From positions 93,551,368-93,615,367 of the forward strand of contig JASCQW010000072.1 in the NCBI GenBank assembly GCA_030264375.1: a stretch of DNA of 64,000 bases, written 5' to 3'. The notes under the pieces are model-generated. The model searched no databases. It was not told the origin of the DNA and worked only from the letters and a program-made list of their open reading frames with translations. The position numbers were made by a program, and so were the translations under genes. This document shows positions 1 to 64,000 of this stretch, one piece after another (position 1 is the stretch's first letter; every line of letters starts with the position of its first letter). The stretch comes from Carcharhinus longimanus. Lineage: Eukaryota.

Positions 1-59
1 CAGTACTCTGGTGTGGTGGAAATGTTACTCAACAGCCCAAGCCAGTGTTGTTCAGGTCC

Positions 60-176
60 TGCTGCATTTGACCATAAACTGCTTCATTATCTAGGAATTG
101 TGGATGACACTGAACATTGTGTTCGCATCAGCACGCCTCTCTGATCTAACTTTATGATAGAAAGAAGGTAATTGAT
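60..176 (-). mobile_element. Degraded CR1-clade LINE RT fragment
   Basis: Minus strand reads INYLLSIIK..(A)DANTMFSVI with frameshift, resembling INDLPSIIRSEVGMFADDCTMFS. Confidence 0.55.
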
Positions 177-520
177 GGGGAGCTGGTAGTGTAGTAGTAT
201 TGTCACTGGACTATAGTGCTCTAGGGGCCTAGGTTCAAATCCCACCCTAGTGGGTGGTAAAATTTGAATTTAACAAAAAAATCTAGATTTAAAAGTCTAA
301 CGATGACCATGAAGCTATTGCCAATTGTCATAAAAACCCAGCTGGTTAACTAATGTCCTTTAGGGAAGGAAATCTGCCATCCTTATCTGATCTGGCCTAC
401 ATGTGACTCCAGATCTACAGCAATATGGTTGACTCTGAAATGCCATTAAGTCCATGGGCAATTAGGGACAGGCAATAAGTGCTGGACTAGCCAGTAATGC
501 CCACATCCCATAATGAATAA
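177..520 (+). mobile_element. tRNA-derived SINE, family B
   Basis: A/B-box head (gtgtagtagta; ggttcaaatccc), body aggaaatctgccatccttatctgatctggcctacatgtgactccag, tail gggcaattagggacaggcaataagtgctgg; about 10 copies in window. Confidence 0.85.
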
Positions 521-584
521 GGATGGTTGGATCTAAGACACTATTCTGAGGAATTCCTGCAAAATTGCCCGAGGGTTGAGATGC

Positions 585-1347
585 CACGGTGCAGAGGGAC
601 CTGGGGGTCTTTGTGCAAGAATTGCAAAAGCCCAGTCTGCAGGTACAGCAGGTGATCAAGAAGGTGAATGGAATGTTGGCATTTATAGTGAGGGGGATAG
701 AATATAAAAGCAAGGANNNNNNNNNNNNNNNNNNNNNNNNNNNNNNNNNNNNNNNNNNNNNNNNNNNNNNNNNNNNNNNNNNNNNNNNNNNNNNNNNNNN
801 NNNNNNNNNNNNNNNNNNNNNNNNNNNNNNNNNNNNNNNNNNNNNNNNNNNNNNNNNNNNNNNNNNNNNNNNNNNNNNNNNNNNNNNNNNNNNNNNNNNN
901 NNNNNNNNNNNNNNNNNNNNNNNNNNNNNNNNNNNNNNNNNNNNNNNNNNNNNNNNNNNNNNNNNNNNNNNNNNNNNNNNNNNNNNNNNNNNNNNNNNNN
1001 NNNNNNNNNNNNNNNNNNNNNNNNNNNNNNNNNNNNNNNNNNNNNNNNNNNNNNNNNNNNNNNNNNNNNNNNNNNNNNNNNNNNNNNNNNNNNNNNNNNN
1101 NNNNNNNNNNNNNNNNNNNNNNNNNNNNNNNNNNNNNNNNNNNNNNNNNNNNNNNNNNNNNNNNNNNNNNNNNNNNNNNNNNNNNNNNNNNNNNNNNNNN
1201 NNNNNNNNNNNNNNNNNNNNNNNNNNNNNNNNNNNNNAGGGCGGGAATGTGGAACTGAGCCACGACAGATCAGCCATGATCTTATTGAAGGGCGGGGCAG
1301 GCTCGAAGGGCTAGTTGGCCTACTCCTGCTCCTATTTCTTATGTTCT
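585..1347 (+). mobile_element. CR1/HER1 LINE 3' part spanning a gap
   Basis: QRDLGVFVQELQKPSLQVQQVIKKVNGMLAFIVRGIEYKSK; 3' UTR ggctcgaagggctagttggcctactcctgctcctatttcttatgttctatgttct. Confidence 0.9.
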
Positions 1348-1632
1348 ATGTTCTTTTAACTATTTGTGTGGTGAGATAAGGGAGAGGAGTTTTCCTTTGG
1401 ATCTCACCAGGAAGTTGATGTCCTGTCATGATCTCTGACAAAAACAGATGATTGAGTTCAGTGACCATTTTCTCTGATAAGACAAAGTTGCTCCAGGGTC
1501 CCCCATCCTTTATAGAATCTTCCCCATTTTCATTCTGTTCATTGTTGCTCAATTCATAAAGACAAAAGTCCATCCCAGTAGGTTATCTACTTCCATCTAC
1601 AGCAGCTTCTTTGTTATCTCATGCAACCCTAT

Positions 1633-1922
1633 CACAGTGGTTAGCATTGCTGCCTCACAGCACCAGGGACCCGTGTTCGATTCCCGGCTTGGATCACTAT
1701 CTGTGCGGTATTTGCATGTTCTCCCCATGTCTGCATGGGTTTCCTCTGGGTGCTCTGCTTACCTTAACAGTCTGAAAGACGTGTTGGTTAGGTGCATTGG
1801 CCATGCTAAATTCTCCCTCAGTGTTCCTGAACAGGCACCAGAGTGTGGCGCCTAGGGGATTTTCAGAGTAACTTCATTGGTGTTAATATGAGCTTACTTG
1901 TGAGACTAATGAATAAACTTTA
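1633..1922 (+). mobile_element. V-SINE (HE1-like body), tail type A
   Basis: gtggttagcattgctgcctcacagc head, ggttcgattccc-like B box, V-core, tail ggggattttcagagtaacttcatt...taaacttt. Confidence 0.9.
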
Positions 1923-4184
1923 ATACTTTAAACTCTTAATATTATGTTATAACAGAACTGTCACATAGATGACAGTTGTATTAGGATGTTTTGGAGTGAC
2001 TTAAAAAGAATACTCATGGTATAATGGCTTCACAAAATATTTAGCTTGAAATTTAAATTTAACACGTGGATTTGTGGCATAAAGATTATTCACAATGAAG
2101 TAAAAGGGATGTTCCGCTGGTGAGTAACCAGCGGGATTGACTTTCTAACTTCATTACTCATAAATTATGAGTTCATCCAGTGAATGGGATCCCCTGTGCA
2201 GTCCACTGTTTTTTGGTGCCACTCAGCACGGTGTGCGCTCTTTGCTGACACAGCTGGTTCTAATCCTGACACTTGTGCAGGTTTCTGTGTGATGTGGTTC
2301 AGTGAGCAAGGTGAGACAAAATAACCCTGTAATCATTCACTCACACACAAACTGATGATGATTGTTTGGAATTTTTAAAAAAACAATGCTTACAGTAAAG
2401 CTACCAGTGAGTGAGTGCATTCAGACTTGTATGGGTGCAGGTTACAAAATGGTGTATTACGTTCAATTTAAATGTGTATTATTTACGGTTGCACTCAGTG
2501 CTGTGGAGGAGGGCAGCTCCAGTGATAATCAATAGTGCATGTTAAAAAAAGAAGAGATTAATATTGAAAATAGATGCCATTAAACATGTGCAGGCTACTT
2601 TTTTCAGTTGTCTACCCATAAGAATTAACAATGTTTATTCCGCAATACACATAATTTAAGAATGTGGGAAAGCGTTAGGATAAAAACAGTTTTTGACTTG
2701 TTGATATTGGCATTGCCTTATTATTTTCTCCCTTGTGTCTTTTAATGTCCGCCATATTTTCCATTCAGGAATTAATGGGACAACATTAGTAACTACTGTT
2801 AAGGCAAACGTTTTGTGATAACTCAGATCGACTCGGCAACTGGCATTTTTACTGTCCTTGGGACTCCTTATATGTAGTTATAATAAGAAATGCTACAGAA
2901 ATATGTAGGATGTTGCACTGCATTAGTTTATTTTGCCTTAGTTATAATTGCAGTTGGAAAACATCCCCAATGCGGAAGGTCCAAGAACCATTGTGTTGTC
3001 TGTCGGAGCTTCAAAGAGTCATCCAAATGGACTGAATAAGGGCTTAAAAGAATAAAGCTTAGCACTAGTTGGAAAGCACATTACTTTTGTAAGTAAATAC
3101 TCCTTGTAGTGTACATATTTGAAGTACAAATATATTAAATCATAAACCTTTAAATAAATATAGTTGAAGCAAACAACATTTGTTTTTGGCAGATCCATCA
3201 GTAGTACTTAAAAAAATGAGTGGCAAGCATTTAAGAAATTATCTGTATTTTTGTTGCCATATTTATCCTGATTTTCAAAAGCAGCAACAATATATAGTGC
3301 AATGTGAAATATCTGCCACGTCCGCACTGAAAGGCTGTGTAAATGGCAGCTTCATAGTATGCCGTATAAAGCTCATATTGTGAAAAGGTCATTTTTTTTC
3401 AAACAAGGTTATTTTCCTGTTGTTAGTGCACCACTGTAGTAGTTACAATGGGAATAGGATTACAGCGGAAAAGATGTTGAGAGAGAGAGGAGAAACTGGA
3501 GTGGACTTAGAAGATGGCTGAAATAAATGTGCGAATTCTAGGAGAATCTGGAAAAAGTTTCTGTCTCTACAACAAAAACAAATAAGGGTTTAGGAATAGT
3601 TATTTAATCTGTATATAATATTTTTAATGATCAGTAATATGTGAGTAATATAGAGCATCATGCTCAGTTAATCCTTCACGATCTACATCATAAGCACATT
3701 CAATTTAAATAAAGTACAAATACCTGATATCTTTTATCCTCACTGGCTCCTCTTTTGATGATGTTTATCAGTGCAGGCTTTAACATAATCCTGCTGCATA
3801 TCATGACATTTAAGCCTCTCTTCTGTGGTTTTATTTGATATCAATTTTGTTACCTTAAGCCACACCATAATTCTCTCTTGAATGGTTTACTGCCTTGTAA
3901 TATTTAAATATATGTGTAATAAAATTTAAAGGGTTACAATATAAAACAAAATTTTAAAACTGCTTTCAACATACACCAGCATGTTTAAATGTTATTGCCT
4001 TTTTTTAAAATTACCCCTTTCTTGCCAGTTTTCTCCTCTCCATCTCTTCTAACTCCTTGGAAAAGTTTTAAACATCAAATATTACAGAGAAACTCGACTT
4101 TATATTAACAACTCTAGTTATTCCATTCTGCATCATTCCATCACTTAAAAAATATGATTCCACCAGAACAACAGTGCATTCAAT

Positions 4185-4575
4185 GGCTGCAGAGAAGACA
4201 AATAATAAGCAAAATGTAATGGAAATAAGCTATGGAAAAGATCAGAGAGGCTTCAATTATCCAGTCTGAATATATAAAGTTTAAGGAGACATCTCATTGA
4301 GATACATAAAATATTAAACAAAGCAAACACAAAATATCACGATAAGATTACTTAAGCTAGTCAGACAAGGGTACATAAATTTATCCCAGCGAAAGGAAAT
4401 ATAAGACAAATCCTAGGAAACATTTTTTTTACTGCTAGGGTAATAAATATTTGGATTAATCAGTGAAGTAAAATTGTGGAATCAAATATGTTAGAAGAGT
4501 TCAGGATTCTAAGATTGGGTAAATTGAAATGGCAGAGTGACGAGCTTGATGGACTGATAGATTCTTTTTCCTTAA
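4185..4575 (+). mobile_element. Old CR1 LINE 3' end
   Basis: LQRR..., LRRHLIEIHKIL, ggaaacatttttttactgctagggtaataaatatttgg; CR1-like tail gagcttgatggactga. Confidence 0.6.
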
Positions 4576-4649
4576 GCTGGGAGTGGCAGTGGTACCGAAT
4601 CTGACAGCATGATGCGATCAACACTTGGTTGATTAATCATCTACTTTGT

Positions 4650-5045
4650 TTATTTTTTCACAGGATGTGGGCATCACCGGGAAGGCCAGCAGTTTTTGCC
4701 TGGCCCTAAATGCCCTGGAACTGAGTGGCTTGCTAGGCAACTTCAGAGGGGAGTTGAGAGTCAGCCGCATTGCTATGGGTGTACATGTAGGTCAGGCCAG
4801 GTAATGGCGGTTGGCAGACTTCATTCCCGAGTCCTGAAAGGACATTTATAGTGACATATTTTACAGCCGTCGTTGATAATTGTCATGGCCACCTTTACTG
4901 AGGCTAGCTTTATATTCCAGATTTATTACTTGAACTAAAATTCCATCAGCTGCTCTGGTGGGATTTGAACCCGAGTCCCCAAAGTGCTATACTGGGCCTT
5001 TGGATTACTGATCCAGTGACACTACCACGATGTCACCATCTCCCT
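4650..5045 (-). mobile_element. SINE family B
   Basis: Reverse complement of the 177-520 family (ggatgtgggcatc...gggatttgaaccc...accacgatgtcaccatctcccc). Confidence 0.85.
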
Positions 5046-5765
5046 GTGGTGGCTACAGTTACAAACTATTCCATGATTTGTAAGTGTACATTGTCAATTA
5101 TGATTCATTTCCAGAATTGTCAGTTTTAGTTAGTTCTTTCTGCCCAATACCTCAATGACATCATCAACATTCACAGTTTAAATAAATGTTTGTCATAAAA
5201 TGAACAAAAACAGACAAAGCCAAAGGAAATCTGTGGGCAGACTTCTCCCAATTAGAGACCAAGTCCTGTGGCAGGGCGTTCTGGATGGTATGTAATACAT
5301 TGTCAAGTCCATGTGCCTTATTGAAAAGGCAACATCACTGACCCACTATTGAGGAAAGAATGTAGACGTTCTGAAAATGAAAATGAACCTCTGGGAGCAC
5401 TCTGAACCCGGAAGATGAGAAAGAAGATGGTTCTGTAGGAAAATTCTGAAACTGGATGAAGGACCCCCTCCTGGACACCCAATCTACGAGGTCCACTTGC
5501 AGATAGGTTGCCAACCCACTGCTCCAGTGTTCCAGGGTCAGAGTTACGGACAGCCTTCATGCTGAACTCCAAAGGCAGACCCAGGCATTGTTCAGATAAG
5601 TCCTGAAGCCAAATATTCTTGCTTCTTGCTTGCTGTCATAGCAAGTGTCCCAGATATTGTATCTGTGACACTGCCTTAGGTTTGATCCTTTGTTTTGAGT
5701 TCACGGTAACCCTCCTTTTGGTTCAAAAACTTCTGATTGTAATGATCTTTCGATTCAGAGGTAGA

Positions 5766-5892
5766 GGGTGGGATTTTCTGGCCGCGTTCACCCCTAAGAC
5801 AGAAAACCCCTCCCGAGGGCAATGGATCTTTGCATGGTCTGTGTCCGGCCTGCTATGATTCCCATGAAGGGCAGGAGGGGAAAATTCTGCCT
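5766..5892. mobile_element. ~125-bp MITE, PIF/Harbinger-like
   Basis: TIRs gggtgggattttct / ggaaaattctgcct flanked by AGA on both sides; similar copies across the window. Confidence 0.75.
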
Positions 5893-5932
5893 AGAATCTA
5901 CAAACCTGTAACTGGTTAAATGTAGATGTAAG

Positions 5933-6123
5933 ATAAAAGCAAATTGCTGTGGATGCTGGAATCTGAAACTAGAAGAGAAAATGCTGGAAAATCTCAGCAG
6001 GTCTGGAAGCATCTGTAAGGAGAGAAAAGAGCTGACGTTGTCAGAGATGGCCCTTTGTCAAAGCTTTGTCAAAGGATCACCTGGACTCAAAGCATCAGTT
6101 TTTTTCTCTCCTTCCGGATGCTG
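5933..6123. mobile_element. Penelope-like element fragment with inverted repeat
   Basis: gatgctggaatctgaaac...gcatctgtaaggagagaaaagagctgacg pairs with catcagttttttctctccttccggatgc; decayed hammerhead-like core in the middle. Confidence 0.65.
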
Positions 6124-7905
6124 TAAATGTTAGACGTTTACGTCCAAACAATTCTTTATCACTACAGCTCTTGTTGCTAGGTCAGCCATTATCCAAAAAA
6201 AGATGTGCAAAATTGTTTGGAGTGTGAATTCAGCACAATTGCCCAAGGACAATGGACAGTCCAGAGGGAGCACATTTTCATCTAATGCCCTCATCTGGAC
6301 AAGCAAATGTTCCTGTGTGTGTACAAATACAGTCTACATCAGTAGTCTTGAAGTGTTTCTATGTCAGACACTCCATGGGAATAATAATATGTTTCAGGGA
6401 GAACCTCTGACTCCTGTTGATCATTAGTCAAGGCTGGGGACAGAAAGATCCTGCTGAATTTAATAGCAGGACTTCAACTTTATTTTTCAGTCTCGCGTCT
6501 GGCAGTCAGATTGGTCAGGAAAACAAGTGGCAGGAGGTAGAAAGCTGGAGATCGCTGTATGAGGACAAGAGTTGGGGGAGAAGGAGCAAAAAAGAAGCCA
6601 CCAAAGTATGTTGGAAGGCTGATTGTACATGGAAAGACCATGACAGCGGGAAAGGATCTGCAATCATAACAGGGGTGAGGGGTAGAGGGAGGCCACAATT
6701 GGCAAAGGAGAGGCTTCCTGGAGGGACTTGGTTAAAGTGCTTTAAAGGACAACTATCGTCTTTAATTCCGATTCTCCATCAGTTTTAGGTTTTTTCAAAA
6801 ATACCCACACCCTTGCTCCACAATCCTGTCTGTCCAAAGAGGGTTAATACTGTCACCAACGTGTCCGTTACTTAATCTCAAAAAGATATTGAAGAAGTCT
6901 AATGATTTATAAAGTTCATGTCGAATCTCGGGATCCCATTTAAAAAAAACCTGTAGTTTGACACTTCAATTTAAACAAGGTGTTCTGAACTTGCCTACAT
7001 TGGTTGAGTTTAACTGAAAATGGTGAGAGTGCATTTATATCCATTCACCAGAGTGTGGTTGAGTGGGGTCTCCTGAGAGCATCTGTGTACACTCAAATTT
7101 AAAAGTGCAAGCATGCATCTACTCATGTGATGATTACTGATAGGATTCAGTGACCCATGGTATGTGGAGAAGCCCTTTCTCTTCAGAGAACTTCTGGTGA
7201 GTAATCGTTCCTTTAATGTCAAATTTTCTGCATGCCATTCAGTTGCATTGTATATTTTGACAACATAACTACCCGTAACCTATTGTAATATGTATCACCT
7301 ACACTACAATTAGCAATGCTGTACTCAGGTGCATAGCTATATTACTGTTACCTTCCTTATAATATTACATTGCTGCATCCTTTTCCTGCTGATTGTGCTG
7401 CATTAATGAGGTAAATATAGGCAAAGCAGTAGTCACAGTAGCGCTTTCATTTATTAGCTCACTTTCAGATTATTCCACATAATTAGATCATTATTTTACA
7501 AGTCTATTTAAAGGTCATTACTAAAGAGGATTCTGTGTTGCAGATATGCCTGAAATTCTTTCAATTTATTTAATAAATAACTGCAGTGCAACATAGTAGA
7601 AATAGAGGGGGCAGCGTACATTTGAAACTGATGCTCCCCAGATCTGTGGATCAAAATGAAATGTCACATCTACTCTGTCTGTTCTTGTAGGGATTATAAA
7701 CGCCCTCCGCTATTTAGGGAATTACTGATATTGGCATTTTAAGTTTGCCAGTTGAACTGATTGTTTGAGTAAAAAGCAGTAAAAAGTAATGTTGCAACAA
7801 ACTCAAAATAAGATAAAATAAAAGGGTTGGTTTATTTTGCACACACACAAAATGCGAGGAAAAGGGTTTTGCAACACCCCTTTTTACGCTCATACAATAA
7901 AAGCT

Positions 7906-8175
7906 GGCAGCACTGCAGCACAGTGGTTAGCACTGCTGCCTGTGAACGCCAAGGACCGGGGTTCGATTCCCGCTTGAGTCACTGTCTGTGCGGCGTGTGC
8001 AAATTTAAATTGCTTCTAGTGTGTAGGTTAGATTGATGAGCTATGGTGGATTCGCTGAGTTTGGGAATAGGGCGGGGAGGTGGAGGGGAAGGGTGGTGCT
8101 CATGGGATGCTCTTGGGAAAGTCAGTGCAGACTTGATGGGCCGAATAGCCTCCTTCTGTAGTGTAGGGATTCTCT
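7906..8175 (+). mobile_element. HE1 V-SINE with CR1/HER1 tail, internally deleted
   Basis: SINE head, then tail gtgcagacttgatgggccgaatagcctccttctgtagtgtagggattct. Confidence 0.85.
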
Positions 8176-8209
8176 GAGCTGTGAAAGCTGAGATGGAGCC
8201 ACCCTTAAC

Positions 8210-8960
8210 TAAGCCTGAGTTAGTAGCTTGGGGTGGAGATAGACTTGAGGCTTAAGGCATTTGGGTATTTATGGGAAAATGAAGAGATAACATTTATTTT
8301 TCAACGCTTAAGCTGAAGGAAATTTGATTTATGATAGACTAGACATCAGATCAGTTGGTGGCAATAGCTGTGGGGTTGAGGACGGAGAAGCAGCTGAAGT
8401 GGGTGCTATCAGAATACTGTATGCAGAAAAGCTGATCCAAGCTTCAATATAACACCTCCAGGGGCAAGCGCTGACGTGGTGATGAGGAGTGAACCAGAAT
8501 ACACTTCTGGTGGACAACACAGGTGGCACTATGGACATGGAAGGTGAAACCACTTGAGGAAATATCTCTGCTATGCTGCAAAGTAGGACTGAAACCAGGG
8601 TGAACAGTGCCATGGAGCTTACCACCTATTCTCAAAGGCAGCAGAATAATTGAAATAAAGCTGATGTAGTTTTGTACTCGGGCAAATAAGATAACAGTAC
8701 AGGAACAGGAAGAAAACATGACAGAAGATTCGCCGGGTATGATTAAATAGATCAAAATGAGGGTCGTTCCATCCAGTTGGACAATGGTAGAGAGCCAAAT
8801 TTGGTGATAGATAGCCAACTTGGTTACCTTCCAAAGATGCTGCAGCTTATACCCAGTGTACTTGCAGCTTCAAAGGCCGGTGTCCTTCAGGGCAGTGGGG
8901 CAGTAGAAGGAAAAGTGCCTGAGCTCTGATGGAATCATTGGGCATTTAAGGGAGCACAAA
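8210..8960 (-). mobile_element. Old L2 LINE RT fragment
   Basis: Minus strand YSDSTHFS is a decayed YADDTQLY; preceded by VVHQKCILVHSSS, a decayed GVPQGSILGP region. Confidence 0.5.
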
Positions 8961-9244
8961 CCTGAGACATAATGCCTTTCAGTGGAGAGTCCTAGATTAT
9001 GAAGGCTACAACATGAGAAGACTTGTGTATGAAAGTTTGGTTATAAGCTTTGCCAGGTTGTAAGATTTAGGAGTTTTGAGGTATCAAACATTTTTAAATA
9101 AAATCATGATTTCTGAATGTTTAATCCAAAACAAAGTGATCCTCAGCTATGCTTGACCTAACAAGATACGTGTTTGTGAATTTAGCAGAATTTATTGGTT
9201 AAATGTAAAATACACTTAACAAGAGCCAATGAAGATACTGTTAT

Positions 9245-9435
9245 CTCTGGTGTTCCCCAGGAGCTATCAGTAGTCCCTTCCTAGTTCTCATCTGCAACCT
9301 GCCACTCAGTTACAGGAAATTCAATGCCAGTTTTCATATGTACACTGAAGCTACACTTCACTATCTCCTCTGTTGACCCTCCATTTGTCTCTAAGTTCTC
9401 AGATTGTTTGTTTAATGCCCAGCACTGAATGAGCC
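9245..9435 (+). mobile_element. L2 LINE RT fragment
   Basis: SGVPQ...LVLICNLPLS...FHMYTEATLHYL, then SKFSDCLFNAQH*MS. Confidence 0.75.
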
Positions 9436-9864
9436 TGGAAATACTTCATTCTTTAAGGGCCCAGGATTCCTTGAATGTTGACAGCACAGCCAAAATCTGT
9501 TTCAGGGTTACTGATGAATTACGTCTCAGAAGAAGTATACCACTGAAGCAATGGTAAAACTGTGCCAACAAAAATACTAATTTTACAGTTTTTATCCTCA
9601 CTTCTCATTATTTCTTCATTGCAATGTTAATGTAAGCCTATTTGTGACACACTAATAACTAAACTTTCCCTTATTTGGGAAGAATCCAATTTATCCTTTT
9701 TTCATTGATTATAGGTGAGTGTCATCCCACCTTTGCAGCTCTTGTTTCATAAGTCATATGCTAAGTGAGAGCTCTGTTTCTTATTTCCTTAGGTCCCAGA
9801 ACTTTACATTTCATTGCAAACAAATGCCACATCCTTCAGCTTTAGGTTACCTATATATAAACAG

Positions 9865-10621
9865 TGTCACATCCTCTTGTCAATAGGACACCTATTGTAA
9901 ACACTCACATGAATAAACTCTAAGCCATTCCTACAAATACTAAACTATTAAGAACAAATCTTAAAAACACTTCCTACCATAAGATCAGAATTTAAAGGAT
10001 TCCCTCCAACACAGATTAATTAAAGCAATACATACTTTATTCAAACATAAGGTGTCATCCTAAGTTCAGACTATTGAAGTCAATACTTTTAACTATTCCT
10101 TCAAAGCAGCCAACTCCTTGAATTCAGATCCAAGGATCCGTTGAAGTCATAAACTGCCTTTAAGTGTAATTCCTTACAAATAATTCCCTTCCCATTCCCC
10201 ATTTATCTTGATTGCCAATTGTCTAACAGAAATTCAAACTGAACTTTGTTTTAAAAAGTGGCAAACTTAAAAATTCATAAACATTAGTTCTCCCTATAAG
10301 CTACTCCTAGGAATACAATACTATTATCAAAATCTCACCAGGGTCAGGTAGAAGTTAACATTCCACAGCGTGAATGGAAATTCAGCCTTTCACTTTTCCC
10401 AGTTGAAACTGCACCTTTGCTCCCTACTCCACACCAAGCCACTATCTATGCAACCTGCCCCTGTTAATATCCAGGCTAATCTTTCTCCAGATGTTCCTTC
10501 AGTTATACTGAAAACACATCTCAGACATCCTTCAGCTCGGCAGGTTTTTATTAAAACCTCAGTGGAAACAATGATTATGCCCATATTTTAAACAATTATT
10601 TGTATTGCCAAGAAAATCACA
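9865..10621. mobile_element. Possible solo LTR
   Basis: TGTCAC...TCACA ends and A/C-skewed composition like the 17658-18447 element; no TSD found. Confidence 0.35.
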
Positions 10622-11014
10622 TTGTGAAAACTCTGCTCAAGTCCAAGGAAATTAATACTGCTATTACATTTTACCTGAAGTACAATTGAGCAGCAACTGT
10701 AGTGTTTTAATGCCAACTGGACAGTAAAATGATACGCATAGGAATGGAAAACCTTTTTGACTGTCAGTGTTTCCACCCATTCTGTTTAGCTATGTCTCCC
10801 TCAGTAGAAGATTGTTTTTTTCTCCCTTTACTCTTTGTCTTGTTTCTCTACTTTTCCTGATTCTTTCTTGGAATGTGGGTATCCCTGCTAAGGCCAGAAT
10901 TCATTGTTGACCACCAATTGCCCTTGAGAAGGTCCCAGTAAGCCACTGTCTTGAACTGCTGCTGTGCACTGTAGGCACTTGCTTATTGTTTCCTCAAACA
11001 ATGTATGTTTAAGT

Positions 11015-11296
11015 TCAAGTTTTTATTAGTCACAAGTAGGCTTACATTAACACTGCAGTGAAGCTACTGTGAAAATCCCTTAGTCGCCACATTCCGGCAC
11101 CCATTCAGGTACCCTGAGGGAGGATTTAGCATGACCAATGCACCAAACTAGCATGTCTTTGGGACTGTGGGAGGAAACTGGAGCACCCAGAAGAAACCCA
11201 CGCAAACATGGGGAGAACGTGCAGACTCTGCACAAAAAGTGATCCAAGCTGGGAATCGAACCTGTGAGGCAGCAGTTCTAATCACTGTGCCACTGT
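11015..11296 (-). mobile_element. V-SINE, tail type A
   Basis: ttattagtcacaagtaggcttacattaacactgc...gggaatcgaacc...cactgtgccac. Confidence 0.9.
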
Positions 11297-11944
11297 AACT
11301 CAACCTCTCTCCACAAAAAAATTGGGTAACAAAGAAGCTATTGGGAGAACATTGGTTTCAAAAAAGCAATGAATGCTTAATTAAATTAGAACATGCATCT
11401 GATAGGTTGAGGACGATTCAATCTGGCTTGAGCAATAAAAGGTTGTATAGACAGCAGAAGAAATATGTACAACAAGGTCTGACCAGATTACAAATGCGGC
11501 TGCTCTGCTCAACTTCCTGGCTCCAACTGTGAGTCTGTCCTTGATCTGTAATTCGTACCGGCCTGTTGACTGGCTCAGCTTCCTGCTGGGATGATCCAAA
11601 GTATCCTCACTCATCAAGAAAGGATCACGCTACTACAAGACAGAATATCGGCCGGAATTCTCCCAAAAAAATTTCTAAGTGTCGAATTTGGGTGAAAACT
11701 GGAGTAATTCATATTAGTTTTTTTCAGTGGGAGCTCAGAGAAGAATCTCCCACGCTGTGCACTCCAGAGGCCACTTGCGTATATATATCATTAAAAGTCA
11801 ATGGGCTGCAGGCCTCTATTCCTACTGGAGAGGTCGGCAGCATAGCATTGAGTGGGCCACTGCCCATGCACTGATCTGTCAGCGCCAAGATCGGTGCATG
11901 TGCAGTAGCCCCGCGCTGCCAGCCTCCCGATTTCTGGCCAACTC

Positions 11945-12321
11945 AGTGACTGTAAGAAGTCTCACAACATCAGGTTAAAGTCCAACAGGTTTATTTGTAG
12001 CAAACGCCACTAGCTTTTGGAATTGGCCATTCCTTCATCAGGTGGGTGGGAGTTCTGAATTCTGAGTTCTGAACTCCCACCCACCTGACGAAGNNNNNNN
12101 NNNNNNNNNNNNNNNNNNNNNNNNNNNNNNNNNNNNNNNNNNNNNNNNNNNNNNNNNNNNNNNNNNNNNNNNNNNNNNNNNNNNNNNNNNNNNCTGACGA
12201 AGGAACAGCCAGTTCTGAAAGCTAGTGGCGTTTGCTACAAATAACCTGCTGGACTTTAACCTGATGTTGTGAGACTTCTTACTGTGTTTACCCCAGTCCA
12301 GTGCTGGCATTTCCACATCAT
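11945..12321. mobile_element. Penelope-like element, head-to-head inverted repeat with hammerhead motifs
   Basis: ~100-bp inverted arms; right arm ctgacgaaggaacagccagttctgaaagctagtgg...ccagtccagtgctggcatttccacatcat; flanked by aactc on both sides. Confidence 0.85.
12194..12228 (+). ncRNA. Minimal type I hammerhead ribozyme motif (PLE-associated)
   Basis: CUGACGA-A-(G)GAAC-agcca-GUUC(U)-GAAA-GC-UA-GUGG; the CCAC strand of helix I lies at 12081-12084 across an apparently spurious gap. Confidence 0.6.
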
Positions 12322-13261
12322 AACTCGATCGCTGGCCAGCCCTGAGACTCCACATCACCGGCTCCCTGCCCTCCCCACAGCCGGATCGCTGGATCCCCAA
12401 TCATTCCCAGGCCAGGCACACCCTTCCCCACCTCCCCCGCCGCCCAACCCTCTAGGAAGCCCCGATTGCCCAGCTATCACTCCAGCAGGGTTGGACCGCT
12501 AATTTCCCATTAGTGGGGAGTAAGTGTAATTCCAGCTGGAGCGAACTGCTCTGCTGGGGGGTTGAGGGGAAGCAGTGGGGAGGTGGGGAGATGCTAGAGG
12601 GCCTGGAGATTAAAGTCCCAGGTCCACTCATTGCATTTAACTTATAATAAATGGCCTTGGTGCCTCCCCGCTGATTTCCAGTGTGGAGCCGACATCTCCA
12701 GAAATCCGGCACTAGGCAATGCTATCAGAGCTGGAACGCATGCACAAATCCTGCGAATTGGCCTGTGCAAGAATCTCCCGGTTCACCGTACTAAAAAATT
12801 AGTGCAGTGGGAGAGGAGAATCACCCCCATTGTACATGTTCAATAAGCAGAAAACAATACAGAAATCAAAACTTGTTTCACCCACCCAGGTAGCAGCCAT
12901 TTGTACAATGTTGCTTTATTAATAATGAGACTGTCTATCTCGCCTTTAAAATCTGTTCAGCATATGTAAGATTCAGCTTTTGCCAATGCAATTAACAACT
13001 AGCTACCACATCTATTTTCACTTTCTTATATTTTGCTTGAACAAGCTTTTTGCAATCATGCCAACTCTTTCCCTAACAGGAATGAGTTGAGGCAAATCCA
13101 TCGCAGTGTTTAAGAGTTAACTGCAGAGATCTGGGCTAATTTCATTCTTTCAAAGCCAACAGTAGTCGTGAAGCCATAATAAAGCTCTTTTTTCCACAGA
13201 GTGGCAAGGAGGAATTGATCCTATGCCCGGTCTTGGCGTTGCTATTATATTAATATACTAA

Positions 13262-14055
13262 GGGCGATTCTCCCAGGCTGGGACACTCAAGCAGAGGCCG
13301 TGTTATGGGCTTCCCACTTGGTGCCATGGTCTATGCGCATCGCTGGCCGCTGGATTCCTGGCATTGTCAGCTCCGCTCCCGAAATTGGCGCGGAGCTGAA
13401 TAAATTATGGTAAAGTTGATTTCCATCTCTCCCGTAGATTTCCGTCAATCCCCACCCACCCTCCTCCATCCCTCCCCACCAGGAGGGTTTCACTCCAGCG
13501 AGGTTTACAACAGCTCCCCACAGGCGTGGAGCTGGCAGCCCCACCCTGCTGGAGTGAAGGGCACCCATGGAGGCCCCTCAGGGCGTCAGGGGTAAGGGGG
13601 ATGCCCTCCAGGCATTGCCAACTTGGCAGTGTCAACCTGGCGCCCTGCCATTACTCAAATGGCAAAAACATCGTGCAGTGCCGGTGGGGTGGGACCAGAG
13701 GGGGCAGGGCCTGATAGGGGCGGGNNNNNNNNNNNNNNNNNNNNNNNNNNNNNNNNNNNNNNNNNNNNNNNNNNNNNNNNNNNNNNNNNNNNNNNNNNNN
13801 NNNNNNNNNNNNNNNNNNNNNNNNGGTGGGGAGGGGGGGGGGTAAACATTACATTTTGCCCTGATCGGGGGCGCCTCGCTTTCAGCACATCTGATGTGTT
13901 TAGACCCTGCCGCTCAGCATAACTGCACGGAACACACCCCCTTGTATTTTCCTGACAAAGTGCTGTAGAACAAACCTACCTGTTTCTTTGGAGGGAAACA
14001 CGCCAGTTTTCAGTCAGACCCCAACACTTCACCAATTATTGGCAAGATTCCATCC
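13262..14055. mobile_element. Non-autonomous Harbinger-like DNA element
   Basis: gggcgattctccca ... ggcaagattccatcc ends; right end is the reverse complement of the 45597 left end (aaacacgccagttttc...ccaacac). Confidence 0.55.
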
Positions 14056-14084
14056 AAAGAAATGTAGAAAATGTTATTTATTTA

Positions 14085-14371
14085 TTGATTTATTAACGTC
14101 ACAAGTAGGCTTACATTAACACTGCAATGAAGTTACTATGAAAATCCCCTAGTCGCCACGCTCCAGCGCCTGTTTGGGCACACTAAGGGAGAATTTAGCA
14201 CGGCCAATGGGTCTAACCAGCATGTCTTTCGGACTGCGGGAGGAAACTGGAGCACCCGGAGGAAACCCACGCAGAGACTGGGAGAACTTGCAGAGTCCAC
14301 GCAGACAGTGACCCAGGCCGGGACTCGAATTGCTGCTATGAAGCAGCAGTGCTGATCACTGTGCCACCGTG
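14085..14371 (-). mobile_element. V-SINE, tail type A
   Basis: Near full-length reverse copy. Confidence 0.9.
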
Positions 14372-14947
14372 ACATATGTCACATTTTGCCTCAACCAAAA
14401 TTGCATTGTCAGAGATAAAGATTCGTCGTGTCTCATCCAATGAAAGTCCTTTGAAGTCAGCCCATTTGTATAAATATCAGCTGCTTTTGACTCCAAAGCT
14501 CCTTCCCTCAAATAAAATTTCCTGAGCTAACTGTTAACAATCCCTTTGCTTTATTGCCCGTCACTTTCTATGCCACAGCGAACAGATACCTGAGCCCGAA
14601 ACTTGTTATCATTACTGTCACTTATCTTCTTACACAAACACTGTGAGCATCAGAAAGCAAGCCATTCTTCCCCAGTACAAACTTCAAAGCCACTCTGTTT
14701 ATACTGGAGAGTCTCAGTGCTCCTTGATCAAAGAATTAGATCCTTTGCCTCTCCAAAATTCATTACAGACGATGTATATTTCAGACTATGTTCATTTGTC
14801 ATGTTGCACTCTGTGGTGCTTCAATAAAGTTACACGTAGTGAGAGTTACACATAGTCCGAGAGGTTTTACTTGGCTATTGGCCCCTCAATGTCCATTGGC
14901 TGAAAGGCCTTACACAGTGACCTTTCTGTTTTATATTATTTATGGAT

Positions 14948-15420
14948 CCACATAGATGTTTACAGCAGGGAAACAGGCCCTTTGGCCCAACTTGTCCATA
15001 CTGCTCAGTATTTACCCCTAAGCTAGACTTAAATTGCCCGCATTTGGCCCATATCCCTCTATACCCGTCTTACCCATGTAACTGTCTAAACGCTTTTCAA
15101 ATGACAAAATTGTACCCCCCTCTACTACTACCTCAGGCAGCTCGTTCCAGACGTTCACCACCTTCTGTGTGAAAAAATTCCCCCTCTGGACACTTTTGTA
15201 TCTCTCGCCTCTCACCTTAAACCTATGCCCTCTAGTTTTAGGCTCCCCTACCTTTGGGGAAAAGCTGTTGACTATCTAATCGATCTGTGCCCCTCATTAT
15301 TTTGTAGACCTCTATAAGATCCCACCCCTAAGCCTTCTACGCTACAGAGAAAAAAATCCCAGTCTATCCAGCCTCTCCTTATAACTTAAACCATCAAGTC
15401 CCCGGTAGCGTCCTAGTAAT
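14948..15420 (-). mobile_element. CR1/HER1 LINE 3' end
   Basis: RGERYKSVQRGNFFTQKVVNVWNELPEVVVEGGTILSFEKRLDSYM. Confidence 0.92.
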
Positions 15421-15879
15421 ACATTGTAGCATTAAATAATGTCCTCCTCATCTGGCCCCTGAACACCCACCCACATCCCCCCCCACCCCCCCTCACCTTT
15501 CAGTTTCCAGTACAGTTGACAGGGATCTGAATAGTGAGCTAGGGGCAATTTGCAGTTTCAACGTTTGGTGCTGGAGTCTAGAAAAAACAAACTGACTATA
15601 ATAAAAAATATCTCGGATTTCAACAGGATATTGGACAGGGGAGGGAATTAATTCCAAATATCAGTGTTGACTGGCCAATGAAGGAGTGTTTTGCTTTGAT
15701 TATTAGTTTAACTTTGTAAATCCCATTCAATTCCAGTTGACACACGCACTGGGCACGTCCTGGGTCATTCGCAACACTGGCATTGTTCCCTCGCTGAAGT
15801 TATTCACTCAGCTCGGAATGCTCCAAGTAAAATTAATTTATCTGGTCATCTGCAATCTTACGCAGCTCAGCATGATGAG

Positions 15880-16321
15880 GTATGTCTCGGTGATCTGTGG
15901 GTACGCACAGAAACCGCAGCTCAGTGGGGTCGGGGGGGGGGGCGCGGAGAGTGGGGTGGAGATCGAAATGGGCCGGGGGTGTTGGTGGCTGAGGCCAGTG
16001 TCACGGGATGGGGGGGATGGTCTGTGAGGTAGCTGGACAACAATCAAGCTGGCCAGTGATCAGGAGGTCAGCAATGCTGTGCTACTGTGATGTGCCGATC
16101 TTTGCTTTGATAAACCAGGGCATGTGCAGTGGCCTGCTCAGCGCTATGCTGTCAACCTCTTCGGCAGGAATAGGCCCAGCCCACAGCTTTTTAATGAGAG
16201 TCAAGCTGGGGCTCTCTGTGAGTATAGGAGATTCAATTTGAAAATCCCTTTGAGAAAAACCAGTGTGATTTACTCCAGTTTTTACGCAAATTGAGCTTTT
16301 TTTTTGGGGAAAATCCCACCC
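15880..16321. mobile_element. Partial Harbinger-like non-autonomous element
   Basis: Reverse-complement similarity to 11650-11940; ends gggaaaatcccaccc. Confidence 0.55.
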
Positions 16322-16969
16322 TCTGTGTCCTGTGAGCTTGAGGCAAAGAAAGGAGGAGGCAGTAGTTGAGCATTTGTTAAGTCCCTTCTTAATTGGAACT
16401 AAAGTGGCTGTGACGAAGGTGAAGGTGTGAGTGGCAAAGATTTCCGTGCTAGTGACACTTTGACTAAATCCAGTATGAAAGCCCGCATCAGGGGAATGGC
16501 TGCATTAAGTGATTATAGATAATATAGTACTGGCTCAACAGGAGGTTATCTTTGGGTCAGAGGTTAACACATCCAGCAAAGCTTGCTGACTGCAGGTGTG
16601 GGAGGAAGTGCCACGAAGGAAAACTGTCACAAACCGACAGATCAGGCCAGAAGACTGACAATCAAAAGATCACCAAAGGGCATTAAATGAAACCCACGCT
16701 GCAGAATTTTAAATCATGTCAACACACTTATTGGTCCCAAAATTCAGGGGGTGGAAGGGAGTTGACAGCAAAAGGTTGAAAGTGTAGTTCTGCAAGCTGT
16801 ATCACTAGCAGAGTTATTGGAAAATGACAGAGATCTGGTTACACTGGGTTCTACCATTTTTATAAGTTAGTCCACTACTTACAAGGCAAATGACAGCTGG
16901 GGTACAAACCTGGGGAGAATGGGCTTGATAATTCTCAAATCATCATTCCTTAGACTGTGGTGAGATCCA

Positions 16970-17096
16970 GGGCAGAATTTTCCTGTCCTGCCCACCATGG
17001 GGATTGCAACAGGTGGATCAAGATCATGCAAAGATCCTTTGATCTCGGGCAGGATTTTCAGGTCTTGGGACAAGCGCAGCTGAAAAATCCTGCCCT
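16970..17096. mobile_element. ~125-bp MITE
   Basis: gggcagaattttcc ... gaaaaatcctgccc TIRs. Confidence 0.8.
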
Positions 17097-17564
17097 GGTC
17101 CAGTGTTTCCGTGGCAGCCAATATACCAAGTGAGTTGGGGGTATTTTGGATTAAGCACTAGGATACATGTGGCCCCCACTGGTCAGGCTAGGCCAGGGCA
17201 GGAAGATGGAAGTGAAGAGACTCACACTCCCACTGGACTGTCACCGCCAGGGATCTTTCACAGAAAACTTCCCTGGGTCTCTACATGGCCATCACCTTCC
17301 AAACAAGTCTTCAGCCAGGCCCACCAACACTGCCAAAGACAGAGAGGTGATGTGAACCAAGGTAGGTGTTAGAGCTGGGAGCAAGCTTGTTGCAGAAAGG
17401 TTGGTGAAGGCAGGAACAAATGATAATTAAACATATTACAAGTGAACAAAAGTGCTGATATCAAACCTGACAAATTGATATAAGCTGGATATGTAAAAGT
17501 TATTCAATGAGAGAGTATTAAATATGTTATTGGACAGTGCAATAAATTTTTAATCTTGTTAAAA

Positions 17565-18570
17565 TTCATTTATGCGATGTGGGTGTTGCTGTTGGGTCAG
17601 TATTTATTGAATCAGTTGTGCTTTTATAACAATAATTTCATGGTCATCCCTAGACTTTGTTAAGACCAGATCAGAAACGCTAAGGTACATGATAAAGTTA
17701 GCATCGACCCCAAGCTTGATTTTGAATTTGATTTTGGCATTAGTGTGAGCATAAGGTGTTTTACTATTGACCCACTAGGAACTTTTATAAAACAAACTTT
17801 AACAATACAGTTAAAATGTACCAAAAAGAATTAGCATAACTTTTACCAATTGAAATGCTGAAACATGACAAAATATAATTTTTAACAGCTAGCCATCTCT
17901 ATTGTTCCAATTTAAGCAGTATCCCCAAGACATACATCCTTCTGCAGAATCAGTTAGCACAAAACCAGATATGCTTTTGTGGGTGCAAGGTAGTGGTCTT
18001 CTAATTCCCAAACAGCAGCCTCCAGGGAAAGATCTATCTTCAAACAGCAAAACTTCAGAGAAAGAGAGTTATTTTCTGACAGAGCCCATTCACTAAATCC
18101 AAAGAGAGGGCAAGAGAGTGAAAGAAAGAGCGACCTTTCTCTAAAGATCCCATGCAGCAACTGAGCTTGTCTTCCCCTGTAAGCCGAACCCTGCATAGTC
18201 ACATGACTTTCCTGCCAATTAACTAATCAAACACTACTCTGAAACAGCCCAGAGGAAAACATTAAAACAACAGAACTGCATTAGTCCAGGTTATATCAAA
18301 CAATCCAACAATTAGGACCAGTTATACTTCTTCAGCATCAAAATGTAGCTCTGTAGACAAAGCAGCATCGATAAATTTTGCTGAAATAAAAATCCTGCAC
18401 AAGAAACATGACTCAAATACATTGTTTAAAGGCACAGTATTGTCACAACTTTTAATTCCAGATTTTTATTGAATTCAAATTTCATCAACTGCCATGATAA
18501 TATTTGAACCCGGGTTCCTGGAATTAACTCTGGGTCTCTGGATGACTAGTCCAGTGACAATATCACTGTG
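17565..18570 (-). mobile_element. SINE family B split by a solo LTR
   Basis: ...catggtcatccctagactt resumes as actttaattccagatttttattgaattc after the 790-bp insert. Confidence 0.8.
17658..18447. mobile_element. Solo LTR (Gypsy-like)
   Basis: TGT...ACA termini with exact 4-bp TSD ACTT (17654-17657, 18448-18451) inside a SINE. Confidence 0.8.
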
Positions 18571-18891
18571 CCTTCACTCAAACTGTTAACTGTAGTCAGT
18601 GGATGCAATGGGAGCAGATCATCAGGTGGAACTCATTTCTCAGGATGCATCTCCGATATTGCAGCAAATTCTGTCCTGAACAAAGGAAATACTAACATTT
18701 AAAGACCTCATCCATTTCAGTTCATTGGCTGAGGTAAATAATGCCCAGACATTCAAAATTTCTTCAGTGGTAAACTACCACATCTTTCACTGAGTGCCCA
18801 TTAAAGAGGTCTTAACAAGCAACATTGGATTAATTCAGAAATATTTTATATTGAATTTTACTCACCCTTTTGCCTCTCAAGTAAAGCACAG

Positions 18892-19185
18892 CGGCACGGC
18901 AGCACAATGGTTAGCACTGCTGTCTCACAGCGCCAGGAACCTGGGTTCAATTCCTGACTTGTGTCACTGTCTGTGTGGAGTCTACATATTCTCCCAGTGC
19001 TTGCATGGGTTTCCTCCTCGTGCTCTGGTTTACTCCCACAGTCCAAAAAACATGCAGGTTAGGTGCATTTGGCCATGCTAAATTCTCCCTCAGTGTACCC
19101 GAACAGGCGTCAGAATGTGGTGACTGGGGGATTTTCGTAGTAACTTCATGGTGGTGTTAGTGTAAGCCTACTTGTGACTAATAGA
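18892..19185 (+). mobile_element. V-SINE, tail type A
   Basis: Full head, V-core and tail. Confidence 0.9.
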
Positions 19186-20074
19186 ATTAATTTAGCAACA
19201 ATTGCTCCTTTGGTCACCTTTGTTGAATTGCAATTTGTCTAGAGCAATTTTTCACCATTGAAAGCAGCTATATAGGGAAATGATGCAACATTATCTCCAT
19301 CAGTGTTCGGCAACTTTCACCTTTGCGTCACAACAAATTGTCATAGTTTAATTCATTTACCCAAATTCAAATTATGATAATAATATCACCATCCCAAGAG
19401 GTCAGTCACTCATCACTCCAACTTCACATATAACAGTAACCCATGTGAAATTAAATGTAAATAGTTCCTCAGGTGGGATTGCCCAGCAACCTTTCCAGTG
19501 TTGGCATGGAGTGGACAGGACAGGACAGGCAGTTCTACTTAACATTTAGCTTGTGTTTAATGGTGTTAGAGTCAGTTGTGCAAATCAGATTTGTGCCACT
19601 CCTAAACTAATAGCAACTTCAAACTGATCTCTGCAATAGAATGGCACAAACAAATAATATTTGACCTTTTTGAAATTATTGAATTATAATCCTGTACCAA
19701 GGCAAAGGTGCTAAATGACTACATTCAATTTTGGAAAATGCTGAGTCAATGGTTTCTCGCAAGTGCACTTCAAAACACGTGATAGTCATCACTGATTCAA
19801 TACAATGTCCAGAATGCAACTCATGATATAAGGTCTAGAGAACTTTGTTGTTTGAAACTGTGACAAATGAGTGCTTTATAAAGGCTACTTACTGACAGTT
19901 CCTTTTGGAAATGGTGCAAAATAAGGATTTTGAATATTGCCGAATCATGGTTGAAATGGGTTTTGAAAAAAAAAGTAAGTCCTTAAAAGGTCCTGAATTT
20001 ATAAGACTGGACTGTTTGTAATTTTGTCACCAACCAATGTTTATTGATCCTCTCATGTTCTTTGTTCTAAATGT

Positions 20075-20232
20075 TGGGCGGGGTTTTCCGGCTGCACTCA
20101 CCCTAAAACCGGAATATCCCGCCCGAGGTGAACGGATCTTTTTATGGTCTGGCCCCTCCCCTCACCTCTCCTCCCCACCCCACTGCCCCACTCGGCTGCT
20201 ACGATTCCTATGGCAGGCAGGATAGGAAAATT
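20075..20232. mobile_element. MITE
   Basis: gggcggggttttccgg ... ggaaaattg; same family as 5766. Confidence 0.7.
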
Positions 20233-22058
20233 GTCTCATTTTGTGTGGCTCACTCCACTGTTTCAACACTCAGCTATATTAAATATGTTTAGCTGAAATA
20301 TTTGGAAGATAATGGATATGCTTTGGCTAGCAGCAGAACAGTGGTCAAGTTGAGGAGTTTACATCATGCTCTAAACTACAAGAATTACGTTTGAACATTG
20401 ACATACATGGCTAACTTAAGCCAGTGTTTATATATTACATTTGAAGTGCAGTGACTGCATTTGTATGTACTCCTGTGGAATTGCTTACAATGAGGGTTGG
20501 CGTTTTATTAGAACACAGGACATTGTAAAAAGGAGTATTATTGGAGATTTATGATTAAAGGCAGACTTGGAAAATGAGCTTAGGATCCAGGGGTGCTGTA
20601 ATAAGGGGCATTACTGTGAAGCGGCCCTTTGATCTGGGATCACCACAGGGATGATTCTGGGAACGTTGAGACAGCCCCCTGCATCTGTGATCTGCAAGAG
20701 CTCCCACAATGTGGAAATATTTGGGTCATGGGTGATTGTGTCTGACTCCATTTGGGGTGGTCATGTTCTTCATGGAGTACTGAAGCGCGGTGTCGGGGGT
20801 TGTAAGCATTACAAAGGAGGCTCTGAAATTTGGAAGTAGAGGAAAGCCAAAGTTGCAAGAACAGCTTACATTATATCACACCTTTAATGTACGAATGTAT
20901 CAATACTAATGTCATAATGTGCTTTACATGCATTTGTGCATGGGACTAAGTGAAAGGTGGGCAAGAATCAAGAACGGGGCCATTCCTTGAGGTAAGCCTC
21001 TGGCATTATATCTAAGAGTTTAAAGGCCATTGAACTTTTAGTCCTCTTGTTTTAAAGTTAAGACCAGAACATCCTCACTATTGTAGCCACACTCCCTTTG
21101 ATCAGTTCACAATTCACATAATTGCACAGTTTAAAACACTGCTCACTTAATGCCAGTATCCCTTGCCTCCTTCTGTGAGACTGGAGGTCCATTGCTCGAG
21201 AAATCTTTGATTCCTGTGCTCTGAATTATTTTCACGCAGCAGATGGGTGTAAGTCTTTTATTGAGTTTTGGGGAGTGTGATCACAGGCCTGTTAAAATAT
21301 TATGACAAGAACATTGTTAAGATGTGACTGACATCATGTCTGAATGGAGGAAGGCAGCCTTGCAACTCAGTGACTAAGGGTCTCTGCTGTAAGCTAAAAC
21401 ACTCACTCCACTTGTATGATGTAATTTATTTTGCAAAAATTACATTCTCTCTGACACTCTGCAGCCAAACAAAAATAGGGCAATTCATTCATCTACCAAA
21501 AGATGTGGCAATTCTCTTCTTTTCTAAGTGGGGTATTGTAGTTTCTGAAATACATCGTTTTGAGGTATAATATGCTGGATTTTTATCTTTCTATATGGAT
21601 AGAGACATCAAGCTAACTTCAGTTCAACTGTTTTATTAGGCAGGCACTAAAGGGAATTTGCTGCATCCCAACACTAAAATGAGTTTAATTTATTGTGCCA
21701 TGTTTTTTGTGGTGTTATATAAATATTCAACATTTTGCTTTGGCTCCAGGGTTGGGGAGGCATAGGAAATGACGTTAGATATTAGAGCATCAGCAATGCT
21801 CTGCACCAACACCAAGTGTGATGCTTAGAAAGAGTGTTTGGAAAGACTGTCCCTCAGGGTTGATGGTCCATAATGTCATGCCTTTTTTTTGTTCTTTCAT
21901 ACTTACTGTGAGATTGATAGCCGTATTTCTGTACCCCATCAAGCTGCTAGATGTTTCTGCAAATCTGAATAATTATCCATTTCTTTCCACTCAGCACAGT
22001 AGAATTTTAACTGTCATTGAAGGTCACCTTGGCTGTGGGCAGTGGGTTAAATCCCTGG

Positions 22059-22362
22059 TGGCATAGTGGCACAGTGATTAACACTGCTGCCTCATAGTAC
22101 CAGGGATCCAGGTTCATTCCCAGATTGGGTCACTGTCCGTGCAGAGTTTGCACACTTTCCCTGTGTTTACGTCAGTTCTCTTCAGGTTTTTCGGCTTCCT
22201 CTCACAATTCAAAAGACGTGCTGGCTAGCTGCATTGGCCATGCTAGATTCTTCCTCAGTGTACCTGAACAGGTGCCGGAGTGAGGTGATTAGGGGATTTT
22301 CATTGTAACTTCATTGCAGTGTTAATGTAAGCCTATTTGTGACACGAATAAATAAACTTTAA
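22059..22362 (+). mobile_element. V-SINE, tail type A
   Basis: Full-length, tail taacttcattgcagtgttaatgtaagcctatttgtgac. Confidence 0.9.
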
Positions 22363-22571
22363 AATAACTTCAAAATTTTAAAAACTTTTCAGGAATGCAA
22401 CCATAATGTTAAGTGAAAACTTGCTATAATAAGCAAACAGGTGATTAACTTTGAATTTTATCCTACATTTGGGCTTTTACAGCCAGCATACTGGTTCCCC
22501 AAGTGTACTCCATCTTTCTGAGCTTGCTAAGGTGCGTGCAGAATCACACACTTCATAATCTACATTATCTG

Positions 22572-22833
22572 GAATCCATAGAGCCCCTGCAGTACAGAAG
22601 GAGGCCATTCAGCCCATCAAGCACACGCTGTCAACAAGCCAGCCCTATTCCCATAACCCCATGTATTTACTGCCCTAGTCCTTCTGACACTAAGGGCCAA
22701 TTTAGCATGGCCAATCAACCTTACCTGCATATCTTTGGACTATGGGAGGAAACTGGAGCACCCAGNNNNNNNNNNAACCCAGGTCCCTGGGTGCTGGGAG
22801 GCAGCAGTACTAAGTTCTATGCCACCGTGCCAC
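22572..22833 (-). mobile_element. HE1 V-SINE with CR1/HER1 tail
   Basis: catagagcccctgcagtacagaaggaggccattcagcccatc then core and head. Confidence 0.85.
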
Positions 22834-22924
22834 CCTATCAGGAGAGTTTTATCAGTAAAATTGACAGGCTGGGAAGCATGAATACAGCAAAAGTTAGGAG
22901 CTCACCATGTTTTGTTTAGGAGTG

Positions 22925-23140
22925 TGCCCTGTTCGGGTACACTGAGGGAGAATTTAGCATGGTCAATGCACCTAACCAGCACATCTTTCAGACAGTGGGA
23001 GGAAATTGCAGCATCTGGAGAAAATCCATGCCAACATGGGGAGAATGTGAAAATTCCTCACAGATAATGATCCTAGCCAGGAATGGAACCTGGATCCCTG
23101 GCTCAGTAATGCAGCAGTGTGTTAACCACTGTGTGCCAAC
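22925..23140 (-). mobile_element. V-SINE type A, 3'-truncated
   Basis: cctgttcgggtacactgagggagaatttagc...gttaaccactgtg. Confidence 0.85.
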
Positions 23141-23149
23141 GTGCATATA

Positions 23150-23460
23150 GATTGAATCAATGGATGTGAGGCTGATTTGAGTGATGAACTGGGCAATGTT
23201 CACAATCTTTTGTAGTTTATTGTGGTCTTCGTCAGAGTAGAAGCCATATCAAGCTGTGATATAACCAGAAAAGATGTTTTCTATTGTGCATCTGTAGAAA
23301 TTGGTGAGAGTCATAGTGGACAATTTCCTCAGCCTCCTCAGAAAATAGAGGCGTTGATGGACTTTTTAACTATAGCGTCCGAGTGAAAAGACCAGGGCAG
23401 ATTGCTGATGATCTGAACACCTGGAAACTTGAAGCTCTCGACCATATCCACTTCATCTAC
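23150..23460 (-). mobile_element. Rex1/Babar-type LINE fragment
   Basis: Minus strand VHQRLYFLRRLRK...TLTNFYRCTIENIFSGYITA*YGFY. Confidence 0.85.
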
Positions 23461-23689
23461 TTCATTCTCTATGGCAGAAAGTGGAAAGTAGTGTTCAGAA
23501 AGGCTGCTGCTGTTCTTAATTCACATTAATGATACAACGGAAGATCAACTTTTCCCGCTATTTTCCTTTAACTAAAATTCTCAAAAGTGTTAATGCATAC
23601 TGAAAATGAAAAGAAAGTCACAAGCAACTATAAAGAAATTTTAAAGGTTGAAATGTACACAGATATCTTATACATAATTGTGAACCCTC

Positions 23690-23915
23690 TAGTGTTGTGT
23701 ATACAGTTTTGGTCTCCTTATTTAAGAAAGGATATTAATGCATTAGAAGTGGTTCAGAGAAGGTTCACTGGGATGTGGTGGATCATCTAATGAAGAAAGG
23801 CTGGGCAGGGTGGGCCTATAGTTTAGGAATAGATGGAATGTGGAGCTATGACCATAATTGAATGGCAGATCAGGCTCGAGGAGCTGAATAGCCGGCACCT
23901 TCTCCTAATTTGTAC
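23690..23915 (+). mobile_element. CR1 LINE fragment plus tail
   Basis: CIQFWSPYLRKDINALEVVQRRFTG; tail ggctcgaggagctgaatagcc. Confidence 0.85.
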
Positions 23916-24174
23916 AGTTGTGAAACAATCTCTCATTGCTAAAATGGTGGAGGAAGAGGATGGATTGTTCTGTTTGCTAACCGTACACCTTCATTCACAA
24001 TATTGAATTTAAAACATTGCCACTGATGGTAGCTGCAGCAATTTTACTTCCAAGTTTTCCATAAGCATGGAAAACTATTTTTTAGTAGGTTCTCTTTCTT
24101 TCTTTTGTGTTGATGCAGTCTTTAACTGTGGAAGCCCGAACGTTAAATTACTGTACTTCACTATCCACTGCACT

Positions 24175-24238
24175 CAAGCTTTTGGAATGAGGCTCCTTCA
24201 TCAGATGAGTGTTCATCAGCAGTGCTGCAAAAGCTCAT
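24175..24238. mobile_element. Penelope fragment with decayed hammerhead
   Basis: Minus strand ctgatgaaggagcctcattccaaaagcttg; opposite arm cagcagtgctgcaaaagctc. Confidence 0.55.
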
Positions 24239-24409
24239 NNNNNNNNNNNNNNNNNNNNNNNNNNNNNNNNNNNNNNNNNNNNNNNNNNNNNNNNNNNNNN
24301 NNNNNNNNNNNNNNNNNNNNNNNNNNNNNNNNNNNNNNNNNNNNNNNNNNNNNNNNNNNNNNNNNNNNNNNNNNNNNNNNNNNNNNNNNNNNNNNNNNNN
24401 NNNNNNNNC

Positions 24410-24640
24410 ACCCCCCCCAAATAAATACAGACATTCTTAATCCCCTCAAAAAAATAGCCACTCTCCTGACAACTCTCCCCATAAGTATTACCTTCCTCAT
24501 GAGACTCTCCCATTAATAGACATTTTGCTGATATATCCTATAAATAGACTCTCCTGAGACCCCCTCCCCATAAATGTTCACACACTCCTGAGACTCTCCC
24601 ATAAATAGAGACACTCCACTGAGACCCCCACCCCCGCCAT
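24410..24640. repeat. Degenerate ~30-bp minisatellite
   Basis: Recurrent actctcctgagactctcccataaatag(a) units next to a gap. Confidence 0.7.
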
Positions 24641-26516
24641 TATTTACACTTGCTGCCTAGGGCTGACTGTCCTTAGTTCCAAAAGACAATACTTGCTTCT
24701 CGACCAAAACATAACAGTCTTTATTCATGTCTAACAACAAAAGCAACATGCTCGTAAATCACAATAGGAAATATATAGAAGTCTGATGGCTTTGGAAACA
24801 TAATGAAATAACCCTGAAGATAGGTTAGGGGCCTGAGGCCCCAGCTTGAAAACCCTAGTTACAGTAACCAGGCGATTTCCTGTATGTGTGGGAGAGTGTG
24901 GGTTAATAATATCCAGCACAATCACAAAATATTAAATCTGAGTTAAAAAGTCTGTAGGATTATACTTTATTAAAAGGGGTTAAACATACTTAACAATAAG
25001 CTTGTGAACGACTTGTTCGCAGCTCACTTAAATTGAGTTGATAGGCTGCATTTCTGAAATGATGGAAAACACAGATTAATTCAGCGAATGTAACAATGTA
25101 TCTGGATGCTAATCTACTCCATATAACAATGTATCTGGACGTCTTGTTTTCAGTTTTCAAAGGTATTTGTTCTCAGATAAAACCCAGGAAATTGCTAGCT
25201 ACATGCTGGTGGGAACCTATGCAAGAGAATACACTTTCTATCAATTGTGCTGTGCTTATCCCCAGGGTTGCTCCAGTGGGTGTGGGAATAGCGTGCGGCC
25301 ACTGTGTTCTGTGCCACCGAGATAGTATTGAAAAGGCAAGCAGAACAGCAGGCTTTATTTCCAAAGCATTCAGGCAAGGGAGCAAGGGACAACCTATACC
25401 CAGCAGCGTGTGCAGGATAGACAATGTAATGCTATATTTGGGTTTACAAATAAGGACTTCAGTAAGAGCACTTAGGGAGGGTAACAAAATGTGCAAAGCC
25501 TGCTTTACAAGAGAATTTTATTTTTTGCTTTTTCCCCCACCCCCCCACTCCGTTACTGGACTTTGTGTTTCCTCCAGCTTTCCATATCTAGCATGCAGTA
25601 ATATTCTGAAGGAAAACATCTGGTTACTGTGAAAGGGAATAAAATAGGAAATCCTTCGGATTTCTGAAGCTGATATTACTCATAGAAAGGACAGGTATCT
25701 TTGCTTGTATACACAGCATAGGAGCTGCTGGTGGGTGAGATACAGATGTATATGCAGTACTGAGTTGGTCTTGGCCCAGTATGGAAACAGTCAGGGTTGA
25801 ATAAAATGTATAACAATACATATCTTTTAGTTTTCGCTTTCGGGTGTTGGAGGAATTTAATTTTGCGTCGTGAAGTTCTATGTGAGGCTGCTTGCCTCCC
25901 TCGAAATGCTGAATAAATGAGAGCTGGTGGCAGCCAAGTTTGTACAGTCTATTTTGGAAAGGAGGAGGTCTAAGAAGATAACGACCATTCTGGATTATTT
26001 GTACAATCTAGGTTCACACAATCAGAAAGCAAAGGAGGGGTTGTATATATGTCTATAATTCACAGTTGGTCAGTATGTTGTGGGTTTCATTTCCTCTCAC
26101 TGTTATTTTTAATGTGCTCATTAATATATTTCCTGTCTGCACTATTGTAACACAAATGTTTACCAGTTTCCTTTAACCCAACATCTGTGTTAAAGGAGTG
26201 AAGACAGTAATTTATATGATCCTATTTTACCAGGCTGCTAAAAACGGAGAATAAAGTGGGAACTAATCGCCACCTTCCATCCCAAGATTAATATATTATT
26301 TTCCTGCATTTCTCAGACTCGATATTAATACATTTTTAAAATTAAAAGTGCAGTTTTCAACCTTTATAATATATTTCATGACATGTACTTGCTTGAAGTT
26401 CTGCCTCTTCAAAATGTAAAATGTAATGTAGACTGCATGTGAGGTCAAATCTGCTTTTGCACCATGAATTTCACCAAAGAAGTTGGTAAGTAGCAGCAAA
26501 AACAAAACTGGATAAT

Positions 26517-26943
26517 CATAGAATAGAATAGAATAGAATCATAGAATCCCTTCAGTGCAGAAGGAGGCCATTCGGCCCCATCAAGAGATAGGGCCTAGGT
26601 GGGATTGTCAACAATCCCACCTAGGCCCTATCTCTGTAACCCTACGTGTTTACCCTGCTAATTCCCCAGACATGAAGGGTGGAATTTATCTATCCCGTGG
26701 ACCATGCAGAAGTCCTTTGACTTTGGGTGTGAATTTCTGGACTTGGGGCGAGTGTGGCAAGAAAATCCACCCCTCAAAGTCAATTTAGCATGACCAATCA
26801 ACCTAACCCAGACATCATTGGAGTGTGGGAGGAAATCCAAGCAGACAGAAGGAGAATTTACAAACTACACACAGGTAGGAGGCCAGAATTAAACCCATGT
26901 CCCTGGTGCTGTGAGGCAGGAGTGCTAACTGCTGTGCCACTGT
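26517..26943 (-). mobile_element. HE1 V-SINE with MITE insertion (~26677-26773)
   Basis: (atagaa)n tail, core and head; gggtggaattt...gaaaatccaccc inserted at gacatgaaggg|tcaatttagc. Confidence 0.85.
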
Positions 26944-27339
26944 GACAGGAAAAGAGAAATAGTATTTATCTTAACTGATCCCATGATCTTTTTTTAACTG
27001 TTTATGAATAAAATTATCTTTTAGCAGTCAACCTACTTAAATTGGCCATGTTGGAAGTTAGAAAAATAAACTCTCTTTCATTCCCTTCACCCCCATCCCC
27101 AGCTCTTTCGGTAATATGTGAAGCACTTTGCTCTTTGATGACAATGCAACAAAATTGTTTCACTTGAGACCCAACTTTTCTCAACCATTGATACATGCCT
27201 ACGTCTAAAAATAGTAAAAGAAAGTACAGACAGTGGAACAACCACTCATTCAATTTCTTGCATGAAGCTTTCAGCCAACACGATAAAGCTTCACAAAACT
27301 TTAAGGAAAGATTGGGAAAAATACTTCCTGTTCAAAGTT

Positions 27340-27632
27340 AATTTTTTATTTATTAGTGTCACAAATAGGCTTACATTAACATTGCAATGAAATTACTGTA
27401 AAAATTCCCTAGTCACAGCACTCTGGCGCCTGTTCAGCTACACTGAGGGAGAATTTAGTTCTGCCAGTGCACCAAACCAGCACCTCTTTCAGACTGTGGG
27501 AGAAAATCAGAGCACCACAGGAAACCCTCATGGAGCAAACGTGCAGACTCTGAACAGACAGTGACCTACATTGGGAATCAAACCCAGATCCCTGGCGCTG
27601 TGAGGCAACAGTACTAACTACTGTGCCATTGT
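27340..27632 (-). mobile_element. V-SINE, tail type A
   Basis: Full reverse copy. Confidence 0.9.
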
Positions 27633-29339
27633 ATCATTCCTGTTCTGGAAGGATGAAATGCTGTACTAATCAAAAATTAGTTTGAACTTGCAAAACAAAA
27701 CTGGGCCATCCTGACAGCCCTTCAATACCTGCCCTTCACTATCAGCTGCCTCTGTTGGGCTGCTCCTAAGACATTAATGCTAGAGAACATTATTTTGTAC
27801 CATTGAGCAGCATCACTGCAGTCTGGACTGCCCTCCCAAGATCAGATGGTTTAGGAGCGTCTCTCAGTCTGGTCTGAAGTCATTATTTGGATTAAGCCTT
27901 TTTGATATACTTGAGTTAATTGGTGTCCCCAGAGAGATTCAATACAACAGGACACCTACTCAATGATCTTCACACTAGAGTCAAAGAATTATTTGGTAAG
28001 CATAGTATTTTCTTCTATAATTATACTTTGAAGCACCTCTTTAAACCACATTTTCCATGCTGACCAACCATAGTCTCAGCAATGATAGGGATTTAATGAG
28101 AACATAAATACTGATGATTTTTAGCTGATAGTAATAGGGACACATTATCCACTTCAATTTCCTTTCAAATAGTTGTAGTGTTACCAAGATAGTAATTTAG
28201 TTCAAGGCTGAAGCAAGCAATTAGAATACTTTTCCTTTTATTGTTCCTTTTTATGTTCCTTTTATTGTACCTGTATATAAATTTATTTCAAAGTGTAATT
28301 TTTAATAAGTTATTTAAAATTTACATTATACAGGTATAATTTACATAGGTACAGAAAGTAGTACAAGTGAATGGTCACCAACTTGAAATCATTTTAAGAA
28401 TGAAGATTAATTGAGAACTGGTTCTTTCTCAGCTCCTACTGATAATGTTTCAACAGTTGACCACTCAGTTGAGGCTTTTTTCAATGAATCAAAACATTAT
28501 TAAGCATTTATCTGAATATTTGTTTCTCTGCAGATCTGCTGCTTTGTCAGTTATATTCTTCTTCTCCCCTTAAAATTGGGCTAGTAAAGTGATAGCTGAA
28601 AGGTAAAGATACCTCTGCAGTGAATCAAAACGACCAACCTAAATACATTTCAAAGCATTCCAGCTATAAACTGTACGCTTTGGGCCATTTGCACCACAGT
28701 AATTAAGCATTTAAATCATGACGTTCTGGATAGCAGGTGGAAGAATGATTGATTTGTTGACCTCTATTTCTGAACTGGTTAATTATCAGGACAAACGTCC
28801 AGCCTTTGGCAGTTTCCTGAAAAGAATTGGGTGAGAAAACTCCCAGCTTGTTGAATGGTCTGAAATTTCCTGCCAGTCATAGCACAGTGCCAGTCTCCAG
28901 TGCAAAGGGTCATTTGTACGAAGGTTGCTAACAGCCAACTTTGTGCTACATTTGATATTTCCTTGGTCTTTTAAAATCATTCTCCAAAACCTTTGCTCAG
29001 ACCCTTCGAAATCAGCATCTTCTTGTCCCTCCCTCTTCCCAAAACAGCACACGACACAAATATCTGCACGTTTTTAGATGCACAAGCCACCTTTAAATTT
29101 ATAGTAATTGAGAGCATATTGCAATTGTCAGTGTAATATTTCATTAACATGTAAAATTGGAAGTATTTTGAATCAAAAGTGATCAGATACCTCTTCGTAA
29201 TGGGCAACTATTCTTACCCATTTCCAATTTATTCAGCGAAATGCAAATCATTTGGCTGTCCTTACACTCCCGATGCCCCTGATCTTGTTACAAAAATAAT
29301 AAATGTTTCTGAACAGATCAGAATCAAACAGACAATAAT

Positions 29340-29757
29340 TTTCTTCCTTCATGGGATGTGGGAGTCACCAAAGTTTATTGCATATTCCTAGTTGCCCTTA
29401 AACTGAGTCATTTGCTAGGCCACTTTCAAAGCCATGTAAGAGCCACATATGGACCAGAGTAGCAGGTTTCCTGATAATCATATGGGTTTTTCATGGTCAT
29501 TGTTAAACTTTTAATTCCAGATTTTTTAAATTGAATTCAAATTCAATAAAATTTGAATTTAATAAAATTCAAATGTAGGACATCAGCCTGGATTACTAGT
29601 CCACTGACAATACCNNNNNNNNNNNNNNNNNNNNNNNNNNNNNNNNNNNNNNNNNNNNNNNNNNNNNNNNNNNNNNNNNNNNNNNNNNNNNNNNNNNNNN
29701 NNNNNNNNNNNNNNGGATTACTAGTCCACTGACAATACCACTGCACCACTGCCTCTC
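29340..29757 (-). mobile_element. SINE family B
   Basis: catgggatgtggg...ggattactagtccactgacaataccactgcaccactgcctc. Confidence 0.8.
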
Positions 29758-30324
29758 TAATTAGCTCCTCGCAAGAACACCAGGGCCATTTTTTGGCCAG
29801 GGACCCAGAATGGACAAGGTTTTAGCAAGTTCGTTAACTTTGCCACAGCAATAATATTCTAGCGCCCACACCTCAATCCCCTATGCCCACCCTTTCTGAG
29901 ATGGGCCCATTCTGTCAAAAGAACAATTTTCAAATCTAGGGGTTGCAGCATGGCCAAGGACTTAGCAGCACTTGGGCCTTTGAGAAAGAATGGAAAAGTG
30001 ACCTAGGAATATTCTCCTCCAGGTCTTACTATTTACCTAAAGCTTGCTGTGGAAGCTGAAAAACTCAACTCAGCTCACTCAAATATGGAAGGAAGAGGAC
30101 AATCTCATCAATTAATCTGTTGTGGATGGTAGTGGCTGGGGAAGTCAGCAGTAGAAGTGTTGTCCCTCCAACTTAGGGACAGTGCACCAAGTGGATCTAA
30201 GACCTTAGGAGGATGAGGCAGGTGAGTGGGCTAAAACCTTCAGGAGCCAAGCTCCACACTCTGAGGATGCCCCCTGCATCCTCCTACACAGCACTCATTC
30301 TCTCTCCCAACCTCATCAAAAGCC

Positions 30325-31318
30325 ATTGAAAAATTACACTGCATAAAGAGGCCATTCAGCCCACCAAATCCATGCCAATCAAAAATACAGAAAAGAAAGT
30401 AGTAGGTCATCCTAATCTCATTTTCCAGCAAGTGGTCCTAGCCTTGCAGGTTACAGCATGTTAGATGCAGATCCAGGTACCTTTTAAATAAATTGAGCAT
30501 TTCAGCCTCAGCCACCAACTTAGGCTGTGAATTCCAGACACCCACCACCCTCTGGGTGAAAAAGTTTCTCCTCATGTCCTCTCTAATCCTTCTACCAATT
30601 GCCTTAAATCAATGCTATCTGATCATTGAATGCCTAGCAAGGGGAAATAAGTCTGTCCCATCTACCCTATCTAGATTCCTCATAGCTTTGTATATCTGAA
30701 TTAGGTCACCCCTCAGTATTTTCTGCTCTAAGGAAAACAACTTTAGCCTATCCAATCTCTTCTCATCACTGCAATTTTTAAGGCCTGACAACTTTTTGTA
30801 AATCTCCTTTACACTCTGTCTGGGGGAGTGGAGAGTGGAGGTGGGGGGGAGGGGTGGGTGGAGTTTTCCCATCTCACCCACCACGGGAATCGTAGATGGC
30901 TTGGGGCGGGGGGGTGGGGGAGAGGTGGTGGTGGAGGAGGGTGCTGGTATGGCATTGACCTTGGATGATATTTTCTGGTTTTGAGGCGAGTGTGTCTGGA
31001 AAATCTCACACAGAGCAATTACGCCCTTCCTATAATGTGGTGACCAGAATTGTACACAAAGTCCAGCTGTGGCCTAACCAGTGTTTCCTACAATTCCATC
31101 ATTGTATCCTTTCTCTTGTACTCAGTACCTTGTCCAATAAAGGAAAACATTCCAAATGTCTTCATGACCATCTTGTCCACCTTTCCTCACACCTTAAAGG
31201 ACCTGTGGACATGGACTCCAAGGTCTCTCACCTCCTCAACCCCTTCTAGTATCTTGCTGATTATTGTGTATTCCCTTGCTTTGTTTGCCCTCGCCAAATG
31301 CATTACCTCACACATCTG
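30325..31318 (-). mobile_element. CR1 LINE 3' part
   Basis: LKNCSDEKRLDRLKLFSLEQKILRGDLIQIYKAMRNLDRVD; aaactttttcacccagagggtggtg on minus strand. Confidence 0.9.
30854..31010. mobile_element. MITE nested in CR1
   Basis: gggtggagttttccc ... ggaaaatctcacac; CR1 sequence resumes agagcaattacg. Confidence 0.75.
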
Positions 31319-32629
31319 AGCAGTCACTCCTCACACTTATCCAATCACTATTTCACACTCATACTTCGCAGTGACCCTCCACAAATGGTGTCCTTCCCTT
31401 CTCTCTACATGAGCCATCATGAACACACATCTATTTGCTTTCGCTCTTTCCAGGAGTAGACAGCACACACCTATGGCCATTTGAGCCATTTAAGAGGCTG
31501 ATTAAGGGCCACTTCCTGACCTCAGTAGCATTTTCCTACACAGGGAGACCACCAGGTAAAGCCTGCAGCCTTCCAGCAGGCTCCTGGCTTCGGTGCCCTA
31601 CTTAACAGGCATCCTATTGCCCATGCAGGTGCCCCCGGCAGTAATGACCATCCCATGGCCAAGGAGTGACCATTGAAAAATGACATCTCACCACCAACCC
31701 TAATTTCCAGACCCTGAGGAAGAAACCTTTTTGAGGAAGAATCCCATAATGAGGCATGCTTTCCTTCGTGCTACAACCACCTGTAACAGTGACCCCGCTG
31801 AGCTACTGGAACTCCAATTTAGCCATCAGTCCTAATAGGCAGTCTCCCGTCATCAATAGGAAGCTGTCCTGGTGGCAATCTTTTAATTGCCACCAATATT
31901 ACATTTGCCATGGAGACAGATAACTTTTAAAAAGATACTTGAGCTTCCAGTGAATGACTGAACGATCGCAAAATACTCTTATTGTAACAAGCAAACCAAA
32001 AGCAATATTGACCAAATGCTAGTTCAGTAGGCACTTAATACTGTAAACTACAATAATGGTCAATCATTTAACCTTTATAGTAGCTGAAAGTCACTCTCCT
32101 CCATGATTATTATTCACTTTGCCTGGAAAGTGTTTCTCCCAGAACTAGTCCAAAGCTACTGTTAGTTCACTTTTCCTTTTCCAACCTGATAAATTGTACA
32201 CCTGAACTGACTTTCACATTGAAGAACAAATTGGAAGTTTCCCCTTCGCCAAAACTAAGTGAATCTTTCAATGTCATGTAACCCTTACAATGCTTCAGTC
32301 TGAGCTGTGTGGTGAAAAATAGAAAATTGCTGCCTTTACTTCTCGATGCTTTCTCACTCTCTCTTTCTGTTGCATTTTACTGGCTGACCCTGTCTTAGGG
32401 GTTCAGTAATATTTTTTCGGAAAACCTGCAATCGAATTCTACAAAGGCTTCCTATGGACTTTTAACCTTACAAAACCATTCTCAATGGCAACATAAATCA
32501 CATGGGCCTTGTATCCAGGCAAAAAGCATGTTAGCTATCCTTTAGAGCCCCAACTTAATTTTAACTTGGAATTAAATAGCCAGTTTAAAGTTTTAATTAC
32601 TTGCAAAACCTAACATTCCTAACAGCTCC

Positions 32630-32782
32630 ACACCTCCCAAGGAATTGGAGACAGAGAGTAGGACTTTACACCTTGCTTGCCCTGAGACAAGAAAATCTGC
32701 CCGAGGACAATGGACCTTTCCATTGTCCGCCCATTGTCCATACCAATTCCTGTGGTGAATGGGGTGGCAGAATTCCAGCAAG
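32630..32782. mobile_element. MITE
   Basis: gaaaatctgcccgaggacaatggacctttcc...ggcagaattccagc. Confidence 0.65.
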
Positions 32783-32916
32783 ATAGTCTATCCACTGTCA
32801 GGGCAGCCGGTCTGGTCACTGTTTACAGATGTGACTACCTAGCACATTCATCCCAGTAAAACAACCATGGCCTCCCTTGAATGTTTAACCAGCAAACAAA
32901 CCAGGCTCATCATTGG

Positions 32917-33275
32917 GCAGGGGAAGCAATGGCCTAGTAGTATTATTACTAGACAATAAATCCAGAAATTCAACCAATGTTCTGGGGAGCCAGGTTCAAA
33001 TCCTGCCATGGCAGGTTGTGAAATTTGAATTGAATAAAAAAAGTCTGGAATTAAGAATCTACTGATGACCATGAAATCATTGTCGATGGTTGGAAAAATC
33101 CATCTGGTTCACTAATGTCCTTAGTGAAGAAATCTGCTGTCCTTATCTGGTCTGGCCTACATGTGACTCCAGATCCACAGCAATGTGGTTAACTCTCAAC
33201 TGCCCTCAGGCAACTAGGGATGGGCAATAAATGCTGGCCAGCTAGCGATGCCCATAACCCACGAATGAATTTAAA
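32917..33275 (+). mobile_element. SINE family B, near full-length
   Basis: ggggaagcaatggcctagtagtatt...ggttcaaatcc...gggatgggcaataaatgctggccagc...gaatgaat. Confidence 0.9.
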
Positions 33276-34247
33276 AATTCAAAGCAGGTCACAAGACATC
33301 CTTCATTCCTCCATTTTAGCCTAAATTTAAACAACATTCCCAAAGCATATCAATCTTATAAACTTCATACTTGTAACACTGACTGCCTCCGCAAGTTCAA
33401 GCATTTGATCCTGGCAATGGGATTCCTCAGCCTTCGACAAAACTGAGCTCAATGTTTCTAGTCTATGGCCTTTCATCAGAAAGTTCTGAACTTGATAAGT
33501 TGCTCGCAGCTCAGAAAATGACTGCCTAGGCTGGGAAATCCAAAATCAAGGGTTAAAACTTTACCTTGCTAATTTACCTGAAAGATCCCAAGGGCTTCCC
33601 TTCTTGCCTTCGATCCCACCCTGCAGAAACCTGGAAGAGGGCCAGATGCTGTCACGATCTGAGCTGACGTCAATTTCATGGGGATTTAATCCCCTGCGCA
33701 TAAGAAAGCCTCCCTCCTGTTGCAGAGGAAAATTTCCCGAAGTTTCAGAGTTGGAAAGTGATCCTTATAGTGATAGCCCGGCCTTGATGAGGAAATGGGC
33801 AAGAACACTGTGTAATTTTCCCTTTTTAGATCCACAAAGAGTTTTCGCCCTGGGTTTTGAATGGTGAAATGAGCTGTATTTCAGAATCCTTTACCAAAGA
33901 CTCTGGCATTTTGATATAAATAATCACAGGAGACTTGCAGTGAAATGAGGAAGGCAGGAAACAGATTTTCTCTAAGAGGCCATTTTGCATAGGTTTCACA
34001 AATTAAGAAAGATGACTTAGATTGTTGTGCTATATAATCAAAATGTTACAAAAAAAAATTCTCCCATCTACTTCAGTTAGTTTGAACGAGATATGTTGAA
34101 CTGAACTTAACAGTGCCAGCAATAGACCTTCCTGTTTCAACCCAATTGTCAGAATTGCTCTTAATTGTTTGAAGCAGTTTTCAGAAAACATTTCACTCTC
34201 TGTTTGGTGAGTTGGAACTTGATTAAATTATTAAAAAAGTGAAAAAA

Positions 34248-34551
34248 AAGCTTATTTATTTGTTACAATTAGGTTTACAGTCACATTGCAATTAAGTTAC
34301 CGTGAAAATCCCCTAGTCTCCACACTCCAGCACCTATCCAGGTACACTGAGGGAGAATTTAGCATGGCCAATTCAACTAACCTGCACATTTTTGGACTGT
34401 GGGAGGAAACCAGAGTACCCGGAGGAAACCCCCACAGACACAGGGAGAACATGCAAACTCCACACAGACAGTGACCCGAGCCGGGAATCGAACCCAGGAC
34501 CCTGGAGCTCTGAAGCAGCAGTGCTAACCACCGTGCTACTGTGCCACCCAT
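34248..34551 (-). mobile_element. V-SINE, tail type A
   Basis: Full reverse copy. Confidence 0.9.
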
Positions 34552-34599
34552 GTCTGGGCTTAAGGATCTGATTTTTTTTTAAAATGAATTGCACAGTAT

Positions 34600-35165
34600 A
34601 TTATTGAGCGGGTGGGAAACGCCTGGTGTTTCCGAGTAAGCAAATGTCACTCTAGGTGTGTGAAAATAAATTAAATGATGATTGAACGGGGCGAGACATG
34701 TTATTTATGAGGAGAACTCCGCGGGCCACAGATCCACCACTGGCCTTGTGTTCAGTGCTTAGCAGGTTCTAATTTCCTGACCGCTGGCCAATCATTATCG
34801 TCAGCGCCGCTATCGCTGAACAAAATGAAGCGACGTCTTTAACCGGCTTTGAAGTAAACCCTGTGGAAACGTCGCGTGACCACTCGTCACGTAGCAGCTA
34901 CCTATCCATTCACGTACAGTGGCCACGTCACCCTGGCAGGGTCACTGAAGCAAACGAGGCTTCCTCACGGTTTTGCAGTCAGCCTTGACAGTTTTCAGGC
35001 GAGCCACAATTGGCAGAAGGTTCGCGCGAACCCGTGGCAAGGCAGAAGGAGACAAATCGCAATGTGGAATGGCCTCAGAAAATGTCACAACAGGAAAATG
35101 TCAAGGCGGTTGACACAATTGGAGCACGGAGCTCTGACGTAGCTACGCAGCTGCTACAAGGGAAT
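34600..35165. promoter_or_regulatory. Orphan CpG island, candidate promoter or enhancer
   Basis: About 34 CpGs in ~550 bp by hand count, no recognisable repeat; CCAAT/ATTGG boxes and six ACGT cores. Confidence 0.65.
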
Positions 35166-35174
35166 GTGACTTAT

Positions 35175-35434
35175 TTCATGGAATCGTAGAATCCCCGCAG
35201 AGCAGAAGGAGGCCATTTGGCCCATCGAGTCTGCACCAACCACAATCCCACCTGGGCCCTATTGCCGTAACCCCACATATTTTTGAATTAATGTAAAAAT
35301 AAATCTGGAATTAAGAATCTACTGATGATCGTGAAATCATTGCTGATCGTCGGAAAATCCCATCTGGTTCACTAATGTCCTTTAATGAAGGAAATCAGCC
35401 ATCCTTATCTGGTCAGGCCTACACATGACTCCAG
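35175..35434. mobile_element. HE1 tail (-) abutting SINE family B body (+)
   Basis: gaatcgtagaatcccc...ggaggccatttggccc; aaatctggaattaagaatctactgatga...acatgactccag. Confidence 0.8.
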
Positions 35435-35619
35435 NNNNNNNNNNNNNNNNNNNNNNNNNNNNNNNNNNNNNNNNNNNNNNNNNNNNNNNNNNNNNNNNNN
35501 NNNNNNNNNNNNNNNNNNNNNNNNNNNNNNNNNNCCCTACCACCATGAGGCAGTAGTGCAAACCACTACGCCGCCACATATCACAATTATATTTTTGATG
35601 ACACCCAGTAACTGAGCAG

Positions 35620-35708
35620 TTGAAAATGGGGCTGAATATTGTGCAGTCATCAGCGAACATCCCTTTTCTTTACCTGGTATGGAATGAAGGTCATTGGTGA
35701 AGCAGCTA
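35620..35708 (-). mobile_element. CR1-clade LINE RT fragment
   Basis: FTNDLHSIPGKKR(G)MFADDCTIFSPI. Confidence 0.75.
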
Positions 35709-36094
35709 AACTGTTAAAAATATTCTTTTTATCTCCACATGGCTCTTGATGTCTGCCCATAGTGGATACTAGTAGGTTTGGTGGTGAAATGAGGAATATG
35801 AGGGAACATTGGGGATAGCTTGGGGGATGGACTAGGATAGGGGCAAGGCTTTTGGGCTGGCATGGGAGAATTGGGGATCATGAGAGCTAAGGGGTGAAGA
35901 CTAGCTGAACAGCCTTTGATAGAAATGGGCCAGAGTCTGAGAGAACCAAGGCAACCTTTAGAACTATCCTACTTTGATGCTCAATGCCTCTGTAGCCATA
36001 CTGGAACAACTTCTGGATGTGGCAGGTCTGACTTGATCATGGCCCTGTCCCCTCAAAATGAAAATCATGAATGCAGAGGTCATTACTATGGAGA

Positions 36095-36400
36095 CTGGAC
36101 TTCCAAGTCAGGCTCCTTTAACAGCACCTTACAAACCTAGAACCACCAGTTAATGATGCATGGGGCCAGCACCACCTCCAAGTCAAGCACCTTCCTAACT
36201 TGGAAATAGATTGCTATTTTTTCATCAACAATGGGACCAAATCTTGCCATTCCTTACCTAACAGTACAGTGGGAGCATTTTAGCCCATAGATTGCGTGGT
36301 TCAAGAGGATAGCTCAACCATTGCCTTCTCAAGGGCAAATAGGGATACAGATTGAATTCTGGCCTTGCATATGCACATCCAATGACTGGATGATTCAAAA
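36095..36400 (+). mobile_element. LINE 3' end sharing its tail with SINE family B
   Basis: ggctcctttaacagcaccttacaaacc...gccttctcaagggcaaatagggat. Confidence 0.7.
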
Positions 36401-36487
36401 AGAAATCTTAAGCTATTAGATGCACTAGAGATTGCATCATAAAGTAACCTCCCCAAAATTGTTGCATAATTACAGATTGCCCTTATA

Positions 36488-37277
36488 GATAAGTGTGAGA
36501 TCTTGCATTTTGGAAAGTCAAATCAAGGTAGGACTTTCACAGTGAATGGTAGGACCCTAGGGAGTATTGTGGAACAGAGGGACCTTGGAGTTCAGGTGTC
36601 TGGTTCTTTAAAGGTGAAGCCACAGATAGATAGGGCAGTGAAGAAGGCCTTTGGCATGCTCGCCTTCATCAGTCAGGGCATTGAATTTAGAAATTGGAAA
36701 GTTACGTTGCAGTTGTACAGGACATTGGTGAGGCTGCACCTGGAGTATTGGATTCAGTTTTGGTCGCCTTGCTGTGGGAAAGACGTTATTGAACTGGAGA
36801 GAGTGCAGAAGAGATTTACAAGGATATTGCCTGGATTCAGGGGACTGAGTTATAGGAAGAGATTGGACAAGCTAGGACATTTTTCTTTAGAGCATAGGAT
36901 ACTAAGGGTTGATCTCATAGAGATGTATAAGATCATGGGAGGCATAGATAGGGTGAATGCACATAGTCTTCTCCCCAGGATTGGGGAATCAAGAACTTGA
37001 TGGCATAGGTTTAAGTTAAGAGGGGAAAGAATTAATGGGAACCTGAGGAGCAACTTTTTTTTTTACACAGAGGGTGGTACTTATGTGAAATGAACTGCCA
37101 GAGGAAGTAGTTGAGGCAGGGACATTGACAACATTTAAAAGGCATTTGGACAGATATATAGCTAGGAAAGGTTTAGAGGGATAGGGGCCGAATGGGGTTA
37201 GCTTAGATGGGCATTTTGGTCGCCATTACCAGTTTGGGCCGAAGGGCCTGTCTCCGTGCTGTAGAGAGAGATTCTAT
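36488..37277 (+). mobile_element. CR1/HER1 LINE ORF2 C-terminus and 3' UTR
   Basis: HFGKSNQGRTFTVNGRTLGSIVEQRDLGVQV...QFWSPCCGKDVIELERVQKRFTRILPG; tail gggccgaagggcctgtctccgtgctgtag. Confidence 0.95.
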
Positions 37278-39086
37278 GAAATGGATGTATAGGAAATTCA
37301 AGTCACATATTTTTTACGAAACAGATGACCTGCTAATTCCTAATAAGAGTAAGTGGCAGAATCTGTCCTACTTTAGTTTTGGTCCCTGTACAGTTAAAGG
37401 GTGCATGTGGTTAAAATATGCCCTATTTGCATTGTACTGAAAATGCTATACTTTATTAAAATAGTGAATAGAGGAATTTGATCTGAACATATATTCAGAC
37501 GTTATTATTACACATTGTAATTTCCAGACTAATGTATTCCAGCTTTATATTCTGGCTGTATAAGCATGATCCTAGGATATTCATTTTCCATTTAGGATTT
37601 AAAATCTGATTATAACAAAAGCTATTAAAATGGATTTCAGCTAGCCTAAACGAGTGCATTAGCTAAATTTTAGGTGTGTAACATATATTGCACACTGAAA
37701 CTTCACTGGGTTTGTTATTTCTGAATTAGTATTATTTTACTGACAAACAAAGCGATTATTAACTGTTATTCGAGTAACTAAGTCAGTCCGTTAGCAATCT
37801 GACATTTTTGTTTGACTTGGAAAAATTTCCATTCTTTTGTTATTTGTTTACACTGTCGTAACTATGGCAACTCAAGAAAATGAAGCTTTTGTATTTCAAA
37901 TACAAGGGCTTTAGTCATCACAGAGAGAGGCAGCTTACTGTACATGCCTTGATTTATTCATGGCCGACAGGGTTCCCAAGCATCAAGAAAATTATTGTAG
38001 AGTGCTTAAAAGAAACCAGTATACCAAACTTAAACATGTCCCTAAACATGCCCCTTATTGCCTGTGACAGAATAGCAATTTTAATGAAAATTTGCTAAGT
38101 TCGCATTCTTTGGATCGGATGAATTTGTTTTATGAAACAAAATGGAATTTCATTACTTTTGTCCCCTTGCACTGAAATGGATAAGGGTAGAATGGGACTT
38201 CTCGTTAAATGGGAATTAAAATGGAAAACACTGGACTATTCTTTGGAAAGGGTTCAGAATTAAGCAGCTCCTAAAATAGCCATGCTGGACTGTACATGCC
38301 GAGGTTGATCCACCCACCTTGTGCCCCGCTGTCTCTTGCAGGGGCTGTTCAGTTAACTGTGCCAGGCTGCAGCTTCATCCTTGCATTTAAGTAGAGGGAA
38401 CCAGGATGTATGTAGGACCTTGATGTAATTTTGAAAGCCAGAAGGGCAGACTTGCATGATTCACACTTCATCCGTTTGTATTGGGAGGCGAGGCAAAAAC
38501 AAATAGCCCATACTGTTCAGTTCAATGTTCTGTTTGTGGACCAAAAGAAGGGGGCATGCTTTTACAATTTCCAGAAGAGGGGTTAATTCCCCACCCCTCT
38601 CCCTCAAACTTCTCTCAATCCCTTGCTTGCCTGTTTGGTTGTGTAACACTGTGCTGGCCCAGAGCCTGCAATTGGGACACTTGTTCAGAAACATGAAGTT
38701 CCCCAGCAGCATTGTGATAAGCCTTTCCAGTGATTCAGGCCACTTGCTGGCAGGAACAGGCCAGTTTCTATCTTGGTTCTACCAGTCTCTCTGTTGGGGA
38801 GGCGTAATTAATGTTAGTTCAATAATGGCTATAGATTGTTGGTGCGTATGTTAACCTATTCTCAATGCAACACACAACAGAAAGATAACAATGAGAATGG
38901 AGTAGAATTCTTCTTTACAATTCATCTGAGAAGTTTGTGGACTGAAGAACACTGTGACACATGTTTTGAAACTCTTGATTTTTCCGTAAGTTTGAGTAAT
39001 TTGAAAGATTGATCCGTGTGTGCATCATGTTCAGGTACACTGTCAGTGAGTCAACATTGGCTGAAAGTCTCTAGCCATTCACACCA

Positions 39087-39168
39087 ACGGGATTCTCCAG
39101 TCCTGCCACAGTGATCCCCACCCATGGGTTTCGCTGTGGCATGAGGTGTCATCAATGGGGATTCTCCT
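39087..39168. mobile_element. Left half of a MITE (right half ~40828-40919)
   Basis: cgggattctccagtcc start pairs with ggccagagagtctcgccc end; internal catgggtttc / gaaacccac. Confidence 0.55.
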
Positions 39169-39169
39169 T

Positions 39170-39262
39170 AATAGCCCACCAACGTCTATACTTCCTCAGA
39201 AGACGAAGGAAATTTGGCATGTCAGCTACGACTTTCACCAACTTTTACAGATGCACCATAGC
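39170..39262 (+). mobile_element. Rex1/Babar-type LINE fragment
   Basis: AHQRLYFLRRRRKFGMSATTFTNFYRCTI. Confidence 0.9.
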
Positions 39263-39362
39263 NNNNNNNNNNNNNNNNNNNNNNNNNNNNNNNNNNNNNN
39301 NNNNNNNNNNNNNNNNNNNNNNNNNNNNNNNNNNNNNNNNNNNNNNNNNNNNNNNNNNNNNN

Positions 39363-39725
39363 CCTTAGTGTCCAAAGATGTGCAGGTTAGGTGGATTGGC
39401 CATGCTAAATTGCCCCTTAGTGTCCAAAGATGTGCAGGTGAGGTGTATTAGCCATGCTAAATTGCCCCTTAGTGTCCAAAGATGTGCAGGTTAGGTGGAT
39501 TGGCCATGCTTTATTGTCCTTTAGTGTCCAAAGATGTGTAGGTTAGGCAGATTGGCCATGCTAAATTGTCCCTTAGTGTCAAAAGATGTGCAGGTTGGAT
39601 GGATTGGCCATGCTAAATTGTCCCTTAGTGTCAAAAGATCTGTAGGTTAGGTGGATTAGCCAATCTAAATTGTCCCTTAGTGTGCAAAGATATGCAGATT
39701 AGTGGAATGGCTATGCTAAATTGCC
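39363..39725 (+). repeat. Tandem array, 7 x 52 bp, of the V-SINE core
   Basis: Unit ccttagtgtccaaagatgtgcaggttaggtggattggccatgctaaattgcc; followed by HE1 tail to ~39853. Confidence 0.95.
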
Positions 39726-40274
39726 AGTCATTGTTAGGGGGGGTACTGAGAGTAAATGGGTGGGGTTATGGGGATCGCGCCTGGATGGGACTGTTGCCAG
39801 TGCAGGCCTGATGGGCTGAATGGCTTCCATCTGCCCTGTAGGCATTCCATGACCCATTCGGAAAGAAAAGCATTGGCTTTCAAGGGTGAACTTGTCAGCA
39901 AATGGGATCCAGGGTTATGGGACCACAGGGTTGGATGGGATGAAGGTTCTCGGTGCCTGAAGATGGTATAATGTCACTCTCACCTGGAAGACTGTGACAG
40001 CAAATGGTTAAAAAGAGAAATCAATGTCTGAAACTCAACGGTTGATGAATTGACGGAGACAGTTTATAGTGGAGGAAATATCAATATTTTAGTGTCTCAT
40101 TGGGTTTGCGGTTTGGAATAAAGGCTCTTGGAGTTGTCTCTTCTCCAGGTTCTGCTCTGCAGTGAGAACATGTGCAAATGTATGAGATTCTCCTGTAAAT
40201 CATTTGGCTGGAAACCCTCTCCAGTTCACCGTCACTCTGCTTTTCAGTTGCATAAGGTATTCCCAGTGTGGCAT

Positions 40275-40442
40275 TGGGTGGCACAGCGGTGAGCACCGCT
40301 GCTTCACAGCGCCAGGGTCCCGGGTTCGAATCCCGGCTTGGGTCACTGTCTGTGTGGAACCAGCACGTTCTCCCCGTGTCTGCGTGGGTTTCCCCAGCTT
40401 CTCCCACAGTCCAAAAGACGTGCTGGTTAGGTGCATTGGCCA
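40275..40442 (+). mobile_element. V-SINE 5' half
   Basis: Head and core ending at ggtgcattggcca. Confidence 0.9.
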
Positions 40443-40825
40443 CGCAAACCAGCCTCCCATCCATTGACTCTGTCTACACTTCCCACTGCCTCGGAAAAGC
40501 AGCCAGAATAATTAAGGATCCCCACCCGCCCTGGGCATTCTCCCTTCCACCTTCTTCCGTCGGAGAAAAGGATACAAAAGTCTGAGGTCACGTACCAACC
40601 GACTCAAGAACAGCTTCTTCCCTGCTGTTGTCAGACTTTTGAATGGACCTACCTTGCATTAAGTTGATCTTTCTCTACACCCCTTAAGCTATGACTGTGA
40701 CACTACATTCTGCACCCTCTTGTTTCCTTCTCTATGAATGATATGCTTTGTCTGTTTTGTACACAAGAAACAATACTTTTGACTGAATGTTAATACATGT
40801 GACAATAATAAATCAAATCAATCAA
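40441..40825 (+). mobile_element. Rex1/Babar-type LINE 3' end
   Basis: TQTSLPSIDSVYTSHCLGKAARIIKDP...SRTNRLKNSFFPAVVRLLNG; ends aataaatcaaatcaatca. Confidence 0.9.
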
Positions 40826-40979
40826 AAGTGGTGAAACCAGAGAATTCCGCTGATAGCAAACAGCATTCCACCTTTCACCACCGGGAAACCCACAGCTGGG
40901 AGGCCAGAGAGTCTCGCCCATTATATGAATTGAAAAAATAGCACAGAAGACAGATTTGGGGACGATCCTAACAATCAGG

Positions 40980-42795
40980 ACCAGTATGATTACAAAGAAG
41001 GTGAATAAAGTTGAGAGATAAGGATATTGCTTTCATAACCATGATGGGATCAGATGCTTTTGATCCAGTTTTTAACCACGGTTGTCTGAAGAAGTCCAGT
41101 TTAACAAAATATATCAAGACTAATGAAATTCTGGTCTCAAATTATGGAACGACTAGGAATGGAATTGCACTGAGAGTTATGTTCCAATTATGTTCTAATT
41201 GCCAAGTTAGACTCAAGCAGATTGCATTTTAAAATTAAAGGAATTCTCTCACCGCTATAAGTATGGTACAAATATAGAAGGCATACTTGCAGGATTCCTA
41301 AAGCAATCTAACCTAGGTTGAGCTTTTTGAGCAAAGGCAATAAGTTGATGTGGAAGGACGCTTGCAATATGGCCATGGAAATGGTAGAAAGGGATCATTG
41401 CAAATTGCAAGGGAGTTCTTTTCCTGAACTGGCCAGGGAAGTCCACTGGATTTCAGCCAGGTTCATGTTACACCCACCAAGTTCACAGTCTCAGAGTCAG
41501 AGGTTTAGATGTTATCATTTTCCTGGTAGCCACCAGCTATCTAAATGTCCCCATTCTGGTCAAAGTTCTAAATCTGGAGGAAAATTAGTCATATCTAGGC
41601 AGCATGCAGAAATAAAGGAAGCAGTGACGTGAAAGTCATGTGAAAGCCCTAGATCACAACAACGCATCAGGTCTAGGCCCTGATAAATCTAAAGCTGGTT
41701 TGGTAGATTCAGTAAATCATCAAATGAATGTATGATGGATACAGAAGTTATTGAGCAGGAAGATCAGATGTTCAGTGAAAGAGCACCAAAACCAGAACAT
41801 GGAAGATGAGAACAAAGGGGCTGTAGATAAAATTCCAGAGCAGAAATGAAAGTTGGCAATTCATAACTTACTTTCATCATGACTACAGCTGCAGACAGTT
41901 ATCTCGGAAAGAGAGTGCAGACGTTCCTAAGTCACATTTCCTTATGAAGAACTGTTGTGAAGCTAACTAGTTATTCCAAAAACAGTGTCCCAGTGGGAGA
42001 TGAAGTTAGTGTTCGAGTTCAGTCATTGTGCATATTTAAAGCAGAAGTTGATAGATTACTGATTAACAATAACATCAAGGATTATGGGAAATAAATAGAG
42101 ATCACGGGTGTCCGATTAGCCATGATAGTATTCAGTAGTGGAGCAGAGTGAATGGGCTGAATGACTTACTCTTATTCCAATGTTCCTAAGATGATAATGG
42201 ATCCAGGTGCTTGCCACTGATAGTAGGAAGAGGGAACAAAGTCTCCCCGATAAAAATAAATTGGCTGAACAAAATATGGTTAAACTGGGTAGAATTATTT
42301 GCAGGCGGGATCAGTAAGAGTACATCTGACATCAAGTAAAGTTAAAGTAAAGTTTACTTATTAGTCACAAGCAGGCTTACATTAACACTGCAATGCAGTT
42401 ACTGTGACATTGAGAAAGTGTTGAGAAAGCACAAAGTGCTGTTTGAGCGTGGAAAACCAAATCATGAAATTCGACATTGCAAGCCTGAAGGATAATCTAT
42501 TGCTGATCTTTTGCAAGGCTAGGACAGTGCCTGATACACCGTTGGACTCAATAGTTAAAGAGCAGGATGGATTAGAAAGAACATTGATTAAACACAAGTA
42601 AACCATGGCAATCAGCATATGTCATTTTCTTCGAAGTGGAAGGATAAGAGTACCTTGCTTTGATCAATAGCAAGTGGATAAATGTTCAATCTTTGCCCAA
42701 TGATACAAGTGATAAACATACTGAGGTTTTGAAAAATTGGTTTGCAATTCAAGGGTTGCCGGGAGTGTTGGTGTCAGATAATGGTCCATTATGTC
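40980..42795 (+). mobile_element. Decayed Gypsy LTR-retrotransposon gag-pro-pol internal region
   Basis: gag-like KDACNMAMEMVERD and RCYHFPGSHQLSKCP...ISHI*AAC knuckle; LPLIVGRG..NWLNKIWLNW; FCKARTVP; integrase SKWINVQSL..VLKNWFAIQGLPGVLVSDNGP; carries CR1-tail (~42030-42190) and SINE-tail (~42340-42408) inserts. Confidence 0.85.
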
Positions 42796-43146
42796 AGAAT
42801 TTGGAGGGCTCTTTCCTTGAATTGAGTGAGGATTTTCAGTTCGGGCAGCCTCCATCTGTCTGTGCTCTCCCCTTTTTATTGTGAGCTAACCTGTCCTGCA
42901 ATTAGGCAAATGGGGAGCGTGTAAGCATGATGTGTGCCAGGTCAGATGGTGAGGGTACCTGGCATATGTGGTTGGTGAGTGGGAGATGGGATGTGACGAG
43001 GAGAGGAAATACAGGGAGGATAAGATAAGGAAGTGTGTAGGAGGGCAAATGGTAGGGTGCCATGAGGTGGTAGTGAGGAAGCTCCCAGCAGTAGAGTAAT
43101 GGGTGTGTGACTGGATGGGTGTTGAGGAGTGGGAAGAGAGACTTAA

Positions 43147-43319
43147 CCTAGCTGCATGAAGGAGGTGATTCATCTGCTTCCTGCACTGAATGCCCATCCT
43201 GTTGTGCAGGGTCTTCTGTCCGCCTGAGGGTAAATGAGGTCCTGCTTCTGCTCCACCCCATCTAGCAGCCTAGTCAGTGCTTCTTTCGAGAACCTTGATG
43301 CTGTTTTTCTCACAGCCAT
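43147..43319 (-). pseudogene. PIF/Harbinger Myb/SANT-like exon relic (element ~42795-43585)
   Basis: MAVRKTASRFSKEALTRLLDGVEQKQDLIYPQADRRP../MGIQCRKQMNHLLHAAR with internal deletion and frameshift. Confidence 0.75.
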
Positions 43320-44545
43320 CCTCCTGGACTTGGAGGTGGTGCTGGGTCAGTCCTGGGGAGACAATTAAATGGTGCACCTCCCTGACTGAAGAGCTCAAGT
43401 GATTGGGGAGTTAGGTGGTGGGGGGAACGTGAGATGAGTGTTGGCATGCCAAAGGCATGAAACACATGCAAATTTTTTCTTTTATCTGAAAATGTGGTGA
43501 GATATCTCGCCAACATGGCCAGCAAGTTACTCTCCACTTCTCACACCTAACCGACACATAGCCAAAGTAATGGAACCTTCTGCCCATAGTATGTGTTTAA
43601 CTACAGAATGAGGCTGGATTATTGTGCATGATATCAAGAATAAATATACTGAAATTACGTTCTATGAATATTAGCATATGCATTTGGGCGCAATTTGTTT
43701 ATTTGCTAATTCTCGAGATGAATAGCCTAATCTTTGTTAAAATTACAACGCAGAGCAATTCCATACTGAGTACTGATGCAAAGCAAGTGTAATTTCCAAT
43801 CCATAACGCAGATCCTTTAAGTGGGTTAATGCCTATTTAAACAGTGGCTAAAGATTTTCCATATGAACATGAAAAATATTCACATGCTAATTGCATAATG
43901 AAAGCATCATTGAGAGACCACTAATGATTTTCTGCATGTTAGAAGTAACCTCTAGTTCATTGCATGGCCTCAGCACATTTTAACTCAGCATTGCACTGGG
44001 AGAATCTATGTACCAACTCCCTTAAAAATGTATGCAGCACACATAAGGCTTTTCTTGCAACACTGGAAGATATTTCTTCCTGTGGTGTATCTGTTTAACC
44101 TTCTCAGCACCACGACTGTTTAATTCAGTGTGTTCTTACTGGACATATGAATTTTTCTGATATGTTCAGGAGGACCCAGTATTCATCCATTTTTCTTTCT
44201 TTGTGATATACACAAAGAAAATTAAGAATTCAGCACAGAATTCCAAGTTAACAGTAGTTGAATCATCCTAGTCCAAGACTCACTGGTGCAACAGTAGAGT
44301 TTCAAAAAACTAAATCATACAATGATATCAATCAAAGCAAGCCTAAGATTGCCCTGGTATGAACTAGCCCACCTCTGGGCTGGGGGGCTCTGCGCAAATC
44401 AGTTAACAAGCATACACTTGTGCTGGGGGCTCAAGTTACCATGAAAACTTAAACTGCCACTAAAACCACAGGCAATAGAATCTGCTCAGTGCAAGTCAAA
44501 CATAATGCATCACATTTGTGTCAACTCTATAATCAGCTGTACAGA

Positions 44546-44835
44546 GTGGCATGGTGACGCAGTGGTTAGCACTGCTGCCTTACAGAGCCAGGGACCGGAG
44601 TTTGATTCCCGGCTTGGGTCACTGTCTAGGCAGATTCTGAATGTTCACCCCTTGCCTGCGTGGGTTTCCTCCAGGTGCTCCCTACAACTCAAAAAGATGT
44701 GCTTGTTATTGGTCATGCTAAATTCTTCTTCAGTGTACCCAAACAGGCGCCGGAGTATGACGACTAGGGGATTTTCACAGTAACTTCATTGCAGTGTTAA
44801 TGTATGCCTACTTGTAACACTAATAAATAAACATT
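44546..44835 (+). mobile_element. V-SINE, tail type A
   Basis: Full copy. Confidence 0.9.
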
Positions 44836-45024
44836 AAAAACTTAANNNNNNNNNNNNNNNNNNNNNNNNNNNNNNNNNNNNNNNNNNNNNNNNNNNNNNN
44901 NNNNNNNNNNNNNNNNNNNNNNNNNNNNNNNNNNNNNNNNNNNNNNNNNNNNNNNNNNNNNNNNNNNNNNNNNNNNNNNNNNNNNNNNNNNNNNNNNNNN
45001 NNNNNNNNNNNNNNNNNNNNNNNN

Positions 45025-45320
45025 NCCACTTCAACAGGCAGAGAATTCCAGAGATTCACCACCCTTTGAGTGAAGAAGTTCCTCCTCAACTCTGTTCTAA
45101 ACCGTCTCCCCTTTATCTTGAGGCTGTGCCCCCTAGTCCTACTCCTCCTGCAATGTGTCCAGTCCCCCTCAATATTGACTGTGCAATTTAGAAATCATGT
45201 TTTGATTGCCTAAATTGTTAATGTAAACTGTGAACATCAGTGGTCCCAGCACTGATCCTTGTGGAAATGCACTTTCTGTCTTCTGCTATTCCGAACAGTT
45301 ATCTTTCATCCCACTCTCTG
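45025..45320 (-). mobile_element. CR1 LINE fragments
   Basis: RRNFFTQRVVNLWNSLP; also FPQGSVLGPL at ~45240-45265. Confidence 0.85.
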
Positions 45321-45596
45321 TCCTGAAACCAGCGAGTAATCCAGCTCTTTTTGTTGAAAAAAACAATTAAGTTAAATTAAGCAAACTAAGGGACAAAATA
45401 AAAGGGGCAGCCCCTTAAAGGGACATTGCCCTAAGCAACAGTAGATCACAAGTTAAACTTAAAGCATCAGATTCATTCTGCCATTTTTCCCCTGCTTGTC
45501 CACATTCTAATTATCACATTAATGCGGCACGTTGTTGGTCTTTGATTGATAACAATCCTGTGAATTGCCTTGGGATCTTTTTACCGTTAAAGGCAA

Positions 45597-46390
45597 GGGG
45601 TGAAATCTTGCCTAAAAGCAGAAGAGCATTGGTTCTGGCGAGAAAAACAGCGTGTTTCTCTCCAGAGAAACAGGCTGGTTTGCTCTCCAGATCTTACAAC
45701 ACTGTCAAAAAAACTCCGTCATGCAGCGGCTAGGGCCTCAGCACACCGGCAAAGCCTGGCTGCACTGATATCAGGGTGCCATGTTTAAAGGGTGCCACCA
45801 TCATCCCATCATGGAGGTCTCAGGGGTTCCCAGCACCCACCTCAATATTGAAGCCAGCATTCACCCCCCCCCCACACCACTTTTTCCCTCACCTCCTCTA
45901 CTCCCCGATTGGAGCTGGTATTCACAACTTGCTTCTACTGCTCCTGTATCTCCCAGTTTTGGGAAAAGAAGAACATAAATTCCTGCCTGGAATGTAGCGT
46001 GGATTTTCCAGCAAGAAACCTCAGGATAAATCGACCCTTCGCGAATCTGGCTGAAAGAGCTCAAAAATTAAATCTGAGTCTGAAAACCAAGCTAACAAAA
46101 GCAGTCAGTGCGGGCAACCACCCTCCCCCCCCCACTCCCCAACTTCCACACCACCCCCTTCCCTCACCTCCAGCAGTCAGTGCAGGAAATCCTCCACCTC
46201 CCTTCCAACCGACCATCCTAACCCTTTCCCTCTCTTCCAGCAATCAGTGTGGGCACTCCCCCACCCCCTTTTCCCTCTAACCATCGACCCCCCCCCAATT
46301 AGTGCAGGCACCCTCCACCCCAGTGGAGATTCTCAACTTTCAGGTTTCGCCCGAATATTGAGGCCCGGCCAGCACTCTAGCGATATTGTG
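45597..46390. mobile_element. Non-autonomous Harbinger-like element(s)
   Basis: ggggtgaaatcttgcc start, C-rich repeated cagtgcaggcac units, related to 13262-14055. Confidence 0.5.
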
Positions 46391-47239
46391 GACTCAAGAT
46401 CCCGCCCACTATATATGTTTAAGCTGTTGTTAAATGCGGTGAGATTGAGATTTTATGGACAAGGAACTGAGCAATGCTCTGCAGCCCAATGGTATTGCAG
46501 GGAGGGAGGGCTTTACAGACCAAGAGCAGGTTTGTATAATGGGATTTGTAGAAATCACCTCACCACAGACCAGACTTGACCAATTCCTTACAGTTCCACA
46601 TGTAAATTTTCAGGATATAGCAGAAGCAGCACAAAAAGTAAAATTTTCTGCACCGTTTTTTCAACTTGTGGTCGCAGGGAGGGATCTGGGAACACTGGAG
46701 TTGCTTCAAGTCAGTGTGATCAAGACGATTTGTTTGATGTTTATATCTGAAAATGGAGAATTCTAGTCATGGCAGAGAATGCTGAAAACATACACAGGTT
46801 GGTCAGCATCTATAACAAGAAATAAAACAGAGTGCAGCATTTCAGAGGTTTCGAGGGACTAGCATTTGTGGAGCCAGCAGGAGAACTCTATGCTCTCCCT
46901 TGAATTGGAATCATGGATGAACAAGGTTGGAAGGCTAAAATATCGCACAGGATTTGAATTGCTTCTTGCAAGTGCCACAGAACTTTAGCATCAAACATGA
47001 CATCTCACTAGTGTTTTGAGCCTTTGCTCAAATGATACACGCTTCATTCCTTTTTTTGCCTCTCGCAAGATGGAAGGAGAAGTTTATTTAGCATTGATTT
47101 GTACCTGTATTTCAGAGGACAAATGACACTGAAGAGTGCCCAACAGTTTTGATGATGATCTGCTCAGGAACCTGGTTTAATGGAATTTTCATTGCTATCA
47201 GTTAACCTAGAGCTCCGCCAGGTTTGTGACCATTGAGGA

Positions 47240-47505
47240 GTTTCTTTGAGAAGCAATGTGTAAGGGTACGGGGAAAAGGCAGGAGAATGGCACAAAGTCA
47301 GAGGGCAGAATTTTCCCGTCCCACCCGCCACGGGAATTGTTGCAGGTGGGATACATTCCATGCAAATGTCCATTGACCTCGAATGGGATTTTCCGACCTC
47401 GGGGCGAGCACGGCCGGAAAATCCTGCCCATAATGTTCATTTGGAGAGCTGGTGCAGACAGGATCAGCCAAATGACCTCCTTTTGCACTGTAACAACTTT
47501 GTGAT
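47240..47505 (+). mobile_element. CR1/HER1 tail with MITE insertion (47303-47429)
   Basis: gggcagaattttcc...ggaaaatcctgccc inside aagtc(ata)atgttcatttggagagctggtgcagac. Confidence 0.85.
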
Positions 47506-48254
47506 TCATAGCAATCCATCCTGGACACCTTAACAGATCTACTTCCAAGAATTAGGACTCCAGTATCACTGCCTTAATCTATCTACCTCTTGAAACTTGC
47601 AACGTGAGAGAACTATTTTTTTTCTTCCATGACCTTCCAGGTCAAATGCTTTAAAATGGATAAATGTACCCCAGCTGCCCCTGCTTTATTGTAGGTAACC
47701 CTTGGTATGTGGAGGAGAACAGACAATGAAGTAAAGAGATAGATTGCTTGTCCTGCAAAGATTAATCATCATTTTCTGTGTGTAAATCTCCTACACATAC
47801 CTACATCCTATTCTTCTCTCCTCCAGTTCAGAGCCAGGGAGTGGAGTAACTGGTAACAGATGTTATGTCGAATTTCTTGTTAATAAAGTAACCAATACTC
47901 CAGATAGGGCATGCATTCTTCATTGTGTTGTTTTAGTACTCATATCATTAAGTGGTATATAACTCTTAGCTCAATTTTCAATATATAAATCTGTAATAAC
48001 CTGTGTCTGAAGCTTTCAGGTTCAATTTAAGAGATGCTGTTTGTTGCAAATCATTTTGTTTTCATACTAGTTATTTGAGAATGGGACTGTGTACCTGTTC
48101 TATCACAGTTTAAGTACTTCATTGTTTCTGATGAATTGACATTCAGAATCCACATAGCACTGCATTGAATCAGTATGGCTTAGAGTGCTAATCAAATGCA
48201 AACTGGAAGGCAGATGTAAAATATTGTAAAACAATCAAAAATACTGTGCTATTC

Positions 48255-49850
48255 CTTCAATCAATTTCTGCCCTGCCATAGACAGCTCTCTTAAGTAGCT
48301 GTGATGAAGATGAACTAACCTTCTCAACCACACCAACCTCCTCCTATACCTCATCACTGTCTGTCAGGGTGGGACGGTGCTCACCTGGTTCCATTCTCAT
48401 TTATCTCATTTTAGTCAGAAATTCACCTGCAAGGACTGCTCAACCGTAACATCTGGTGTTCCCTCACTGTTTCTCAACCTCGCATTTTCCCTCAACAACA
48501 GTGGCACAATGGTTAGCACTGCTGCCTCACAGAACCAGGGATCCAGGTTCAATTCTGGCCTTGGGTGACGGTCTGTGTGGAGTTTGCACATTCTCCTCAT
48601 GTTTACATGGGTTTCCCTCAGTGCTCTGGTTTCTTCCCACAGTCTTAGTATGTGTATGTTGATTGGCCATGCTAAATTGCCCCTTAGTGTCGGGGGAATT
48701 AGTCGAGTAATATGTGGGATAATGAGGATAGGGCCTGGGTGGGATTGTTATCGATGCAGACCCACTGGGCCAAATGGCCTCCTTCTGCACTGCAGAGATT
48801 CTGTGGTTCTATGAACATAATCTGAAAATGCTGCATAATTTTTTGCTGATGCCATTCGCTCCAGATTTCTTGATCCCTCCACTATCTCTAAGTTTGTCCA
48901 ACATCCAGTACTGAACGAGCAAAAATTTTATTCAATTAAATATTGTGAAGGCAGAAGTCATTGGTCAGGATTTTCCACCCCACCCGCATCACAGCGTGTT
49001 TTATGGTGGTGGAAGCAGCTCGCCATAGGCTGCCATTCGGATCTTTCAGTTCTGTGATGTTTTGTATGGTTTCCCCACCCTGCCAAAGGGAACCTGCCAC
49101 GAGGGTGGAGGGGTCACCTTTGGTGGGACCAAAAGATTCTGTCAGTAAGAAGAGCTCTGCAACATCCTCTATTCTCCAGTTTCTGACTCCATCTCTCTCA
49201 GTGTCAACTATCTGAAGCTGAACCAGTCTTTGCAATTTTAACTTAAGTGTCATACTTCAGATGAACTTCCAACCATATATCTGCACCATTGCTATTTCCT
49301 CTTTTGTAATACTACCTAATTCTACATCCAGAGTTAGCCATTCAAACCCCCATCCTTGTCTTTTCTATCTCTAGTCCTGACAAATCTAATGAACTCCCTG
49401 GGTGGTTGTATGAATTTAAGATCACCCAAAACTTTGCTGCTTGTATCACATCAATCCTCATTGACCTACACTAGTTCCCAAAACAGCACTTTAATTTTAA
49501 ACTTCTCTTTCCTGTTTCCAACTTGTTCCATGGTCTCACCCATCCATAACTCTACGATCTCTTCCAATCCCACAATCTTCTGAGGTGGTTGTGGCTCATA
49601 AAGTCCTGGTTGCTTGAATGTCCCCAATTTTGCTCCACCATTGGTGGCAGGCAGTGACCTAGACCCTAAGCTCTGAAATTTCCTTTCCAAATTTATTGGC
49701 CTCTTTATCTTTCTTTCCTCCTTAAAATCTACCTCTTAGGCCACACTTTTGACTAACCACCCCAATTTAAGTACCCACCGTTAAATTCTGTTTGATAATG
49801 CTCCTGTGAAGCATCTTGAGACATTGCACCAGATAAATACAAGTTGTTAT
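48255..49850 (+). mobile_element. L2 LINE 3' part with nested HE1 SINE (48498-48812) and MITE (~48962-49140)
   Basis: VLTWFHSHLS..TSGVP; FADA..; LNIVKAEV; LH*FPKQHFNFK; tail ctcctgtgaagcatcttgagac...ataaatacaagttgttattgtt. Confidence 0.8.
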
Positions 49851-49957
49851 TGTTATTGTTTGATTCAGAGGGTAACATCTTAAGGGGCAATTGCACAGTT
49901 CAGCTTTTTAGGAAGCTTGCACGTGTCTAACCAATGATGTGACGAAATCTTCATTTT

Positions 49958-50282
49958 ATCATAGAATCACAAAGTCCTACAGTGCAGAAGGAGGCCATTC
50001 GGCCTGTCGAGTCTGCACCAACCACAATGCCACCCAGGCCCTATCCTCATCATCTCATGCATTTACCCTAGCTAGTCCCCCTGACACTATGGAGCAATTT
50101 AGCATGGCCGATCCACCTAACCCGCACATTTTTGAGTGTGGGAGGAAACCAGAGCACCCGGAGGAAACCCACACATACACAGGAGAACATGCAAACTCCA
50201 CACAAACAGAGACCCAAGCCAGGAATCGATCCCGGGCCCCTGGCACTGTGAGATCGTAGTACTAACCACTGTGCCACCATGC
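49958..50282 (-). mobile_element. HE1 V-SINE with CR1/HER1 tail
   Basis: Full reverse copy. Confidence 0.9.
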
Positions 50283-50539
50283 CAGAATTTGGTCAACTTC
50301 TATTTTGTAAAGGAAATTGACCAAAGGTGAGCATTAATGGATTTTTTTTTAAAGGATAATCTACCTGATCTCAGTTGTAAACTCTGAGGATTTAGTGGAG
50401 GAGCTGGGTCTTGAGCTAATGAGTCCACCACAATTTTGTGTCAAAATTGGAAAATCATTTTTGTGTGCCCATTTGAAATTCTGCACACTGAGCTCAACAT
50501 AAGAAAGGGGCACCAACACAAACAGTACACCCTCCAGGA

Positions 50540-50790
50540 AGAGAAGACCTTTTTTGGAGACTCTATTTAGTGACAATTGGAGGGTAAGAGAGGAACCAGA
50601 TGAGGGTGGTTCCATTCAGCTGAACAACAGAGAAGATTTGTTGGAGGAGTTTGGTATCGTCGGCCAAGCCAAAGACTACAGAGCGTCTGAGGAGGGATAA
50701 TGCACCACCATCATAATCACAGAGGAGGTCATTCGTGACTCTGCTAAGTTCCGTTGAGGCAGAGGCAAAGAGCCTGACTGGAGACATTCA
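50540..50790 (-). mobile_element. L2 LINE RT fragment
   Basis: STELSRVTNDLLCDYDGGALSLL...LLQQIFSVVQLNGTTLIWFLSY. Confidence 0.8.
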
Positions 50791-50795
50791 AGGCT

Positions 50796-51230
50796 TTGAT
50801 TTGATTTATTATTGTCACATGTATACAGTGAAAAGTACTGTTTCTTGCACGCTGTACAGACAAAGCATACCGTACATAGTGAAGGAAAGGAGAGAGTACA
50901 GAATGTAGTGTTACAGCCATAGCTTGGGTGTCGAACAAGATCAACTTAATATAAGGTAGGTCAAAAGTCTGATGGCAGCGTGGAAGAAGCTGTTCTTCGA
51001 GTCGGTTGGTACATGACCTCAAGTTTTTATGTCTTTTTCCTGACGAAAGAAGGTGAAAGAGAGAATGCCCAGAGTGCTGGGATCCTTGATTATGCTGGCT
51101 GCTTTTCCAAGAGAGCGGAAAGTGTAGACAGAGTCAACGAATGGGAGGCTGTTTGAGTGAAGGACTGACTTCATTCATGGCCTTTTGTAGTTTCTTACGG
51201 TCTTGGTCAGAGCAGGAGCCATACTAAGCC
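50796..51230 (-). mobile_element. Rex1/Babar-type LINE 3' end
   Basis: Reverse complement of 40441-40825, starting ttgatttgatttattattgtcacatg. Confidence 0.9.
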
Positions 51231-52949
51231 GTAGTGGAGGAAAGATGGGGATTTGAACTGTTGAAGGATGAGTGCTGGTGGATTTGGATTGCAATTAGGG
51301 GGCAAAGTTCAGGAATAAGATCAAAGCTTACATGGGCATGACACAGATTAGAAAAGATGCAAAATAAAAACAAAAACTGGTGAAACTACCCAGGTCAGAT
51401 ATCTGCTTAAGAGAAAAACAGAGTTAACTGTGTTCTACTGCTCTTCATGTAACCAACCTGAAGTATTAACTTTGCTTCCTGTCCTGGTGTGTATTTACTA
51501 TTATTCCAGATCCAGCATCTGCGGTATTTAGCTATTGCACTAGATTTAGCTATTACACCAGGCATGTCCTGGTTATAAATAGAACCTCCACCACATCCCT
51601 TTTCTTCAGCTGGATCAGTCATTAAGAACATATGATATTTCAATGTTAATGAAATGTTTTAATATCTAATTAATCAACAACAGTCCATAGGTATGAAACT
51701 TCACAATATAACAACCTCATGAAACGCGTAGTTAATCCATAAAGTAAGACTCACAAATCCAACAGAAGTTGCCCTTTTTAAGAGTGTTCCATGAGCAATG
51801 GCTCTTCTGATTCCTGATTAACTTACTACATGAAGGCATCAGTCCGAGATCGACAAAATTTTCCAAACAAACTTCCAAAACCTTTGGAGGGAGAGCAGCT
51901 CCACACAAAGTGAGTTGCAACACCATTTTTTTCCCCCATTTATCGCTGCTTATTTTCTCCTGGGCACAGAATTAAAGGAGCTGCAGCTTGGCACTAATTC
52001 CCAGTCTTCCTCAAAGATTATAGGCATGGCCAGCTGGGAAGATGAAAATACTCCTCAGGAGAGGGTTGCGGTGGAAGCACATTACTGTGGTAGCAAAGGA
52101 AATCGCAGCCTGTGCCTGATCTCTGACCTCACTTGACCAGGGAGTGTTTTATATAGACACTAGATGCCAAAACTGCAAACATTTTCCAATCCCAGCATCA
52201 ATATCTCCCATCTTGAGCATCTTAAATCAATCAGATGAAATCAAAGAGAAAGGAGTGTTTTTGATGCACAGACACCAAGAGCTGTTCTTTAACTATTCCA
52301 CACCCAAATCGGCAATAAATTCCGAAATGGACTTGTTTCATTTGTTTAAAAGGCCCACTCACCTGCTTTCTAGCTGACTACTTTGGTTGTCCACTGTCCT
52401 GGCTGGATATTGCAACTAACGATAGAGTAAGGTTGCTTTCACTATGAAGTACAACTAAGGTAGTGTTTTTGTAACATGTTTCTTAGAATTAGTTAAATTA
52501 AAACAAAAATGCATTACAGTTTTTAGTCCTGAGTTCCTGAAAGAAAAACTAGACCTGTGCCGCATATATTTTTAAAATAACAATCGGGCCTGAGTTTGCT
52601 GAAATCTTGCACATTCATGTACGTTCTTTATTATACGGTGCAAAGATTCCAGGAGGTAATTATGCTACAACTTATACCATGTACTACTGCTGGGACTTCT
52701 GAGCTGCGCCACTGATACCATCATTGAGAATGTTAAACAGCTAATTACCACAATTCTGCTTCTACATCAATGTATATTTATTCAGCATGTGCGCTAAGCA
52801 TGGATCCAACCGGCAATGAAACAAGACCAGGGATCTTCTGCAGTTTGGGAGACAAGTCTAAGCACAGGCGTCTCTTCTCAACCTGACTTATAAACTTAAG
52901 CAATTTCAGTGCAAACTCATCAAATCAAATTGAAGCCACCCTGAATGTT

Positions 52950-53249
52950 TTAAAGTTTACTTCTCAGTGTCATAAATAGGCTTACATTAACACAGTAATA
53001 AAGTTACTGTGAAAATCCCTTAGTCGTCTCTGGTGCCTGTTCAGGTACACTGAGGGAGAATTTAGCATGGCCAGTGCACCTAACCAACACATCTTTCAGA
53101 CTGTGGGAAGAAACTGGAACTCTCAGAGGAAACCTGCACCGACGAGGGAGAATGTGCAGACCCTGCATAGATAGTGACCCAAGGGAATTGAACCTAGGTC
53201 CTTGGTGCTGTGAGATAGCAGTGCTAACCACTGTGCTATCCTGCTGCCC
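52950..53249 (-). mobile_element. V-SINE, tail type A
   Basis: Full reverse copy. Confidence 0.88.
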
Positions 53250-54685
53250 ATTTCTGTTCTGTCTGATATTCTGTCTTTACAATTCCATGTTATCAGAGCA
53301 ATTGGCCCTAAATGTGTTGCATTCTATTCAGTTCCTGCGACCTCGGATGTGTATCATATGTTGACCATCATTCCTAAGATTCCCACAAAAAGTGTAAGCT
53401 TCAAACTTTTAACCAGAGGTATTTTCCGATATTTAATCATGCTTACAATCACAGGCTCATAAATCATTCGCAACTCACCATCATTTACTTGATTCACTTA
53501 AGAAGATATTGGAATAAGACAAAAGATTACAGTGGATAAACATTTGTGCTTCAGAAGAAGACTTTGGGGAGGCCGTTATACTTCTGTCCTAGAACAACCA
53601 AACCTGGGATTATAGTTAGCCAGAATTTATCTACAAACTTTTGTAAATTTTCCTAATTTCTTGTTGGAATCATCCCAAGCATTCTGTTACTGAAGTAATT
53701 ATCCAAACAGTTTTAATCAAAAATAACTATTAACAGCTCCTATGACCTTAGTGAGAACGCACTCAGCTTGTTCTGGTGGCCTCAAAATGTGAAACAGTGT
53801 GAAGATTACCATTCAAATGTTAGCATGAACTTCCCTTGTCTGATATTTCAATATCGACATCAACTCACTTGTTTCAAACCAGTTCAAGCCTGCATCAAAA
53901 TCGACTGCAGAGTTTTATCAGAACGTGTCAAATTGTTTATACACAGGTTTCAGTTGCAGCATCATTTGAAAGTTATATGCTAAATCAGAGACTGATGATG
54001 CTGAGACCCGGGGTTGATGTTTGGTACCTCTTCCTGTTGCTTGGTTTAAGGATCAAAGCACAATTTAGAGAGATGGCTTCCTATTTTCACTGGTTAAAAA
54101 TAAGCTTTTGAATTCTACTGCAAGTTCTGTTTTTCCCTTTGGTTGAAATATTTAATTTCAAACCATATATCAAGCTTCCAGTTTTGTTTCAAAGGGTTGC
54201 GTGTATAATTCCTATAAAATTCAGGGAACATGCAAGATCTTTTCTTCCCTCAAGTGACTTTGGTTGATATTATTCAGACATCTGTATATAATACTTTTTA
54301 AAATGTTTGTTCCAAATATAAATATTGAAAGCATTTAAAGGTTTAAATTGCTGTTTGATTTTTTTTCTTAAAGGGGAAAGACATCAGAGATAATGGGGAT
54401 AACAAGGGGAAGGGGACAATGCTATCACACTAGGGTATATTTCATCATGTGTTAAAGGTGAACATTTAACATTGGAATGATCCTTTGATACAATTGCCAT
54501 AAGAAAAAGAAGAAAAAATATATATAAGGACAGCAAAATAATTGTAGACTTGAATGACGTGCAATAAACTTCTGGTATTTTGACAGATTACACTGTCAAT
54601 ACGTTTAATGGAATTTGAAACTATATATTTTGTGAAGGATATACCCCTTTGGTGTTGTGTTTATCGGAGATACTGCACCACAATG

Positions 54686-54803
54686 AGTGGGATTTTACAT
54701 CCTCACTTGTCCCGAAACTGTAATATTCCACCCGAGGTCAACCCATGTCCACCACTCGCCCACTCTGATTCCCTTGGTGAGTGGGACAGTAAAATTCTGG
54801 CCA
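54686..54803. mobile_element. MITE
   Basis: gagtgggattttac ... gtaaaattctggcc. Confidence 0.7.
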
Positions 54804-55295
54804 ACATCTTGGACTAAGCTCTCCCTACACTTGTAAAACGAGACGTACATGGGTGAAGAAGGATAATTTCACATTTTGTGTTCTTTTCTTTGTATTCAGC
54901 ATTCTAGCCCCCTAACATCTGGAGTTACCACCAGTAGGATTTAGTTTCAGGGCTGAAGTGAAAAGGAAATCATGCCCACTGCTTGTTCNNNNNNNNNNNN
55001 NNNNNNNNNNNNNNNNNNNNNNNNNNNNNNNNNNNNNNNNNNNNNNNNNNNNNNNNNNNNNNNNNNNNNNNNNNNNNNNNNNNNNNNNNNNNNNNNNNNN
55101 NNNNNNNNNNNNNNNNNNNNNNNNNNNNNNNNNNNNNNNNNNNNNNNNNNNNNNNNNNNNNNNNNNNNNNNNNNNNNNNNNNNNNNNNNNNNNNNNNNNN
55201 NNNNNNNNNNNNAACCAATGGGCATCCCTAGATAGCACCAAGGAACAGAAACACAAGTTTTCTTTTTAAATAAGATGTCTTCCCTCACCTATTGG

Positions 55296-55605
55296 GGTCA
55301 GCATAGTGGCACAGTGGTTAACACTGCTGCCTCACAATGCCAGGGACCCGAGTTCGATTCCCGGCTTGGGTCACTATCTCTGCAGAGTCTGCACATTCTC
55401 CCTGTGTCTGCATGGGTTTCCTTCAGGTGCTCTGGTTTCCCTTCCACAGTCCGAAAGACATGCTGGTTAGGTGCATTAGCCGTGCTCAATTCTCCCTCAG
55501 TGTACCCAAACAGGCACCAGAGTGTGGCGACTAGGGGATTTTCACGATAACTTCATTGCAGTGTTAATGTACGCCTGCTTATGACACTAATATATAAGCT
55601 TAAAC
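55296..55605 (+). mobile_element. V-SINE, tail type A
   Basis: Full copy. Confidence 0.9.
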
Positions 55606-56204
55606 TTTAAAGTGTTGATCTTGAGGAGAAGTCAGGGCACAAACTAGAAATAACTCAACACAGCACAAGGATTAAATGGGGCACCTTTTTTGGTTTCTAT
55701 ACCTTTAAATCATTCAGGAATCTGTGACCAATGTTGTCAGCCAGAGTCAGGTTTCTTGTTTGGTCAGTGATTTCTGTTTATGTGTGCAAATTGCTATTCC
55801 TTTTCTAATGCTATGGCAGTTTTATTCCCCCACTACCCCACCAAAAAAAAATCCTGAAATAAATTGCAGAAAATATATATTGGGAGCAAACAAGCATGTA
55901 ATTGGTTGTAAAAAGGTTTTTGTCATTCTGAAAGAAGTACCTGCAAACATCAGTCCCATTACTTCCAGTTTTTTTTAGTTTTACATTTCTGTTTTTCAAA
56001 CCAACTTACTGTTACACAAGTTCTAACAGGAATTTAAGAGGGATTAATGTATGGGTTACAGAATTTTCAGAAGCAGTGTAACCTGGTTGATATGCAATAA
56101 TAAGCTACATTGAAATACATCACTGATCAATTTTAGCATACTGGAAATTAACTTTAGAATTGAATGAATGTCTCCACACTAAATAAAATTAAATTCATAT
56201 TGAT

Positions 56205-56362
56205 CTCATAGAACGTAGAACTATACAGCTCAGGGCCAGGCCCTTTGTCCCACAATGTTGCATCGAACATGACACCAAATTAAACTAATCCCTTCTACCT
56301 ACCCTTTGTCCATATACCTCTATTTCTTGCCAATTCATGTGCTTATCCAAAAACCCCTTAAA
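56205..56362 (-). mobile_element. CR1 LINE tail
   Basis: catagaacgtagaactatacagctcagggccaggccctttgtcccacaatgttg. Confidence 0.8.
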
Positions 56363-56599
56363 CTAGGCAGAGTGGGCAGCATGGTGGGCACCGCCAGTAG
56401 GATTTAGTTTCAGGGCTGAAGTGAAAAGGAAATCAGGCCCATTGCCTGTTCGTGACAGCCACCGCCCCAGATTTTATTTCTATTGATTTGAATGGAAATG
56501 AAAATCGAGTGGTTTCTGTAATCAGTGGGCCTTTGTCTCCGCCCATTACATAAGTGCTGAAGACGCCAATGACCCTACTGACAGTTGTCCTAGTATAGT

Positions 56600-56900
56600 T
56601 TCACAGTGCCAGGGACCCGTGTTATTTCAAGCCTCGGGTGATTGTGCGGAGTTTGCATGTACTCCCGTGTCTGCGTGGGTTTTGCTCCAGGTGCTTCAGT
56701 TTCTTCCCATACACAGATGTGCAGGTTAGGCAGATTGGCCATACTAAATTGCCCTTTAGTGTCCTAAGGTGTGTGGGTTAGAGGGATTAGTGAGGTAAAT
56801 ACGTGAAGTCGCAGGGATAGGGCCTGGGTGAGATTGTTGTCAGTGCAGACTCGATGGGCCAAATGGTCGCCTTCTGCACTGTAGTGATTCTATGATTTCT
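56600..56900 (+). mobile_element. HE1 V-SINE with CR1/HER1 tail
   Basis: Core and tail gtgcagactcgatgggccaaatgg...gattctatgattt. Confidence 0.88.
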
Positions 56901-57397
56901 ACAATTTATAAATCCAGGGCACAGGTTTTGAAGGACAACTGCAGGACAAAGAAATGGGAATAAAAACATGATGGGTGCCAGGAAATACTTATTTCTACAT
57001 AAAGGGGCAAATGACAGCTATAGTTTTCTAGATAGGACAGTGCAGGCAAAAAAGACTTCTGACTTTCATGAGAAAGTTAGTAGCTTCCTTTGAAATAATA
57101 AGCTAGATTGCCCAAAAGGCCGAGCTCAACCACAATTATCTCAGTTTACTTTGATCATAACAAGCAGTAGCTCCAGTTCCTGACTTTGGTACAGTGCTTT
57201 AGAACAGGGAAAGAAATAGAGCTCAAATGTGCTCATTAAAAAAGAAAAGAAATTTCCTTTGCACAGCACAGTTACATACTGACATTGCACTGATTGGTAC
57301 GTTTTGAAGGAAATACTTCTCCAGACGGGTTGTGAATTTGATCCAATATTTTGTGATTGCCAATTTGAAAAATGTTTGGACTGTTGTTTAACCTTTG

Positions 57398-57833
57398 ACA
57401 CAGTGGTAGCACTCACCTCTGAGTTCAGAATTGTGGGATCAAGCCCAACTTCAGGGCTTGAGTATACACAATTTAGACTAACACTTGAGCGCAGAGCTAA
57501 AGGAATGCTGCACTGCCAGGCTTGTGGTGTCTGCTTGATGAGGCATTAAAATGCGTATTTNNNNNNNNNNNNNNNNNNNNNNNNNNNNNNNNNNNNNNNN
57601 NNNNNNNNNNNNNNNNNNNNNNNNNNNNNNNNNNNNNNNNNNNNNNNNNNNNTTAGTCCAACTAAAACCTGGTGTTGTCAGACTTTTTACTGTGTTTACG
57701 CCAGTCCAACGCCGGCATACCCACATCATTCCTCCATTACAACAGTGACCAAATGTCAAACATACTTGCTGGGAAGCATTTTGGAACATCCTGAACTTGG
57801 GAAACGGCTCTACATAAATGAACATTTGCTCTC
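57398..57833 (+). mobile_element. SacSINE1/DeuSINE-like element interrupted by a gap and a Penelope end (57653-57729)
   Basis: Head gtggtagcactcacctctgagttcagaattgtgggatcaagccc, ggaatgctgcactg; L2-type tail cattacaacagtgac...gcattttggaacatcctga...tacataaatg. Confidence 0.7.
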
Positions 57834-58039
57834 TGGATTGTAACAGAGGTAGAGCGATGCTTATCTCTCTTTCATTCAAGTTCTGCACCAACCACCCACA
57901 ATAGCATTTCTGAAGATGAATTTAGACATGCACAGAATGTTCTCGAGTCATAATATTGTTGAGGTTTAAATAATGTGAAAAGTGGAAACTCTTCCATTTT
58001 GAGGGGAGAAATTCAATCTACACCTGAAAAATACAAACA

Positions 58040-58173
58040 GGGACCGGAATTCTCCTGTCCCGCCCGCCATGGGAATTGCAGCAGGCGGGGGGAGGGGCAG
58101 ACCATGCAAAGGTCCATTGACCTTGGGCAGGATTTTCCAATTTTGATGCGAATGTGGCTGGAAAATCCCACCC
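58040..58173. mobile_element. MITE
   Basis: ggaattctcctgtcccgcccgcc ... ggaaaatcccaccc. Confidence 0.8.
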
Positions 58174-58539
58174 AGGATCTCAGTAACAACCTGGTGGGAA
58201 GTAACCCGAGATGTTTAACTGCCTACCTGTCTTCTTTCTACCAGGCAAGTCGAGTTAAGATACCCCCACCACTACCCCCTCCCTCCTCCCACTGTCTATT
58301 ATCGTCTGGGCTCACGTGTAAAGAATGTCCATACCAAGCTACATCTTTTCTATGAACCAAAACATCTAACTGAAATAAAAAACCAGAAAATGCAGCTCAG
58401 GCATCATCTATGCAGAGAAACTAACTTCATGCCCCCAGTTTTAATTTGATGATGCACTGGGAAGGGGTGGGAGCCAATTATACATGGGAAACCAGCAAAT
58501 AAGTGCAGCAAGTTTGTCAGTGGCTGTTTAAAAAATATA

Positions 58540-58760
58540 TTATTTCATGGGATGTGGGTAAGCTATCTCTAATGGACCTTGAACTGAACGGCCTACTCGA
58601 CCAATTCAGAGTCAACCCCATTACTGTGGACCTGGAGTCTCAGGTAGGCCAAAGGGCGGCATTTTCCTTCCCTAAAGGACATTGTCAAAGCAGATGGGAT
58701 TTTACGACAATCAACGATAGTTCCATGGACAAGGTTACTGAGACGAGCTTTCAATTCCTG
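58540..58760 (-). mobile_element. SINE family B, partial
   Basis: ttcatgggatgtggg...ccttccctaaaggacatt...cagatggg. Confidence 0.75.
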
Positions 58761-58919
58761 TTCCAATTACCTCAGCCACTTCACTATAGTTTCATTTCCG
58801 GGTTTCCTACGTTCGGGCACGCTGGGGTCCCAGTAGACCTGACCTCAACTCCAGTATTTAAAGGGACAATGCCAATGTGCAAGCTGATGGGGTTGGAGGT
58901 GGGAAGAAAAGGGATAGCA

Positions 58920-59900
58920 GAATGGATTTCAATTCAGCCAAAGGCTATGCTGCATTTCAGTGATGCCTTCCTGGATGTGCTGCAGGGTTGTGCAGGGGGC
59001 ATGCGGGGACAGTGAGCAGCCAGAGAGATATAATCTTGATGTTAATGGGAGGAGGACCCACAGCAGGGGTTGCAAGGAATGTTAGTCACTTTCTCTGATT
59101 CAACATTCCTGGTTCCAGTGCAGAAAGCTCTGCAATGACAAAGACATATGTCAGGAAAAATGAGGAGAATAGCACTTTCATATGTTGTGTACAAAAGCTC
59201 AGTCCCTCACTCTGAGCTGCCATCTTTGCTTCATAATATCACTCTTCACAACCTTGCAAATGCACTTATACTTTTCTCTTGGTGCATCTATCCCACTCAC
59301 CTTCAGTCTTGCCTGCTTCTCCCTCTCAGTCACTCTTACAAAAGGCTCTCCATCCATGGGGTAAATACATGCCATCACAGACTTGTTATTTCCCATTTTG
59401 TAGGAAGAGAGAGCACAGAACAATAGGGAGAAAACCAAAAGGATCCTCTAAACATTTTGCAATTGACAGATGCAGAGGAGGGATGCTTCCTATCAAGGAA
59501 GCTTCAAAGGACCTAGCTGCTGGAGATGGCAAGATGGGAACCTCCTTCCATCTCGGGAGACAGCTTGATAAAAGACACTGACATGACATTGCCATACTCC
59601 GTCATGCTGACTTGATCGTCTGCATAATGATATCCTTGGCTGGCAAGGCTTGTTTCATATCTTTTAGTTCCACATTCATGCCTTTTAATTCATGCATGCA
59701 GTTGGTGGAGTCTGCCTGAGGGTGCACCCTAGCAGGAATCATGCTTACCATGCAGGTACATGTTGGTGTAATCAGTAAGGCAGATATTTGCATTCCACAT
59801 GGTGATTCACACTTCACAGATGATCAAGAGCAGGATGATGTAGCCAGGGACAGCAGTGGAAATTCTGCATTGGAGAGTGCAGCTCTCTCCTGGCTCTGCT
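58920..59900 (+). pseudogene. PIF/Harbinger Myb/SANT-like gene relic, multi-exon
   Basis: KAMLHFSDAFLDVL...VARNVS..SWFQCRKLCND; acceptor ccattttgtag then EERAQNNREKTK at 59404. Confidence 0.7.
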
Positions 59901-59959
59901 TAGTTGTTCACGGATGCTATACCTCGGGGTACTAATTATCTTGTGGAAAGCATTTCCTG

Positions 59960-60140
59960 ACCTCCCAAAGTCTGCTCATAAGGCACTTCAAGAATGGAAT
60001 TCTCTCCATTTGCCTGGATGAGTGCAGTTCCCACAACACTGAAGGTGTTTGATACCATCTAGCAAAAAGCTTGATTGGTGCCCCACCCACCACCTTAAAC
60101 GTTCACACTGTCTATCACCAGCGCAGCGGCTGCAGCGTGT
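59960..60140 (+). mobile_element. CR1-clade LINE fragment
   Basis: RMEFSPFAWMSAVPTTLKVFDTI*QK(A)LIGAPPTTLNVHTVYHQRS. Confidence 0.75.
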
Positions 60141-60414
60141 ACCATGTGCAAGATGCAGTGCAGCAATTCGCCCAGCCTGTTCTCGGGCTGCAACATGTGT
60201 GCAGTAGATGGCGACCTGTACCTTTCCAAAACCCTGCCAGAACTGCAACGCGGGATTTCGGCTTCTTCTGACTGGCATAATCAGTGGCAAAGTTGCCATG
60301 GTGATCCGCCATGGCAAACAACCCCATCAGTCATCTTGCATCCATTTATGCAAGACTATATAGGAGATCCTACATGTCTGCAACAGAGCTCTTAAAGCAG
60401 CTGGGAGTCAAACA

Positions 60415-60540
60415 TATTGAATTTTATCACCCCGCCTGCCTTGGGAAATGGAGCAAGTGAAAGGCTGAGCATAGAAAGGTCTGTTGACCTCAGGCGGGAC
60501 TATACAGTTTCGGGATGAGCGAGGCTGTAAAATCGTGCCC
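60415..60540. mobile_element. MITE
   Basis: gaattttatcaccccgcc ... gtaaaatcgtgccc. Confidence 0.7.
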
Positions 60541-60584
60541 ATGAGTTGCTAGTGGGGACTTTGGCAGCCACTGGTACTGCATTT

Positions 60585-60970
60585 TTAAAATTCATTCGTG
60601 GGATATGGGTGTTGCTGGCCAACCAGCATTGATCATCCCTAGTTGCCTTCAAAACCGAATGGCTTGCTTAGCCATTTCAGAGAGTAGTCGAGAGTCAACC
60701 ACATTGTTGTGGCTCTGGAGTCACTTGTACCCCAGACTGGGCAAGGACGGCAGATTTTCTTCCCTCATGGTCATTAGTGAACCAGATGGGTTTTTCCAAC
60801 AGTCAACGATGGCTTCATGGTCATCAGTAGATCCTTAATTCCAGATTTTTTTTTTATTGATTTCAAATCCCACCATCCACCATGGTGAGATTAGAACCTG
60901 GGGCCCCAGAACATTAGCTGAGTTTCTGGATTAATAGTCTGGTGATAATACCACTGGGCTATCACCTCCT
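60585..60970 (-). mobile_element. SINE family B, near full-length
   Basis: attcattcgtgggatatggg...gataataccactgggctatcacctcc. Confidence 0.9.
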
Positions 60971-61364
60971 CTAGCCACCAGGTCCAATGGGAGGCTGATT
61001 TGACATCCTGGGTTACCTGAGACCCTGGTGCTCATGCTCAAGGGAGTTGAGCCACTGCATGTAGACCCTTTATTTGTGGTTAGTATCTCATGTGAAATGT
61101 ACCTCACTGCTGCCCCCTGTCTCCTGGTCCTGTTTTTTTGAGTATGTGAACATGCTGCTATAAGTATTGTTGCTGGCCATCTTGGTCCTCATCTGAGGTG
61201 TAACCTAAGGCAGCGTATGTAGCAATCTTAGATAGAATGAACCTCTAAAGTGTAGAAAGTAGCTGATCGGCAAAAGTACTGTGAGCAAACCTTCTCCACT
61301 AACAGGTTGAAAGTAGTTGCATTTATTGGCATCGTTGTCAATGAGCATTTTTTATAACTTCCTT

Positions 61365-62020
61365 GACCAGGTGTGGGCATTGTTGCTTAGGCCAGCATTT
61401 ATTGCCCATCCCTTATTGCTCTGAACAAGGTGGTGCTAAGTCACTTTCTTGAACCACTGCAGTCTATGTCGTGTTGGTAAACCTACGTGCTGTTTAAGGG
61501 GGAGTTCCAGAATTTTGACCCTGTGATAGCAAAAGGTATAGAGTTCCAAGTCAGGATGGCGATAGCTCAGAGGGAAACTTGTAGACGGTGTTTTTTCCCC
61601 CTGCATCTGCTGCCCTTGACCTTGTAGGTGGTACAAGCTGCAGGTTTGGGAAGTGCTATTAAAGGAGCCTTGGTGAGTGACTGCAGTGCACCTTGTAGAT
61701 GATATATACTGGGGCACAAATCAAGTGGACTGCAATGTCCAGGATGTTATTGAGCTTCTTGAAGCTTCACTCATCTAGGCAAGTGGAGACTATTCTATCA
61801 CACTCCTCATTTATGCCTTGTAACTGGTGAACAGGCTTTGGGGAGTCAGGAGGTGAGTTACTTGCTGCAGGATTCCTAGTTTCTGACCTGTTCTTGTAGC
61901 CACATTATTATATTGCTGGCCCAGTTCAGTTTCTGGTCAATGGCTGCTGTTAATGGGGGATTTAGCAATGGGAACACCACTGAATGTCAAAAGGAAATGG
62001 TTAGAGTCTCGCTTGTTGGA
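61365..62020 (-). mobile_element. CR1-clade LINE 3' end (candidate partner of SINE family B)
   Basis: ggccagcatttattgcccatccc tail followed by ORF2 remnants (YKA*MRSVIE*SPLA*MS). Confidence 0.85.
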
Positions 62021-62169
62021 GATTGGTTCAGCCCCATCCCTTGCTGCTGTGTACTCATTTTGGTTTCACTGGTAAATTTTAGCAAGCCCAAGAAATTGGT
62101 GGACCCAACATCAAAGTAAAAATATCACTGTAGTTGAATAATTAACATATAAAAATTGATAACCTGTTT

Positions 62170-62845
62170 TATTCATTCATGGGATGTGGACGTCGCTGGT
62201 TGGGCCTGCCAACCAGCCAAGGTGGCTTAGCACCACCTTGTTCAGGGTTAGGGTTTATTGCCCATCCCTAAATGCTCTTGATATTTTAAAGGTCATTTAA
62301 GTCAACTGCATTGATGTGGGTCTGAAGTCACATGCAAGCCTAGCTGGATATCCTCATTGTTCTGAAACAGTGTACATTAGCAGCATGCAACTCTGTTTCC
62401 ACACAGCCTCTTTGCTAAAGTAAAAGCTGTACTCGCTGCCAACATTGTGTATGATCATTTAACCAGAACGCCAATTGCGGAATTGCACAATCAAGCTTTT
62501 ATTCATTTTTTTATTCATTCATGGGCGTCAGTGCTTGGCCAGCATTTATTGTCCATGCCTAATTGCCCTTGTTCAGAGGACAGTTGAGAGTCAACCACCT
62601 CGCTGTGGCTCTGGAATCACATGTAGGCCAGACCAGGTAATGACAGCAGATTTCCTTCCTTAAAGGAACCAGATGGGTTTTTCTGACAATTGACAATGAT
62701 TTCATGGTCATCAGTAGATTCTTAATTCCACATTTTTATTATTGAATTCAAATTCCACCATCTGCTGTGACAGGATTCTGTGTCCCCTGAACGTTAGCTA
62801 AGTTTCTAGATTGATAGTCTATCGATAATACCGCTAAACCACCAC
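62170..62845 (-). mobile_element. Two SINE family B copies (~62170-62340 partial; ~62510-62845)
   Basis: attcattcatggg tails and family B body. Confidence 0.8.
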
Positions 62846-63327
62846 TTCAACCACAAACTTGGGTTTAAAGTGCAGACTTGCCACTGATTTCTACAAGACT
62901 ACTAAGAGTGAACTTGTCTAATAAGTGGGCCATGGGAGACCTCACATAACATGACAAAAAGGACCAGTGATTCAAAAATATTTTTGCCAGTATGTTATAG
63001 AGAGTTATCATAAATTATGTAGACTATCATACACTCTCTGTATGGTATTAACTAGACAATAACAATGATAGATATCGATATCTTTCACACAGAGGGTAAT
63101 ACTGTTGCTATTTGTATGAAGGAATTGTTGTAAAACTGTTTTGCTGCTGAACACCACTCCAATAACAACAAAAAGAGAGGCATTTTACCAAGTGAAAGGA
63201 GACAATTGACCATTGAGCTGACGTAAGCGAAATCCATTTCATTCCACAGTGAACTTGTAACCATCATAAAACCATCAAGAAATGCCATAGATTTTCAATA
63301 ACATAAAACACTTCCAAAAGTAACAAT

Positions 63328-63910
63328 GGGGGTGATCTCACCAAAAGAATTCTCAGTCCCGAATGAGTGTGAAAATGGGAAAGTTTCAGATCCATTTATT
63401 TAGCAAGGCCGCAAGTCCAACCTTATGCCACTGTGTGCAAAAAATGTGGAATGCACAGCTGACCCCCTCAAAGCTGGCCCCCATTGCTGATTGCGCAGCT
63501 TTACTCTGTCTGTCTCCCGTTAGACCCCAACTCATCCAGGCCCTACCTCCTCTCCTTAGAACCAACATCCCTCAGGCTCCACCCACTTGACACGACCTGG
63601 AACCTGGTTGGCACTGTCAGGGTCCCAGTCTGGCAGTGCCAATTTGGCACTGCCCAAGAGGCACTGCCCCCTTCTGCTGCAGACCTCCCGGGGGACCTCA
63701 GTGGCCTCCGGTCCCATTGGCGAGCTCACCATGACAGGTCGACATTGATGAAGACCACACATGATCCTTGCTGGTGAGGACCTTCACCGGCAAGGCAACA
63801 TAGGCAAGTGAGCCCAGAAGATTGTGTCTGGGGTTCATTAATAATATTCAAATCCACATGTAAATGGCTTTAAATATTGAGATCTGCTTTGCCAGAAATC
63901 TGGGCCCTAT
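63328..63910. mobile_element. Non-autonomous Harbinger-like element
   Basis: ggggtgatctcaccaaaagaattctcagt start similar to 11650; ends agaaatctgggccc. Confidence 0.5.
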
Positions 63911-64000
63911 AAAGGTTTCGAGAGACACAAAATCAGGTGCAATTTTTCACTTCTTGCACGATCATACTGGCTTGGGCTGCCCATCGACTGGCAGGACAAG

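What the first reader, a model, noticed from the sequence alone, without database searches (positions are those of the whole stretch)
11945..12321. Back-to-back minimal hammerhead ribozymes in a Penelope hairpin
Seen: two ~100-bp inverted arms, each with a hammerhead-like core. Plus arm: CCAC-CUGACGA-A-GGAAC(agcca)GUUCU-GAAA-GC-UA-GUGG. Minus arm: CCAC-CUGAUGA-A-GGAAU(ggcca)AUUCC-AAAA-GCUA-GUGG, where the G of GAAA is lost. Helix III is only the palindrome AGCU with a CUA cleavage triplet, and helix I is CCAC/GUGG. Established: Penelope-like elements carry minimal type I hammerheads that cleave as dimers through palindromic helix III. Inference: the plus-strand copy may still cleave a transcript crossing it, and the arms form a dsRNA hairpin on either strand.
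Basis: partly seen in the sequence, partly recalled or inferred. Interest (0 to 1): 0.7.

Follow-up and report, generated by a model that had tools for sequence, protein, structure and literature searches.

The report
Decayed shark Penelope hairpin stump
This is a short mirror-image remnant of a common shark jumping gene; it carries two damaged copies of a known self-cutting RNA motif that would most likely stay silent here, so it is an ordinary repeat.

Summary
The motifs are real, but the locus is ordinary. Window 11952-12321 is two 5'-truncated ends (pLTRs) of a shark Penelope-like retrotransposon, joined head to head. Only one arm has the 39-nt tail, and a decayed 12-bp target duplication flanks the pair. 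Longer copies continue into a GIY-YIG-type endonuclease, and homologues carry reverse transcriptase. The hammerhead fits the published minimal type I motif, and helix II covaries across subfamilies. The genome holds 4,944 exact core matches (control 0), and 31 of 70 consecutive ones have an upstream inverted arm. The plus hammerhead spans a 100-N gap whose flanks overlap by 9 nt; contigs did not close it. Cleavage here is unlikely. The two cores lie on opposite strands, so they cannot dimerise. The antisense arm is predicted to bury either core (about 55 kcal/mol). Both cores are hit at the same CpG (G12A on minus, G10.1·U11.1 on plus). Best mechanism (inferred): twin priming from both nicked target strands on uncleaved RNA. 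The scan has noted this architecture before in at least 19 genomes.

The parts
11816..11951 (.). Left part of an older GC-rich interspersed repeat that the element landed in
   Evidence: 40 best genome hits at 82-87% identity; it continues into the right flank in empty paralogs
11940..11951 (+). Target-site duplication, left copy (12 bp, 8 of 12 identical to the right copy)
   Evidence: in paralogs L100, L102 and L111 the two flanks overlap by exactly 12 nt; sequence score alone is weak
11952..12058 (-). Inverted 5'-truncated pLTR arm ending at the family's 'short' 3' end (no tail)
   Evidence: many family contigs end at 11952/11953
12007..12045 (-). Minimal hammerhead motif, G12->A at 12018 (CpG decay), predicted dead
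12059..12071 (.). Locus-specific head-to-head junction with a short duplicated, templated-looking insert (GAGTTCTGAA at 14-nt period)
   Evidence: sequence; best other genome hit 89%, and junctions differ between loci
12072..12093 (+). 5' part of the direct pLTR arm, including helix I 5' strand (12081-12084) and CTGACGAAG
12094..12193 (.). Assembly gap (100 N); flanks overlap by 9 nt, likely no real sequence inside
   Evidence: not bridged
12194..12228 (+). Minimal hammerhead core; G10.1·U11.1 at 12216; AGCU helix III 12220-12223; predicted cut after 12224
12229..12282 (+). Rest of the direct pLTR up to the short end
12283..12321 (+). 39-nt one-sided PLE tail; ends in the first two bases of the element's ATG
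   Evidence: in longer copies CCACATC|ATG opens the ORF
12322..12333 (+). Target-site duplication, right copy

Best explanation
This is one old insertion of an endonuclease-bearing Penelope-like retrotransposon, reduced to two 5'-truncated pLTR ends joined head to head, likely made when both nicked target strands primed reverse transcription on uncleaved element RNA, and its two hammerhead motifs are predicted to be inactive passengers. Shown: family identity, head-to-head layout, one-sided tail, recurrent 3' ends, target duplications around such units, unique junctions, neutral-looking CpG decay. Inferred: a dimeric RT-endonuclease made a staggered cut about 12 bp wide; one strand started copying at the tail end (at the ATG) and the other 39 nt upstream; the two short cDNAs were then joined by end-joining with a small templated insert. 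Predicted: any read-through RNA folds into a duplex of about 110 bp that buries the ribozyme.
For: Longer copies run upstream into a C-terminal endonuclease with a CxxC linker, whose homologues carry RT with DKGG and YIDD motifs. The pLTR tail leads directly into the ORF start, by regex in 11 of 19 N-terminus hits inspected (1 of the 20 loci left out). 31 of 70 consecutive core matches have an upstream inverted arm, against 3 of 70 downstream. Target duplications scoring >=7 were found in 12 of 28 scored rows against 0.13% of 756 mismatched flank pairs (8 rows with unclear ends dropped; the window itself scored 4). The empty site shows a 12-nt overlap in 3 of 23 host-repeat loci. Junctions differ at every locus shown. 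21 of 37 partner arms extend 5' of C3 and only 1 starts at the cut site. Forcing the hammerhead costs 55-57 kcal/mol. G12 is lost in 6 of 29 copies, like other CpG guanines (p=0.78), and the non-CpG core is not significantly conserved (8/289 vs 66/1440, p=0.20). The anole PLE protein cuts and extends both strands from two start sites that bound the tail, is predicted to be a dimer, and uses uncleaved RNA (PMC11167929).
Against: The gap is not closed, so hidden sequence is possible; 8 of 70 loci have another same-strand copy within 1.5 kb. The window's own target duplication is only 8 of 12 identical, and one host paralog (L118) gave a different overlap. The sequence cannot separate twin priming from fold-back self-priming. 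Energies are equilibrium predictions without protein, and the anole hammerhead cleaves only with its protein. Clade assignment rests on a motif, not a tree.
Confidence: 0.8

Rival explanations
1. Same insertion, but the inverted arm arose by fold-back self-priming of one cDNA or of an antisense template, not by priming from both target strands.
For: Proposed for rotifer Penelope from palindromes at inverted junctions (PMC3846280, passages). The centre here is quasi-palindromic. Partner arms mostly show the same helix II subfamily as the main arm (by eye).
Against: Junctions are not clean palindromes and often carry inserts. The two arms commonly end at two different fixed points (short vs tail), matching the two RT start sites measured in vitro.
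Confidence: 0.3
2. The plus hammerhead is still active on read-through transcripts, as a trans dimer with other element RNAs, with protein help, or with a tandem copy hidden in the gap.
For: All catalytic core bases of the plus copy are intact; the isolated 39-mer folds helices I and II (-8.3 kcal/mol). Thousands of genomic copies could supply partners. The gap is open.
Against: The antisense arm sequesters it whether or not the gap is real. G10.1·U11.1 is decayed. Minimal hammerheads are inactive as monomers and weak as dimers (PMC4209133). No sign of selection on cores. No reads at the cut site were found in anole RNA-seq.
Confidence: 0.06
3. The hairpin is itself a non-autonomous element (retrozyme- or MITE-like) that is copied as a unit.
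For: Short, ORF-less and flanked by a target duplication; many similar units exist.
Against: No other locus shares this junction (best 89%), and the centres differ among the loci shown. Retrozymes are same-strand tandem repeats. The same inverted arm caps longer ORF-bearing fragments (7 of 29).
Confidence: 0.05
4. The hairpin is an assembly artefact or two independent neighbouring insertions.
For: There is a gap inside the element, and the window's target duplication is degenerate.
Against: The junction lies in called sequence. The arms differ at 9 of 93 sites. Gap-free paralogs show the same layout. The flanks rejoin with a 12-nt overlap in empty paralogs.
Confidence: 0.03

Closest known systems
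Minimal type I hammerheads (min-HHR) of metazoan PLE pLTRs (Cervera & De la Pena 2014, PMC4209133; parts 1-2 of 4 read)
   Same: Short helix I, extra nucleotide between A9 and 10.1, palindromic 15.2-16.2 with no loop 3, location in the pLTR; the paper also reports pairs on opposite strands about 100-700 bp apart.
   Different: Helix II is 5 bp (7-8 bp in the Schistosoma examples). Both copies here are damaged. Sharks are not named in the parts read; supplements were not seen.
EN+ PLE insertions with an inverted 5'-truncated copy, one-sided 30-40 bp tail and TSD (Craig et al. 2021, PMC8557442; Arkhipova et al. 2013, PMC3846280; passages read)
   Same: Head-to-head inverted pLTR, tail on one end only, target duplication of about 10 bp, assembly trouble at such loci.
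   Different: No ORF is left; both arms are truncated to about 110-150 nt.
Anolis Poseidon PAc (Frangieh et al. 2024, PMC11167929; parts 1-2 of 4 read)
   Same: Two 3' end points that bound the tail; uncleaved RNA as template; the outer end lies roughly 90-100 nt past the hammerhead cut site.
   Different: In PAc the hammerhead overlaps the start codon and RT starts inside the ORF. Here the hammerhead lies 95 nt upstream of the ATG and the tail ends in the ATG. This family has a CxxC linker (Neptune/Nematis type).
Non-LTR retrozymes (bioRxiv 10.64898/2026.07.22.740005; part 1 of 5 and passages read)
   Same: Short, non-coding, derived from PLE pLTRs, type I hammerhead.
   Different: Retrozymes are same-strand tandem repeats able to form dimers; this is an inverted pair.

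Membership tests
PLE minimal type I hammerhead | Core boxes CUGANGA and GAAA...UH | tested here: met
   Met on the plus arm and in the family; the minus arm fails it through G12A
PLE minimal type I hammerhead | Extra nucleotide between 9 and 10.1; palindromic 15.2-16.2 without loop 3 | tested here: met
   A bulge and AGCU on both arms
PLE minimal type I hammerhead | G10.1-C11.1 pair | tested here: not met
   The plus arm has G·U at 12216. The family majority (22 of 29) and the minus arm keep G-C, so this is decay of this copy.
PLE minimal type I hammerhead | Helix II supported by covariation | tested here: met
   10.3:11.3 is Watson-Crick in 35 of 50 distinct variants (shuffle mean 23.6) and 10.4:11.4 in 35 of 50 (23.3); 10.5:11.5 is not supported (27 vs 26.5). 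Shuffles ignore relatedness.
PLE minimal type I hammerhead | Helix I closes the motif | tested here: inconclusive
   Intact on minus; on plus it depends on the unclosed gap. In the family, pairs 2.1-2.3 are mostly Watson-Crick and 2.4 mostly U·G, with no covariation seen.
PLE minimal type I hammerhead | Self-cleavage as a dimer | not testable with these tools
   No assay; folding predicts sequestration
Rfam hammerhead families | Covariance-model match | tested here: not met
   No hammerhead hit in the window at E<=1 or in contiguous paralog L002 at E<=10; expected for a motif lacking helix III (inference)
EN+ Penelope-like elements | Single ORF with RT (DKG motif) and C-terminal GIY-YIG endonuclease in the parent family | tested here: met
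   RVT_1 above cut-off in P0005 and P0009. GIY-YIG was read by eye from motifs; Pfam gave no hit for that domain. No intact full-length copy was recovered from this assembly.
EN+ Penelope-like elements | pLTR adjoining both the ORF end and the ORF start; optional 30-40 bp tail; inverted 5'-truncated copy | tested here: met
Neptune/Nematis clade | Zn-finger-like CxxC linker between RT and EN | tested here: met
   C-x4-C-x2-C in L125, L038, P0005 and P0009
Neptune/Nematis clade | RT phylogeny | not tested
   No tree built
Non-LTR retrozyme | Same-strand tandem units, each with a hammerhead | tested here: not met
   The two motifs are on opposite strands; gap content unseen

The most novel reading that the evidence does not exclude
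The thousands of head-to-head stumps in this shark are in vivo records of twin priming by a dimeric Penelope RT-endonuclease. Each nicked strand copies uncleaved RNA from one of two fixed starts (the ORF's own ATG and 39 nt upstream, set relative to the hammerhead), and the inverted arm automatically silences the ribozyme in every such insertion.
Probability: 0.5. Interest if true: 0.35.

Novelty: new member of a known kind. Interest (0 to 1): 0.12.

Why it matters
This locus alone matters little: it is one decayed copy among thousands. As a class, such stumps give a large natural data set for how Penelope-like elements build their inverted ends, which is still unsettled, and a caution that motif searches count many hammerheads that cannot fold in context.

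Tried and rejected
Gap closure: contigs of five DNA-type runs over two calls did not cover 12062-12193 at 97% or bridge the gap; a hole in contigs proves nothing. Contigs from several runs enter the element by 25-30 letters from each flank, short of the tool's 31-letter bar, so sharing of the insertion among individuals is only hinted. No RNA holder listed. Rfam found no hammerhead. Host gene: Pfam found nothing in the 150 longest of 343 non-repeat frames, so intronic or intergenic status and transcription are unknown. An RVT_1 genome search returned other retroelements and was not used. Four regions fetched for a full-length copy were largely N. Pile-up of 5' ends at the hammerhead cut site: not seen, 1 of 37. 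A search for Penelope + shark + Neptune gave one unrelated paper, so I did not find this family described in that one search. The paper on dimeric cleavage of small PLE hammerheads (Lunse and colleagues, recalled) was not held and was not read. That G10.1·U11.1 lowers activity is recalled, not taken from a call.

Full report
Observation. The two cores exist as written. The minus core (12045-12007) is contiguous and lacks G12. The plus core is split by 100 N at 12094-12193: the left flank ends and the right flank begins with the same 9 letters. One other 100-N gap in the window has a 25-nt overlap and the other three have 0-2, so overlap placeholders occur in this assembly. Paralog L002 carries the same 39 nt unbroken. 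Contigs from public runs did not bridge the gap, so closure is likely but not shown. The arms match over 93 nt at 90.3%.

Family. The right arm is a high-copy repeat (3,616 candidates, 40 scored). A core pattern gives 4,944 exact matches against 0 for the reversed control. Longer copies extend upstream into the end of an ORF with a CxxC linker and GIY-YIG-type motifs. Its named homologues are shark proteins (up to 86% identity to Mustelus asterias entries), several with RT. P0005 and P0009 pass the RVT_1 cut-off and show DKGG and YIDD. Downstream, the pLTR tail runs into ATG and the ORF N-terminus. The sequence is therefore the pLTR of an endonuclease-bearing Penelope-like element, of Neptune/Nematis type by the linker (PMC8557442, passages); no tree was built.

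Anatomy of this insertion. The inverted arm starts at 11952, at a family-wide end point. The direct arm continues 39 nt further, to 12321, stopping inside the start codon. This is the one-sided tail of the literature. The element sits in an older repeat. In 3 of 23 paralogs of that repeat the two flanks join with a 12-nt overlap, marking 11940-11951 and 12322-12333 as a decayed duplication (8 of 12 identical); one paralog gave another register and the rest did not align on both sides of the junction. Among head-to-head loci, 12 of 28 scored rows have a clear duplication against 0.13% in mismatched pairs; 8 rows with unclear ends were dropped and the window row scored low. So the two arms are one event.

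How common. Of the first 70 core matches taken on contig C1 (one listed match between them was not fetched), 31 have an inverted arm within 1.5 kb upstream (19 within 150 nt), 3 have one downstream, and 8 have another same-strand copy. Among the best BLAST relatives, 12 of 29 short and 7 of 29 longer copies have the inverted arm. The central junction of this locus has no close twin and centres differ among the loci shown, so the mirror half is built at each insertion. Opposite-strand pairs of minimal hammerheads were already reported in 2014 (PMC4209133).

The ribozyme. At family level the motif behaves like a real structure: two helix II pairs switch between A-U and G-C across subfamilies, beyond shuffles, while the third variable pair is unsupported. 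After insertion, copies decay like neutral DNA. G12 is lost in 6 of 29 copies and C11.1 in 7 of 29, similar to CpGs outside the motif. Non-CpG core sites are only slightly and not significantly more conserved. Both window arms are about 6% from their subfamily majority (7 of 127 and 6 of 94 sites) and are hit at the same CpG from opposite strands. G12 is described as a putative general base (PMC6257768, passages).

Could it cut here? A minimal hammerhead needs a same-sense partner and is weak even then. The two copies here are on opposite strands. On either strand the antisense arm precedes the sense core and forms a duplex of about -190 kcal/mol. Enforcing the hammerhead costs 55 (plus) or 57 (minus) kcal/mol, and leaving the gap open does not free the core. 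The only other family fragment in the window is 45 kb away, with its hammerhead region in a gap. No host exon was found. Activity is therefore predicted to be nil; protein assistance, as in anole, is the caveat.

Mechanism. Both arms extend 5' of the cut site, as do 21 of 37 partner arms, and only 1 of 37 starts at it, so templates were mostly uncleaved, as in vitro. The anole enzyme cuts and extends both strands from two start sites that bound the tail. Head-to-head arms with different fixed 3' ends, a target duplication and a variable centre with inserts are what priming from both strands followed by end-joining would leave. This is inference; fold-back self-priming is not excluded.

Verdict. 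Real motif, known class, known layout, decayed copy. Earlier notes of this scan describe the same thing in at least 19 genomes; they are unchecked and were not used as support. Supplements of the cited papers were not consulted and may list shark elements.

Noticed in passing
window 57653-57729: A second fragment of the same pLTR (short end plus tail) on the plus strand, with its hammerhead region inside a 92-N gap.
   Followed up: partly
window 12019-12033 (minus arm helix II): The 10.5:11.5 pair has changed on both sides (C-G to U-A) in this single decayed copy; chance or hairpin-templated correction.
   Followed up: no
window 12202-12215 and 12303-12314: In the plus arm folded alone, helices I and II have near-zero probability. 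By eye the helix II region is complementary to part of the tail, which could be an inhibitory alternative fold; not tested across the family.
   Followed up: partly
window 29615-29714: A 100-N gap whose flanks overlap by 25 nt, an apparent placeholder gap.
   Followed up: no
window 11685-11899 and 16090-16292: Two inverted copies of an older GC-rich interspersed repeat with an internal palindrome; the Penelope stump landed in the left one.
   Followed up: partly
window 11029-11299, 14098-14373, 9602-9666: Several copies of a SINE-like repeat (shark SINE label recalled, not tested).
   Followed up: no
window 6008-6122 and 26582-26637: Other short hairpins that give weak, sub-threshold microRNA-family hits; likely small inverted repeats.
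   Followed up: no
proteins P0007, P0011, P0015, P0021-P0023: Annotated shark host-gene isoforms contain pieces of this element's endonuclease, either exonisation or annotation artefact.
   Followed up: no
loci L079, L083, L087, L088, L066, L140: Six of 37 inverted partner arms have their 5' end at alignment position 44-45 and six at -51; may be hot spots or only alignment breaks between subfamilies.
   Followed up: no

What the first reader, a model, noticed from the sequence alone, without database searches (positions are those of the whole stretch)
34600..35165. Orphan CpG island dense in bZIP/UPR/hypoxia-type motifs
Seen: the only non-TE CpG-rich stretch I found (~34 CpG in ~550 bp). It has CCACGTCA (34923-34930, UPRE TGACGTGG on minus), CACGTA twice (34888, 34911; HRE TACGTG on minus), TGACGTAG (35135), GGCCAATC (34786), CACAATTGG twice, and ATTGG-A-GCACG (35118-35128, one mismatch from ERSE-II ATTGGNCCACG). 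Inference: germline-unmethylated promoter of an unannotated transcript or alternative first exon, or a stress-responsive enhancer for XBP1/ATF6/CREB3 or HIF.
Basis: partly seen in the sequence, partly recalled or inferred. Interest (0 to 1): 0.7.

Follow-up and report, generated by a model that had tools for sequence, protein, structure and literature searches.

The report
Shark intronic CpG island in turnover
This is a real, single-copy CpG-rich patch inside a long intron of a shark ethanolamine-kinase gene, but its best stress-response motifs are missing from the related sharks compared, so it is likely an ordinary orphan CpG island that is gaining G+C in this lineage and eroding in others, not a conserved stress switch.

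Summary
Observation confirmed: 34 CpG in 566 bp, GC 0.51, O/E 0.94 (window 0.29). Every motif is where stated, and this is the top CpG peak in 554 kb. It is single-copy in the genome and lies in the ~115-kb intron 3 of an ethanolamine-kinase paralogue beside a SoxD gene. The stress-enhancer reading fails its own test. In 4 related taxa (about 5-9% divergent) the UPRE and one TACGTG are absent in 3 of 3 readable, TGACGTAG is intact in 0 of 4, and the ERSE-II-like site is broken in 2. Each of the two best motifs owes its existence to one window-lineage substitution. That lineage shows 10 A/T-to-G/C changes against 0-1 reverse, while two other taxa lose CpGs at 3-7 times the non-CpG rate. Relatives carry a perfect E-box (GTCACGTGAC) that the window has lost. 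Best reading: an old orphan CpG island in turnover, likely hypomethylated and GC-converting here and methylated elsewhere, with incidental motifs. There are no RNA, methylation or chromatin data and no cross-species flank control. The scan's earlier notes held nothing on this DNA.

The parts
34605..35165 (.). Single-copy CpG-rich patch (orphan CpG island by GC >= 0.5, O/E >= 0.6, >= 200 bp) in intron 3 of an ethanolamine-kinase-like gene on the + strand
34871..34880 (.). Broken E-box: the window reads GTCGCGTGAC; with the A that D, F and G carry at 34874 it is the palindrome GTCACGTGAC (USF/TFE 'CLEAR' type). Intact in D and F, one flank change in G, broken in the window and E
   Evidence: motif name from PMC12087643 passage
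34923..34930 (-). UPRE match TGACGTGG, made by an A-to-C change at 34926 on the window lineage; absent in D, E, F (G not readable there)
34911..34916 (-). TACGTG match made by a T-to-G change at 34914 on the window lineage; absent in D, E, F
34888..34893 (-). TACGTG match; no change listed in D or G, changed at 34892 in F (low-depth contig)
34786..34793 (+). GGCCAATC CCAAT box; no change listed in D or F, two changes in G
35114..35128 (+). Second CACAATTGG and the ERSE-II-like ATTGG-A-GCACG; 35121 changed in D and F, 35128 in D
35135..35142 (+). TGACGTAG; 35135 changed in D and F, 8-nt deletion at 35141 in E, G's contig leaves the window sequence at 35134 (apparent deletion)
35023..35028 (.). 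CGCGCG run; four CpG-type transitions in both F and G (reads CATGTA)
34247..34546 (-). SINE-like repeat, left border; ordinary methylated-type decay (3 of 16 family CpG columns kept; other copies 28%)
35171..35434 (.). High-copy repeat tail (35171-35282) plus a second repeat (35282-35434), right border, followed by an assembly gap at 35435-35534

Best explanation
This is a single-copy orphan CpG island in intron 3 of an ethanolamine-kinase-like gene, present in related sharks, that is likely a weakly constrained old open-chromatin site in turnover, with stress-type motifs that are likely by-products of recent base changes. SHOWN: location, single copy, orthologues in four other taxa, loss of the flagged motifs there, opposite substitution bias between lineages, and indels and a SINE insertion inside it. 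INFERRED mechanism: the ancestor was already CpG-rich, perhaps a weak promoter or enhancer around a USF/TFE-type E-box. In lineages F and G it likely became methylated in the germ line, so CpGs decayed to TpG/CpA. In the window's lineage it likely stayed hypomethylated and took up A/T-to-G/C changes, most simply by GC-biased gene conversion at a local recombination site. Those changes destroyed the E-box and happened to spell TGACGTGG and TACGTG, since a new CpG in an A_GT context yields the ACGT core of bZIP/HIF motifs.
For: Host gene: PF01633 exons flank the window; exon 3 at window -50237 and exon 4 at 64535. Orthologues: 34 other letters in 636 (D), 30 (E), 46 in 628 (F), 7-9% per piece (G). 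Motif positions are not spared: D 5 of 60 motif vs 16 of 312 other positions, F 3 of 37 vs 23 of 213. CpG vs non-CpG C/G transitions: F 12/42 vs 4/94 (p 1e-4), G 11/48 vs 9/135 (p 0.005), D 7/64 vs 6/186 (p 0.02). F still has about 11 CpG in 250 bp and G 15 in 389 bp against about 11-12 per kb background, so the ancestor was CpG-rich. Window lineage: 10 W-to-S, 0 S-to-W (at most 1 hidden), p 0.002-0.012; 7:0 without CpG-type transitions (p 0.016); 8:0 without the two motif sites; F+G terminal branches 9 W-to-S vs 19 S-to-W (Fisher p about 0.001). Background W-to-S share in nearby repeats 0.30-0.44. A SINE is inserted at 35070/35071 in E; deletions in E, F, G. The genome's true ETNK promoter island is denser (36 CpG in 382 nt, GC 0.66) and has palindromic CACGTG x2, TGACGTCA and GCGCATGCGC, none of which the window patch has.
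Against: No methylation, chromatin or recombination data. No cross-species flank control: both read-laying runs went on the island, so a genome-wide W-to-S excess on this lineage is not excluded. The patch was picked for CpG richness, which biases toward lineage gains and inflates the CpG-transition ratios. Strict window-only changes are 5:0 (p 0.06), and 7:1 gives p 0.07. Polarity assumes F and G lie outside window+D+E; four D+E-shared sites conflict with seven window+E-shared sites. The flanking repeats show no clear CpG protection or GC gain (left: 7 W-to-S, 12 S-to-W, 13 of 57 copies as high; right tail 4:2, 5 of 88 as high). D lost 3-4 CpGs by transition while also gaining G+C, which does not fit a clean switch. 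E and F are contigs of depth 2-3, and only 40 of 99 and 40 of 54 difference rows were shown.
Confidence: 0.55

Rival explanations
1. It is a functional intragenic promoter or long-range enhancer (for a short or antisense transcript, the host kinase gene, or the neighbouring SoxD gene) run by sites other than those flagged, such as the ancestral E-box and the 34845-34891 core, with turnover of individual sites.
For: It is the only strong non-repeat CpG peak in 554 kb, including the host gene's own exon 1. A perfect GTCACGTGAC in D and F has Markov expectation 0.0008 in this stretch (post hoc), and its CACGTG core survives in F and G amid CpG decay. No change is listed at 34845-34869 in D, F or G. 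SoxD-type HMG exons lie about 296 kb away. Many mammalian orphan islands show initiation (PMC2944787, abstract).
Against: The E-box is broken in the window and in E. Divergence in the core is no lower than at the AT-rich edge (G: 18/208 vs 12/173). A SINE insertion and deletions fall inside it. A 25-bp invariant run is about what chance gives at this divergence (my estimate, not a call). No palindromic CRE, NRF1 or GC box.
Confidence: 0.22
2. It is the slowly decaying relic of a CpG-rich insertion (low-copy transposon, viral or other foreign fragment) that entered before these sharks split, is methylated everywhere, and has simply decayed least in the window's lineage.
For: Sharp edges; GC only 0.51-0.53 with no CpG depletion; CpG transitions are elevated in D, F and G; one frame has 138 codons with a single TGA; a T-run lies at the left edge.
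Against: No second copy in the genome. No homologue for that frame in 1.84 billion representatives, and no Pfam hit for the 8 island frames scanned. The neighbouring SINE, shared with D, E and G, kept only 3 of 16 CpG columns. Decay alone does not give 10:0 W-to-S, including two transversions, on the window lineage.
Confidence: 0.15
3. One reading: a stress-responsive XBP1/ATF6/CREB3 or HIF enhancer or promoter, here necessarily a newly gained, lineage-specific one.
For: Exact UPRE and two TACGTG within 45 bp; ACGT 6 vs 2.2 expected (p 0.015). The host gene acts in phospholipid synthesis, a plausible UPR target (own knowledge).
Against: UPRE and one TACGTG are absent in 3 of 3 readable relatives, TGACGTAG is intact in 0 of 4; no exact ERSE or ERSE-II; p-values are post hoc and uncorrected; the site is about 202 kb from the host's exon 1.
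Confidence: 0.07

Closest known systems
Orphan CpG islands and their turnover between species (Illingworth 2010, PMC2944787, abstract seen; Kocher 2024, PMC11170920, abstract, passages and section 14 seen)
   Same: Meets the GC >= 50%, O/E >= 0.6, 200-bp definition; away from any annotated start; CpG content differs between related species; Kocher names GC-biased gene conversion and decaying transposon promoters as possible sources.
   Different: Shark, not mammal; no histone-mark, methylation or expression data; barely over the GC cut-off, and relatives F (GC 0.48 over 250 bp) and G (0.42 over 389 bp) fall under it.
Gene-conversion-built non-genic CpG islands at PRDM9-independent recombination hotspots (dog: Berglund 2014, PMC4350167, abstract and section 18 seen; mammals: Joseph 2024, PMC11161765, abstract seen)
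   Same: Lineage-specific W-to-S excess at a small non-promoter CpG island; location shifting with methylation.
   Different: No recombination map; bias rests on about 10 sites; flanking repeats show little of it; PRDM9 is reported in cartilaginous fish, with a weak or missing SSXRD domain in some (PMC5519329, passages), and was not examined in this genome.
UPRE / ERSE / ERSE-II elements (PMC8301375, passages) and HIF response elements (RCGTG, recalled)
   Same: One exact UPRE octamer and two TACGTG hexamers in the window species.
   Different: No exact ERSE or ERSE-II; not at a promoter; the UPRE and most companion motifs are not conserved.
Promoter CpG island of the ETNK paralogue in the same genome (C130 near 5.956 Mb)
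   Same: Similar CpG O/E (0.87 vs 0.94).
   Different: The promoter has GC 0.66, 36 CpG in 382 nt, palindromic E-boxes, TGACGTCA, GCGCATGCGC, an ATG exon and a GTAAGG donor; the window patch has GC 0.51 and none of these palindromes.

Membership tests
Orphan CpG island | At least 200 bp, GC >= 50%, CpG O/E >= 0.6 | tested here: met
   566 bp, 0.507, 0.94; criteria from PMC11170920 section 14
Orphan CpG island | Not at a known gene start and not a repeat | tested here: met
   Intron 3 of an ETNK-like gene whose exon 1 is about 202 kb away; single copy. An unannotated start cannot be excluded.
Orphan CpG island | Unmethylated in germ line or soma; H3K4me3 or initiation | not testable with these tools
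   Only indirect: 0-2 CpG losses on the window lineage, 3-5 on each of D, F, G
UPR (XBP1/ATF6) element | Exact UPRE TGACGTGG/A | tested here: met
   34923-34930 on the minus strand, window species only
UPR (XBP1/ATF6) element | ERSE (CCAAT-N9-CCACG) or ERSE-II (ATTGG-N-CCACG) | tested here: not met
   0 exact matches; the near-match has its mismatch in CCACG
UPR / HIF element | Motifs conserved in related species | tested here: not met
   UPRE and TACGTG(34911) absent in D, E, F; TGACGTAG intact in 0 of 4; TACGTG(34888) unchanged in D and G, changed in F
UPR / HIF element | Stress-inducible binding or activity | not testable with these tools
   Needs ChIP or a reporter
GC-biased gene conversion tract | Lineage-specific excess of W-to-S over S-to-W substitutions | tested here: met
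   10:0-1 on the window lineage, p 0.002-0.012; background share 0.30-0.44; strict subset 5:0, p 0.06
GC-biased gene conversion tract | Excess is local relative to flanks and coincides with raised recombination | tested here: inconclusive
   No cross-species flank data; flanking repeats unremarkable or only slightly biased; no recombination map
Young transposon or retrocopy | Other copies or a parent in the genome | tested here: not met
   1 match (itself); the DNA search scored 1 candidate and may miss very old copies
Coding exon | Conserved open frame with a homologue and synonymous bias | tested here: not met
   Frameshifting indels in E, F, G; D shows 6 synonymous vs 15 non-synonymous changes in the 138-codon frame; no homologue

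The most novel reading that the evidence does not exclude
Sharks have PRDM9-independent recombination hotspots at orphan CpG islands, and this intron catches one in the act: gene conversion in one lineage erased an ancestral USF/TFE E-box and wrote new XBP1 and HIF sites, turning an old element in a SoxD/ethanolamine-kinase landscape into a new stress-responsive enhancer, while sister lineages methylated it away.
Probability: 0.1. Interest if true: 0.6.

Novelty: new member of a known kind. Interest (0 to 1): 0.25.

Why it matters
As it stands it is a modest, instructive case: stress-factor motif clusters in a CpG-rich patch can be a few substitutions old, and comparison with close relatives exposes this. 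If the G+C gain is local and general to such islands, it would give a sequence-only way to ask where sharks recombine and how fast germ-line methylation boundaries move in slowly evolving genomes. My paper searches (listings only for most hits) showed no study of CpG-island turnover in sharks, but they do not cover subscription journals or supplements.

Tried and rejected
RNA evidence: no RNA holder listed among 23 runs; uninformative. Non-coding RNA: Rfam gave 1 weak hit outside the island (E 2.8); no tRNA in the window. Coding exon, viral or transposon frame: rejected; only the 138-codon frame went to the deep protein search. Genes in the window: 0 Pfam hits in 221 stop-free frames; short exons can be missed, as the host's own exon 3 was. 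Flank scan used 278 of 437 candidate frames and found the kinase exons plus one sub-threshold SNAPC1 hit. Internal or inverted repeats: nothing notable in the island. Alternative first exon from the ATG at 35082: only a weak donor, and indels in E and G; rejected by inspection. Homology to introns of the two paralogues: nothing better than E 0.085. An early note that the patch matches the paralogue's promoter island in composition was wrong (an N gap diluted the count) and was corrected. F's different left flank matched nothing in the window or 83 loci. Flanking repeats as a test of hypomethylation or GC gain: unremarkable. Earlier scan notes: nothing near, no look-alikes, one unrelated note.

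Full report
1. Observation. The stretch 34600-35165 has 34 CpG in 566 bp, GC 0.507 and O/E 0.94, against 0.29 for the window; all listed motifs are at the stated coordinates. It is bounded by a SINE-like repeat at 34247-34546 and by repeats at 35171-35434. It is the highest CpG peak in 554 kb of surrounding DNA, where 2 of 895 bins reach 25 CpG. It is single-copy by DNA search (1 candidate), translated search (1 match of 8 candidates) and a 22-mer with 2 mismatches. With dinucleotide content held fixed, motif excess is modest and post hoc: ACGT 6 vs 2.2 (p 0.015), UPRE p 0.042, RCGTG p 0.33, CCAAT p 0.10, no exact ERSE or ERSE-II.

2. Setting. The window has no Pfam hit in 221 frames, but flanking DNA does. 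Choline/ethanolamine-kinase exons lie on both sides. Using paralogue exons as queries, exon 1 is at C72:93383733, exon 2 at 93489052, exon 3 at about 93501130 and exon 4 at 93615902, 535 bp past the window end. The patch therefore sits in a ~115-kb intron 3, about 85 kb after exon 3, 29 kb before exon 4 and 202 kb from exon 1, which has no CpG island. The genome has three such loci, each tail-to-tail with a split-HMG gene. The C72 neighbour's best solved-structure match is SOX-5 (E 5e-21), so it is SoxD-type. That it is SOX6, and the host a third ETNK paralogue, is my recall-based inference.

3. Relatives. Twenty-three runs from 12 studies hold the stretch or part of it, coded organisms A-G plus unnamed runs and one shark metagenome; none is on record as RNA. 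I laid 4 of them (D=X9, E=X12, F=X16, G=X21) and 3 again on the motif core. The tables showed 40 of 99 and 40 of 54 rows: 29 of D's 31 places, 28 of F's 34 in the core, 34 of G's 41; E-only rows were hidden. E and F are low-depth contigs, but the key differences are shared with D. Divergence is about 5% (D, E) and 7-9% (F, G), and is no lower in the motif core than at the AT-rich edge.

4. Motif test. CCACGTCA has 34926 C-to-A and CACGTA(34911) has 34914 G-to-T in D, E and F; G is unreadable there. TGACGTAG is changed at 35135 in D and F, cut by an 8-nt deletion in E and apparently deleted in G. The ERSE-II-like site and second CACAATTGG are changed at 35121 in D and F. The first CACAATTGG and GGCCAATC are broken in G; CACGTA(34888) in F. 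In favour of some retention: GGCCAATC and the first CACAATTGG show no change in D and F, and CACGTA(34888) none in D and G. Overall, motif positions differ as often as others (D 5/60 vs 16/312; F 3/37 vs 23/213). E has a SINE inserted at 35070/35071. The ERSE-II near-match has its mismatch in CCACG, the half that gives XBP1/ATF6 specificity (PMC8301375, passages). Conversely, D, F and G have A at 34874, which makes 34871-34880 the palindrome GTCACGTGAC in D and F, the CLEAR/USF-type E-box (PMC12087643, passage); chance expectation 0.0008 in this stretch, post hoc. The window and E have lost it.

5. Direction of change. Against the window, F and G differ by 30 S-to-W vs 10 and 6 W-to-S (p 0.002 and 7e-5); D and E are not significantly skewed. 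CpG positions change by transition 3-7 times more often than other C/G in D, G and F; this ratio includes window-lineage gains, so it is inflated. F and G still hold about 40 CpG per kb, so the ancestor was CpG-rich. Sites where D (or E) and F/G agree against the window give 10 W-to-S, 0 S-to-W (at most one hidden) and 2 W-to-W. Five are window-only and five shared with E. The skew survives dropping CpG-type transitions (7:0, p 0.016) or the two motif sites (8:0, p 0.008), and weakens to 5:0 (p 0.06) on window-only sites or 12:3 (p 0.035) if the four D+E-shared sites are counted as reversals. F-only plus G-only changes run the other way (9:19; Fisher p about 0.001). Repeat copies in the region give a background W-to-S share of 0.30-0.44. 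Against a broad, long-lived hotspot: the left SINE kept 3 of 16 CpG columns and is unremarkable, and the right tail is only slightly biased. I have no cross-species flank control, and the patch was selected for CpG richness.

6. Not coding, not a known RNA. One frame (34773-35186) has a single TGA in 138 codons. No change is listed at that TGA in D or F; E, F and G have frameshifting indels; D shows 6 synonymous vs 15 non-synonymous changes; there is no homologue among 1.84 billion representatives. Rfam and ARAGORN found nothing in the island.

7. How it most likely works. Shown: an intronic, single-copy, ancestrally CpG-rich patch with no sign of constraint on the flagged motifs and opposite base-composition drift in different lineages. 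Inferred: a once-open element, possibly built around the E-box, that F and G now methylate in the germ line, while the window's lineage keeps it hypomethylated and adds G+C, likely by GC-biased gene conversion. The UPRE and one HRE are side effects of two such changes. Confidence 0.55 overall; the gene-conversion step alone about 0.35-0.4. Rivals: functional intragenic promoter or enhancer using other sites (0.22), decaying relic of an old insertion (0.15), newly gained stress enhancer (0.07).

8. Comparison with what is known. It meets the sequence definition of an orphan CpG island (PMC11170920 section 14). Turnover of such islands, with gene conversion as one source, is described in mammals (PMC11170920 abstract and passages; PMC4350167 abstract and section 18; PMC11161765 abstract; PMC2944787 abstract). 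PRDM9 in cartilaginous fish: PMC5519329, passages. A true promoter island in this genome, at the C130 paralogue, is much richer in G+C and in palindromic motifs. No supplements were read. Searches for a shark study of this kind and for a third ETNK paralogue showed none in their listings.

9. Verdict. Real feature, ordinary kind: a new member of the orphan CpG islands in turnover. The stress-enhancer reading is not supported. Interest 0.25.

Noticed in passing
G000:C72:93383733-93737206 (+); the whole window lies in its intron 3: A divergent ethanolamine-kinase-like gene spanning about 354 kb with a non-CpG-island exon 1. The genome has three such loci (C72, C130, C142), each tail-to-tail with a split-HMG Sox gene; likely a retained third ETNK paralogue beside SOX6 (names inferred from recall).
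   Followed up: partly
G000:C72:93882353-93893391 (-); L084, L085: SoxD-type HMG-box exons about 296 kb from the patch; best PDB match SOX-5.
   Followed up: partly
L050 about 3420-3800 (-), G000:C130 near 5.956 Mb: Promoter CpG island and exon 1 of the C130 ETNK paralogue, with CACGTG twice, TGACGTCA and GCGCATGCGC, next to an assembly gap.
   Followed up: partly
G000:C72:93639896-93640395 (window coordinate about 88530): Second CpG peak (29 per 500 bp, GC 0.56, O/E 0.73), 79% repeat-covered, about 1 kb before a kinase exon; probably a young CpG-rich repeat.
   Followed up: no
   Followed up: partly
window 34875-34891: Inverted repeat CGTGAC-N5-GTCACG with no change listed in D, F or G; its three CpGs are among the five kept in all three. 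Not shown to be beyond chance.
   Followed up: partly
G000:C72:87.07-87.12 Mb and C130:31.66-31.69 Mb: Two further PF01633 loci with a different exon pattern, likely choline kinases.
   Followed up: no
L038:8010-8216 (-): Sub-threshold Pfam SNAPC1 hit (E 0.009, below cut-off); probably chance.
   Followed up: no
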